This document shows positions 1 through 64,000 of a stretch of 64,000 nucleotides of DNA, piece by piece. This DNA comes from Stegostoma tigrinum. Lineage: Eukaryota. Location: assembly GCF_030684315.1 (NCBI RefSeq), contig NC_081397.1, positions 10,378,421-10,442,420 of the forward strand. The letters are read 5' to 3'. The number at the start of each line of letters is the position of its first letter. Within the stretch, counting starts at the first letter, position 1. The translations under genes were made by a program, and so were the position numbers. Under the pieces are notes generated by a model. The model saw only the letters and a list, made by a program, of their open reading frames with translations, was not told the origin of the DNA and made no database searches.

Positions 1-400
1 TTTTCTCATTTGTCAGGCATGTGTGTTTGAAGTTGTCATGATTTGATAAATGTATGCACACATTATAAAAATGTAGAGATTGAGATGAATGAAATGACAT
101 GAATGGATCAGTAACTAAACTCATATGCACAGACAAGCTTGCATTAGGTAGTTCCAGTCATGGAGCTGTACGGGGGTTGGTTACTTTCTGTGCATCACTC
201 AGAGTTGAATTTTTCAAAATTGATCAAATGTAGTGCAGCTCAGGGCAAGAGTGCAATCAGGCCCACAGTTCTGTTCGAATTCCTGGTGATAATTTAAATA
301 TCTGAATGTTTATTAGCGAAATGTTGAATTGATCAGTTAAATGTTTTCAAACCCATCTGATGACGGTTTACAGGAGCTATCTGTTTTTTCCTTCCTGCAG

Positions 401-482
401 ACAAACGCTTGAAGGAACAAGGCAATGTATCATTTCTTCAGTACAAAGCCAATTGTGACCAGCTCGTCCTAACAAACAGCAG
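401..482 (+). other. 82-nt putative exon, copy 1 of a triplicated module
   Basis: Polypyrimidine+CAG acceptor (TTTTTTCCTTCCTGCAG, ends 400) and GTATGT donor at 483. Paralogous 82-nt copies at 16073-16154 and 21649-21730. Confidence 0.55.
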
Positions 483-959
483 GTATGTTCCCACTGTCAC
501 AGCAGAGAACATCCTTTCCACAGTCACGGAGCAGATTGAGTCAGACACCGTTGAACTTTAATTTCCAGTCAGACACGTTCAAACCGACAATAAAACAACA
601 CGGAGGAATGCCACTTTATTTTGCTTCTCTCTCCATTCAAAATACCCAGTTCAAACAGATTTCACCTAACATAACCCATTGACATTTACACCATTTTTGA
701 AGATGGGTAGACTGAATCCTTATCCAAAGTATACCCTCAGGACTTGAAGAAAATCTGCATAGAATTACTCTGATATCAACTCCACATAATGAATCACGCT
801 TCCACGGATAATATTTTTGGCTGCCTGAAACCTAATCCACTTTAAGGAGTAGAAAGTGACCAGTACGCATGGATACCTAACCTCACACATTCGTATTGTA
901 GGGTCAGACGAAAAAAATAGTATTTGACCATATTGATACTTCAGAAACTGCAAGTAAAA

Positions 960-1560
960 GGTTGATTAAAAATGTTCACATCGTCACATAATAGAAACTA
1001 TCATGCATATATTCATTGATGTACTCGCTTTCACAGAGACTGAAACTGGCAGGAATATATTGATGATAACACTCCCAATTTCACAGAGCATCAAGTGACA
1101 GCTACAAACTTAGAACTGCAATCACAAATCCACAGAGAGACAGGCACGGATTGCTGACTGTACTCAAATATTCAGAGTAGGTTCTCACAGGTACATCTTG
1201 GTAACTGGACGCTCAAATTGACAGAGAAGCAAATGATAGGTGCATGTTGCTTTCATGCACATATCCAAATGGACGAACTTGACAGGAACAGATTGATAAC
1301 AACCTTGAACATAGCAAGAACTGCAGATGCTGGAATCAGCCTTCCCAGTTACACACAGCATAAACTGACTGACATGTACAGTTTGATAATTACTCTCATT
1401 CACAGAGCGGAATCTGAAACGTCCTTATTGATAACTGTACTCACATGGCCACCAAGCGGAAACTGACAGAGTTTGATCACAGTGACAGTTAAATTGCGGA
1501 AATTGACAGATACATGTTGATAATTACTTTCACACTTGCCTTGCAGGTAATGTCAGGGTC
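960..1560 (+). repeat. Degenerate ~49-bp tandem repeat array (consensus approx. GCAGAAACTGACAGGTACAGATTGATAACTACACTCACATATTCACACA), array 1
   Basis: Recurring (A)AACTGACAG...TTGATAAC...CTC..ATTCAC units. A further 2-3 units resume at ~5445-5560 after the TE block. Boundaries approximate. Confidence 0.7.
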
Positions 1561-1574
1561 AGTTCATTAAATAC

Positions 1575-2300
1575 GATGCTGTTGACTTGCTCACTGAGCT
1601 TGTAAGTTTGTTCACAGACATTTCATCACCATACGACATAACATCATCAGTGCACCGTGAATGAAACGTTGGTATTCTGTCCTTCTTGCTATTTATGTGC
1701 CTCACTTTGCTGGGGTGGTGAGCAACACTTCCAGATTGGTTTCTTAGTGGTTGGTGTGTGGTGTCCAGCTGGCCATGTTTGTTAATGGAGCTCTAGTTTG
1801 AACTCTCGTGCATGTCTTTGGTTGGGATGTCTTCTGATGGCTACCTTGTCCCAGTCAAACAGGTGTCCCTCTTTATCCATGTGCATTAAGGTGAGTGATA
1901 GTTGGCCATGACTTTTGGCAGCGAGTTGATGTCCATGAATCCTGATGGCGGGTTTTCTCCCGGTTTGCCTTGGGTAAGATTTATGGCAGTATTTGCATGG
2001 TATCTTGTAAATCGCATTGGTTCTGCTAATTGTGAATGTTGGATCCTTCATTCTCAACAGCGGCTGTCAGTTCGTGGGCTATCATGATTCTTACGTGGTA
2101 GTGTAACCTGGTGGTTATTTCACACCCTCAGTGCATAGTCTGGTGACTACTATCACTGGATGTGTTGTGTCTTCCTGTTGCCATCAGTTGTGTAGCATCT
2201 GCGAACAATGCATTTTGAGTAACTGTCATTTCTAAAGACACTATCAGTGTTCTTCCTTGGCTTTATGAAACTCCGGGATGCTGCAGTGTGTTGTGGCTCA
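1575..2300 (-). mobile_element. Degraded Penelope-like element (Poseidon/Penelope-type) 3' fragment
   Basis: ORF 1782-2057 is a decayed GIY-YIG domain (NAIYKIPCKYCHKSY..QTGRK...HLFDWDKV...REF). A hammerhead-like motif sits at its 3' end. Confidence 0.8.
1617..1650 (-). ncRNA. Hammerhead-ribozyme-like motif (degenerate) in Poseidon-type PLE end
   Basis: Minus strand reads TGCA-CTGATGA-TGTTATGTCGTATGGTGAT-GAAA-TGTC-TGTG: CUGANGA and GAAA cores, GUC triplet, and a possible 4-bp stem I (UGCA/UGUG). Stem II is decayed. Confidence 0.55.
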
Positions 2301-2304
2301 CTTG

Positions 2305-3353
2305 AACAGGGAAAGCTAGCTCATTGGATTCAAAATTGGCTTGATGGTACAAAGCAGAGGGTGACAGTTGAAGATTCTTTCTCGGACTGGAGGCCTGTGA
2401 CTTGTGGTGTGCCACAGGGATTGGTGCTGGGACCTTTGTTATTTGTTATTGACATAAATGATCTGGATGTGAATGTGCAAAGCATGATTAGTAAGTTTAC
2501 AGATGATGCAATGTTAGGCAGTATCGTTCATAGTGGGGAAGGTTATCGAAAATTACAGAGGGATCTTAATCAGATGGGGAAGTGGGCTAAGGATGGGAAA
2601 ATGCAATTCAATGGAGATAAGTGTGAGGTGTTGTACTTTGGAATGTCAAACTACAGTAAGCCTTTTACAGCAAATGGTAACGTCCTGAGTAGTGATGTGG
2701 TACAGAGGGTCCAAGGAGTACAGGTACGTAGTATGTTTAAAGCAGTGTCACAGGTGGATAGGGTGCTGAAGAAGGAATTCAGCATGCTGGCCTTCATTGA
2801 TCGAGGCATTTTGAATAGACATGGAGTATTGTGTACAGTTTTGGTCACCCTGTTGTAAAAAAGACCGAGTTCAACTAGAAAGCGTTCAAAGAAAATTTAT
2901 GCAGGACTAGTGGTCCTGGGTTATGGTGAGATGTTGGCCAGGGTAGGACTTTATTTCTTGGACCGTAGGAGAATGAAGTGTGACCTTATTCAGATGTATA
3001 AAATCATGAGCACCATAGGTCGTTTAAATGCATATCGTGTTTGTTTTTTTTCCCCCACAGATGAGGAATTGAAAACTAGAGGGCACAGGTTTCAGGTGAG
3101 AGGGGGCAAGAATTTAGGAAGGACCTGAGGGGTGCCAACTTCACAGAGAGAGTGGAGCACGTGTGGAATCAGCTGCCAGAGAAAGTTGTTGAGGCAGGCA
3201 CAATATCAACACTTAAAAAAAAATGAACATGTACATGGATGGGAAGGATGTAGAGGGATATAATGTGGGCAGTTGGATCCAGCTGAGTGGGCACCACGGT
3301 CATCATGAACCAGTTTGGGTGGAAGGGCCTGTGTCCGTACTGTATTACTATAT
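2305..3353 (+). mobile_element. CR1-type LINE 3' fragment (RT, degraded)
   Basis: ORF 2247-2858: WIQNWL..KQRV..GVPQG.VLGPLLFV..INDLD..SKFTDD. The CR1 C-terminus (KTRGHRFQVRG) follows in another frame. Confidence 0.9.
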
Positions 3354-4270
3354 GACCATAAGACGTAGGAGCCGAAATCAGGCTATTTGGCCCATCAAGT
3401 CTGCTCCGCCATTCAATCATGACTGAGACGTTCCTTTAGCCAATTCTCCTGCCTTCTTCCCATAACCTTGATCCCCTTGATAATCAAAAACCTATCTATC
3501 TCACCCTTAAATGTACACAATAACCCGGCCTCCACAGCCTTCTGTGGCAGTGAATTCCATTGATTCAGCACTCTCTGGCTGAAGAAGTTTCTCCTTATCT
3601 CTGTTCTAAAATGTCTTCCGTTTACTTGAAGGCTGTGCCCTTGGGTCCTAGTCTCTCCTACCAATGGAAGGATCTTCCCAACATCCACTCTGTCCAGGCA
3701 TTCAGTAGTCTAAGTTTTGATTATCATCCTTCTAAACTCCAAAGAGTACAGTCCCAGAATCCTCAACATTGCTCATATGTTCAGCTTTTCATTCCTGGGA
3801 CCATTCCCGTGAACCTCCTCTGAACCTGCTCCAGGGGCAGTACATCCTTCCTGAGATATGGGGCCCAAAACTGCACATGCTACTTCAAATGTGGCCTGAC
3901 TCGAGTCTTCCAAAGCCTCATAAGCACATCCTTTTTTTTTAAACATCTTCAAGACCATAAGTCATAGGAGTGGAAGTAAGGCCATTCGGCCCATCAAGCC
4001 CATTCCACCATTTAAATCAAGGCTGGGCATTTCAACTCCACTTCCCTGCACTCTCCCTGTAGCCCTTGATTCCTTGTGAGATCAAGAATTTGTTAATCTC
4101 TGCCTTGAAGTCCTGGCAAAATAAATGCCAGTATTGCAGTTGCCTTCCTGACTACTGACTCAAACTGTGAGTTTACCGTGAGAGATTCCTGGAGTTGAAC
4201 TCCCAAGTCTCTTTGTACGCAAGACTTCTGAATTTTCTGCCCATTTAGAAAAGAGTCTATGCTTTTATTC
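3352..4270 (-). mobile_element. CR1-type LINE 3' fragments (two, degraded)
   Basis: ORF 3413-3688: TRTQGHSLQV..RRNFFSQRVLNQWNSLP. ORF 4093-4305: QRDLGVQ..SLTV. CR1 3' tails are present. Confidence 0.85.
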
Positions 4271-4643
4271 TGGAGGGAGGATGGTAACTTCTTCAGGTCA
4301 GGCATCCCTGGAAGACGCTTTGCAGTGAAGTTAAAATTGTATCAGAGATAATGGTGACTGCAGATGCTGGAGAATCCGGACAAACCTCAGGGGATCTCTA
4401 CACCACTGCAACTCTAGATTCCCCTCCACCTACCTCCTCCTCTATCCATCTTTGATCCACCTCCCAGTCTGTCCCTATTTATTTCAGAGCCCTCTTCCCC
4501 CTCCCACATTTCTGATCAAGGGTCTCGGCCCGAAACGTCAGCTTTTGTGCTCCTGAGATGCTGTTTGGCCTGCTGTGTTCATCCAGCTCCACACTTTTTT
4601 TTAAATCTCGGATTCTCCAGCATCTGCAGTTATCATTATCTCT
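4270..4643. mobile_element. Penelope-like (Neptune-type) terminal fragments in inverted arrangement
   Basis: 4270-4378 is the reverse complement of the PLE terminal sequence (..TTCTCCAGCATCTGCAG..ATTATCTCTGATACAATTTTAAC). 4390-4643 is the plus-strand end, with a mutated hammerhead motif at 4512-4541 (CTGATCA). Confidence 0.8.
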
Positions 4644-4644
4644 C

Positions 4645-5450
4645 ATGCTTTTATTCTCCTTAGCCAAGTGCATGACCTCACACTTTCCCACATTGTACTC
4701 CATCTACCACTTCTTTGCCCACTCACCTAACCTGTCCATTTCATAGTGCAGCCTCAGCACCTCAATACTACCTGTCACTCTACCTATTGTTGTATCATCT
4801 GCAAATGTAGTCAGAATGCAAACAGTTCCTTCATCCAGATCATTAATGTATAAAGCATGCCTTTTATCCCCACTCTCTGCTTTCTGCCAGGCAGCCAATC
4901 TTCTATCCATGCTAGCACCATGGGCCCTTATGTTACTCAACAGCCTCCTGTGCGGCAGCTTGCCAAGGGGCTTTTCGAAGCCCAGGTAGATAACATCCAT
5001 TGGCTCTCCTTGGTCTACCCTGCTTGTTACTTCCTTAAAGGATTTAAGCAGATTTGCCAGGCATGACTTCCCCTTGATGAAACCGTGCCTGGAGTGTTGG
5101 AGGCTGTGTTTATAAAATTTAGTGGTGTGGAAAGGGTGCATAATCAAGATCTTTTCCCCAGGATAGAAGAATGCAAAATGAGAGGGCATGGGTTTAAGTG
5201 ACTGGGAAAGTCTTAAAATGAACCAAAGGTGTGCAATATTTGCACACAGAGTGGTGTGTGAATGGGTTGAATGCCAAAAGAAGTGCTGGAGGCTCTTACA
5301 ACTACAACGTTTTAAAGGCATGTGGATGAGTATATGAATAGGAAGTGTTTCGTGGGATATGGACCAAATGCTAGTAAATGGAACTAGATTAATCTCGGAT
5401 ATGTGCTCTCCATGGACGAGGTGGACCCTGTACATCTCTCGGACTGTATG
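4645..5450. mobile_element. CR1-type LINE fragments (minus 4645-5090; plus ~5095-5450)
   Basis: ORF 4704-5435: HGFIKGKSCLANLL..MDVIYL..LYINDLDEG..FADDTTI. A plus-strand 3' CR1 remnant follows. Confidence 0.8.
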
Positions 5451-5857
5451 ACGGGGACTGATTTATGAGAGAATAATCATCATTCATACTGCCTAAACAG
5501 ACAGGGACAGATCGAGAACTGCACTCCCATTCTCATAATGCAGAGACTGACAGATATTCGGCAAAGTGTCCCTCAATAAACCCGAATGTCTGAACAATAC
5601 AATCCTGCCCACAGCCGAATAAGGAAATCTCAGCTAGTGATGAAACAAGGTAACATTTCACTCACAAAAGATTACTATGAGCAGAATAAAACACCCTGTC
5701 ACAATTAAAATCTCGGAGGTAGTGTTCAAAATGTTAGTGGATGACAGGAACAAGTTCAACTGCAAGGAGCTAGGAATTTGGTCCGTGTACAAAATTTCGG
5801 TTTGTGTTTCACATTTCGTTGCAGATCCGAACAGATCCACTTTGTGTTTCACACTAA

Positions 5858-5970
5858 CCAATCACAGAAAGGCTAATCGCATGGTCTGACATTCTTGTAA
5901 ACTACCCAATCAGGAACAAGACTTTTCCCCCATCCCTCATGAGCATTGCTGACGCCAGCAGCGTATAAAA
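5858..5970 (+). promoter_or_regulatory. H2B promoter: CCAAT boxes, octamer-position variant, TATA
   Basis: CCAAT at 5858 and 5906, ATGAGCAT at 5939-5946 (octamer position), TGACG, and TATAAAA at 5964-5970, ~55 bp before the ATG. Confidence 0.75.
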
Positions 5971-6021
5971 AGCGAGCTCCGAGCCTGCTTCCGTTTATTG
6001 TATCTGAAAGCGACCGACACG

Positions 6022-6402
6022 ATGCCGGATGAGAAGAAAGCGCAGGCAACTTCGAAGAAGGGCGCCAAGAAAATCATCAAGAAGGCGCCGGGGAAAGGCG
6101 GCAAGACAAAGAAACGATCCAGGAAAGAAAGTTACGCCATCTACATCTATAAAGTGATGAAGCAGGTTCACCCCGACACCGGCATCTCCTCCAAGGCGAT
6201 GAGCATCATGAACTCGTTCGTCAAGGATATTTTCGAGCGTATCGCGGGGGAGGCTTCCCGCCTGGCCCATTACAACAAGCGCAGGACCATCAGCTCCCGG
6301 GAGATCCAGACCGCGGTGCGGCTGCTGCTGCCTGGGGAGCTGGCCAAGCACGCCGTGTCGGAGGGTACAAAGGCGGTGACCAAGTACACCAGCTCCAAGT
6401 GA
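6022..6402 (+). CDS. H2B: Histone H2B (replication-dependent), 126 aa
   Basis: MPDEKK...[27 protein letters not shown]...[17 protein letters not shown]. Intronless, true ATG at 6022, 3' stem-loop present. Confidence 0.98.
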
Positions 6403-6445
6403 GACCCCACATTGTGCTGAGAAAAACACACATCCAAAACCCAAC

Positions 6446-6461
6446 GGCTCTTTTCAGAGCC
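6446..6461 (+). terminator. Histone 3' stem-loop (H2B)
   Basis: GGCTCTTTTCAGAGCC followed by ACCCA and a purine-rich downstream element (AATGAAGCAG). Confidence 0.97.
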
Positions 6462-8139
6462 ACCCACAATTTCAATGAAGCAGTTGAACCATTTTACGTT
6501 TGTAAATGATTCTCGGTGTCTATAATTAATGTCCCTAATCTTTATCTTTGTTTACACAAACGTTCTAAACATTAACGTGCGGTCCCTGTCCCTCTGTCGG
6601 TTAGTTTCGGTTGCCTTCCTACCCAGTCTCTCCTCCCTCCCTGTACAGAAAGCACATTCATCGTCACTCAGGCATTTTTTTTTCAACAACTCCTTTGTGT
6701 TCCAGTTATTATTTACCCCTTGATCAGGAATTTCACCCCCTGGAAAGAAAACTAACTGCTCGAGTCCCACGAACAGATGTTGGGGGATACTTGTCATTGA
6801 GGATATCAGCTGTCGGTGAGAGGCTTTCAAAATGAGCTGAGATAAAGCCCGAGCCAGGATTGCAGTCGCAAGTGTGAAACTGTGTTCAAGGACAATATGG
6901 GAGGGCAACTTCAAACTATTGTTTCAAGTTTTAACCCGTTCACCCCGAAAAACTTTGTGTAAGTTTTTATAAATACATCAGCGTGCACTTGTAATGTGAA
7001 AGTGAACTAAATTCAAAGAAAAATTAAACTGTTTATTCCTCTTTGTGAAACTTTTCCCCCTATATCCTACATGTTGGAGGGTTTTTCAAATTTGTCCCAA
7101 TGGGGGTATGAACGCTGGATTTCACCCGTGGCAATGAAAAATTATGATCTCTTATTTGAGTCCCATTAAGAGAAATGCCGCGCGATTCCTTTTTCAATTT
7201 CCAAATTGTCAGGGAATTTTTCCGATTTTTTTTTTCAGTTTGCAGTGTGTGGGGCTTTTTGCTGTCGGTGAGAGGCTTTCAAAATGAACCGAGACCGTCC
7301 GGAAAGACTGATCCAGCACAATAAGTGAGGGCTATTTTACAATGTTTTCGGAAAACGGTGTTGCTTCGGGAGTGACAGAGAGAGATTATGTGAAGTGAAC
7401 ATTTTTAACTGAAAGGAAATTAAATCGTAAGCATTAACGCAAAAATACTTGTAAAAACTCTTCCTCGTATTGCCCATATTGGCGGGCTTTTCAAATCGGA
7501 CAGAAAACGGTTGATGATTTGGCGCCGGTATTTTCCTACGGTTTCCACGCAGAGGAATTTTGTTTTATTTTCAAATCTCCCCGCGGGTTCTATCCGGTTT
7601 TTCAGAAAGCTGTCAATGAGGCTTTCTGCAGTCGGCGGGAAAATTTCCAAGTGAACCGAGAGGAAAGCAGAACAGCTGCCGGACTGGCATCACAAAAGTG
7701 GAAATATTGTTGATCTTGTGCAATAGGGAGCGAGATTGTAAAATATTGTTTAAAGCAGTATTGAGTTCAACGAGAAAGAAACAGTTGTGTGATACTTTGA
7801 TTATTATATCCGGGTGTAGATGTGAATTAAATTCTATCTGTGCAGAGAATAACTTTCGGCGGGCTTTTCTTTCCCCCTTCCGCTTAATGTTAAGTTTTTT
7901 CGCGGGGTGGGGGGAATTCAAGATCAAAAATAGTTGGTTTCAACTAGGCCGGGAAATCAGAGAGAGATGGTGTGACGTATATAGGTGTATTCTAAAAGTA
8001 AATTATCCGAAGTAAGAACGCATTCTTCTTTGTAAAACTTCTACCCATTTCGAAATTATTGGCGGGCTTCTCCAGTTTGAAAGAAAGCGGTTGATGATTT
8101 GGCGCCGGGATTTTCCGGCCTCCTCCCCGGGCCCTCTCC

Positions 8140-8250
8140 GGATTGGTGAGTGAAGCAGATATCTGATTGGGCATTGAAACGACATTAGGAGATACTGAAC
8201 AATGTGACCAATCAGCAATGGCCGCACCCCCATTCCTCCCGAAGGTATAA
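8140..8250 (+). promoter_or_regulatory. H2A promoter: CCAAT/ATTGG boxes and TATA
   Basis: GATTGG twice, CCAATC at ~8208, TATAAG at 8246, ~60 bp before the ATG. Confidence 0.7.
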
Positions 8251-8703
<453 letters not shown>

Positions 8704-8731
8704 AGACACTTCTTGAATCTGACAACCCAAA

Positions 8732-8747
8732 GGCTCTTTTAACAGCC
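8732..8747 (+). terminator. Histone 3' stem-loop (H2A), one stem mismatch
   Basis: GGCTCT-TTTA-ACAGCC then ACCCA; C8736 faces C8743. Downstream element GAAAAGCAG. Confidence 0.9.
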
Positions 8748-9449
8748 ACCCACAATATCAGTGAAAAGCAGCTAGACTTTCACTGCTGGCTAACTAATTT
8801 TCATTTTATGTGCAAACACGGTCCTCTAAACGCGCAAAAATCATCCCTTTTGTTTTCGCTTTAACAGTGATAAAACTAGAACGGGACGAATAAAGTTGGA
8901 GGGTTTGCTGCAGGGACAGCGACTGCGACTTTAAATAGTGACTCAAAGCGGTATCCCCATCCAGGGAACATGAGACATGGAATAGCTCGGCCCCAGAAAG
9001 ATGCCATGCGAGACAGAACCGACCATCCTCAGAGGATCGAATACACTTGTGGGAGATTGGGCAAAATTTCGATTGCATGGCCAAAACTACAAAAATCATT
9101 TGTGTAATGTGGCGGGTTTTGAAATTGGCGATTGTTTCCCACCCTCCTTCTCCGGCAAGTTCAGTTACAGCTGGCGAAACGCCACGGGAAGCAATTCCCA
9201 CACAGGCGGTCCAATTGGAAATGTACCAATTATAAAAGGGTGGAATGCAGTACTTGAATTTGTTGTGATTACTGAAAATTTATAAACCTGATCGTCCCGA
9301 GTTGCCTCGTCTTCAATATCAATTCGTGCATCCCAGACCCATTCATTTTCTGTAAGTCCTGTTGCATTGAGACATCAATAGCATGCTGTGCGATGACATT
9401 AACTAAAGTCCAGAGCCTGACGATTGCTGCTCTCTCGGGACAGTTTAGT

Positions 9450-9465
9450 GGCTCTGAAAAGAGCC
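9450..9465 (-). terminator. Histone 3' stem-loop (H3)
   Basis: Minus strand GGCTCTTTTCAGAGCC, then ACTAA and GAGAGAGCAG. Confidence 0.96.
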
Positions 9466-9509
9466 GTTGTGTTTCTCGGGGTGAATGTACAGGGCCGGGC
9501 ACGCTCCGT

Positions 9510-9947
<438 letters not shown>

Positions 9948-9978
9948 CTATCAATGCTGATCGTGCTGCGGCGCTGCC

Positions 9979-10143
9979 TATTTAAGGGAATGGAGAGCCC
10001 GCCCAAGAGCTGGGATTGGATACAGTCCCGTCCCTCAAATCCCCGAGAAACAGCCACTGAAGGACAGAAAAGGCAGTAAAATAATTATTGGAGACTGATT
10101 GGTTAACTTCAAATGACAGTTGGTCAATTTCAAATCGCCCGCC
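9979..10143 (-). promoter_or_regulatory. H3 promoter: TATA-like, GC box, CCAAT boxes, CDE/CHR-like element
   Basis: Minus strand TTAAATA (9979-9985), GGGCGGG, CCAATC at ~10015 and ~10097, and GGCGG-N4-TTTGAA (10129-10143). Confidence 0.65.
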
Positions 10144-10477
10144 GATTTCAGCCTGAGCTTACATAATATTAAAAAGCAAAGTCCCATGCGCCTGCGCCTA
10201 AGATGATATCTTATGCTTTACAAAATTTTCTTGTGAACCTAACTTGCAGTCAGCGCGGAGTGGGCTCTGAATCATTTCCTGACCATCTCTAACAGGCAGG
10301 TGGAATGAACACGCCACTAAAACCTCGGCACGGCTACCAGAATCAAAACTGAACAAATTATCATTCCTGGGAGCGTCAATGAAGTACAAACACTGTAGTA
10401 TATATCATTAGCGCCTGGGCCCAAAGTTACGGACAGAGCAAATTATTATTCATGGTATGGACAGCTGGTGTTGTTAT

Positions 10478-10598
10478 TCTGATGAAGGGTCTAGGCCCGA
10501 AACGTCAGCTTTTGTGCTCCTGAGATGCTGCTGTGTTCATCCATCCTCACATTTTATTATCTTGGATTCTCCAGCATCTGCAGTTCCCATTATCACTG
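10478..10598 (+). mobile_element. Solo PLE terminal fragment with intact hammerhead motif between H3 and H4
   Basis: CTGATGAAGGGTCTAGGCCCGAAACGTCAG (10479-10508), then CTTTTGTGCTCCTGAGATG...CAGTTCCCATTATCACT, matching the end of the 61-63.8 kb element. Confidence 0.9.
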
Positions 10599-10959
10599 GT
10601 GTTATTACTGATAGACTGGTATTCACATGGAAGAGAATCAAAGATTTAGGGTTGAGAAACAGATCAGCCATGGTCGCATGACGGAGCCGGCCGCTCCTTC
10701 TGTATCTGACATAACCAGCTGCAGAACCGTATCGTATCGACTGGCCGTGAAACCTCTATCTGTAGTGCAGGGATATCTTGATTATAAAACACGTTACTGC
10801 AGTCAGTATAATTTAACAATCTTGCTCTCTCTCTTGCAACGCGGGACACGAAGTTAATATATTTCCTAAAGGCTTGGTGCAAAATTAAAAGTCGCTGCAC
10901 CAGCCCAATGTGCTGGTTCCCCATTCTCAGGTCTCCGCTCTCAGGCGGAGGGTTTGGGT

Positions 10960-10975
10960 GGCTCTGAAAAGAGCC
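10960..10975 (-). terminator. Histone 3' stem-loop (H4)
   Basis: Minus strand GGCTCTTTTCAGAGCC followed by ACCCA. Confidence 0.97.
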
Positions 10976-11005
10976 TTTGGGTTTGCTGGAAAAGGGTTGA
11001 TTTGC

Positions 11006-11326
<321 letters not shown>

Positions 11327-11614
11327 TCACTCCAATCGCTGCCGAGTGAGAGCCGAGCTGCCTCGCCTTCCATTTTTATACAGCCCGCCCCGACCTGACT
11401 GAGAAACAGCTGACAGGGAGTGAGAGGATACCCGGGCAGAAAACTGAGTGACACACAGAGAAATGTCCAGCTCCGCCTACAGCTGACTGCCGCCCCCAAC
11501 TGGATCTGGAACTAAACCTTTTCTCCACAAGCGCAGTGAACACAAGGCCCGGCAGAAAACCTGCAGACTCAAACTTCTATTCAAAGATAATAAAACCGGG
11601 ATATTTTAAAAGCA

Positions 11615-11694
11615 AGATGACAAAGTATGAAGCTGGATGAACACAGCAGGCCAAGCAGCATCTCAGGAGCACAAAAGCTGATATCACTGATACA
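11615..11694 (-). mobile_element. Short PLE terminal fragment flanked by a 12-bp direct repeat
   Basis: Reverse complement of TCAGCTTTTGTGCTCCTGAGATGCTGC...; ATTTTAAAAGCA at 11603-11614 and 11695-11706. Confidence 0.75.
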
Positions 11695-11804
11695 ATTTTA
11701 AAAGCAGAGATAATGGGAACTGCAGATGCTGGAGAATTCCAAGATAGTAAAATGTGAGGCTGGATGAACACAGCAGGCCAAGCAGCATCTCAGGAGCACA
11801 AAAG

Positions 11805-11834
11805 CTGACGTTTCGGGCCTGGACCCTTCATCAG
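11805..11834 (-). ncRNA. Minimal type I hammerhead ribozyme motif (PLE)
   Basis: CTGATGA-A-GGGT-CCAG-GCCC-GAAA-C-GTC-AG. Confidence 0.75.
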
Positions 11835-13110
11835 AGAGGGGGATGGGGAGAGGGAACTGGAATAAATAGGGAGAGAGGGGGAGGCGGGCCGAAGATGGAG
11901 AGTAAAGAAGATAGGTGGAGAGAGTATAGGTGGGGAGGTAGGAAGGGGATAGGTCAGTCCAGGGAAGACGGACATGTCAAGGAGGTGGGATGAGGTGAGT
12001 AGGTAGATGGGGGTGCGGATTGGGGTGGGAGGAAGGGATGGGTGAGAGGGAGAACCGGTTAGGGAGGCAGAGGCAGGTTGGACTGGTTTTGGGATGCAGT
12101 GGGTGGGGGGGAAGAGATGGTCTGGTTGTGTGGTGCAGTGGGGGGAGGGGATGAACTGGGCTGGTTTTGGTATGCAGTAGGGGAAGGGGAGATTTTGAAA
12201 CTGGTGAAGTCCACATTGATACCATATGGCTGCAGGGTTCCCAAGCGGAATATGAGTTGCTGTTCCTGCAACCTTCGGGTGGCATCATTGTGGCAGTGCA
12301 GGAGGCCCATGATGGACATGTCATCTAAAGAATGGGAGGGGGAGTGGAAATGGTTTGCGACTGGGAGGTGCAGTTGTTTGTTGCAAACTGAGCGGAGGTG
12401 TTCTGCAAGGCGGTCTCCAAGCCTCCGCTTGGTTTCCCCAATGTAGAGGAAGCCGCACCGGGTACAGTGGATGCAATATACCACATTGGCAGATGTGCAG
12501 GTGAACCTCTGCTTAATGTGAAATGTCATCTTGGGGCCTGGGATAGGGGTGAGGGAGGAGGTGTGGGCTACACTTGCGTCCCAGTCACAAACCATTTCCA
12601 CTCCCCCTCCCATTCTTTAGATGACATGTCCATCATGGGCCTCCTGCACTGCCACAATGATGCCACCCGAAGGTTGCAGGAACAGCAACTCATATTCCAC
12701 CTGGGAACCCTGCAGCCTAATGGGATCAATGTGGACTTCACCAGTTTCAAAATCTCCCCTTCCCCAACTACATCCCTAAACCAGCCCAGTTCGTCCCCTC
12801 CCCCCACTGCACCACACAACCAGCCCAGCTCTTCCCCCCCACCCACTGCATCCCAAAACCAGTCCAACCTGTCTCTGCCTCCCTAACCGGTTCTTCCTCT
12901 CACCCATCCCTTCCTCCCACCCCAAGCCGCACCCCCATCTACCTACTAACCTCATCCCACCTCCTTGACCTGTCCGTCTTCCCTGGACTGACCTATCCCC
13001 TCCGTACTTCCCCACCTATACTCTCTCCACCGATCTTCTTTACTCTCCATCTTCAGCCCGCCTCCCCCTCTCTCCCTATTTATTCCAGAACCCTCTCCCC
13101 ATCCCCCTCT

Positions 13111-13140
13111 CTGATGAAGGGTCTAGGCCCGAAACGTCAG
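13111..13140 (+). ncRNA. Minimal type I hammerhead ribozyme motif (PLE)
   Basis: CTGATGA-A-GGGT-CTAG-GCCC-GAAA-C-GTC-AG. Confidence 0.75.
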
Positions 13141-13384
13141 CTTTTGTGCTCCTGAGATGCTGCTTGGCCTGCTGTGTTCATCCAGCCTCACATTTTATTA
13201 TCTTGGAATTCTCCAGCATCTGCAGTTCCCATTATCTCCAATACCAGAGAGATTCGGGATTGTAGTGGGGGTTGTAGTGATAGACCTTGCTGTTAGGGTG
13301 GATGGAGTCTATATCAAGTCTGATCAGTGTGTGTGAGGGTAAAACTGTGTCACAGAGTCGTGCAGTAAGGCATCCTTTGGCTTG

Positions 13385-14030
13385 GGCCTCAGCATCATTG
13401 TATCCTCCACTGTCAACATCCTGGGAGCTACTATGAAGGACAAATTGAACCGGACTCATCCGATAAATGCAATGGCTACAATAACAGGGCCAAGGCTATG
13501 GATACTGCAGCAAGTAACTTCCCTCCTGATTTCTCAAACCTGTCCAAAATCTCCAACATTCAAGTCAGGAATGTAAAGGTTTCCCCTCTGTAGCCCCCAT
13601 TACCTGTATTAGTGCAGCTCCAACTGCACACGGCAAGCAAGGTACTATCCATGAAAAAGCTGCTCCTGGTTAATTGGCACCACATTCACAAACATCCACT
13701 CTCTCAAATATAAAATTAGATAGCACCTACCAAACCCACAACTACTTCCATCTTGAAAGACAGCAGCAGCAGGTTCATGGGAACTGCACGAACTGCAAGA
13801 TCTTCTCCAAGACACTCACCATCCTGACTTGGAATTATATTGGCCGTTCAGTCTGTGCCAATCCGTGAAAATCCTGCAATTCCCTTACTAATGGCAATGT
13901 GGGCCGACCTGCAGCTCAGAGATTGCAACGGTTCAGGAAGGCAGTTCACTACCACCTTCTCACGGGCATTTCAGGAGGGTCAATCAACGCTCAGACCAGT
14001 CAGTGATGTCCACAGCTGGCATTTTTTTCT
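13385..14030 (+). mobile_element. Degraded non-LTR retrotransposon 3' fragment (L2/Crack/Daphne-like; exact clade uncertain)
   Basis: ORF 13382-13576: TVNILGATMKDKLNRTHPINAMAT..GPRLWIL. Same family at 43430-43800(-) and 54060-54605(+). Confidence 0.7.
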
Positions 14031-14094
14031 TTGAAATGTCTGCATTATTCTTGCCCAGTAACAAAGACTGTCCAAATTCTCTTAAAACACCCAG

Positions 14095-14630
14095 TTGTGA
14101 AACAGAGCATAGACTGGGTAATCATTTTGCACAACATCTATGTTCTGCTTGCAAAAAAGACCTTGAACTTCCTGTTGCCTGTCACTTTAATGCACCACCC
14201 CGTTTCCAGTCCAACATCTCTGTCTCTGTCTTGCTGTAGAGTTCCATTGAAGCTCAACACAAGCTAGAAGAACAATACCTCATCTTCCACTTGGGTCCCT
14301 GCAGCCCTCCAGACCCAGTATCGAGATCAATATTTTTGGGCCTAAACTCTACCCCTCACAAGGCCTTGTTACCACATACCCTGCCATTATCCACCACCCA
14401 CTAAGAGTTCCCATTAATTACTATTCAACATCCCAGCCTGATCGTTATCGACTCTGTCCAAGTGTTCTTCTCTCTGTTAGGCTCTATCCTAACATTTATT
14501 CCAAACCCCATCACACTCCCCTTTTATCAGCATATAAACTGACGTTTTCCCAGCCACCATCAATTCTGCAGAAAGGTCACTGGACGCAGAATGTTAATTT
14601 TGTTTCTTTTTCCTTCTTAGATGCTGCCAT
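14095..14630 (+). mobile_element. Older Neptune-type PLE 3' fragment
   Basis: ORF 14003-14239: ETEHRLGNHFAQHL..DLELPVACHFNAP (GIY-YIG C-terminal half). Decayed hammerhead at ~14566-14598. Confidence 0.75.
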
Positions 14631-15079
14631 ACATAGAACCGCTCCAGGCCATTTGGCCCAACAAGTCCTCAGCACCCGACCCAGACCTATTCCCCTACCC
14701 TTTACTTCTCATGTCTGACCCACAGAACCCAAACATCTCTGGGCACCACGGGCAATTTAGCATAGCCAATAGCATAGCTTTCACACCTTTGGACTGCGGG
14801 AGGAAGCATTCAAAATGATGCTCTAACTTTTTTTCTATATGAAAACAGTAAGGGAGGTGACATGAGCAGAACAAAACATTGGCATATAGTTCGTAATTAT
14901 GCGCCTAATCTACAGCACGCTTCATAGAATCATCATAGAATCCCTACAGTGTGGAAACAGACACTTCAGCCCAACTAAAATTCCACACCGACCCACTGAA
15001 CAGCATCCCCTCCCAGACCCATCGCACCGCCATTTCCCCGCAACCCTGCATTTCCCTTTGTCACACACAACCCAGAGGA

Positions 15080-15234
15080 GCGCATGCGTGAGGCCCTCTC
15101 CCAGCGCTGCCATTGTGGGGCATTGAGTCAGTGAGTGGAAGAGGTTAGTTTGAAACAGGCCGCAATGGAGAGACCAGCGCCCAGGGAAGCGAGGGAACAG
15201 CAGGCTCCTTCCAGCAGCGCATCGAGATGTGAGT
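15080..15234 (+). promoter_or_regulatory. CpG-rich promoter and putative first exon of an unknown plus-strand transcript
   Basis: GCGCATGCGT (NRF1-like) at 15080-15089, GCCGCAATGG strong-context ATG at 15165, consensus donor GTGAGT at 15229-15234. GC/CpG-rich to ~15450. Confidence 0.55.
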
Positions 15235-15479
15235 CTGGGGCACAGAGGGGGCTCCGAGACCGGCATTGATTCGGGTTCAGTTCAGGGAGAACCGTGGGCT
15301 GTTGGTAAGAGGCGGAGCGGAGCAGGAACTGGTCCCGGAACTTGGAGTGAGCGGCCTGTGGGCGGGGAGAGAGAGGCTTTTCTCGGGCTGTGTGTGGGCC
15401 TGTTGAGGGAGACACAGCGGCAAGAAGCTGCTGCTGGGGGTCAGGCTTGTAGCTTTTAGTCTTCTAAACACTGATGGAA

Positions 15480-15580
15480 AGCTTTTGTGCTCCTGAGATG
15501 CTGCTTGGCCTGCTGTGTTCATCCAGCCTCACATTTTATTATCTTGGAATCTCCAGCATCTGCAGTTCCCATTATCTCTG
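15480..15580 (+). mobile_element. ~100-nt PLE terminal insertion starting at the predicted hammerhead cleavage site
   Basis: Begins AGCTTTTGTGCTCC.. (the bases that follow GTC in full motifs) and ends ATTATCTCTG. TGGAAA at 15475-15480 and 15579-15584. Confidence 0.88.
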
Positions 15581-16072
15581 GAAATTCATTGTTCGGCTTC
15601 AATTTCGCGCTGTTTTTGGACATAGTGCCGTGAACAGTGGAAACACAGACTAGAGGCATGTTATAACCCTGAAAAGGACAGTTAATTGAGTCCCTAGGTT
15701 AAATTTCTCACCTGAAATATTTAAAATAGCGCCCTTTGTTCTTCCTTTTCACAGATAGTGTGTTGGGAGCCGGATATTGAACTGTGTATGTATGCATGCC
15801 TGCTCCTTCGGATAGCCCCATTTATGAAAGTACAGTTGTTGCTCAGTTTCTGGACCTCACTCATGTGATTTCGAATTATTTCAGGAAAAAAAGTACAATG
15901 AGAATCCCCAGAAAAGGAGCAGATCTGGAGAACAGAGAACAAAGCCTCTGGTTCTGTTCAATTTGTTAGTTTTCTTCTTTTAAAAACAAACACACGTCCC
16001 AATGATTATGAACTTAATGTTATGTTGATTACTTCAATACGGTCAGACTTTCTGTATGTTGACTTCCTCCAG

Positions 16073-16154
16073 GCAAATACTTGAAGGACCAGGATGATGT
16101 TCTATTTCCTCGGTGCAAAGCCAAGTCTGACCAGTTACTGCTAACAATCAGCAG
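16073..16154 (+). other. 82-nt putative exon, copy 2
   Basis: CTTCCTCCAG acceptor and GTATGT donor at 16155. Homologous to 401-482. Confidence 0.6.
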
Positions 16155-16465
16155 GTATGTAGCCCATTGACGTTGACACAAGTTTTGAAGATGGATAGAC
16201 TGATTGGTCATCCGAAATAGACACTCAGGAACAGCATTAAATCTGCATTGAATAAGGGCATTTTCAAAGTTACAATCAAGACAAACAATAGATCATGCTG
16301 TAACATAGTTTCAAAGTCATACCTCAGTGAGATGTTAAGTACAGAAATGGGAAGAACCTGTGCACCAAGAGTTACTAAAGTGGATGAAACATGTTTATAT
16401 GAAGTTTATCAGTGACTGAGAAGGACAGAATTAATCCTTTGATGAATAATTCTCTCCTCCTCTCA

Positions 16466-16475
<10 letters not shown>

Positions 16476-16516
<41 letters not shown>
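16476..16516. repeat. (CA)n microsatellite
   Basis: About 20 perfect CA units preceded by a CT run. Confidence 0.97.
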
Positions 16517-16526
<10 letters not shown>

Positions 16527-17669
16527 AGACCTTCAGTCAGTCAATGTGGAACAACTAAATTGTTTTGTGTTCACTGCAAATCATAGAAAATGATAGACTC
16601 AAAATGATCTCCACTAACACCCTCAAGTTACAGAACTCTACAGCACAAGAGAAAGGCCCATCAGCCCGTTGCATCCACACCATTTTTTTAAAATGGTGAA
16701 CAACTTTTAAAATCCCAATCAGCCAGCATTCTATTTCCATGAATGTATGGAGGCTGAAGAGGAACTGCTATCCTCACCCTTATCATTTCTTCACCTTACA
16801 GGAGTAAATATTTCTTTTTTAACATTGTGTATCTCTTTCAATTTTTTGTTTCAATTTTCGACAAAGGGCTTGATGTTCATCTCGACCTTCCCTACAGCAC
16901 AATCATGTTAGTCCTCATGGTACGGACAAATGTCAGTGTAATATTAATCCCAGTGTAATATTAATATTAATCGTACAGAGTCAGTGAATATCTACTGTAC
17001 CTGAGATGGTTGCAGACATCATGAAGCTAGCACTGCAGCTATTCAAATGCTGATAACTGGAGAACTAATGTCAAATTGGCACTAACAGACACTGGCAGTG
17101 AGTGGAAGAAGTTCACAATTCCAACAATTAGTGGAAACTAGTATGCAGAATAGAATGTCCCAGTGCAAGCACAGTGGGCTGAATGGTCTGCTTCCACGCT
17201 GCACCTCATCTTGATTTTGATCCTGGTAATGACGTAAATGATATTCTGTTGTATAGAGTATTAGTTTAAAAATATAACATAGAAATAGACAGAGAGGTGC
17301 AAAACAAAATCTTTAAGAAAGAGCACGAACAATGCCCAATACAAAAAAAATGAATCTACGGAAACCTGAAAAAACAAATCCCGTACTGAGACAGAGAATC
17401 AGCATCTGATACGATCGGTATATAAAACCCATACTCAGCACATAAACTGTAAATTGTGTTGTTGATTCAGAATGGTTCTCATAGGAAACCAGTCCCATTT
17501 ATATGACCCCTCCTAGATCCTGCCAACTGATAACGAACTCAGAAGTCTCAAAATGCCGAAGAGATTAATACCCAGCCTCAATGTCTTATTAGCTATGTCA
17601 GAATATGTTGCATAGTCACAGAGAATATTACTGGCTGCAAGAGAATCAAGGCACATTGATACACAACAG

Positions 17670-19310
17670 TAGAAACTGACAGATACAGATTGATACCTAC
17701 ACTGACTCATTCACATTCCAGAAACACACAAAAGAAAATTGATGATGAATCACATATTCACATTCAAATAACAGGAACGGACATGGACTGATAATTTGAC
17801 TTGGCCATTCACACAGCAGAAACTGACTGGAGAGATGGGGAAATGCAGCCTCACATTTATGTTGCAGATACTGACAGCAAGAATAATGTTGTTAGACACA
17901 AATTCACAGAATAAAAACTGACTGGTACACATTGATAAATGCATTTGCCTATTCAAAGCCAGAAACTCATAGGTGGAAATTGATGGGTAAAATCACACAT
18001 TCCCAAAGCAGAATGATTGTTTGTAATAGTCTTGGTTTCAAATAACTGACGGGGACAGATTGGTAACTTCACTCACCGATGCACAGAGCAGAAACTGACA
18101 GGCATAGAGCAATAACTACACTCATCTGCTGCCGTAGGTACTGATTGACAATGACATGTACATATTCACACAGAAGAAACTGACAGGTATTCACTGATAA
18201 CTAAACTCATATATTGACATAACAGAAACTGCAAGTGATAGACTGAGAATTACACAAACATATTCACAAAGCAGAGGCTGAAAGTGTACAGATTGATAAC
18301 TACACAAACATATTCACACAGCAGTCTGAGAGGAATAGACTGATTGTTAAACTCACATAGACAGAGCAGAAACTGACAGGCAGAAATCAGCAGTGAAACT
18401 CTCATTCTTTTAGCTGAAACTGACAGGTAGAGATTAATAACTAAATCCTCACATTCACAAACCAGAAACTGACAGGTGCAGAATAATAATGACATTGACA
18501 TATGCACATAGCAGAAACTGACATGGACAGAATAAAAATATCATGCCCAGGCTCATTTGGCATCATCTGAACAGTACGTTTGAATAACTAAATTAATTTT
18601 CACAGAACAGAGTTTGCCAATTATGTATTGATATCTATATTCCAAGATTGACAGAGCAGAAACTGACAGGCATAAATTGATAACTGAAATCATATTCAAA
18701 GAGCAGAACCTGATTGGTACAGATCCAGAACTGCACTCACATATTAACATATCACTTGCTATCAGTTAGTTCCAGCTAACATCATTCACATATTGACAAA
18801 GAATTAACTGACAGATAAAAATTGACAACTATATTTATATATTCCCAGACCTGAAACCGGCAGGTACAGAGTGGTAAATACACTCATGCATTCACATATC
18901 AGACTGACAGGGACAAATTTTAAAACTACATTTCACAGAGCACAAGGACAAGAACAGATTGATCACAGCACTCATGCATTCACATATCAGGACCTAACAG
19001 GTAAGGATTGATAATTATACTCATGTTTTGAAGTAGCAGATGCTTACAGCTAGAGATTAATTACTGCACTCTCATATGCACAGTGCACAAACTGACAGAT
19101 AACTGATAACTGCACTCAAACATTCACATGGCAGAAACTAATATAAACAGATTGATAATAAGCTCATACTTGTATCGCAGAAATAGGCAGTGACTAACTA
19201 CTTCTGTGTGAATATGTAAACATATTTATCAGTCAGTCTCTGTCAGTTTCTACAATGTGGATATATCAGTTTAGTTATCAGTCTATAGTTGTCAGTTTCT
19301 GTGATGTGAA
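17670..19310 (+). repeat. Degenerate ~49-bp tandem repeat array 2 (about 30 units); terminal units inverted
   Basis: AGAAACTGACAG-like anchors at ~18175, 18224, 18273, 18322, 18368, 18415, 18464 and 18513. 19200-19310 reads CTGTCAGTTTCT (reverse orientation). About 2 more units at ~21285-21380. Confidence 0.85.
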
Positions 19311-20290
19311 TGTGTGAGGGAAGTGCATCGGATGCCATCTGTATGGATTTTAGTAAGGTATTTGACAAAGTGCCACATGGTAGACTGGTCCAAAAAGTAA
19401 GAGCCTCTGGGATACAGGGCAGTATGTTGAATTGTGTCCAAAGATGGCTCAGTAACAGGAAACAAAATGTAGTGGTTGATTGCTGCCTTTGTGAATAGAA
19501 AGCTGTTTCAAGTGGTGCTCAGCATGGCTCAGTGTTGGAACCCCTGCCGTTTGTTTTCTGCGTTGATGATTTGGACTTGAATGTGGTGGGCTTATTTGAG
19601 AAGTTTGCAGACAACACAAACTTGGCCATGTAGTGGGTAGTGTAGAGGATAATTGTAAGATGCAAAATGGTACAGATAGTTTAGTGGAGTTGGCAGGAAA
19701 GTGGCAGATGGAGTTCAGCTCTGATAAGTGCAAGATAATGCACTTTGGAAGCTCAAACAGTAAATGGAATCGAAAATAATTGAGAGTATATTGAGAACGG
19801 TAGATGAAGTGAGAGATCTGGTGTGCAGGCGCACAGGTCCCTAAAGGTAGCAGTACGGGCATTTAGAATTATAAACAAGGCATGTACAATGTTCCCCTTC
19901 ATTGACAGTGGTATGGAATACAAACGTAGGGATATAACTGTGAAACTGTGTACGGAAATGGTGAGGCTGCAACTGGAGTATTGTGTGCAGTTCTGGTCAC
20001 CATATTACAGGAAGGATGTAATTGCTGTGGAGGGAATGCAGAGGAGATTTACCAGAATGTTGCCAGGGCTGGAGATTGTAGCTCCGAGGAGAGATTGCAG
20101 AGGGTGGAGTTATATTGCTTGGAATAGAGGAGGCTGAGGGGTGTCATGATTGAAGAAAACGAAACTGTGAAAAGAAGAGACAGAATAGACAGGAGGAACC
20201 TGTTTCCCTTGGAGAAACTGTTCAAAAATCAGAGGTCATTGATTGAAGTGAAGTGGCTGAAGGATCGGAGGATTCTTAAGGATTTTTTTT
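19310..20290 (+). mobile_element. CR1-type LINE 3' fragment (degraded)
   Basis: DAICMDFSKVFDKVPHGRLVQK and LEYCVQFWSPYYRKDV..QRRFTRMLPGL, with frameshifts. Confidence 0.9.
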
Positions 20291-20509
20291 AACAGTATGA
20301 AACAGTCTGACCTCTTCCAGCCTTCCAATATTAGGAAGGAAGATGTGCCAAGAACTTTGAGGAAGGTGAAGATAGATAATTCCCCTGGGTCTGATGGGAT
20401 TTATCCAAGGATTCTGTGGGAAGCGAGGGTGGGGCAGGGGGTGGGGTGGGGGCGGGATGGGGGTGGGGGAGTGGGGCAGGGGGATGCGGGGCAGGGCGGC
20501 GGTGATGGT

Positions 20510-20990
20510 GGTTCTCCCCCATTCTTTCTGAAGCCAATGGTCAGTTCTTTAGTTTTTCCAACATTGAGAGAGAGGTCGCCTTCACTGCACCATGTCATCA
20601 AGCCCTCTATCTCCCTTCTGGGTTTTGACTCCTGGTTGTTCCATATGTGTCCCACTATGATGGTGTCATCAGCAAACTTGTAGATGGTGTTCATTTGGAA
20701 ATTGGCCCCACAGTGTTGGGTGTACAGTAGGGGCCTGAGGTTGCATCCTTGGCGGGTGGCCTCCAGTGTTGTGTGTTATTGTAGAGGAGATGCAGTTGTC
20801 TGTCTTCACTGATTGCAGTCTATGGGTTAGAAATTTGAGGATCCAGTTGCAGTGGGTGGAGCCGAGACCAAGGTCACAGAGTTTTGAGATCAGTCTGCAC
20901 AGGATAACAGTGTTGACTACAGCTCCGCGTTCAATGAGCAGGAGTCTGATGTAGGTGGTTTTGTTGTATAGATGTTCCAGGGATGAATAA
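20510..20990 (-). mobile_element. Rex1/Babar-like LINE RT fragment
   Basis: ORF 20401-20694: KFADDTIIVGHIWNNQESKPRREIEGLMTWCSEGDLSLNVGKTKELTIGFRK. Confidence 0.75.
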
Positions 20991-21648
20991 TCTCCTACAA
21001 CCTCTTGAATCAGGCAGAAGATACAGAAGCCCGAACAGGTTCAGGGGCAGCTTCTTCCTGTTCATTATTAAATTGATGAATGGACTCTTTAGCCTCAAAT
21101 AATGATGATCTTGCCAATGTTGATCTCTCCGAGTGCGCACCCTGTGAAATGTAACCTGCATTCCTCTCTGAGTTGTTTTGTTCTGTACATCCTTGCTGAC
21201 TGTGATCGGCCTGTACTGCTCGTAAACAGAGCATTTCACTGTCTCTCGCTACATTTGAATTTATTTAAAAAAATTAACAGAGCATATACTGACAGGTACA
21301 TATTTGTAACGACACTCACGCATTCAACAAGTGGGAGCTGACAGATATAGATGGATAACGAAACTCACATATCCATATACCCACTTGCAGTATGTACTCC
21401 CACTCATGCAGCTGTATCAGTGTTGGTTAGCTTTTGGATCTCACTCAACCGGGTATTCGAATTTTAAGAAAAAAAAATAGACAAGGAGCAGCTCAGGCTA
21501 GGAGTAGAATCAGACCGTGGTTCTGTTCAAATAAGTAGCTCGAAACAAACAATCCTAATGAATAATTAACTGAATGTTACATTGGCAATATCAATGTGAT
21601 CAATCTCAACTGATGTTAGTTTACAGGAGGTATTCCTTCTTCCTCCCG

Positions 21649-21730
21649 GCCAATACTTGAAGGACCAGGACAATTTAGTGTTTCCTCAGTACAAAGCCAA
21701 TTGTGACCAGCATCTTAGAACAACCACCAG
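21649..21730 (+). other. 82-nt putative exon, copy 3 (acceptor AG changed to CG)
   Basis: Homologous to copies 1 and 2; donor GTATGT at 21731. An alternative TTTACAG acceptor ends at 21626. Confidence 0.45.
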
Positions 21731-24209
21731 GTATGTTACACTGTCAGAGCATAGAATATCCTAGCCACAGTGATAGCAGATTCAATCTCACACATTGAAT
21801 GCAATTTCCAGAGAGATGTGTTCTAACCAAGAGTCAAACACCATTGAGGAAATACCAGTGTATCTCTTTTATCTGTACTGTCACTTCCAGCCACCCAGTT
21901 CTAAACAATTTCACTTTGGAGGAATGACAGACTGAATCCTCATCCAAAATACCTACACAGGAACAGCATGAAATCTGCATTTAGGAAGGGTACTTTCAGT
22001 GTTACAGGGAAGTGAACAAATAGATGATACTGTTAGTTTGACCAACCACATGGGAAGTAGATATGGAGTACAGATATTGAAGCAAACATTTCAGTTAGCA
22101 GTAACAGGCAGACAGAATTATTATTTTACTGAATATTTGTCACAATAGTCACAAAAAGACTGACAACGAGAGAATTGTTAATATACACTCTCACTCCCTC
22201 TCTTGCACCCTCCTCTCTCTCTCTCTCCCTCTCTCTCTCTCTCACTATCAAATATATATACCATTCCAACACACGTTCCAACATATAATAGCCATGCAAT
22301 ACCGTATACATTGCAAGCAACAGAAACTGTCACATCTGGAATGATTTCTATTCACAGAGCCATTGTCAGAGAGGCCTGCAGTCCTTCACATTATTGAGTC
22401 TGCACCGAGAATTCTCATCCCATTCATTCAACATTTCATTCACATAAATGTATGATAGCAGCAGAGAAGCTGCCATCCCCACCTTTATCGCAACATCATT
22501 CTCCTTTTCTTCACCTTTCAGGATTAGAATTTGCTTTGTCTTTTTCAGTCCAGCAAGAAACCTCGAGTACCTCTTTCAAAATTAATCTCAATTTTCTATA
22601 AAGAGCCTGACATTCCTCCTGGCCCTCCCGAGAATGTATTGCAGAGAAATACCAAGATATCTGAATACAATTTTCACAATAAATCAGTTTAATCAAGTGG
22701 TTACCTTTCAAAGCAGTGCACAAAATAAAAATAGACAAAATTGGTTTGCTTGGTAGGTTTGTGAAACACTCATTTTGTTTCAAAGCAGAGTTGAACAGTG
22801 TTGATTGTTCAATAAATTGAGTTTCACACTTTAAATCTGCTGCACTGCAAGACAGAAAATAAACTTCCTTTTCCTTTCCACTTCCCTCCCATAGAACAAC
22901 ACAAGAGTACCAGTAATTGCTTCCACCATCACAGCACAGAGCAGGGTCATGTCCTGTCTACATCAGGGAATAAGTTCCCTGTTTGTCTTTTCTGTCCAAG
23001 CGACACTGTGTGGTCAGGCAGCTGCAATGCAGTTGAATTGTTCACTGCCATTGGCTTTCACAGTTTACACTGATTGCTACTTTAGCGTTACTCAGAAAAG
23101 CATATCACTACACACTGAAAAAGAAACGGATGTTATTCTGACAGTCAATACTTTACATCATTAATCCCCGTTCAACTCTACACTATACAAGTTACAAAGG
23201 CCCATTGTGTTTCCAGTCTTGAATCTGAGGAACAGCACAGAGTCCCTTCTGTAGCAGTGTGTTGCCTTTCACTTGCACATGATTCCCACAGGCACCAACA
23301 ATTGAAGATCTTCGGTGGTTTCCCATTCACGACAGGAGACGGGAACTGAGATACAGACTGGCAGCACGAGGGAAAACTCACTCACACACAGCCAGTGGAT
23401 GCTAAAAGGAAAAGAATGAAGTACGGCCTCTCAGTAATTTCCAGATATGAACTGACTCTCAAAATCTCTGATTACACCTGAGGATATTGGACTATTACAG
23501 TGCCCAGTAGTGACAGATAGATTCTACTGCACACTCAACCTCATGCACAATGTAAAAACAAACTGAGACTGAAATGCAATGCAGTTGAGTGCAATTGAAA
23601 AGAGTTTGACAGAGTTTACTACTCCGACACAAACCACAACTGAACATACGAGAATGAGATCCATGTACTCTCCCTGAGACTGTGGGAAACACATCAAAAC
23701 TGCCACGATCGTTATGAAAAGCCAGATACCCACAGAACTTATGTCATATTGGCCTTTACAAATAGACGCTGACAATGAGTAGATGAAGTTCACATTCCTA
23801 ACAATTACTGCGGAACTGCTGCATAAAAAATTCCCAGTACAGAGACAGTGGGCTGAATGGTCTGCTCCTATGCTGTACCATATCTGTGATTCTGATTTTG
23901 GTGAGAAACAAACAGTTTAATCAGTGGTACCACAGATCTCAGGCTGTCTGACCAAATAGGAAATATGTGACCATTTGTCAGAATGGTTCTCAGAATAAAG
24001 CAGTTCCCCTCCTGTTGTCACCCCATGTCCTGAACTTCCTCACCCCCCTCACCTACCACACGGATTGACACTCAACTCATAAATCACACAATGCAGAAGA
24101 GATTAAGAGCCAGCCTCAACACCCTAACAATAACTATCACAGAGTGATTTGTACAGTCACAGAGAATAATACTGGCCTTCAGAGACTTAGCCATTTTGAT
24201 ACATGAGGA

Positions 24210-24780
24210 GAAACTGACACGTACAGATTGATAACTACACCCACTTGTTCATATTGCAGAAACACACAAATGATGACAACACATTGACTACAATGTAAAG
24301 GTGTGACTGTAGTTATCAGTCTCTCTTGGTTTCTGCTAATGTCAGTCATGCATTCGCATTGCAGGAACTGTCAGGGAGAGATGAATAACTTCACCCTCAT
24401 TCTCAAAGCTAAAACGGACATACACAATGATAACTACACTCCCAGTTTCACAGCGCATAAACTGACAAGTATAGTCTGTTAACTAGACTCTCCTATTTAC
24501 AGAGCAGAATCTCACAGGTACATGTTGGGAACAGCACTCACACATTCACCAAGCAGGAACTGACAGGTGTACTTCGATAAGTACATTTACACACTGACAA
24601 GGCAGAAACGGAGAGGCATAGACTGGGAACTCATATTCACACAACAGAAACTGACAGATACAGATTAATGTTGTCACTCTCAATTCTCAGAGCAAAAACT
24701 AACAGATACAGGCTGGTAAATATAGTCATACATTTACATATGAGAAACTGACAAGTATATGTAGATAAATATATTGATTA
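24210..24780 (+). repeat. Degenerate ~49-bp tandem repeat array 3
   Basis: Same AAACTGACAG..GATAACTACACTC units, with one inverted unit at ~24298-24350. Confidence 0.8.
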
Positions 24781-24799
24781 TAGAAATGATTTGGAGTTG

Positions 24800-25640
24800 G
24801 GTATTGAGGATAAAATCTCTGAATGCGCAGGTGATACTAAGCCAGGGAGAAGAGTGAATTGTGCGGATGATACTGAATGACTTCACAGGGACATTGACAA
24901 GTTGGCCAAATGGGCAGAGACCTGGCAGATAAATTTCAATGCAGAAAAATATGAGCTCGTGCATTTTGCGAATAAAGACACAGAGAAACAATACAAGCTT
25001 AAGGGTACAGCTTTGAGGGGAGTATTGGAGCAGAGAGATCTTGGGGTTCATGTGCATTATTCTCTAAAGGTGGCCAGGCAAGTTGAAACAGTTGTGAAGC
25101 AGGTTCAAAGGATCTTTGAGTTTAAAAATAGAGGCATTGAGTCTCAAAGGAAGGATGTAATGCTACGCCTCTACAAATCATTGCTAAGACCACATTGCTC
25201 AGACTAGATTTGTGTTCAGTTCTGGACACCTTATTGAAGGAAGAAGCCTCTGGGGAGGGTTCAAAGAAGATTACTAGAATGATAGCAGGATTTTACTGAC
25301 AAGGAAAGATTAATGAAATCAGGCTTATTCCCCTTGGAGCAGAGAAGAATAAAAGGAAACCTTATGGAGGTGTTCACAATTGTGAAGAATTTTGACAGAG
25401 TGAAGTTCAATACTCTATTTACACTATGTCAGTAACCAGGGGTCACAGTTTCAAGATTGTCACCAAGACAGCTAGGAGTGAGATGAGGAGAAACATCTTT
25501 ACTCGGAGCATTGTTAGGATTTAGAATGCGCTGCCTGGGAGAGTGGTGAAGGTGGATTCCATGTGAGGTATGAAAAGAGAGCTGGATATATATTTGAAAA
25601 TGATGAAGTTTAGAGGGTAACGTAGATGGGGCTGGAGAAC
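24800..25640 (+). mobile_element. CR1-type LINE 3' fragment (degraded)
   Basis: KWAETWQINFNAEKY..EQRDLGVHVHYSLKV..LYKSLLRPH. Confidence 0.88.
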
Positions 25641-26055
25641 AATCCTGCCTAGAATTATTTCCAGCTCACCACAATTATAAAATAAATGCAGAGCAGATTC
25701 AGTTCTTTATGTCATCTGTCCTGACCCACTAACCAGGAGATTAAATCGATATTCAAGTTAGGAATGGACAGCACAAAATGTCAAACCCCTGCGATCATGG
25801 ATCAGATCATGTTACAGCAGAAGAAATTGGCCCACTCAGAGTTATGTGAGAGACAGTTATTCCGATGGCTTCTCAAGGCAAATTCATGTTTGGAGTTGAT
25901 GTCTGGCTGAGTGAATGGGAACAAAGCTTAGCCATTTCTCAGCTGCAGAAACTTGACGCTCCTCTGTCCTCTCTTCCTTCTCCCCCTTATTTTCTGGAAG
26001 GAACAATTACTATCCATCAATTTGTGAGGCATTGAAGGGATTCTTCTGTGCTGTC

Positions 26056-26187
26056 TCACAATGTCCGTGGAAGATTGACAGAAACATTTCCCTCTTCACC
26101 TTGACCTGGTTCCTCATCCCCTCGCATATCTGTGTGCCTCAGGGTGGTGTATGTGATGCAGGATGGTTGCTGGTCTGCTTGCTCAGC
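26056..26187 (-). CDS. ITIM-bearing terminal exon paralogous to 42820-42939 (alternative last exon or relic of a paralog)
   Basis: TATTTTCAG acceptor, phase 0. AEQADQQPSCITYTTLRHTDMRGDEEPGQGEEGNVSVNLPRTL* aligns with DAKPDPNDSCITYATL...DGNVYENIPHK*. Confidence 0.65.
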   Translation of the reverse strand, partial: AEQADQQPSCITYTTLRHTDMRGDEEPGQGEEGNVSVNLPRTL

Positions 26188-26244
26188 CTGAAAATAGGAC
26201 AATACAGAAACATAGTAAATGAGGAGCAGGAGCAAAATCGGTGG

Positions 26245-27900
26245 CCTCATGGACAGTGAAGGTGGTTATCTCAGAGTACAACGGGAACTTGATCAACTGG
26301 GCCAATGGGCCGAGGACTGGCAGGTAGAGTTTAATTTAGACAAATATAGAGATGTTGCATCTTTGCTGAGGCAAACCAGGGCAGGTTAATGGTAGGGCCC
26401 TGCGGAGTGTTGTCAAACAGAGGTATTGAGGGGTGCAGGCACATAGTTCCATAAAGTTCCATAGTTCCATAAAGTTCCGTAAAGCGGACGGCAAGTTTGG
26501 AACAGTTGCCTTCATCAGTTCCAACACTGAATGTAGGAGTTGGGATGTTATGATGTGGCTGTACAAGACATTTTGCCCCTAAGAACTCCATGCAACTAAT
26601 TGAACAACATTCACTGCTCTGGTCCCGACTACATTCTGTGACAGAGAATCCCATTGGCTCCCCACCCTCTAGGTGAAGACATTTCTCCCCACCCTCAGCC
26701 CTTCCCCATCTCCTTTAGACTGTGACCCCCTGAGTGTGGACTCACGTGCCCTCAGCCCCCACTCCAGCCATCAGCAACATCTGTGTTTACCCCTATTAAG
26801 TCCCATTGAAGTTTCACAGGTTTCTATGAGATCGACCCTCAATCTTCTAAACTCCAGTGAATATAATCCTCACCAATCTAGTCTTTGCTTGTCCATCAGA
26901 CCTGCCATCCCAGGATTCAGTTTGGGAAACTTCAGCTGCACTCCCTCCATAGCCAGTACATCCTTCCACAGAGACGGAGACCCCAGACTGCAGACGCAAT
27001 ACAGCAGAAGTGGTCTCTCCCTGTACAATTGCAGCAAGACAGCCTTGCTCCTGGACTGGAACCTTCTCACTATGAAGGCCAACATCCCATTTCCCTTCTT
27101 CACCATCTGCTGCTCCTGTAATGCTCACTGTCAGTGACTGGTGTATGAGGTACATCCAGGTCTTGGAGCACCCCGACATCCCAATCCGGCGGATAAAAAC
27201 CCGGTTTCCTGGTTTTGCACCCAAAGCAGATCATGTCACTCTGATCTACATTAAACTGTTTCAATCATCTCAGTGTTGAGTCTACAAACTGGACATTCGG
27301 AGGGGGTGGGTGGTGAACGTGGGGATATGGAGGGAGTGGATGGTGAGAATAACAAACTTTATCTGGAAGACACTGAGAGTGTATGGCATGAGCTGTGAAC
27401 ATCTGGGGTTGTTACACAGACCAGTTCCTCTTAGAAAAGCACACAGTTGGAACAAAGTTGAAACGGATTATGACGAATGTTATTTCTCTGTACTCTGAAC
27501 AGGATGTGGCAAGTGGATGCCAATCTCAAAATATCCTTCAATGGATCAACGTGCTCGGCCTGAAGGCAATGAGGAGTTTGCAAAGGGTTCGGAGTCACGT
27601 GCAGAGCAGATCAGGTGAGAATGGCAGATTTTGCTCCCATAAGAACCATCAGAGACAAAAATGGGAGTAGGCCATTCGGCCCCTCGATCCTGCTCCACTA
27701 TTCAATAGGACTGTGGCTGATCCAACATTCCTCATGTCCACTTTCCTGCCCTTCCCTTTGATTCCCCAATTGATCAAGAATCTGTCAATCTCAGCCTTAA
27801 ATCTGCCTTCCCCCTGCTGCCACAAATACACACAGCTCCCTGTAGCATGGAGTTCCAAAGTCTCTTATCTCTCTGAGAGAAGAAATAACTTCTCATGTCA
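26245..27900. mobile_element. Mosaic of degraded CR1 fragments
   Basis: e.g. VKKGNGMLAFIVRRFQSRSK..LQLY (26870-27106) and RSYFFSQR..LWNS (27774-28016). Confidence 0.7.
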
Positions 27901-28164
27901 GTCTTCACTAGTGAACCAGATTGTTCTTTGCTTCTTACCATGGTCATCATTAGAGTCTTAACTCCAGATCTGTTTTGTTCAAAGTAGAAGTCAAAATCCA
28001 CCGCATGCCACAGCAAGATTTAAATTCAAGTCCTCACAGTATATCCCAGCCATCTGACAGAATAGGATATTGCCTCCCCATTATTTCAGAAATTGCAAAT
28101 GAATCATATCAAAGTGCGGTGTTCAGGTCAGTATAATTTGCCCCACACCATTGAGCCAAACATC

Positions 28165-28446
28165 GACAGCAGTGGAATCCCTCCATTGGAGAAGTAGGCC
28201 ATTCAGCCCATTGAGTGCATAGCAACCCTCTGAACAGCATCCCACACAGACCCACTCCTCGAACCCGTTCACTTCCCATGGTTAATCTCCCTAATCTACC
28301 CACCCCTGGACACTCTGAGCAATTTAGCATGACCAATCCACCGAACCTGCACACCTTTAGACAATGGGAGAAGACTGGAGCACCCGGTGGAAACCACACA
28401 CACAATATGAGGCAGCAGTGCTAACCACTGAGCCACCGTGCTGCCC
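28165..28446 (-). mobile_element. tRNA-derived SINE (shark HE1-like)
   Basis: Minus-strand head GGGCAGCACGGTGGCTCAGTGGTTAGCACTGCTGCCTCA (A box) and a CR1-like 3' tail (GGGCTGAATGGCCT). Confidence 0.8.
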
Positions 28447-28610
28447 AGTGTTTTTGCCGTGTCGGGCTTGCTTAGCTCAGTTGACTGTCTGGTCGTGCTG
28501 AAAGCGTGTGGTTCAGTTTCTGCACTGGTTGAGTTTGCTGGGAATGATCGTCGCCCTTTGCCTTAGATGTGGTGACCCTCAGGTTAAACAGTAAAACACT
28601 TGTTGCTGTT

Positions 28611-29188
28611 GTGTCCCTCTCTCCGTCCCTCTCTCTGTCCCTCTCTCTGTCCCTCTCTCTGTCCCTCTCTCTGTCCCTCTTTCTCTGTCCCTCTTTCTCT
28701 GTCCCTCTTTCTCTGTCCCTCTCTCTCTGTCCCTCTTTCTCTGTCCCTCTTTCTCTGTCCCTCTCTCTGTCCCTCTCTCTCTGTCCCTCTCTCTCTGTCC
28801 CTCTCTCTCTGTCCCTCTCTCTCTGTCCCTCTTTCTCTGTCCCTCTCTCTGTCCCTCTCTCTGTCCCTCTTTCTCTGTCCCTCTCTCTGTCCCTCTCTCT
28901 CTGTCCCTCTCTCTCTGTCCCTCTTTCTCTGTCCCTCTTTCTCTGTCCCTCTTTCTCTGTCCCTCTCTCTGTCCCTCTCTCTCTGTCCCTCTCTCTCTGT
29001 CCCTCTCTCTCTGTCCCTCTCTCTCTGTCCCTCTCTCTCTGTCCCTCTCTCTCTGTCCCTCTCTCTCTGTCCCTCTTTCTCTGTCCCTCTTTCTCTGTCC
29101 CTCTTTCTCTGTCCCTCTTTCTCTGTCCCTCTCTCTGTCCCTCTTTCTCTGTCCCTCTCTCTCTCCCTCTCCCTGTCTCTCTCTCTCT
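28611..29188. repeat. Compound polypyrimidine minisatellite, (CT)nGTCC units of about 10-14 bp
   Basis: About 580 bp of CTCTCTGTCC/CTCTTTCTCTGTCC; it generates four spurious ORFs. Confidence 0.97.
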
Positions 29189-29369
29189 GCAAGGAGACAA
29201 CGGTGACTCTACATGAACCACCTGCTAAAAACATAACTTTGCTGATTAAAAATTAACTGCCAGCTTTTTCACTACAAAATAACTTACATGTTTCCCGCCT
29301 GATGCAACATCACAGTGAGCTGTAAATAAAAGAAAAGACACTTTATTGACAGAATGTATCTAAATGCAC

Positions 29370-31330
29370 GGGGAGAGGGTGTAGAGGCAGCTTCACCAGG
29401 ATGTTGCTTTCGACACTGGAGAGTGCCAGTGATGGAGAGAGATTGGACAGACTGGGGTTCTTATCGTCAGAGCAGAGGAGATTGAGATGCTGGACACGAT
29501 TGGGATGTATCAAATGATGAGGGACCATAGATTGGGTGAGCAGGAAGAAACGTTTCCTCCTTGATGGAGGGACCAATGAGGTACAACGTTTTCACCCAGA
29601 GGCTGGTGGGGAACCTGGAAATCGCTACCTGCGAAGGTGGGAGAGGGAGAAACCCTCATCACATTGAAGATGGATTTTGATGTGCACCTGGGATGCCAAG
29701 GCAATGGGCTGAGTGCTGGGGAAATGGAATTAGAGAATGGTGAGGTGGTGTTTTTAACTGGCACAGGCTCGATGGGCCTTTTACTGGCGCTGGAGACCTC
29801 TCCGACACTGTGACTAGCTCACTTTGGGATGTGTGTTCTACATCCAGTATACTACTTAGATGTAACGCGATTTTGTCCATGTCAGTTTCTGAGGGAAGGG
29901 GGTTGTCTTATGAGGAGAGATTGAGCAGTTTCGGCCAATAATCTCTGGAGTTTAGAAGCATAAGAGAAGATCTAACTGAGGGATATAAGATGGAAAGGAG
30001 AAGGAAAGAGAATGATTGCTCATGTGGGACTATCTAGCACAAGAGTTCAACATTTCAGGAGAAGGTGGTGGTACAGATTGAAAACAGAGATAAAGAGGAA
30101 TGGCTTCTCTCCAAGGGAGAGAGGGATGTGAATCTGGGGAATTTGCTGTGCTGTGTGTACTGCTGTTCCCGAGTGTGTGGGGAATGTTGGGACACTGAAT
30201 AAGTTGGAGGAGGAGACAGACAGATTTGTAATCTATGATGGGGAATGGGAGTAGGGGCAGGAAACTGGATCTGAGGCCAAGATAGGATCAGCTGTGCCGT
30301 ATCAAATGGGGCCACAGGCACCCAAGAGGCTGAATGGTCTCCTCCTGCTCCTAGCCCTGAAGTTGTATTGGTCAATCAGTTGCCTGAGCGCATTTTAGTG
30401 TGGGTGGTACAGACAGTAGCAACAGAAAGCTCTTATTCTGAGGTGCTAAAGTGTGTAATCCATTACAGGTCACTCAGTAAGAGTCAATGTAAGATCCATA
30501 TGATAACAGCAAAATTAGGCTGTTTGGCCCATCGAGTCCGCTCTGCCATATGATTGTGGCCGAGAACCCCATTCTCCTGCCTTCTCCCCCTCGGCCTTGA
30601 TCTCTTTACCAATTAAGAACCTATCTATCACTGTCTTAAAGACATTCAATGAGTTCCGCAGATTCGCCACCCTCTGGCTGAAGAAGTTCCTGCTCATCTC
30701 AGTTCGAAAAGATCATCCCTTCATGCTAAGGCTGTGCCCATCATGTCATGGTCTCTATCCAGGCCTCTCAGTATTCTGTAAGTTTGAATCGGATTCTCCC
30801 TCATCCTTCTAAGCTCCACTGAGCACAGACACACAGTCCTCCCCACTCCTCATTAGACAAGCCCTTCATTCCTGGGATCTTGTAAATCTCCTGTGGACCC
30901 CCATCCAAGGCCAGCACATCCTTCCTGAAATACAGGGCCCAAAGCTGCTCACAATATTCCAAATACGATCTGACCAGAGCCTTATACAGCTTCAGCAGTA
31001 CATCTGTTCTTGTATTCTAGCCCTCTTGAAATGAACTGCCGAATGAACTTGCATGTTAACCTGAAGAGAATCCTGAAGTAAGGCTTTAGATTTCCGAAGA
31101 CTTCCCCCTTTGAAAAATGGTCGATGCCTCTATTCCCACCAAAGTGCATAGCCTCACACTTTTCCCCATTGTATTCCATATGCTATATCTTTGCCCTCTC
31201 TCCGAGCCTGTTCAATTCCTTCGGCAGCCTCTCTGCTTCCTCACCATTACCTGTCCCTCCACCAAACTTCCGGTCACCACAGAAACAGGAAATGACAATG
31301 CTCCTCGTATGAACAATGCTGGACCCAGAG
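29370..31330. mobile_element. Degraded CR1 fragments (plus 29370-30360; minus 30500-31330)
   Basis: SRNFFSQRVANL and MEYNGEKCEAMHFGG; CR1 3' tails. Confidence 0.7.
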
Positions 31331-31469
31331 CGAATATCTCCTTGCCCCAGAGACCCAGGCCAGAAGGGACCGCACTCAGACATGAAGCAGTTGTAATGCG
31401 GTAACAAACAGATTGATGTTCCAGTGCCCAAACTTTCGGTGTCTCCTTGAAACAAAATGAACAATATAG

Positions 31470-31915
31470 CAGTTAGCTCTCAGTGTACATTTCCCTCTTC
31501 CAATTCAATTCAATGACTGCTGCTTGGAATTCCCGTGTGTGTCTATGTTTGGCTTGGACTACTATGGTTACCGTGTCCCAATTAAACTGATGGCCTTCAC
31601 TGTCAGTGTACCAATATTAAGAAGAGTTTATTGTGCCATTTTGCTGCTAGCAGATGTTCATGTGTCCTGATGGCTAGTTTCCTTCCTGTCTGTCTAAGAT
31701 AATGGTTTCAGCAGTTGTTGCTTGGTATTTTGTCGACCACATTGGTTTTGCATGTTGTGAGAATGCGGTCTTTCATCCTTTTGAGTGTTTATCATAAAGT
31801 GGCTGTGGGCTTGTGTGCTCCCCTGATTCCTAGTGGTCTTAGGAGACTTCTTGTCTGTTCTGATATGTTCTTGATGTAGGGAATGTGGTCAGTGTGTTAG
31901 GGCGTACTATGTCCT
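31470..31915 (-). mobile_element. Degraded Poseidon-type PLE fragment
   Basis: Nucleotide similarity to 1790-2090 (GAATTCCCGTG..TGTTTGGC..TGTCCCAATTAAACTGATG..TGATGGCTAGTTTCCTTCCTGTCTG). Confidence 0.6.
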
Positions 31916-31919
31916 CCTG

Positions 31920-32215
31920 TTGTCCGAAATAAATGTTGACTCCCGGGGCAACTCCATCCTGACTGTATACCACTGTGCCACCACCTCTGCAGGGTCTGTC
32001 CTGCTGGTGGGACATGACATCTCCAGGGATGGTGATGGTGGTGTCTGGGACATTGTCTGTAAGGTATGATTCTGAGTATAATGCTGACTCTCCGGATTTT
32101 GACACGAGCCCCCACATGTTAGGAAGCAGGACGTGGCAGGGCTGACAGGGCTGTTTCAGGTCTGTTGTCTTTTCCGGTGCCTAGGTCGATGCTGGGTGAT
32201 CCATCCCATTTCATT
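31920..32215 (-). mobile_element. LINE apurinic-type endonuclease N-terminal fragment
   Basis: ORF 31839-32117: SESYLTDNVPDTTITIPG..SHQQDRPCRGGGTVVYS. Confidence 0.7.
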
Positions 32216-33084
32216 TCATTATTCAGAACTTGTCGCGATGAATACGACTGAATGGCTTGCTCTTTCATTTCAAAGGGTCAACCCTGATTACAGGTCACTG
32301 GACTTGAAACATTAACTTTGTTTCTCTCTCTCCACAGATGCTGCCAGACCTGCTGAGTTTCACCAGAACTTTGTGTTTCTCACCTGCAACATTAAGTTTG
32401 TTCCTCTTTCTCTCCCTCTCCATAATCCGGCTAAGATTTTGAAATTTGCCATTCTTGCTGTCTTCTCCTGATTGATGCAAGATGAAAAGCTTCAAACAGA
32501 ATCTGTTCATTTTCCAGGTGCAGTCCTGCCAAGTGAATCTCGTCAAAGATTTCCAACTTCCCAAAGCATCGACTTAATGACCTAATCTTCTGGTGGCGGG
32601 GTGGGGTGGGAGGTTGACATTGGGGGTAGGTTTTATGGGGGTGAGCTGTCAACTTCAGAGAGATACATGATCGCTATAACGGTTTGTACAAAGTACAGCT
32701 TTCTGTCGATATTTACTGTTTAAAAAGCAATTGATGCATCAATTACAGATCATGGTCAATTCACCACAGTCTTACCAGATCATTAGAGCTGCTCTCCCGT
32801 TGGAGAGAGCGGATTGGATGGTGATGTAACCTGAGGGTCACTGCGCCTCAGGTGATGGAGGGATTCAAAAGGAGAGTCCTTCACGGTAACCCCATCCGGT
32901 GTATGAATTGAACCCACGCTGTTACCAATCTAATGCAAAGCAGCCATCGAGGAAAGCCCCCCCTCCCCCCAACCACATCCACTTCTGAGACAGGAAAAGT
33001 CGCTGATCTGGAAAGTGGTTGTAATTACAAAACAAATAGCCTTGCCCCTCTCCCCACCCCAACATCATTGGAGATAAAGAGCTT

Positions 33085-33718
33085 TGTAATGATACTGTAG
33101 CTTTAAGAGATTATTTTGTCCTGGTTTCTTTTGAGAGAGAGATTGAATGAGAGGTGTCGAGCTCGCTGGTGAAGACTGCTTGACTAAACAGCTTGAGTTT
33201 TATTTTGTCCAGGCTGAATGAGTGTGGCCAGCTCTCAGATCAGGATTTCTCGGTTTTGTTTCATTTCACGTGCACCTGAAGCTGTTGGGGTCTCAAATGC
33301 CTTTGAAGCTTCAGTGGATGTCTCCCGGCTCCTGCTGTCTCTGTATTTTCTGTTGACTCTTTATCCTCTTGGATTGGAGTTCTGCACGTGAGAATCTGTG
33401 TCTCAATTTTACATGTTTGTCAAGGAGTGTGTTTATGGGATGTTACTATTTTGAATCAGTTAATTAGCAATAGTTACTGTATCTACTGCTCTGTTACATT
33501 TCCAACAGAGTTAAGTTATTCTTAATTCTTCCTTCTTTTGTTGCATTTTAACTGTCGTGTTTAAATCCATTGTTTTGTTTAACATTAAGTTGTTTGCCCA
33601 ATTGCATTGCATCTGAAACAAGCACTTCACGTTCGCTTTTAAAAATAAAGTTAGGGTAGAGACTACCTTCTGAAAATATTTTGAGGGCGTCTGCCCTGGT
33701 CTAGTCTTGTCCATAACA
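33085..33718 (+). mobile_element. Probable solo LTR
   Basis: 634 bp with TG...CA termini and short inverted ends TGTAATG / CATAACA; AATAAA at ~33644. Flanking duplication is imperfect (GCTT vs GACT). Confidence 0.55.
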
Positions 33719-33984
33719 GACTGAATAATTCCAAAGATTTATCTTGGGAAGACAGACTGAGCAGTTTTGGCCGATACTCTCTGGACTTCAGAAGAATCAG
33801 AGGAGATCTAACTGAGGGATCCAAAATGCTGAAGTTGGGGGATTGAAAAAGGAGACGAAGAGAGGATGTTTCCTCATGTGGGAAAATCTAGAATGAGATG
33901 TCATCAAGTGAAGATAAGGGGTTGGGGCAGATTGAAAATGGACATGAGGAGGAATGGCTTTTCTCGAAGGTTGGGGAGAAGGGG

Positions 33985-34165
33985 CATGTCTAACCTGCAC
34001 ATCCATTGGAGCATACCAGGAAACAGGAGCACCTGGAGGAAACCCACACCAACACAGGAAAAATGTGCAAACTTCACACGGACAGTCACCTGAGGCTAAA
34101 ATCAAAGCTGGATCCCTCACACTGTGCAGCAGCTGCGCTAACCACTGAGCCACTATGTCACCCAT
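33985..34165 (-). mobile_element. tRNA-derived SINE (same family as 28165-28446)
   Basis: Minus strand GGTGACATAGTGGCTCAGTGGTTAGCGCAGCTGCT..GTGAAGTTTGCACATT..GGGTTTCCTCCAGGTGCTCC. Confidence 0.78.
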
Positions 34166-35424
34166 TGAGCCTGTTCCACCTTTCAGTCTGTTCCTTCACA
34201 CCATTAACTTGCCTTTAGCCCCCATCCCCTTATTACCTCAGCCAAACAAAAATCTGTCAGATTGGAAACTAACCACTGATCCAGCCACTGCTGTGTTTGT
34301 GGAAAAGAGATTTCAACCTCGATAACGCTTTGTATGTCATCATTTAATGGAACGTTTTCAGCCTAACTGTTGCGACGTACCATGGCCATCCAAATACGAA
34401 GCAGTTCTTCCTTTTTTTTAAACAGAATTTGCCTTACACCTGTGAATGCTCTCAGTTTCGATTATAAACTCTGGAAAATGCCCCCCACCCCCAACTCCCC
34501 CGATCATGTGTCATTTGCTTATGGAGAGAAATCTACTGGTTGAATTCCTGTAGCCACAGGTTTTGGGGCAGGCTTTTTGTTTGCCAAAGAGGTACATCAT
34601 GCTTTTTGCCCCAAGTTTGTACATTTGCTTTAGAAGTCCCGTAGCCAGTGGCAGGCAGCAGGGACTAACGTCCAACTGGAAAGCTGAGCCCAGAATATCA
34701 GGATGGAGCTGGGTAATACTTTGCGACAGAGAATAGAGGAGAAAGTGGGAGAAAGAAACAGAGTGGTGATAAGGGAGGGTCCTGGGAATGAAGCTTCATA
34801 GAATTGAGATGCCTGGTCAATTTGTTCATTTCGAAAGCTTGTGACATCTCACAAAAAAGTAATAGAGTCACAGAGTACAGAAACAGGCCCTTTGGCATAA
34901 CTTGTCCATGTCAACTGGGCTTCCCATAATAAACTAGTCTCATTGACCTGCAAATCCATTTTGTTCCCTGTCCAATTTAATAATATCTTTCCTTTTCCTA
35001 AGGTACCAGAATTATACACAGTAATCTAAAAGTGGCCAGACCAATGTCCTGTACAATGGCAACATGACGTCCCAAATCCTATTATCAATGGTCTGACTGA
35101 TGGATGCAAAAATGAAATCTGGATGGTGGCATGTGATCAGGAATGTAACTTTAATACAACAGAGTCTCACAGCACTGGAGAGTCTTTTTGATCCATCCAG
35201 ACTATACCGACTAACAATAAAGGATGTTCCCAGTCACGATGGGGCAGTCCAGAACCAGGGGGTGACGGTCTAAATGGGAAGCGTAGGACTGAGTTGAGGA
35301 AAAATGTCTTCACCCAGAAAGTGGGGAGCATGTGGGATTCTCTGCCACAGCAAGTGATTGGGCCCAAAACATTGAATGTGACTCCATCTCTCAGTCCTGT
35401 AATCATCTCTCTATATCTGTCTCT

Positions 35425-35467
<43 letters not shown>

Positions 35468-36816
35468 CTGTCATCATCCTTTTCTCTCCCTTCATCCTGC
35501 ACTCATCTGACTTTCTCTCCCTCACCCGACCCTCACTTCCAGAAATTTTAATTGCAGGCTCAAGCGCGCGAATCAGTTTGAATTATTTTAGCACCTCCTA
35601 ACAGCCCGGTCCTGGCATCTCAGTCGTATGTGAATAATCTGGGAGATAAATGCACACAATGTTTCATTTATATATACATATGTAACACCCACTGACAGAA
35701 AGTAAACATGGAAAACACCTTCACATGCATCGCACGGGTCCACATGTAAAGTCAACCTCTTTCTGTCTGGGAGGGGAAACACTTTGGGAATTCAATCAAT
35801 TTCACCTCTGACATTCCTGAAAAAGAAAATAAATAGGAGCAGAGAATGACGCCACTCGGTCCATCTCCCAGTGGTGTAATTTGTAATCTGTGACCATCCA
35901 TCTCCCTGAGAGCATTACAAACTAGTTTCTCCCCACCTCACAATTTTCTCCCTTTAACTGCAGCAAGTAAAAGGAACACATTAAACAGTTATACAGCAGA
36001 AACAGATCCTTCAGCCCAACCTGTCCATGCCAGCCAGGTTTTCTAATCTATCCTACTCCCATTTGCCTGCATTTGACCCATGTCCCTCTAAACCTTTCCT
36101 ATGCATGTCCCTGTTTAAATGCCTATTAAATGTGTAATCGTATCTACATCTACAACATCCTCTCCCAACTCATCCCATACACACACCACTCTCTGTGTGA
36201 AACAGTTGTCCATTAGGTCCCTTTTAGATCTCTCACCTTAAACCTACGCCGTTTAGTTTTGGACTCCCCCGCCCTGGGGAAACGACCTTGGCTATTCACC
36301 TTATCTCTGGCTTTCATGATTTTGTTGGCCTCTGTAAGATCACCCAGTTACCTCCACTCTCGGGGGAAAAAAGTCCCAGCCTAATTAGCCCCTCCCTACA
36401 ACTGAAACCCTCCATTCCCAGTAACATCCTTGTCAATCTTTCCAGTTTAATAATATCCTGTCCACTGCATTTAATGCATTTCTGTTTTGGTCATTTAAGG
36501 ATTTCTCATGATCAATCTTGCCAATGGATCCACCAAAGAGAATGAATTGCCTCCAGTTATCCCTTCCCTTTCGCTCCCATCAATAAGCTGGATAAACACG
36601 ACCGACTTGTGCACAGCCTTTCCAAATCGTACATGATCTCGAGAGACCGACTCCCCACCCCTGGGAGACAATCTAAAGGGAGAGATTAGGGTCCAGCTTC
36701 TGCAGATCAGTCTGCAGCTCTAAACCTTCTGGCACGGGGTCGGGGGGGAGGGGGGGGGAGCTCCAGTGGCTTCTGTGGATGAACTTGTGCTAGAGAGAAC
36801 AGAAAATGATACTTAC

Positions 36817-36843
36817 CACCCAGAGACAAGTCGAATGGACTGC
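36817..36843 (-). other. Isolated 27-nt candidate micro-exon (phase 1-1, GSPFDLSLG)
   Basis: Acceptor TTCCTTTTCTTGTGTGTTCCGGTTGCAG and consensus donor GTAAGT; same strand as the Ig receptor gene. Confidence 0.4.
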
Positions 36844-38969
36844 CTGCAACCGGAACACACAAGAAAAGGAACGAAACCTCATCTGTTGGTCCTTATCTGA
36901 TAGAAACACTTGTCAGAAAGGCACGAGAACGGATGCAGAGTCGACAAACTCAAAATCCTATCTCAATCTCTCTCTCTCTCTGCCCCACGCCCTCCCCTCC
37001 CTGACAGATGCTGTCAGACCGGTTGAGTTGCCCCAGTGCTCTCTATGTTGGTTTCAGATCTCCAGAACCCTGCACTGTGTTGCTTTTGCAACCTTACAAG
37101 CTGTGTTCCTTGCTTCAGACACCAGTGCCCCCACTCCTGGTGAAATGGTGTCCTCTGTTGTTCAAGCATAGAGGAAAGATATGGCTAACACATTTCAAAA
37201 TAACATTGCATCACTGTCAGAAAGGATACACAGGACAATGAGACGACATTGCTTGGGAATGGTGTACATATGACCAGAGGATCAGAAGTAGGCCATTCAG
37301 CCCATCTGGCTGCTCCACCTTTCAACCATGACTGTGGCTGAACTGCTCATTCTTAACTCTACTTTGCTGCCCATCCACCCCTTGCCCCATAACCTTTGCT
37401 TCTCCTTCCTGATTGAAAATCTCTCTCAAACTTGAATATACTGAATGACCCGGCAATGACAGCCCTCTGTGGTAAAGAACTTCACAGATTCACTCCCGTC
37501 AGAAGAAGAAATTCCTCATCTCCATCTTCAATGGACGAACGCCTATGACATGATGCCCCTCTGGACCCAAATTCTCCCACACGAGGGGCAATGGCTCCCG
37601 GTCAAATTCCTCAAAGGATCTTCAATGAGGCCTCCTCTCATTCCTATAAACTCCAATGAGGATAGGCCCAACAGACTCAATCTCTCCCTCATCAGACACT
37701 CCCTCCATACTCGGGATCAGCCGAGTGAACCTTCTTTGAACCTGCCTCCAATGCTAGACTCTCCTTCCTTAGATACGAGGCCACAAAACTGCTCACCGTA
37801 TCCCAGCTCTGTCTTGTATGGTTTTCTTTAGAAAAATTTCCCAACATTTATCTCACATTGAAGGCTAACCTTTCGGGCCTCGACCCGATGTTTCGTCTAA
37901 ATCCTTCTTCTGAAGAAGGATCTCGGCCCGGAACGTCAGCTTTCCTGCTCTTCTGATGCTGCTGGGTCTGCTGTGTTTATCCAGCTCTACACCTTGTTAT
38001 CTTAGATTCTCCAGCATCTGCAGTTCTACTATCTCTGAAACAATTTTAACCTGGATTGCAAGAAATAGTTTTCATCTGAAATCCTCAAGCAGTTGAGAAT
38101 CTCTGTCCCTTTGTGATTTACAGCTGGTTTTGAGGGCGTTGCTAACATACCACAACATCAGACAGAGTTACAGCGTGCCATGGTGTGATTGGAGATCCCC
38201 AGTGGGCAGATTTTATGCCATTCCCACTCAGTGGGCGATATGTACTCGCTGAGGAACAAGCTATGGTAGTTCTATCCCTCTGTAAAATCAGCAATTACCA
38301 CAAATCTGCCTTATTTATTTCCTCTTTCTGTCCCTCCTCTGTCCCACCCTGTAATCAATTCTCCTTCTCTGTTTACATTTAAAACAAATGCATTCCCCTT
38401 TGAATCGACTTTTTTTGAAAAAATGCTAATCTGTTTCCGACTCTCTTGCAATTTATTGCACGTGGCTGTTACTTTAGCCCTCTGTTTGCTGTATTTGGGC
38501 AGTTTAATTGTTGACTTCATGGCAGATCGGTCCTTTTTACAGCAGAACTCCCAGGTTTCCCCTTGTTTCCTGTGGCTATCGGCCTGAAGAAGGCTAATAT
38601 CAGAAATGTTGACTGCTCCTTTCCTCCACATGCTGCCTGGCTTGTCCTTCCAGCCTCCCGTTTGTCTGTCTCGACTGTATCTTCAGCTAAAGGGGAGGGC
38701 ATGGCTCAGTGAATGTCTACGTGTGTGTGTGTGTGTCACAGAGAGCGAGAGAGAGGGCGTGTTTCATTGAAAGGAAGAGTTTGGAGGTTTAAAGGGGATG
38801 TGAGGTAAAAGGTTTTTACCCAGAGAGTGCTGGGGAATCTGGTACTCACTGCCTGTGAGGGTGGGAGAGGCATAAACCCTCATCACATTGAAGAAGGATT
38901 TAGATGTGCACTTGTGATTCAAAGGCTATGGGCCAACTGCTGGGAAAATGGGATTAGGGAATAGGGATA

Positions 38970-39093
38970 GATAGGAGGAACTGCAGATGCTGGAGAATCT
39001 GAGATAACAAAGTGTCGAGCTGGATGAACACAGCAGCCAACCAGCATCAGACGAGCAGGAAGACTGATGTTTCGGGCCTAGACCCTTCTTCAG
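38970..39093 (-). mobile_element. PLE terminal fragment with hammerhead variant
   Basis: 39064-39093 minus: CTGAAGAAGGGTCTAGGCCCGAAACATCAG. A related degenerate copy lies at 37910-38055(+). Confidence 0.8.
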
Positions 39094-39264
39094 CAATGCT
39101 TAAGAATCTTGCTGCATTGACCCCCATCACCAAACCCCAACCTGTCCATTCTTCTCAGGGTTTTCGAAATTGCATTGAGATCATCTCTTGATCTCCCAGA
39201 TCCGGATGATACAGAGTGCCCAAACTCCCTTCCCAGCTCACTGCCTCATTGTGAAAAATGTGCG

Positions 39265-40030
39265 CAATCACACACTCTCTCTCTCACAGACTCACACACA
39301 CACACGCTCATGCATGTAGATTCACACACATAGTCAGACTCTCACACACACTCACACCAGCCTTCCCCTCACTCTATGCTCCACATCCTGTTTCCGCTCA
39401 GTCTCACCCCAACTCCATCCTCCTTGACTAACCCCCACCCCCACAATTCAGTCCCTTTTCTCGCTATTCTCCCTCTCACGCACCGCACACGCACAAAGAC
39501 ACGCACACACTGACATGGTCACATATTCACACACAGTCTGACAGACACATACACACTGGAACAATTTCACACACACGTCCTTCACAGGTGCGTGTGCACA
39601 CACACGGTCTGACACACAGTCACACCAGTTTGCATTCACACAAACACATGTTTGCTCAAACAAATTCATTCACAAAATTACATTGAATATCACACACCCA
39701 CACACACTCAGAACTGTCATAATCTCTCTCACATTCCCTTACACATTCACATGCAATCACAGTTTATGCTCAGACTCTTGTACAAACTCACATTATCTCA
39801 CACATAATTTCAAACAAACTCACACTCACCCACATACAGCCTCTTAAACTCACAGAAAAACACATTCACAACACACTCTTGCTCTCTCTCGCACACACAC
39901 ACTCTCACACACTGTCACACACATTCACGCACAGCCACACAAAACATCCTACGCGCACATTTAATCTCACAAAACATCTCAGACGGTCGTTGACATAAAC
40001 TTTCCTCAAACATTTTCTCTCACATATATT
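39265..40030. repeat. Degenerate CA-rich low-complexity tract
   Basis: Continuous interrupted CACACA/CTCACA runs. Confidence 0.85.
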
Positions 40031-40499
40031 CCTTCCCTTACCCTCTACCCCTCCCCACCACGATATCTCACCCTCCGTCCCGCACCCTCCCCCCTCCCTC
40101 CCACCCACACATGAGCGACGGATGGAAGGGGCGATGCTGGTGACCCAGGGGAGACTGTGGCTGACGTGTTGGCTCACTGCACCTTGCATCACCTTCCCGT
40201 CCCTGAGAGTAATCCCCAAGTTCGGTCTCTGATACCCGCCTCACATTGGATCACCGGGGGTTCCACCAACGCACCTTGATTTTAAAAAAGAAATCCACCA
40301 ATTTGTTGTGTGTTACAATTTTATTCATCTCCAAAGGCAGCATTGTTGTGTACAAAAGCAAATATCATCAAGAAATTACATTTACAATAACACAGCGACA
40401 GATTAAACCCATCCCAATGTACACCATCCATGAACAATACTTTCCATTGCTTCATAAACACTGGGACCATTGTGTTTTCATTTAGTTTTCCATCTCAAC

Positions 40500-41300
40500 A
40501 CAGGGTTCGGAGGGAGGGGGAGCTGTGAAGGAGGATGCAGAGATGCTTCCATGCCATTGGGTCAAATTGAGTGAGTGGGCAAATGCACGGCTGATGCAGT
40601 TTGATGTGGATTGATGTGAGGCTACCACTTTGGGAGAAATAAGAAAACAGGAATGCAGATTATTATCGAAATGGTGATGGATCGGGAAAGCAGCATGGAG
40701 GACAGGAGTTGGAACATCATGTTGTGGCTGTACAAGGCATTGATAAGGATATTCTTGTTGCATTGTGTACAGTTCTGGTCATGTTGCTACAGGAAGGATG
40801 TTATTCAATTGGAAAGGGTGAAAAAAATGAACATAACCATGTTGTCAGGAATGGAGAGTTTGGGCTATAAGGATAGGCTGTTTTTTTTTTTCCAGAGCAT
40901 CGGAGGCTGAGGGGTGACCCTTTGAAGGTTTTAAAAATCATGAGGGACATAGATAAGGTGAAAGCCAAGGTCTTTAACCCCAGGGTTGGAGAGTCCAAAA
41001 GTGGAGGGCATAGGTTTAAGGTGAGAAGGGAAAGGTTTAGAAGGGGCCTGAGGGGCAAATCTTTCGCACAGACAGTGGTGGGTATATGGAATGAGCTGTC
41101 AGGGGAAGTGGCGGAGGTGGGTAAAATTATAAATATTTGAAAGAAATTTTGGCAGATACATGGATAGGAAAGGTTGGAAGGGATATGGTTCAAACACAGG
41201 TAAACAGGGCTGGGTCAGTTTAGGAAACCAGGTTGGCATGGACGAGTTAGGCCGAAGAGTCACAGAGCACAGAAATAGCCCCGATGACTCTATGATGAGG
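40500..41300 (+). mobile_element. Degraded CR1 3' fragment
   Basis: LYKALIR..HCVQFWS..YRKDVIQLERV and GHRFKVRRERF..VVGIWNEL. Confidence 0.8.
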
Positions 41301-42819
41301 GGCACAAATGCTGTCTTTACCAGCAATGCCCCACATCCTTCGCCTGAACGAGGGGTCATCGTGATTAAAAAACAGCAATAAGCCAGTCACCATCCTTACT
41401 GGCTCGAATGTGAACAATTCATCAGCACAGTCCTGCTGTTCCATTCAAAGGTACCTGGTACCTATTGACCAGACCCTTTGGCCCTCGCGCTGGTGTTGTC
41501 CCTGTTGGTGTTCACCAGTTTGCAATCGGACTTGCGCTGCTCCTTTCTTGGTGGCCAGCAATTGTCAGATCCAGACGGCGTCGATGTTAAAATCTTAACG
41601 TCTTCTACCAAGCCTGTACTTACATCAACCCAAACCCTTTTGTGGTGCAGCGAGAGTGTCTGTATGTCGGGACTAAAAAGCCGACATTTTTTAATTCATG
41701 GGATGAGGGCATTGCTGGCCAGGCCAACATTTGTTGCCCATCCTTAGCTGTCCAGGGGGCTGTTAAAAATCAACCACTTTGCTGTGGGTCTGGAGTCACA
41801 TGAAGGCCAGGCCAGGTAAGGATAGCAGTTTCCTTCCCTAAACCACGTGAGTGAACCAGATGGGGTTTCCCAACAATTGATTCACAGTCACCATCAGACT
41901 CTCAATTACAGGATTTTGATGAATTTAAATTCCACAATCTGTGTTGCAGGATTTGAACCCGGGTCCCCAGAACATCACTGGAACATCTGGATTAACAGTT
42001 CCGCGATAATCCCATGAGGCCATCGCTTCCCCATTCAAAGGTCAAGCCTGCCACTCTGGAGGTGTGTGATCCCCCATCCTGACAATGTGGCGTTTCCAAA
42101 ATACCTGCAGCGGAGAGAAACCCCCTACGTTCCCATTCCCACAATGGGTTTTGGAATCTCAGAAAGCCGAGTTGAAGTGTCCAGCAGGGGTTTTGGTTCT
42201 TTGGGAGATCTAGTCTTTTCCGTATAGACTCTGTTTCATCCATGCCTTTTCTATCCAGTTTGTTCAGTGGCTTGCAGCTCAGTGTGTGTTCCTTCTGTGG
42301 GGCCAGAAGTTGCTCCTTCCAACCCCACACCCCAGGTCTCTTTCGCCCTGGAATGTAACCATTGAAATTGGCTGGTTTCTCCTTTTATATATCTCCCAAC
42401 TGTCAGATCCTTCTGGCAATTCCTGTTCAAAGTTGGTCAGAATAGGGGAGATTCCTGTTCCATGCGCACAAGGTGGCAGATGATGTCTTCCTCCCCTTAA
42501 ACATGGACCAACTGAAAAGCTCAATCCTCAGACATGTACATGAGAGGGAAGGAGAGGCAGGTATTAAATTTCCAAAGACCACAGCTGCTGAAATAGTTTT
42601 GAATTTACAAAACTAACGGCCTGCAATGTCCAGAACAGACCAACAGATGCAACAACATGAAATTAGCTTCACAATGAGTGGAGCAGAACAACGTGTGAAA
42701 GATGGTTTCCATCGCAAAGTTCACAAGTTTGCGATCTGTACACAGGAGTTACATTGTACCTCTTCACCAGACAGTCTATAAAAATCGAATGACCCGCCTC
42801 TCATCTGTCTTCTTCTTTC

Positions 42820-42939
42820 TTACTTGTGTGGAATATTCTCGTAAACATTTCCATCCGCTCTGTCTTCTTCCTCTGAGAGCTCGCTGAGGTTCAGTGTGGC
42901 GTATGTGATACAGGAATCATTGGGGTCAGGCTTGGCATC
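42820..42939 (-). CDS. Fc-receptor-like Ig receptor, terminal coding exon (ITIM ITYATL; NVYENI)
   Basis: TTCCAATTGCAG acceptor, phase 0. DAKPDPNDSCITYATLNLSELSEEEDRADGNVYENIPHK*. Confidence 0.88.
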   Translation of the reverse strand, partial: DAKPDPNDSCITYATLNLSELSEEEDRADGNVYENIPHK

Positions 42940-44009
42940 CTGCAATTGGAATGATATTGGAATGGAATTGGAATTGAGTGGGAGCAGGAAGGTGAAGAGG
43001 TGGGAGAGGCCATTTGTAGTTAAAGGTAGGAGTGGATATCAGTGGGAAACAGGAATCACCAACAGGAAGTTCAGTGCCACAAGTTAGGAATCTGGGTAGT
43101 GCAGTGGTAATTTCCCTACCTCTGAGCCAGGAGGCTGGGGGTCAAGTCCCACCTGTGCCTGAGGTGTGCCATACAGATGATAAAAGTGGGAAGGTGATGT
43201 CAGAGCTGTACAGGACTTTGGTGAGGCTGCAGCTGGAGCACTGTGTGCAGTTCCAGTCTCCGCACTATAGTAAGGATGTAATTGCACTGGAGGGGGTGCA
43301 GAGGGATATTCACCAAGATATTGCCTGGGTCAGAACATTTCACCAGTGAAGTGAGGCTGGACAGGCTCAGGTCGATGCTTGGAGCAGAAAAGGCTGAAAG
43401 GGCTTTTGATTTGTTTCCATTCACTCAGGGACATTGGCATTGCTGGCTGGGCCCAGCATTTGTTGCCCTGTCCCTAGCTGCCCTCTTGAGAAGGTGGTAT
43501 TGAGCCGCCTTCTTGAGCTGCTCCAGCCCCATTTCCTGTAGGTTGACTCACAATGCGCTTCAGGAGGGAACTCCAGGATTTTCACCCAGTGACACTGAAA
43601 GAACAGCCAATGTATTTCCAAGTTGGGATGGTGAGCGGCTTGGAGGGGAACACACAAGGGGTGGTGTAGCCATGTATCCGCTGCCCGTGTCCTTCTGGAT
43701 GGATGTGGCTGTGGGTTAGGAAGGTGCCGTCTGGGGATCTTTGGGAAATTTCTGTTGTGTATCTTGTAGATGGTACATACTGTAGCTACCAATTGGGTGT
43801 GAATGACAATGAACTGGCAACTATTTAATGTCACGGTCAGTGATGTTTTAATTCTGTACAGGAGTAACTGGAACACCAACACCAGTAATGCCACAAGTTT
43901 GAAACTCACTTATCTCCAGGCACTGGAAGTGGAATGTGAAACAGTGAGTGACCTACTCCATTGATAAAGCATTGCTGGATATTTCCCACTGTGTTTAAAG
44001 GCAGGCACA

Positions 44010-44780
44010 AAGCTGGGGGTGAGGGGAGCTGTGAAGGAGGCTACAGGATGCTTCAGTGTGATTTGGACAATTCAGTAAGTGGCAGCTAATGTAGATCAGC
44101 ATGAGGTTAACCAACTGAGAGCAAAAACAGGAAGGTGGTGATTATCCAAACAGTGATGGAATGGGAGTGGGGGAGGTGCAATGAGACCTGCGTGTCCCCC
44201 GTACATCAATCGCTGAAAGTGAGTATCGCAGGGGCAGCGGGTGGTGAAGGAGGCAAATGAGATGCCGGCCTTCAAGCGAGAGGGTTCGAGCCCAGGAGCC
44301 GGGATATCTTGCTGCAATTGTACAGGGTGAGACCAAACCCTGGAGTATTGTGTGTGCAGTTTGGGGTCTCCTTATCTGAGAAAGGATGTTCTGGCTATGG
44401 AGGGAGTGCAGTGAAGGTTTCACAGACTGATTCCTGGGATGGCAGGATGGACACATGAAGAGAGACTGGATTGGCTAGGATTATATTCACTGCAGTTTAG
44501 GCGAATAAGGGAAGAATCTCATAGAAATCTGTAAAATTCTAACAGGACTAAATACGGTAAACACTGGAAGGATGTTCCTAGTGACTGGGAGGAAGTCAAG
44601 AACCAGGGGTCACAATATAAAGGAGATAGGTAAGGACTGAGATGAGGCGAAATGTCTTCACCAAGAGAGTGGGATCCTTGTGGGATTCTCTGCGACAGAA
44701 CGCAGTCAGGACCAGAAAATTGAATGGGGAGAGCAGGCTGGAATGGCTGAATGGCCGACTCCAGCTCCTAATTTGTAAGG
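44010..44780 (+). mobile_element. Degraded CR1 fragment (intronic)
   Basis: GGAGTATTGTGTG..CAGTTTGGGG..AAGGATGTTCTGGC..AATGTCTTCACC..GAGAGTGG; CR1 3' tail. Confidence 0.75.
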
Positions 44781-44905
44781 TATTTCCTGTGATCAGTCTG
44801 ATATGAACCAATAGTTAATGTTTTACTGCGCGGATGTAAGTTATAAATTACCTGCACTTCCTGTGGCAATAGCTGTGGTCTATTTAGGCTTAAAATGTAA
44901 CATAC

Positions 44906-44940
44906 CTCCTTCCCATTCGAGGAGAAACCAACACTGCTGC
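44906..44940 (-). CDS. Ig receptor cytoplasmic exon (35 nt, phase 1-0)
   Basis: GTTTTATTTTCAG acceptor, GTATGT donor; (G)SSVGFSSNGKE. It supplies exactly the phase needed to join 47680 to 42939. Confidence 0.8.
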
Positions 44941-45614
44941 CTGAAAATAAAACAGACTAAGTTGAGAAGGAACTCTTTGGAGACATTGACGATTCAATTT
45001 GGACGAATTGAAGGCTGATCAACATTAAAGATGTAACTGAATCTTTCAAAAGCATGGCTGTGTTTTTATATTGGTGCAATGCTTAATAAATTGTCCTCCT
45101 CAATCAGCCCAGAAACTTCAGAAGATTGCATTTAGAAACCTCGCTCTGGCTAAAGCCTACAATTTGCATTCAGGTCAATCACACAGCGGGTCAGTTTTTT
45201 AGGATGCAGGTCATTGCAACATCTTCAGCAGGCCGCCTTAATCTTATCAGCCTTTGCATGACTCGCCCTGTTGTTATACATGAAAACGACAAGAGTGAAC
45301 CATACAGATAACGTCCATTTGGGTTTTAGAGTCACACAGCATGCAAACAGACCCTTTGGTCCATCGAGTCCATGCCAAGCATAATCCCAAATTAAAATGG
45401 TTCCATCTGCCTGCATCTGGCCCATATCCCTCCAAACCATTTCAATTAATGTACTTAAAGTGTCCACTGTCAACTTTAATTCCTTTAAAATAAATTCAAC
45501 AGTTGCTCATAAATGTAGGAATTTAGGAAAGAACACTATTTCAACTCAAGAGTTTAATACACTTAGTCTCGTGTCAAACCATCTGAAGAACTAAACTAGA
45601 CTCACCATATTGTC

Positions 45615-45820
45615 GACAAACACAGCAAGTCAGGCAGAACTCGGAGAAAAGGAGCAGTCAACACCTCAGGCACAACCCCCACTTCCAGCCCCGAAGAAGG
45701 GCCATACCCGAAACGCTGACCGCTGCCTCCCTCCAGACGTTGCCTGGCTTGCTGTGTTCTTCCAGCCTCCTGGTTTGTCTATCTTGGATTCCAACATCTG
45801 CAGCTTTTTTGTCTCTATAC
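45615..45820. mobile_element. Palindromic pair of old PLE terminal fragments
   Basis: AACACAGCAAGTCAGGCA...(decayed hammerhead CCGAAGAAGGGCCATACCCGAAACG, 45691-45715)...TGCCTGGCTTGCTGTGTT. Confidence 0.65.
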
Positions 45821-47135
45821 TTATCATATTAGTTGCAATGAGAAACTCTAATTTGTTCAGTTTTGTTTCATTGAAAGTCACACACCTTAGGAAAGAAACA
45901 TTGTTTATTGAGAACTTACTGTATTCCAGGATTGCTTTTTATGCAAAAATAGGAATTTGAGAATGAATGGACATCCACTCTTGGATGTTATATCTCTGCC
46001 AATGTTGTCCCTTTCAGGACAGCTTCAATAACAATGTGAACATGGTCAAAGGTAGAAGATAGAGGGTGGTTTTAGCTGTTGCATGCTGATAGTTCCAGAT
46101 AGCTCAGTTGGCTAGATGGCTGGTTTTTGTCATACATTACATGCCAACCCTTGCCAACAGCATGGGTACAATTCCCACACCAGCTGAGGCTACCCTGAAG
46201 GATGCTCCTTCTGAACCTCTCCCCTCTCCTGAGGCGTGGTGATTCTCTAAAAGTTAAAACACCACCCAGTTCCCCTTCACTCTCTCTCTCCTATGAAAGA
46301 GCAGGCTGGTGGCTATGTAGAACATGACCATTTACTACTCATTCCCTTCAGACAAAGGCTAGAATGTGTTTGAATTCCATTGTACACAAGGCCAACTTCA
46401 GTTCAAATGTCCCTTGTGGGTGTTGACAGGTATCCGTGTGATAATTGTAAGTTCATCTTTCTGAGCAACAATATGACATGCGGTGCTTTTATTTTCTCTG
46501 TCATCTCAAATCAGCAGGTGGTAGCATTTTGCATATCCGCCTTGCGTATTATATGAGGAAAATGGAACTTGCTTTCTCTCTATCCATAGATGCTGCCAGA
46601 CCTGCTGAGCTCCTCCAGAAATATTTGAATTTATTTCTGATGTCCAGCATCCACAGTTCTTAGTTTTAAGAGAAAATGATCTACGTCTGCCTCAGTTAAG
46701 TGTAAAATGCATGTCCCACTGCTTATGTCACGCACAGAATGTTTCTACATGTACTAAACAGTAATTGGGAAGCGACCGCCTTCATAACACAGTCACCAAC
46801 ACACACGGCGATATATTTTTATTTCATTCATTCACAAGGTGTCACTGGCCAGGCCAGCATTTATTGCCCACCCCTAACTGTCTCCATTGCTGTGGGTCTG
46901 GAGTCACATGTTGGCCTGACCAGGTAAGGATTGCAGCTTCCTTCCCTAAAAAGCATTGGTAAATTCATTGGGCTTTTCCACAACAATTTCATGGTCATTG
47001 AACTCTGAATTCCAGATATTTATTGAATTCAAATTCTGTGGGAGGATTCAAACCCAGGTCCCCAGGACATTAGCCAGGGTCTTTGGATTAACAGTGAAGT
47101 GATAATATAACTAGACCATACCCCTTCTGTTTGGA

Positions 47136-47330
47136 ATAACCAGATGCGGTGCTGGATGAACACAGCAGGCCAGGCAGGGTCAGAGGAGCAAGAAAGAGGA
47201 CATTTCAGGTCTGGACTCTTCTTCATTTTCTGAAACATCGGCTTTCCTGCTCCTCTGATGCTGCCCTGGCCTGCTGTGTTCATCCAGCTCCACACCTTGT
47301 TATCTCAGACTCCAGCATTGGCAGTCCCTG
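47136..47330. mobile_element. Palindromic pair of PLE terminal fragments (hairpin)
   Basis: GCTGGATGAACACAGCAGGCCAGG..TCAGAGGAGCA versus TGCTCCTCTGA..CCTGGCCTGCTGTGTTCATCCAGC. Confidence 0.8.
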
Positions 47331-47679
47331 TTAACCATTTCTCATTGCTCTGTGTGTCTGTTCTGAGTCACTGACAACATATAAATCATCTCCAAATCCT
47401 TGACCCTATCTGCAGGGGAATAAAGGGTCATGGCAGATCAGATCGGGGCTTGTTTCTGATTGGCTGGTTCACTGTCCATTCATTCACAAATCTGGATGTT
47501 TCTTTTGGTAGACCCTCTGTTCCCTCACACTCCTGTCACTGCAAGCACTGTGGTATTTCTCTATTTGGAACTGGCCACACACCGGCGTTTCCACAGTAAC
47601 TGGGATCATGATATTGTTGGAGCTGCAACGATCCTCTGTCTCTCTCTTAAACATAGCATTAAACAAACAAAATATTTAC

Positions 47680-47739
47680 CAGACTCTGTTCTCTTTTTGG
47701 TGGTGACCACTGAATAAACTATATCCGCAGCGGCGTTTT
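47680..47739 (-). CDS. Ig receptor cytoplasmic exon (60 nt, phase 1-1; ITIM IVYSVV)
   Basis: CTTTATTTCTTTGTAG acceptor, GTAAAT donor; (E)NAAADIVYSVVTTKKRTES. Confidence 0.88.
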
Positions 47740-48567
47740 CTACAAAGAAATAAAGTGCACATGAAAAACACACATCAATCAGAGAGCAGCGCTATAATGG
47801 GCTAAATGACACATGCAACATCAATGCACAGATTCATGGATAGATAATAAATTTCAGAGCTGGATGGACAAATTTAATCGACTGATGGACGGATAGACAG
47901 ATGGATGTTTTAAGATAGAGATAGATAGCTTCTTGATTAAAAAGGGGGATCAAGGGTGATGGGAGAAGGAAGGGGAATGAGATTGACAAACACATCAGCC
48001 TTGGTCAAGTGGCACAGCTGACCTGATGGAAAGAATGGCCTAATTCTGCTCCTATATGTTAGGTCCTGTAGCCTCATTTAGATAAGAAGACGCATAGATA
48101 AATAAATATGCATGCAGTTAATATCCTTGGAGATCATTCAGTTCACTACAACCACTATAAAGACTGCTGTACAGGAAGCTTGCTTCCCTTCATTATCACT
48201 TGCATGGAGCACTTGTGTCTCTGAGGAGCCAAGCCTTTGTACACAATCACTCATTGTAACCAACATCAGTTGGATTTCTCAATACCAGAGTACTGCGCCC
48301 TCAGTTTCCGACATTACTTCCGATCAAATAAGCATGTTGTGTCAGGCAAAACACCCTGAAGGAGGTCCAGTCACAAGGTATTAACAGCAACAGCCGTCTG
48401 TAAAAGACACTGGTTAAAGATAGGGGCTTATAGCTCAGCAGTAGACCCATCAGCGCATCAGGTCTGTGCTGTTCAAAAGCAACCACCTCCCTATTCTCTA
48501 ATCACATTTTCCCAGCACCTGCCTCCATATCCTTGGCATCACAAGTGCACATCTCAATCTTTCTTCA

Positions 48568-49812
48568 ATAGAACATAGAACATAGAACATAGAACAGTAC
48601 AGCACAGAACAGGCCCTTCAGCCCACAATGTTGTGCCGACCATTGATCCTCATGTATGCACCCTCAAATTTCTGTGACCATATACATGTCCAGCAGTCTC
48701 TTAAATGACCCCAATGACCTTGCTTCCACAACTGCTGCTGGCAACGCATCCCATGCTCTCACAACTCTCTGCGTAAAGAACCTGCCTCTGACATCCCCTC
48801 TATACTTTCCACCAACCAGCTTAAAACTATGACCCCTCATGCTAGCCATTTCTGCCCTGGGAAATAGTCTCTGGCTATCAACTCTATCTCTGCCTCTCAT
48901 TATCTTGTATACCTCAATTCGGTCCCATCTCCTCCTCCTTTTCTCCAACGAAAAGAGACCGAGCTCAGTCAACCTCTCTTCATAAGATAAGCCCTCCAGT
49001 CCAGGCAGCATCCTGGTAAACCTCCTCTGAACCCTCTCCAAAGCATCCACATCTTTCCTATAATAGGGCACCCAGAACTGGACGCAGTATTCCAAGTGCG
49101 GTCTAACCAAAGTTTTATAGAGCTGCAACAAGATCTCACGACTCTTAAACTCAATCCCCCTGTTAATGAAAGCCAAAACACCATATGCTTTCTTAACAAC
49201 CCTGTCCACTTGGGTGGCCATTTTAAGGGATCTATGTATCTGCACACCAAGATCCCTCTGTTCCTCCACGCTGCCAAGAATCCTATCCTTAATCCTGTGC
49301 TCAGCTTTCAAATTCGACCTTCCAAAATGCATCACCTCGCATTTATCCAGGTTGAACTCCATCTGCCACCTCTCAGCCCATCTCTGCATCCTGTCAATGT
49401 CCCGCTGCAGCCTACAACAGCCCTCTACACTGTCAACGACACCTCCGACCCTTGTGTCGTCTGCAAACTTGCTGACCCATCCTTCAATTCCCTCATCCAA
49501 GTCATTAATAAAAATTACAAACAGTAGAGGCCCAAGGACAGAGCCCTGTGGAACTCCACTCACCACTGACTTCCAGGCAGAATATTTTCCTTCTACTACC
49601 ACTCGCTGTCTTCTGTTGGCCAGCCAATTCTGTATCCAAGCAGCTAAGTTCCCCTGTATCCCATTCGTCCTGACCTTCTGAATGAGCCTACCATGGGGAA
49701 CCTTATCAAATGCCTTACTGAAGTCCATATACACCATATCCACAGCTCGACCCTCAACAACCTTTCTAGTCACATCCTCAAAAAACTCGTTAAGGTTTGT
49801 AAGGCATGACCT
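48568..49812 (-). mobile_element. Young 5'-truncated CR1 LINE with uninterrupted RT C-terminal ORF (48664-49773)
   Basis: 369 aa without a stop: DFSKAFDKVPH, GVPQGSVLGP, FADD, RFFTQRVV. 3' tail (ATAGAAC)4 on the plus strand at 48568-48595. Confidence 0.96.
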
Positions 49813-50428
49813 ATGTGATGAGATATTCTGCCTCTCTCACCCTGACAGGCAGTGAGTTCCAAATTCCCCATCACTGACTGGATGAAAACATTTTCCTTCA
49901 CATCCCCGTCTAAACCTCCTGCCCCTTACCTTCAATCCATGTCCCCAACCCCCCGGTCATTGAGTCCTTCAAGAAGGGGTTGGGTTTCTTCCTGTCTCCC
50001 GTATGTCTGCCCCTTATCAGTTTATACACCTCAAAGAAGGAGGAGTTGGCATCTTTGAGGGTGAAAGGGATTGAAGTGTCTGCAGGAGAAAGCTGGGAAC
50101 TGGGGATTGAGTCGGATGGTCAGCTGTGACACTACCCAATGGGCCGGCCAATGGGCAGGCTGAATGGCCTCCGCATTTCTCTCAGAACCAGGGACTGAGT
50201 TAGATGGTTAGCTATAATCATAATGTCTGGCAGAACAGGATAGGTGGGCTGAATGGCCTAGTCCTGTTTCCTGGCTGCTGTCCTCCCCTTCAGCCTCCAC
50301 AGCTCCAAGGAAAACCACCCCATTCTAGCCCAGCTGACAGCTTGGACGATTGACCAGAATTCCTACCAGGTTATGGTGCACCGTCACTGTGTGGGGCTCT
50401 ATAACCACACCGATTCAATGGCACTCAC

Positions 50429-50502
50429 CAGCATTGTGTGCTGCTCCGATTACTGCATACTCCAGGTTGCTGGCTGCTGCCACTTCACCAGAAGCTTGGG
50501 AT
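50429..50502 (-). CDS. Ig receptor cytoplasmic exon (74 nt, phase 2-1; ITIM LEYAVI)
   Basis: CCTTCCCTTCCCCTTTCTACTGGAAATAG acceptor, GTGAGT donor; (R)SQASGEVAAASNLEYAVIGAAHNA. Confidence 0.85.
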
Positions 50503-51046
50503 CTATTTCCAGTAGAAAGGGGAAGGGAAGGAAGTTGTCATTTCAAACACAACGCTTTCAACCCCACGCTCAGCTTCAACAAAACAGCAAAGCTACCACG
50601 GAAATTACAAAGCCCAGTGAGACCCTGTTATTCATTGGTCCCACGTCCCTGGTTTCCATCCAAACATGGAGCTTTCTCACCCTCAAGGAGCTGCCCAATT
50701 CCCCATCGCTTTTCACTTATGTCCTTTGGGGAAGGAAATCTGCTATTCTTACCTGGTCTGGCCCATTTGTGACTCTAGAAGCTGGTTAACAAAACTGCCC
50801 TCTGGGGCAATTAAGGATTGGCAATAAAATGCTGGCCCTGTCAGTGACACGCACACCCCTGTGAATGAATAAAAGCCACCTGGGACTTTCCAGGAGTATT
50901 GTTTCCTGGTTTGTCAGGCTCATATTAAAAGGATAAGGCAATACCCAAGTTCCCTCTCTCAGTTCTTCTGCTCGTTGTCGCTCCCTGATTAAGGGGAATC
51001 AGGATAAACAATGGCAAATATAAAATTTGCAGTTTCATCCCCTTAC

Positions 51047-51077
51047 CTCTTGGGCTGTGACACAGGTGAGGAATTGC
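51047..51077 (-). CDS. Ig receptor first cytoplasmic exon (31 nt, phase 1-2)
   Basis: TTATCTCTCTACCTGCAG acceptor, GTAAG donor; (G)NSSPVSQPK(R). Confidence 0.82.
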
Positions 51078-51239
51078 CTGCAGGTAGAGAGATAACATTC
51101 TTAGCGTATTGGACAGTAGCTTTGTGCTGTTCCAGACAGGAGCTGCAAAGCCCTTTCTCAGTCATAAGCAGAGAGCAAACACATCAATAGATGAGAATCA
51201 TCAAACCCATCTGAATGCACATTAACCACTTGTGACAGG

Positions 51240-51636
51240 GATTAGGTGAGGGTTTCGTTCGTGTCTGAGTGAGGGCCAAGGCCAGAGTTAGGGTTAGCAT
51301 GAGGTTAAGGATTGTTTTATGGTGAGGGTTAGTATTCAGTTTAAGGTTAGTGTTCGGATTCAGATTAGGATTAGGGTCATGGTTAGGTTTTGGGTTATGG
51401 GTTGGGCCAGCGTTAGGGTTAAGGTTGGTTCAGCATTAAGGTTTGGTTTAAGGTGATGAGGCGAGGGTTCGGGTGAGGGTCAGTGTTCAGTCTACGGCTA
51501 GGCTTAAGGCTTGGGTTAGTTATTAGTTTTAGTTAGCATTTGGCTGAGAGGCAAGATTAGAATGAGAATGAGAGCTCGGTTTAGGACAAAGATTTAGTTT
51601 AGCGGTAGGATTGAGTTTAAGTTAGGGTGAGGATTA
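51240..51636 (+). repeat. Highly degenerate (TTAGGG)n-like hexamer array
   Basis: 6-bp periodicity with TTAGGG/TGAGGG/TTAAGG/TTAGGA/TTGGGT variants. Confidence 0.75.
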
Positions 51637-51945
51637 GTGGAGCAAGGATTTGAGGGGGCTGAATGGCCTCCTCCTGTTCCTGATTCACACGATCTTATGC
51701 CTCTCCTCTTCTCTGAGGTAACACAGAGTGGGAGTATTGGTCACATTTACCCGATCCAGGAGGCTAACTTGGTGAGTGCTCTCCCTCCTACTGTCAGGAA
51801 CACGGTCCACCCCAGTTCCTGACCCAACAACTCCTTCCCCGGGTCCCCCACCCCAACCCTGTCCAGCTGCAAAGGTTACACTGGGGCGTGGACGGCAATG
51901 CCATGCCCCGGGGAACAAACCCGATCCCCGTGGGAAGTTACAGAC

Positions 51946-52047
51946 CTGTGTGGCCCCTCCTGTGGATGAACCACGCCGACGCGATCAGGCCGGCGAACAG
52001 CAGAACTGGGACGAGCGAGGCCGCGATCTCCGTGGAATAACTCCGAG
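51946..52047 (-). CDS. Ig receptor transmembrane exon (102 nt, phase 1-1)
   Basis: TGTTGAATTTCAG acceptor, GTCTGT donor; (A)RSYSTE-IAASLVPVLLFAGLIASAWFI-HRRGHT: 21 uncharged residues followed by a basic stop-transfer. Confidence 0.87.
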
Positions 52048-52853
52048 CTGAAATTCAACAACATCCGGCTCACGTTAACAAACTCAGCGGGAAGTGTTAC
52101 CGCATCAGCCCTATGTGAGGCACACGATCATCATCAGAGTGACCAACCCCTGCAGGTATGTAACTCCCTGCCACCCACGGGGGGATGGAAAACACGGAAG
52201 AATTGAACCCATTGAGCTCCCTGCACTGAACCCACTTTCCTGCAATCGGCCCCCTACAGCCTGGAATGTTATGGCACGTCGAGTTTCATTCAAGTTCTCT
52301 TTAAAGGCTGCGAGGTTTCCCACCTCAACTACCCTCCGAGCCCCCACAGCCCTGTGGGTGAGACAATCCTCAAACCCCCTCTCAACCTCCTGCATTTCAC
52401 TTTCAAATGATGCTGCCCTTGTTATTTACACTTCCACCCAGGGGAGCAGCTGCTTCCTCATCCCCCCACAGCAGTCCCTGTGCCACACAGACTGGCACAC
52501 CTCTATCAGTTCCCCCTCAGCATTCCCTGCTCCAAAGAAAACAGCCTGAGCTTACTGAGCATCTCTTCATCGCTGAAATGCACCACCCCAGGGCAACGTC
52601 CTGGTGAATCTCCTCTGCACGCCCTTCTCCATAAGATTTACACTTCCAGATTTTTATTGCGCTCAAATTCTACCATCGGGTATGAGCGGGATTTGAACTG
52701 GGATCCCGGGAAAATGACCCAGGCAGCTGGATTAATAACCTCACGTCACCTTCCTAACTGAGATGGTTAATTGTTTCTGACTGGCACGGACTGGATGGAG
52801 CGAATGGCCTTTCCCTGTGCTCTGTCTGTGTCTGATCTGACTGTCACTGTTAC

Positions 52854-53156
52854 CTCGCAGCGTGAATTCGATATAATCGCTGGTCACGTTAAAAATGGTG
52901 CCGTCGGTTCCTGTGTTGATCGCTGCACAGTGATACCTCCCGACACTGTCTCTCCGGAATGAATGAATAACCAGCTCACCACCATCGGCAGTCACATGGG
53001 AGCTCGCACTGCCGTTCCTTAGCGGCACGTTGTCTCGGTACCAAATGAACTGGGGCTCAGTGCCTTCCCTCACCAGGCACCGGAGAACAAGGCGGTCCCC
53101 GGGCTGTATCTCAGTCCCGTTGGTGCGGGGTATCAGCACAGCATCTGAGACAGGAA
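52854..53156 (-). CDS. Ig receptor membrane-proximal Ig (C2/I-set-like) domain exon (303 nt, phase 1-1)
   Basis: TTTTCTCCTCAG acceptor, GTAACA donor; VPVSDAVL...GDRLVLRC...FIWYRD...DSVGRYHCAA...IEFTLR. Confidence 0.93.
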
Positions 53157-54059
53157 CTGAGGAGAAAACACACCGAGTTCAAAACCATGGAGTTCGCCCA
53201 TCGATTGAGGCTGTCAGTGGGGACCAGTTTAATGCAAATAATTTAAAAGGGAGTGAAGCAGTTTGATGGATTTAAAATCTAATGGAGAGCTTTAATTCTC
53301 CCCAATTATCAACATTTTGGAGATTATCATTGAGAGAAAGAAAATCTAACCATCGCGCCCCCGATGTTCAATGGCGTTGCCGTTGCTGCTTCCCTCAGTA
53401 TTAACATCCTGGGGGTGACCATTAACAGAGAATCTAACCATTGAGCCCGTGATGTTAATGGCGCTACCATCACTGAATGCCCTCACACGGCCAACACCCT
53501 TGGGGAATGCGACCAGTGCATCATACAGCGTGGAACAGGCCCTTCGGCCCATTGCGTCTGCACTGACAATAACTATCCCTAAAGGTGCGCTAATTCCAAT
53601 TTCCCACCCTGGCCCCATATCCTGAAATGTTATGGTGTGACAAGTGCTCCTCCAAATATATTTTAAACGTTTATTTTAGGTTTCTGCTCGCCACTCTCGT
53701 CCCATTTGCATGAACCTCGGAGTGAAAAAGATTTTTTTCTGTCAAATCCCCTCAGAATCTCCTGTCCCTTACACTAAATCTGTGCCCCTTCATGACTGAC
53801 CTCTCAACCAAGGGGAACAGATGCTCTCCATTCACCCTGTCCACCCCCCTCATAATCTGATGCACCTCATTCATGACCCTCTGCAGCCTTCCCTGCTCTA
53901 AAGGAAACCATCCCAGCCTATCTACTCTCTCCTGACAGCTCACTTGTTCCAACCCAGGAAACAACCTGGTTCTGTACCCCGTCTTCTGTACCCCCTCCAG
54001 TGCTATCACACCCTTCCTGCAGTAAGGTGACCAGAAATGTACACAGTACTCCAGTATCT

Positions 54060-54605
54060 AACCATTGCCCTTGACATTCAATGGTCTGACCATCACTGAA
54101 TTCCCCGCTATCAACGTCCTAGAGTTTATCATTGACCAGAAACTAAATCAGACTACCCAAATAAATACTGTGACTATAGGAGCAGGTCAGAGGTTCGGAA
54201 TCCGGCAGTGAGCAATTCACCTCCTGACACACCAATTCCTGCCCAACATCGACATTACACAAGTCAGTAGTGTGATGGAATACTCCCTACTTGCCTGGTT
54301 GGAGGCAGCTCCAACAACTCTTGAGAAGCTCAACACCATCCATAGAAAAAGCTACTCCCACTTGATTGCCACATCCCCAAACATCTAATCCCTACATCAC
54401 TGACACACAGTTGCAGCAGTGTGTACCATCTGCACACTGAAATTCACCAAAGATTCTCAGCAGCATCTTGCAACTCCACAGCCACTTCCATCCAGAAGGA
54501 CAAGAGCAGCAGATATATGGGAACACCAGTACAAATTCCCCTGTGAGCTACTCAGCATCTTGAAATGGAAACATATCGGACGTTTCTTCAGTGTTACCGG
54601 GCCAT
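54060..54605 (+). mobile_element. LINE 3' fragment (family of 13385-14030), split by a CR1 insertion; continues ~58590-58730
   Basis: TCACTGAATTCCCCGCTATCAACGTCCT..ATTGACCAGAAACT..GTGATGGAATACTC. The sequence resumes with AAATTCTCACCCTAAGGGC..CAACTCACCACCACCTTCTC. Confidence 0.7.
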
Positions 54606-54780
54606 AATAGAATATAGAACAGAGAACAATACAGCACAGAACAGGCCCATTCAGCCCTCGATGTTGCGCCGGCTTGTGAACTAATCTAAGTCCACCCCCC
54701 AACACTATCCCATCAATAGATAATAAAATGTGAGGCTCGATGAACACAGCAGGCCCAGCAGCATCTCAGGAGCACAAAAG

Positions 54781-54810
54781 CTGACGTTTCGGGCCTAGAC
54801 CCTTCATCAG
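54781..54810 (-). ncRNA. Minimal type I hammerhead ribozyme motif (PLE), sense to the Ig receptor pre-mRNA
   Basis: Minus strand CTGATGAAGGGTCTAGGCCCGAAACGTCAG. Confidence 0.75.
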
Positions 54811-56465
54811 AGAGGGGAATGGGGTGAGGGTTCTGGAATAAATAGGGAGAGAGGGGGAGGCGGGCGGAAGATAGAGAGAAAAGAAGGTAGGTGGGGAGGA
54901 GAGTATAGGTGGGGAGGTAGGGAGGGGATAGGTCAGTCCAGGGAAGACAGACAGGTCAAGGAGGTGGGATGAGGTTAGTAGGTAGGAGATGGAGGTGCGG
55001 CTTGGGGTGGGAGGAAGGGATGGGTGAGAGGAAGAACAGATTAGGGAGGCAGAGACAGGTTGGACTGGTTTTGGGATGCAGTGGGGGGAGGGGAAGAGCT
55101 GGGCTGGTTGTGTGGTGCAGTGGAGGGAGGAGACGAACTGGGCTGGTTTAGGGATGCAGTGGGGGAGGGGGAGATTTTGAAGCTGGTGAAGTCCACATTG
55201 ATACCATTGGGCTGCAAGCGGAATTAGAGTTGCTGTTCCTGCAACCTTTGGGTGGCATCATTGTGGCACTGCCGGAGGCCCATGATGGACATGTCATCTA
55301 AAGAATGGGAGGGGGAGTGGAAATGGTTTGCGACTGGGAGGTGCAGTTGTTTGTTGCGAACTGAGCGGAGGTGTTCTGCAAAGTGGTCCCCAAGCCTCCG
55401 CTTGGTTTCCCCAATGTAGAGGATGCCACACCGGGTACACATCCGCAACACATCCCTCACACCCCGTCCCCGCCACAACCGCCCAAAGAGGATCCCCCTC
55501 GTTCTCACACACCACCCCACCAAACTCCGGATAGAACGCATCATCCTCCGACACTTCCGCCATCTGCAATCCGACCCCACCACCCAAGACATTTTTCCAT
55601 CCCCACCCTTGTCTGCTTTCCGGGGAGACCACTCTCTCCGTGACTCCCTTGTTCGCTCCACACTGTCTTCCAACCCCACCACACCCAGCACCTTCCCCTG
55701 CAACCGCAGGAAATGCTACACTTGCCCCCACACCTCCTCCCTCACCCCTACCCCAGGCCCCAAGATGACATTCCACATTAAGCAGAGGTTCACCTGCACA
55801 TCTGCCAATGTGGTATACTGCATCCACTGTACCCGGTGTGGCTTCCTCTACATTGGGGAAACCAAGCGGAGGCTTGGGGACCGCTTTGCAGAACACCTCC
55901 GCTCAGTTCGCAACAAACAACTGCACCTCCCAGTCGCAAACCATTTCCACTCCCCCTCCCATTCTTTAGATGACATGTCCATCATGGGCCTCCTGCAGTG
56001 CCACAATGATGCCACACAAAGGTTGCAGGAACAGCAACTCAAATTCCGCTTGGGAACCCTGCAGCCCAATGGTATCAATGTGGACTTCACCAGCTTCAAA
56101 ATCTCCCCTTCCCCCACCGCATCCCAAAACCAGCCCAGTTCGTCCCCTACCCCCACTGCACCACACAACCAGCCCAACTCTTCCCCTCCACCCACTGCAT
56201 CCCAAAACCTGTCCAACCTGTCTCTGCCTCCCTAACCTGTTCTTCCTCTCACCCATCCCTTCCTCCCACCCCAAGCCGCACCTCCATCTCCTACCTACTA
56301 ACCTCACCCCACCTCCTTGACCTGTCCGTCTTCCCTGGACTGACCTATCCCCTCCCTACCTCCCCACCTATACTCTCCTCCCCATCTATCTTCTTTTCTC
56401 TCCATCTTCGGTCCGCCTCCCCCTCTCTCCCTATTTGTTCCAGAACCCTCACTCCATCCCCCTCT

Positions 56466-56495
56466 CTGATGAAGGGTCAAGGCCCGAAACGTCAG
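56466..56495 (+). ncRNA. Minimal type I hammerhead ribozyme motif (PLE)
   Basis: CTGATGAAGGGTCAAGGCCCGAAACGTCAG; the only change is in the stem II loop. Confidence 0.75.
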
Positions 56496-56599
56496 CTTTT
56501 GTGCTCCTGAGATGTTGCTGGGCCTGCTGTGTTCATCCAGCCTCACATTTTATTATCTTGGATTCTCCAGCATCTGCAGTTCCCATTATCTCTGATACG

Positions 56600-58590
56600 C
56601 TATCCCATCATTATCCTTATGCTTATCTAAGGACTGTTTAAATGCCCCTAATGTGGCTGAGTTCACTACATTGGCAGGCAGGGTTCTCCACGTCCTCACC
56701 ACTCTCTGTGTAAAAAGCCTGTCTCTGACATCTGTCTTATATCTATCACCCCTCAATTTGTAGCTATGCCCCCTTGTACAAGCTGAAGTCATCATGCACG
56801 GAAAAAGACTCTCACTGTCCACCCTATCTAATCCTCTGATCATCTTGTATGTCTCTAGTAAATCTCCTCTTAGCCTCCTTCTCTCCAATGAGAACAGACC
56901 CAAGTCCCTCAGCCTTTCTTCATAAGGCCTGCGCTCCAGACCAGGCAACATCCTGGTAAATCTCCTCTGCACCTTTTCCAATGCTTCCACATCCTTCCTT
57001 TAATGGGGTGACCAGAACTGCACACAATATTCCAAATGAGACCACACTAGCGTTTTGTACAGTTGCAGCATGACATCACGGCTTTGGAACTCAGTCCCTC
57101 TACCAATAAAACCTAAAACACGTTAAGCCTTTTTAACAGCACTGTCAACCTGTGTGGCAACTTTCAGGGATCTATGTACATGGACACCAAGATCCCTCTG
57201 CAAATCCACACTACCAAGAATCCTTCCATTGACATGGTATTCTGCCTTCCTATTATTCCTCCCAAAGTGAATCACCTCACATTTACCCGTATTATACTCC
57301 ATTTGCGACCTTTCGGCCCAATTCTGCAGTTTATCCAAGTCTCCCTGCAACTTGCAACATTCTTCCAAACTGTCCACCACTCCACTGACTTTAGTGTTAT
57401 CTGCGAACTTACGAATCCATCCACCTATGCCTGCATCCAAGTCATTTAGAAAAATGACAAACAGCAGTGGTCCCAAAACAGATCCTTGAAGCACACCACT
57501 AGTAATCGGACTCCAGGCTGAATATTTTCCATCAACCACCACTCATTGCCTTCTTACAGAAAGCCAGTTTCTAATCCAAATTGCTAATTCTCCCTCAATC
57601 CCGTGCCTCTGTATTTTCTCCAATAGCCTATCATGTGGAACCTTATCAAAGGCTTTACTGAAGTCCACGTACACCACATCAACTGCCGAACTTCATCCAT
57701 ATGCTTGGTAACCTTCTCAAAAAACTCAACGAGGTTTGTGAGATACGACCTGCCCTTGACAAATCCATGTTGACTATCTCCAATCAAATTGTTGTTTGCT
57801 AGATTATTATAAATCCTATCTCTTCTCAACCTTTCCAAAATTTTTCCTACAACAGACGTAAGGCTCACAGGTCTATAATTGTCTGGGTCATCCCTACTGC
57901 CCTTCTTGAACAAGGGTTCAACATTTGCAACCCTCCAGTCCTCTGGCACTAAACCTGTCGACAATGAGGACTTAAAGGTCAAGGCCAAAAGCTGCACCAC
58001 CTCCTCCCTAGCGTCCCAGGCAATCTTTGGAAAAATTCCATCTAGCCCAGGGGATTTATCTATGTTCACACCTTCTAGAATTGATAACACCTCCTCCTTA
58101 CTCACCTTAATCCTTTCAATTCTAGTAGCCCGTAACTCAGTCATCTGTTCTACAATATTCTCCTGTTCCTCAGTGAAAACAGATGAGAAATAATCATTTA
58201 GCACCACTCCAATCTCCACAGGATCCATACACAACTTCCCACTTCTGTCTTTGACTGGCCCTATTCCTAACCTAGTCATCCTCTTATTCCTCACATACCT
58301 ATACAAAACTTTAGGGTTCTCCTTTATTTTACCCAGCAATGTCTGCTCATGTCCCCCCCTTGCTCTTCTTAACTGTCTCTTTAAATCCTTCCTAGCTAAT
58401 CTGTAACTCTCCATCGCCCCATCTGAACCATCTCATCTCATTGTCACATAAGCCTCCCTCTTCCACTTACCAAGAGATACAATTTCTTTAGTAAACCACA
58501 GTTCCCTTCCCTCATCACTTCCTCCCTGCCTGACAGGAACATACCTGTCAAGGACATGCAATATCTGTTCCTTAAGCCAGCTCCACATTT
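56600..58590 (-). mobile_element. CR1 LINE ORF2 (~2 kb, few disruptions); 3' tail displaced to 54607-54715
   Basis: ORFs 57584-58414 (KSPGLDGI..PLFKKG..NYRPVSLTS..QHGFVKGRS), 57123-57542 (GSVLGP..FADN) and 56586-56990. Confidence 0.95.
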
Positions 58591-59509
58591 CAAATTCTCA
58601 CCCTAAGGGCAATGTGGGTCAACTGATAGCACATGGATGCAGTGATTCAACAAGGCAACTCACCACCACCTTCTCAAAGCGGGGCAACGTGGGACGGGGA
58701 CTGCATTGCCCATGTCCCACATGTGAATACATAACTCCCAATGGAGTAGGCCTGCCTGTCATCGTTCACCAAAGATTGCACACTGTTTCTTGTATATAAT
58801 TTAAGTTCAGTTCATTTTTAGAATCGGGAAGTGAGAAGCAAGCTCAGTCATGGTGAAACTGAGATAAAATGGTGTTATCTCAGATTCTCCAGCATCGGCA
58901 GTTCCTACTGTCTCAGTAATGGTGAAACTGAATGGCTCATGAAATCATGCTGAACAGAGACAAAATGCTGTTGTTGGGAGAAGGAAACCAGCCACCCTCA
59001 CCCAGCATGGAACTCTGTGTGATTCCGAAACAAAAGTGAGGGGAATTACTTCGAATTGCCTTCGAAATAGGTCGTGTAAGTCAGTCTCTTCTCAGAAATG
59101 CAGTCTTCTGACAAAGTTCTTTCCAAATTGTGATTTTAAAAATACACCCTGAAAAATACCAAGCCCAAACCTCACCCTGACAATCATCAACACTTGACCA
59201 ATCACCTCCCTTCACACTCTAAATGCCTGGTATTCTGCCCAAAATCAACACTTTGCTCATTAACATAACACACCTTTATATTTTGGACAGAAGATCAGAA
59301 GAGATGGGGCAGGTGTTGGTTCTCCAGCAAAATATCTAACCAAATATTCAGGGGGTGCATGATTTTTGGAAATGACAGGGAGGGAAGCAGTGTGGGTGAT
59401 ATAGCTCTGTACGAGCTGGAATAGATATGGCAGCAACAAGAATGATCGAGCATCAGATGGTGTAGAAGCTATCATGGGCGAGGAGAAAACTATATTGGCT
59501 GGAGTTTGG

Positions 59510-60030
59510 AAGAACGATGGGAGGCATTGAATCTTAGGATGTTCTTGGTAATTGTACTGTGTACAATTCTGTTCACCCTGCTACGGAAAGTTGTTCTGAA
59601 GCAGGGAATGGTGCCAAAAACCTTTAGAAGGATATCACCGAGACTAGAAAGTTTGAATTATAACGAGAGGCTGGATAGGCTGGGGGTTTTATTTCTGACA
59701 CATTGGAGGCTGAGGGGTGACCTCAGAGAGGTTTATAAAATCCTGAGGGGAATATGTAAGGTGATAAAGCCGAGGACTTCTCCCCAGGGTAGTGGGGGCT
59801 AAATCTAAAGGGCACTGGATAAGCTGAGATAGGAAAGGTATGTGAGGGGAAACATTTTCACACAGAGGGTGGTGCACATATGGAATGAGCTGCGAGAGGA
59901 AATGGTAGCGGTAATGACAACATTCAAAAGAAATTGCCAAATGCAGGCAAATGGGACTTTTTGGGAAACCTGTTCGGCGTGGACAAGTTCGGCTGAAGGG
60001 CCTGTTCCATACTGGATACCTCTATGACTC
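59510..60030 (+). mobile_element. Degraded CR1 3' fragment
   Basis: YNERLDRLG..RLRGDLREVYKILRG and NIFTQRVVHIWNEL. Confidence 0.8.
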
Positions 60031-60167
60031 TAATATCCAAGGCTGTGTCACTTTAATCCAAAGTGACGTCTTCAATGACAATACACTAGTTTTGAGAGAT
60101 CTCATCAGCAGTGGTCCCTGAGCCGATGGATCAGTTACTCTTTGGGAGAGAGTCCTTCTGAACTCAC

Positions 60168-60452
60168 CTATCACTGTGATCTCTATGTCTTCATTGTGCA
60201 AAGGGCCTGTCACCTCATTTCTCACCGAGCAATGGTAAATCCCTTTGTCTTTTCTGCTGATGGTTTCAATGTTGTAAACAAGCTTAGTACTGTTGGAAAG
60301 CTCCCAGTACAGCTCCACACTTGAGCCCTTGTAGAATTGGTAATAAATCGGCAGAGAGCCATTGGAGACTGAACAGATTAAGGATGCCATATCTCCTTCG
60401 ATTAGCTCCTTTCCTGATTGAATTACTAGTTCTGGCTTTGACACTGGAATTC
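60168..60452 (-). CDS. Ig receptor Ig (C2-like) domain exon (285 nt, phase 1-1)
   Basis: TTTATATTTGCAG acceptor, GTGAGT donor; (R)IPVSKPEL...EGDMASLICSVSNGSLPIYYQFYK...DKGIYHCSVRN...IEITVI. The G[ST]xPIxYxF motif is typical of FCRL/PECAM-type domains. Confidence 0.94.
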
Positions 60453-61003
60453 CTGCAAATATAAACAAATGTTAGGTCCCTTTGCTTGGCAGAGTTAATT
60501 GCAAACTCATCTAAGAACTTAATCACAATCACATCCATTCTCATATCCATTTTTGTATGTTCAGTCTTTGGATGTGTGTCACTGGGTAATCCAGCATTTA
60601 TTGCCCATCCCTAATTGTACAGAGGGATGTTTCAGGCTGTGGGCTCATTGTCTAAAGGAGACAGGGTAGGACTGAGATGGGGGCAAATGTCTTCACTGGG
60701 AGAGTGGAAATCCTGTGGAATTCTTTGTCACAGAATGTGTTTGGGCTGAGAACATTGCTTGCTGTTCAGGAAGGAGTTGGATAGAGTTCACATGGGCCAA
60801 GGGGACAGTGGGGGGCAGTGAACTGTGTCAGGTGATCATCCATGATCCCATTGCGCGGACAGAACAGGCTGGAAGGGCCAAATGGCCAACTCCCGTATAA
60901 TAATTTCCATAATTTTCTGGGGAAGTGAATCCCACAGGCTTCCCACTCTCGAGGTGAAAACATTTCTCCACATATCAATCCTAAATGGGTGACTCATTAA
61001 CGG

Positions 61004-63487
61004 GTGACCCCGCCCACGGCCGACGCCGACGGAACCCCGCCCACGGCCGACGCCGACGGAACCCCGCCCACGGCCGACGGAACCCCACCCACGGCCGACG
61101 ACATCATCGCTCCGCCCACAACCTCCACAGCCTGCAACCCCAGAGGAGACAGCCACCCTGAGCCCTGCCGAATCTTCACCATCCCCCCAGACCTCCCACT
61201 GACTGAGGACGAACGGTCAGTCCTGAGCAAGGGGCTCACCTTTGTCCCCCTACAACCACACATCAACGAATACCAGTCACGGTCGGACATAGAGCAGTTT
61301 TTCCGCCGTCTTCGCCTGCATGCCTACTTCTTCAACCGGGAACCCAACCCTCCTTCCACTGACCCCTTCACCCGCTTCCAACACAAGTCCTCCTCCTGGA
61401 CACCACCCCCAGGCCTCCTACCCTCCCTCGACCTCTTCATCTCCAACTGCCGTCGAGACATTAACCGCCTCAACCTCTCCACCCCTCTCACCCACTCCAA
61501 CCTCTCCCCCGCAGAACGGGCAGCCCTCCGCTCCCTCCGCTCCAACCCCAACCTCACCATCAAACCCGCAGACAAGGGTGGCGCAGTGGTAGTATGGCGT
61601 ACTGACCTCTACATCGCCGAGGCCAGACGCCAACTCTCCGACACCACCTCCTACCGCCTCCTCGATCATGACCCCACACCCGAGCACCAAACCATCATCT
61701 CCAACACCATTCATGACCTCATCACCTCAGGGGACCTCCCACCCACAGCCTCCAACCTCATTGTTCCCCAACCCCGCACAGCCCGTTTCTATCTCCTTCC
61801 CAAAATCCACAAACCTGCCTGCCCTGGTCGACCCATCGTCTCAGCCTGCTCCTGCCCCACCGAACTCATCTCCACCTATCTGGACTCCATTTTCTCCCCT
61901 TTGGTCCAGGAACTCCCCACCTATGTCCGTGACACCACCCACGCCCTCCACCTCCTCCAGGACTTCCAATTCCCTGGCCCCCAACACCTCATATTCACCA
62001 TGGACGTCCAGTCCCTGTACACCTGCATTCCGCATGGAGATGGCCTCAAGGCCCTCCGCTTCTTCCTGTCCCGCAGGCCCGACCAGGCCCCCTCCACCGA
62101 CACTCTCATCCGCCTAGCGGAACTCGTCCTCACACTCAACAACTTCTCTTTTGACTCCTCCCACTTCCTACAGACTAAGGGGGTGGCCATGGGCACCCGC
62201 ATGGGCCCCAGCTATGCCTGCCTCTTTGTAGGTTACGTGGAACAGTCCATCTTCCGCACCTACACAGGCCCCAAACCCCACCTCTTCCTCCGGTACATTG
62301 ATGACTGTATCGGCGCCGCCTCTTGCTCCCCAGAGGAGCTCGAACAGTTCATCCACTTCACCAACACCTTCCACCCCAACCTTCAGTTCACCTGGGCCAT
62401 CTCCAGCACATCCCTCACCTTCCTGGACCTCTCAGTCTCCATCTCAGGCAACCAGCTTGTAACTGATGTCCATTTCAAGCCCACCGACTCCCACAGCTAC
62501 CTAGAATACACCTCCTCCCACCCACCCTCCTGCAAAAACTCCATCCCCTATTCCCAATTCCTCCGCCTCCGCCGCATCTGCTCCCACGATAAGACATTCC
62601 ACTCCCGCACATCCCAGATGTCCAAGTTCTTTAAGGACCGCAACTTCCCCCCCACGGTGATTGAGAACGCCCTTGACCGCGTCTCCCGCATTTCCCGCGA
62701 CACATCCCTCACACCCCGCCCCCGCCACAACCGCCCCAAGAGGATCCCCCTCGTTCTCACACACCACCCTACCAACCTCCGGATACAACGCATTATCCTC
62801 CGACACTTCCGCCATTTACAATCCGACCCCACCACCCAAGACATTTTTCCATCCCCACCCCTGTCTGCTTTCCGGAGAGACCACTCTCTCCGTGACTCCC
62901 TTGTTCGCTCCACACTGCCCTCCAACCCCACCACACCCGGCACCTTCCCCTGCAACCGCAGGAAATGCTACACTTGTCCCCACACCTCCTCCCTCACCCC
63001 CATCCCAGGCCCCAAGATGACATTCCACATTAAGCAGAGGTTCACCTGCACATCTGCCAATGTGGTATACTGCATCCACTGTACCCGGTGCGGCTTTCTC
63101 TACATTGGGGAAACCAAGCGGAGGCTTGGGGACCGCTTTGCAGAACACCTCCGCTCAGTTCGCAACAAACAACTGCACCTCCCAGTCGCAAACCATTTCC
63201 ACTCCCCCTCCCATTCTCTTGATGACATGTCCATCATGGGCCTCCTGCACTGCCACAATGATGCCACCCGAAGGTTGCAGGAACAGCAACTCATATTCCG
63301 CCTGGGAACCCTGCAGCCATATGGTATCAATGTGGACTTCACCAGTTTCAAAATCTCCCCTTCCCCCACTGCATCCCTAAACCAGCCCAGTTCATCCCCT
63401 CCCCCCACTGCACCACACAACCAGCCCAGCTCTTCCCCCCCACCCACTGCATCCCAAAACCAGTCCAACCTGTCTCTGCCTCCCTAA
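61004..63487 (+). CDS. PLE reverse transcriptase / GIY-YIG endonuclease (827 codons, no native ATG; N-terminus truncated)
   Basis: KPADKGG, LPKIHK, GRPIVS, DVQSLYT, GVAMG, RYIDD; linker CNRRKCYTC; NVVYCIHC..LYIGET..R..EH. Confidence 0.95.
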   Translation: MTPPTADADGTPPTADADGTPPTADGTPPTADDIIAPPTTSTACNPRGDSHPEPCRIFTIPPDLPLTEDERSVLSKGLTFVPLQPHINEYQSRSDIEQFFRRLRLHAYFFNREPNPPSTDPFTRFQHKSSSWTPPPGLLPSLDLFISNCRRDINRLNLSTPLTHSNLSPAERAALRSLRSNPNLTIKPADKGGAVVVWRTDLYIAEARRQLSDTTSYRLLDHDPTPEHQTIISNTIHDLITSGDLPPTASNLIVPQPRTARFYLLPKIHKPACPGRPIVSACSCPTELISTYLDSIFSPLVQELPTYVRDTTHALHLLQDFQFPGPQHLIFTMDVQSLYTCIPHGDGLKALRFFLSRRPDQAPSTDTLIRLAELVLTLNNFSFDSSHFLQTKGVAMGTRMGPSYACLFVGYVEQSIFRTYTGPKPHLFLRYIDDCIGAASCSPEELEQFIHFTNTFHPNLQFTWAISSTSLTFLDLSVSISGNQLVTDVHFKPTDSHSYLEYTSSHPPSCKNSIPYSQFLRLRRICSHDKTFHSRTSQMSKFFKDRNFPPTVIENALDRVSRISRDTSLTPRPRHNRPKRIPLVLTHHPTNLRIQRIILRHFRHLQSDPTTQDIFPSPPLSAFRRDHSLRDSLVRSTLPSNPTTPGTFPCNRRKCYTCPHTSSLTPIPGPKMTFHIKQRFTCTSANVVYCIHCTRCGFLYIGETKRRLGDRFAEHLRSVRNKQLHLPVANHFHSPSHSLDDMSIMGLLHCHNDATRRLQEQQLIFRLGTLQPYGINVDFTSFKISPSPTASLNQPSSSPPPTAPHNQPSSSPPPTASQNQSNLSLPP

Positions 63488-63711
63488 CCGGTTCTTCCTC
63501 TCACCCATCCCTTCCTCCCACCCCCAGCCGCACCCCCAGCTACCTACTAACCTCATCCCACCTCCTTGACCTGTCCGTCTTCCCTGGACTGACCTATCCC
63601 CTCCCTACCTCCCCACCTACACCCTCTCCACCTATCTTCTTTGCTCTCCATCTTCGGTCCGCCTCCCCCTCTCTCCCTATTTATTCCAGTTCCCTCCCCC
63701 CATCCCCCTCT

Positions 63712-63741
63712 CTGATGAAGGGTCTAGGCCCGAAACGTCAG
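63712..63741 (+). ncRNA. Minimal type I hammerhead ribozyme motif (PLE)
   Basis: CTGATGA-A-GGGT-CTAG-GCCC-GAAA-C-GTC-AG; predicted cut after C63739. Confidence 0.78.
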
Positions 63742-63970
63742 CTTTTGTGCTCCTGAGATGCTGCTTGGCCTGCTGTGTTCATCCAGCCTCACATTTTATT
63801 ATCTTGGAATCTCCAGCATCTGCAGTTCCCATTATCTCTGACTCATTACCCTGTGCTGTTTGTCTCTGCAGCTCTAATATATGGCTGTGGATGTGGGGAA
63901 TGATGATAATCTGTCTCTACTTTGAATCCTTCACAGTTTAAAGAAAGGAACAATAATAAACGGTACTCAC

Positions 63971-64000
63971 GCCTGATGGACAAATGGAGCTGATTACTGC
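63971..64000 (-). CDS. Ig receptor: 3' end of an upstream Ig exon (runs off the window)
   Basis: SNQLHLSIR + C, donor GTGAGT at 63970-63965, phase 1. Splices to give ..LHLSIRRIPVSKP, a typical inter-domain junction. Confidence 0.8.

Follow-up and report, generated by a model that had tools for sequence, protein, structure and literature searches.

The 5' ends of a young Penelope-like element (PLE) family in Stegostoma tigrinum form a sharp local peak at +1, the first base after the predicted cut of a minimal hammerhead ribozyme, although this peak is not the only one and the end at -32 is larger. In our view the +1 ends probably record a cut by the ribozyme in a minority of the template RNAs. 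A single stub that starts at +1, such as the insertion described below, is a weak case, and the excess is visible in genome-wide counts only.

The element family and its predicted hammerhead

The window is the whole 64,000-nt stretch of DNA analysed, and coordinates refer to it. Element positions are counted from +1, the A directly after GAAACGTC (window 63740 in the reference copy), and position 0 is absent. Statements about published systems refer to the available portions of the cited papers. The reference copy and its ribozyme core are as follows.

62695..63841, plus strand: longest young copy in the window, used as reference, with the 3' part of the ORF, the 3' UTR and the hammerhead
63712..63739, plus strand: minimal hammerhead core of an intact copy, with CUGAUGA, an extra A, a 4-bp stem II and GAAAC-GUC

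The ORF part of the reference copy (62696-63487) contains a GIY-YIG endonuclease and a CX4CxxC linker and is followed by a pyrimidine-rich 3' UTR and the hammerhead, whose predicted cut falls between 63739 and 63740. The endonuclease is C-terminal, lies on the hammerhead strand and carries the motif VVYCIHC..FLYIG; the Pfam GIY-YIG model matched it with an E value of 5.9e-4 and 20.5 bits, below the curated cut-off of 22.6. The linker, CNRRKCYTC, fits the CX2-5CxxC pattern before the endonuclease, which is a Neptune-type feature (PMC8557442). Moreover, insertions of the family have an inverted partner, an optional 30-40-nt tail and a target duplication of variable length, as in EN+ PLEs. Judged by these sequence features, the element is a predicted PLE of the EN+ type with a Neptune-type linker. 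A search of the 3.2-Gb genome gave 185,160 exact matches to element +2..+24.

The core (CUGANGA / GAAA / UH) was conserved at 90-99% per position in 188 young copies and at 69-100% in 55 older copies, with the lowest values at CpG sites. The extra nucleotide between 9 and 10.1 was A in 98%, and the G10.1-C11.1 pair was kept in 98%. The fourth pair of helix II was U-G in young copies and U-G or U-A (25:25) in older ones. Positions 15.2-16.2 are palindromic without a helix III (C 88%, G 88%; ACGU). Metazoan PLE minimal hammerheads (min-HHRs) likewise have a Type I core without helix III, palindromic 15.2-16.2, the extra base at 9/10.1 and the G10.1-C11.1 pair, and they occur mostly as solo truncated copies (PMC4209133). 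Helix I consists here of two pairs (88% and 86%; a third pair in 10%), which is shorter than the 4-5 bp typical of min-HHRs, although 2 bp are reported in D. virilis (PMC4209133). An Rfam scan of the window at E<=1 returned no hammerhead match, such a scan being uninformative for minimal motifs.

The stub and its insertion site

The original prediction described an insertion of about 100 nt, flanked by TGGAAA repeats, that starts at the hammerhead cut and has nothing of the upstream ribozyme core. The following features were assigned at this site.

15475..15480, plus strand: left copy of the target-site duplication (6 nt), present as one copy only in 7 empty paralogous sites
15480..15580, plus strand: PLE pseudo-LTR (pLTR) stub, element +1 to +101, identical to the long-copy end 63740-63840 at 101/101 positions
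15579..15584, plus strand: right copy of the target-site duplication, assigned from the repeat sequence, the match to the long copy and the empty sites

Window 15475-15584 thus reads TGGAAA, element piece, TGGAAA, and the 5' base of the stub is the first one after the predicted cut (GUC). The last A of the left duplication is also element +1, the first TG of the right duplication is also the element end, and the insertion-specific part is 98 nt (15481-15578). Since the first A is common to the left duplication, the true start of the stub is +1 or +2, an ambiguity of which the original prediction had itself warned. The 3' end corresponds to the +100 site, a putative start of reverse transcription.

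Searching the genome with a 701-nt host segment revealed six filled copies, the window's own included, and many without the insert, all on the same contig. Twelve paralogous stretches were fetched and eight matched the flank probe; seven of these were empty with a single TGGAA(A/G) and one was filled. The single hexamer in the seven empty sites indicated that the 6-nt target duplication is real, and together with the 101/101 identity it confirmed a flanked stub that starts at the predicted cut. A host CTGATG..GAAA upstream of the stub was considered as a deleted ribozyme core and ruled out, as it is present in the empty sites; the nearby CTGATG belongs to the host, and the absence of an upstream core from the stub held up. 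Because the stub occurs in six near-identical host-segment copies, the insertion is older than the recent segmental amplification. Among 65 matches listed for the host segment (window 15200-15900), dozens of copies at 92-100% lie on contig C56.

Other copies and features of the window

Three further entries of the family were assigned in the window.

10478..10598, plus strand: majority-class short copy that begins at -29/-30, right 5' of the ribozyme core, and has a target duplication
11615..11694, minus strand: second short PLE copy, with a 13-nt inverted element piece ahead of its match, which spans -2 to about +65
11705..13238, both strands: two longer 5'-truncated copies placed head to head, on the minus strand at 11705-12567 and on the plus strand at 12579-13238

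The copy at 11615-11694 had been put forward as a second start within 2 nt of the cut. Its match does begin at -2, and a 12-nt duplication was found at 11603-11614 and 11695-11706; however, the 13-nt 'filler' is an inverted element piece (about +95 to +107), so that this insertion has two arms and does not serve as a clean second example.

A plant microRNA hairpin reported by Rfam at 47125-47316 was rejected as a false match arising from the fold-back of a head-to-head PLE pair of an older subfamily. Four histone 3' stem-loop matches were also present (6441-6486, 8727-8771, 9425-9470 and 10935-10980; one above the gathering score), and a histone gene cluster is likely. A degenerate 49-nt repeat occurs in many copies at 17674-19134 and 24212-24773 (families D4, D5 and D7).

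Distribution of 5' ends across the genome

Among 131 copies in an unselected 570 kb plus the window, 34 started at -32 to -26 and three at +1, the stub included, a sample too small for +1. The long-end bins near -117, -200 and -372 in this sample represent alignment limits or subfamily differences. A search catching ends from -8 to +28 gave 5,018 matches. By-eye tallies in this and the other searches used the 100 rows listed per search, a non-random set made up of the earliest places on the first contigs. Among the matches listed here, +1 accounted for 21/100 rows, 13 rows being perfect palindromes (8 events), and +8 accounted for 11/100 rows versus 8 non-palindromic rows at +1; +6 and +10 had 6/100 rows each, and -1 to -8 all together had 7/100.

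Exact searches found 1,024 non-palindromic ends at +1 and 607 ends at -1 to -5 pooled; +2 to +6 pooled gave 2,129, for which 34/100 listed rows were small indels. Seventy +1 loci were fetched, and the 69 that were sorted into classes comprised 33 inverted, 8 tandem and 16 single-arm cases together with 12 indels or deletions. Genome-wide numbers were then estimated by scaling for detection and are rough, as junction bases are non-random. On this scale about 1,900 non-palindromic ends and 1,454 palindromic arms lie at +1 (1.8% of copies), compared with 230-420 per base from -1 to -5, 340-680 per base from +2 to +4, about 950 at +5 and about 1,760 at +6. Ends at +1 are therefore 3-8 times as frequent as at each flanking base and make up about 2% of some 185,000 copies. 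The even spread of breakpoints that would have contradicted the original prediction was not seen; instead, a one-base peak stands at the predicted cut and persists beside controls.

Single-arm ends, estimated from small samples (16/69, 14/50 and 13/50 loci), gave a similar picture, with about 540 at +1 versus 0-135 at -5 to -2 and +2 to +4, and 232 at -1. Two single-arm +1 insertions without any target match were seen (L058 and L292). A target match of 1-4 nt was present in 6/7 single-arm +1 copies with a clear duplication, so that the true start of those six lies between +1 and +5. Taken with the genome-wide counts, the stub very probably belongs to the +1 excess over background.

A broad hump of 5' ends was also observed at +6 to +10, just past the U run; +6 has about the same number of ends as non-palindromic +1, and in single-arm copies it has twice as many. 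The hump may consist of trimmed +1 ends, of matches to AT-rich targets or of ends left by a stall. By eye and among the matches listed, the AGCC variant, which is older and has the same core, had no peak (+1 6/100 rows, neighbours 1-10), and the older AGCT subfamily had a weak one (8-14 of 100 rows).

The main end at -32

The main 5' end of the family, at -32, lies 4 nt ahead of the ribozyme core and is sharply bounded on its upstream side. By the same scaling it comprises about 15,000 ends and is roughly 4-8 times commoner than +1. An extra 5' G is linked to the RNA cap. Untemplated G has been described at the 5' ends of L1 retro-insertions (PMC4729875). Among the matches listed, a G counted by eye preceded the -32 end in 83/100 rows and the +1 end in 23/100 rows, with 27% expected. 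Part of the excess at -32 comes from the partner arm, and a test on single-arm copies was not significant (11/21 vs 6/22, p 0.12), 14 of the 21 coming from 20 loci picked as single-looking. These data suggest that -32 is likely a capped transcription start, and they lean towards RNAs that are capped when they begin at -32 and lack a cap when they end at +1.

Palindromic joins and paired arms

Perfect head-to-head joins numbered 727 on AGCT (+1 to +4). The control palindrome ACGT, four bases upstream, gave 53 with CpG decay allowed, and GGCC at +28 gave 24, indicating that a 4-nt palindrome alone is insufficient. In the older AGCT subfamily, two palindromes were counted by eye in 100 rows among the matches listed. 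At least one palindrome-continuing base was present in 49/100 listed non-palindromic +1 rows, with 37% expected.

Partner arms were compared after exclusion of pairs with an ORF-piece partner and of one duplicate row. The partner ended at or after +1 in 28/42 pairs having a +1 arm, in 3/26 with an arm at -1 to -5 and in 2/21 with an arm at -32; with the upstream arms pooled, partners without the core were found in 5/47 versus 28/42 for +1 arms (p 4e-8). Without junctions able to continue the palindrome, the count was 11/20 (p 0.003 vs 3/26). In a comparison of shared fate, partner ends in +1..+21 versus -21..-1 stood at 18:0 against 2:11. Furthermore, for arms ending at -3 to -5 the partners were upstream in all listed pLTR pairs. 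These counts point to two template states with a border between -1 and +1. Part of this shared boundary could stem from later deletions within AGCT palindromes, so that the boundary and the palindrome count are not wholly separate lines of evidence. Among 33 unselected head-to-head pairs, those of the young family comprised 5 with both arms downstream, 3 mixed and 6 with both upstream, which leans towards shared fate; the end calls were noisy, and these pairs are given no weight as support. In mixed pairs the arm stopping at +1 was the long one in six and the short one in three, giving no signal.

One long (+100) and one short (+65) arm were combined in 154/179 head-to-head pairs, and both arms carried common subfamily markers in 155/179, with 32% expected. 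This marker sharing fits one RNA, two RNAs from one locus, or later conversion. Two insertions (L063 and L111) join a young-family arm to a piece of an older family, so the two arms can occasionally differ in origin.

3' ends and tandem units

All copy classes have the same 3' ends, near +65 and +100, and these are better read as internal starts of reverse transcription. Units begun at +1 extend to +46, +105, +125 or +284. The stub is a single unit without the core, and the +1 tandem units (46, 105, 126 and 284 nt) are also without it. Since +1 units extend variably past the stub length, the template was longer than the insert; with variable unit lengths, and one unit reaching far into the element, no discrete short RNA is needed. 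The suggestion that cleavage releases a separate short mobile RNA is therefore not supported.

At one locus (L301, 628-674 nt, at the centre), eight tandem units of 46-48 nt restart at +1 within one target duplication. Its linkers are 0-2 nt and 3/7 end in C, matching -1; the array looks like repeated run-off and re-priming. Units of 105-106, 126 and 284 nt likewise restart at +1 at L298, L324 and L123, also with 0-2 nt linkers. A different array (L357, G000:C2:58043053-58044749) consists of at least nine 208-nt units in tandem, each of which spans -5 to about +203.

Discussion

On balance we favour the view that the stub, a dead-end insertion, was copied from an RNA whose 5' end was made by the predicted hammerhead cut. 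In this scheme the endonuclease opened the target with the 6-nt stagger recorded in the duplication, and reverse transcription would start internally at about +100, as suggested by the common +65/+100 ends and by the Anolis Poseidon element PAc. Most RNAs would be capped at -32, remain uncut and yield the majority class; a minority would be cut after GUC by the minimal hammerhead, probably aided by a protein or a second RNA, and the enzyme would run off at +1. The cDNA end was then joined to the target via the 1-nt match seen at the left flank. The same run-off could give the AGCT head-to-head pairs, the +1 tandem restarts and probably the +2 to +10 shoulder. Most templates are uncut, and cleavage at +1 is a prediction. 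The original idea of a fossil of ribozyme-cut RNA thus gains from the peak, the partner boundary and the lack of an extra-G mark, but it covers only about 2% of ends, and a stall is a possible substitute.

The one-base +1 peak and the partner boundary favour a cut over such a stall, in which the enzyme would stop on uncut RNA at a folded or protein-bound 6-bp CUGAUG/CGUCAG stem and the cut site would be coincidental; we regard this as unlikely. The predicted fold of -32..+10 does contain an inactive stem of this kind, closing at +2 and pairing -28..-23 with -4..+2 (-11.4 kcal/mol vs -3.6 kcal/mol for the hammerhead fold). In the young family, which has the strong peak, the stem has twice the stability predicted for the older subfamily (-5.5 kcal/mol), which has the weak one, so stalling and higher ribozyme activity would lead to one and the same trend among subfamilies. 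A stall is also favoured by the hump at +6 to +10; telomerase has a template boundary, and the U-rich linker with the hump at +6 to +8 would resemble it. However, the peak is one base wide and at +1 rather than +2/+3, the arms that end within the stem (-3 to -5) all have upstream partners in the listed pLTR pairs, and independent stalls give no shared partner boundary, although a state common to one RNA could. It is less probable still that no RNA end is involved, with the self-complementary AGCT annealing two cDNAs and later deletions making the other +1 junctions. Microhomology joins are described for PLEs (PMC3846280), and the 727 perfect palindromes, the excess of palindrome-continuing bases (49/100 listed rows vs 37%), the use of AGC or CT matches at several junctions and the lack of a peak in the AGCC variant, which has no palindrome, all suit such end joining. 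Against this, equivalent palindromes gave 53 and 24 joins, with the reservation that ACGT is closer to the main -32 end; only two palindromes were counted in 100 listed rows of the older AGCT subfamily, and the peak remains in single-arm and tandem copies without a partner.

We give very little weight to +1 being a second transcription start with no cut. The sequence TCA+1G, which we take to resemble an initiator motif, and the sharp template end, the run-off and the shared fate of arms would also be expected from a second start. Initiator-like motifs have been described in PLE pLTRs (PMC3846280). A preceding G, however, is in strong excess at -32 (83/100) and not at +1 (23/100) in the listed rows, an argument limited by the contribution of the partner arm at -32 and by the single-arm test (p 0.12). 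There is a similarly slight chance that the footprint is real for the class and the stub itself is an ordinary truncation that happened to fall at +1 or +2; its first A is common to the target and background single-arm ends occur at all neighbouring positions, but this background averages about 75, against an estimate of about 540 for single-arm ends at +1, a share of about 15% derived from small samples.

Returning to cleavage as the preferred reading, one tentative and rather doubtful extension is that, within the integrating particle, a dimeric PLE protein holds two RNAs from the same locus, whose ribozymes pair via ACGU and cut together so that both cDNAs stop at +1. If this were true, the ribozyme would be a switch limiting the extent of copying, and dimeric PLE hammerheads would have in the two-arm scars their first in vivo read-out.

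Several known systems resemble the present one in part. PAc also has two internal start sites, shown in vitro, extends both target strands and uses uncut RNA as the dominant template (Frangieh et al. 2024, PMC11167929). For PAc, Frangieh et al. found neither RNA-seq ends at the cut nor an in vitro role for cleavage, whereas about 2% of genomic ends lie at the cut here; PAc is a Poseidon element and the present element has a Neptune-type linker. Head-to-head arms, the 30-40-nt tail, the variable target duplication and palindromes at inverted junctions are shared with EN+ PLEs (Craig et al. 2021, PMC8557442; Adineta Penelopes, PMC3846280); in their available portions those papers do not link junction positions to the ribozyme cut, as is done here. 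The 5' HDV-like ribozymes of R2 and L1Tc also show that a cut can set the 5' end of the copied RNA, but there it routinely frees the element from a co-transcript (PMC6765202), whereas here the cut class makes up only a small part of the ends and the main 5' end has the look of a capped one. A regular ribozyme-defined 5' end of the R2 kind was not found, with about 2% of ends at +1 and the main end at -32. Animal non-LTR retrozymes are likewise short PLE-related units, sometimes in tandem (bioRxiv 10.64898/2026.07.22.740005); each of their units has a hammerhead, whereas the stub and the +1 units have none and no fixed length.

Whether PLE hammerheads cut in vivo is an open question in the available literature (PMC4209133, PMC8557442, PMC11167929). 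Cervera and De la Pena (2014) state that there is no in vivo evidence for them (PMC4209133), and Craig et al. (2021) describe their function in PLEs as unclear (PMC8557442). Literature searches, whose coverage lay mostly outside subscription papers, found no published PLE cut-site footprint. Set against the report of Cervera and De la Pena, the insertion ends described here are an indirect in vivo footprint, and among about 185,000 young copies thousands of template ends are preserved to the exact base. Should the +1 class represent cleavage, its rate would be a few per cent of ends, or perhaps about 10% once the shoulder is included, and cutting would not be needed for insertion.
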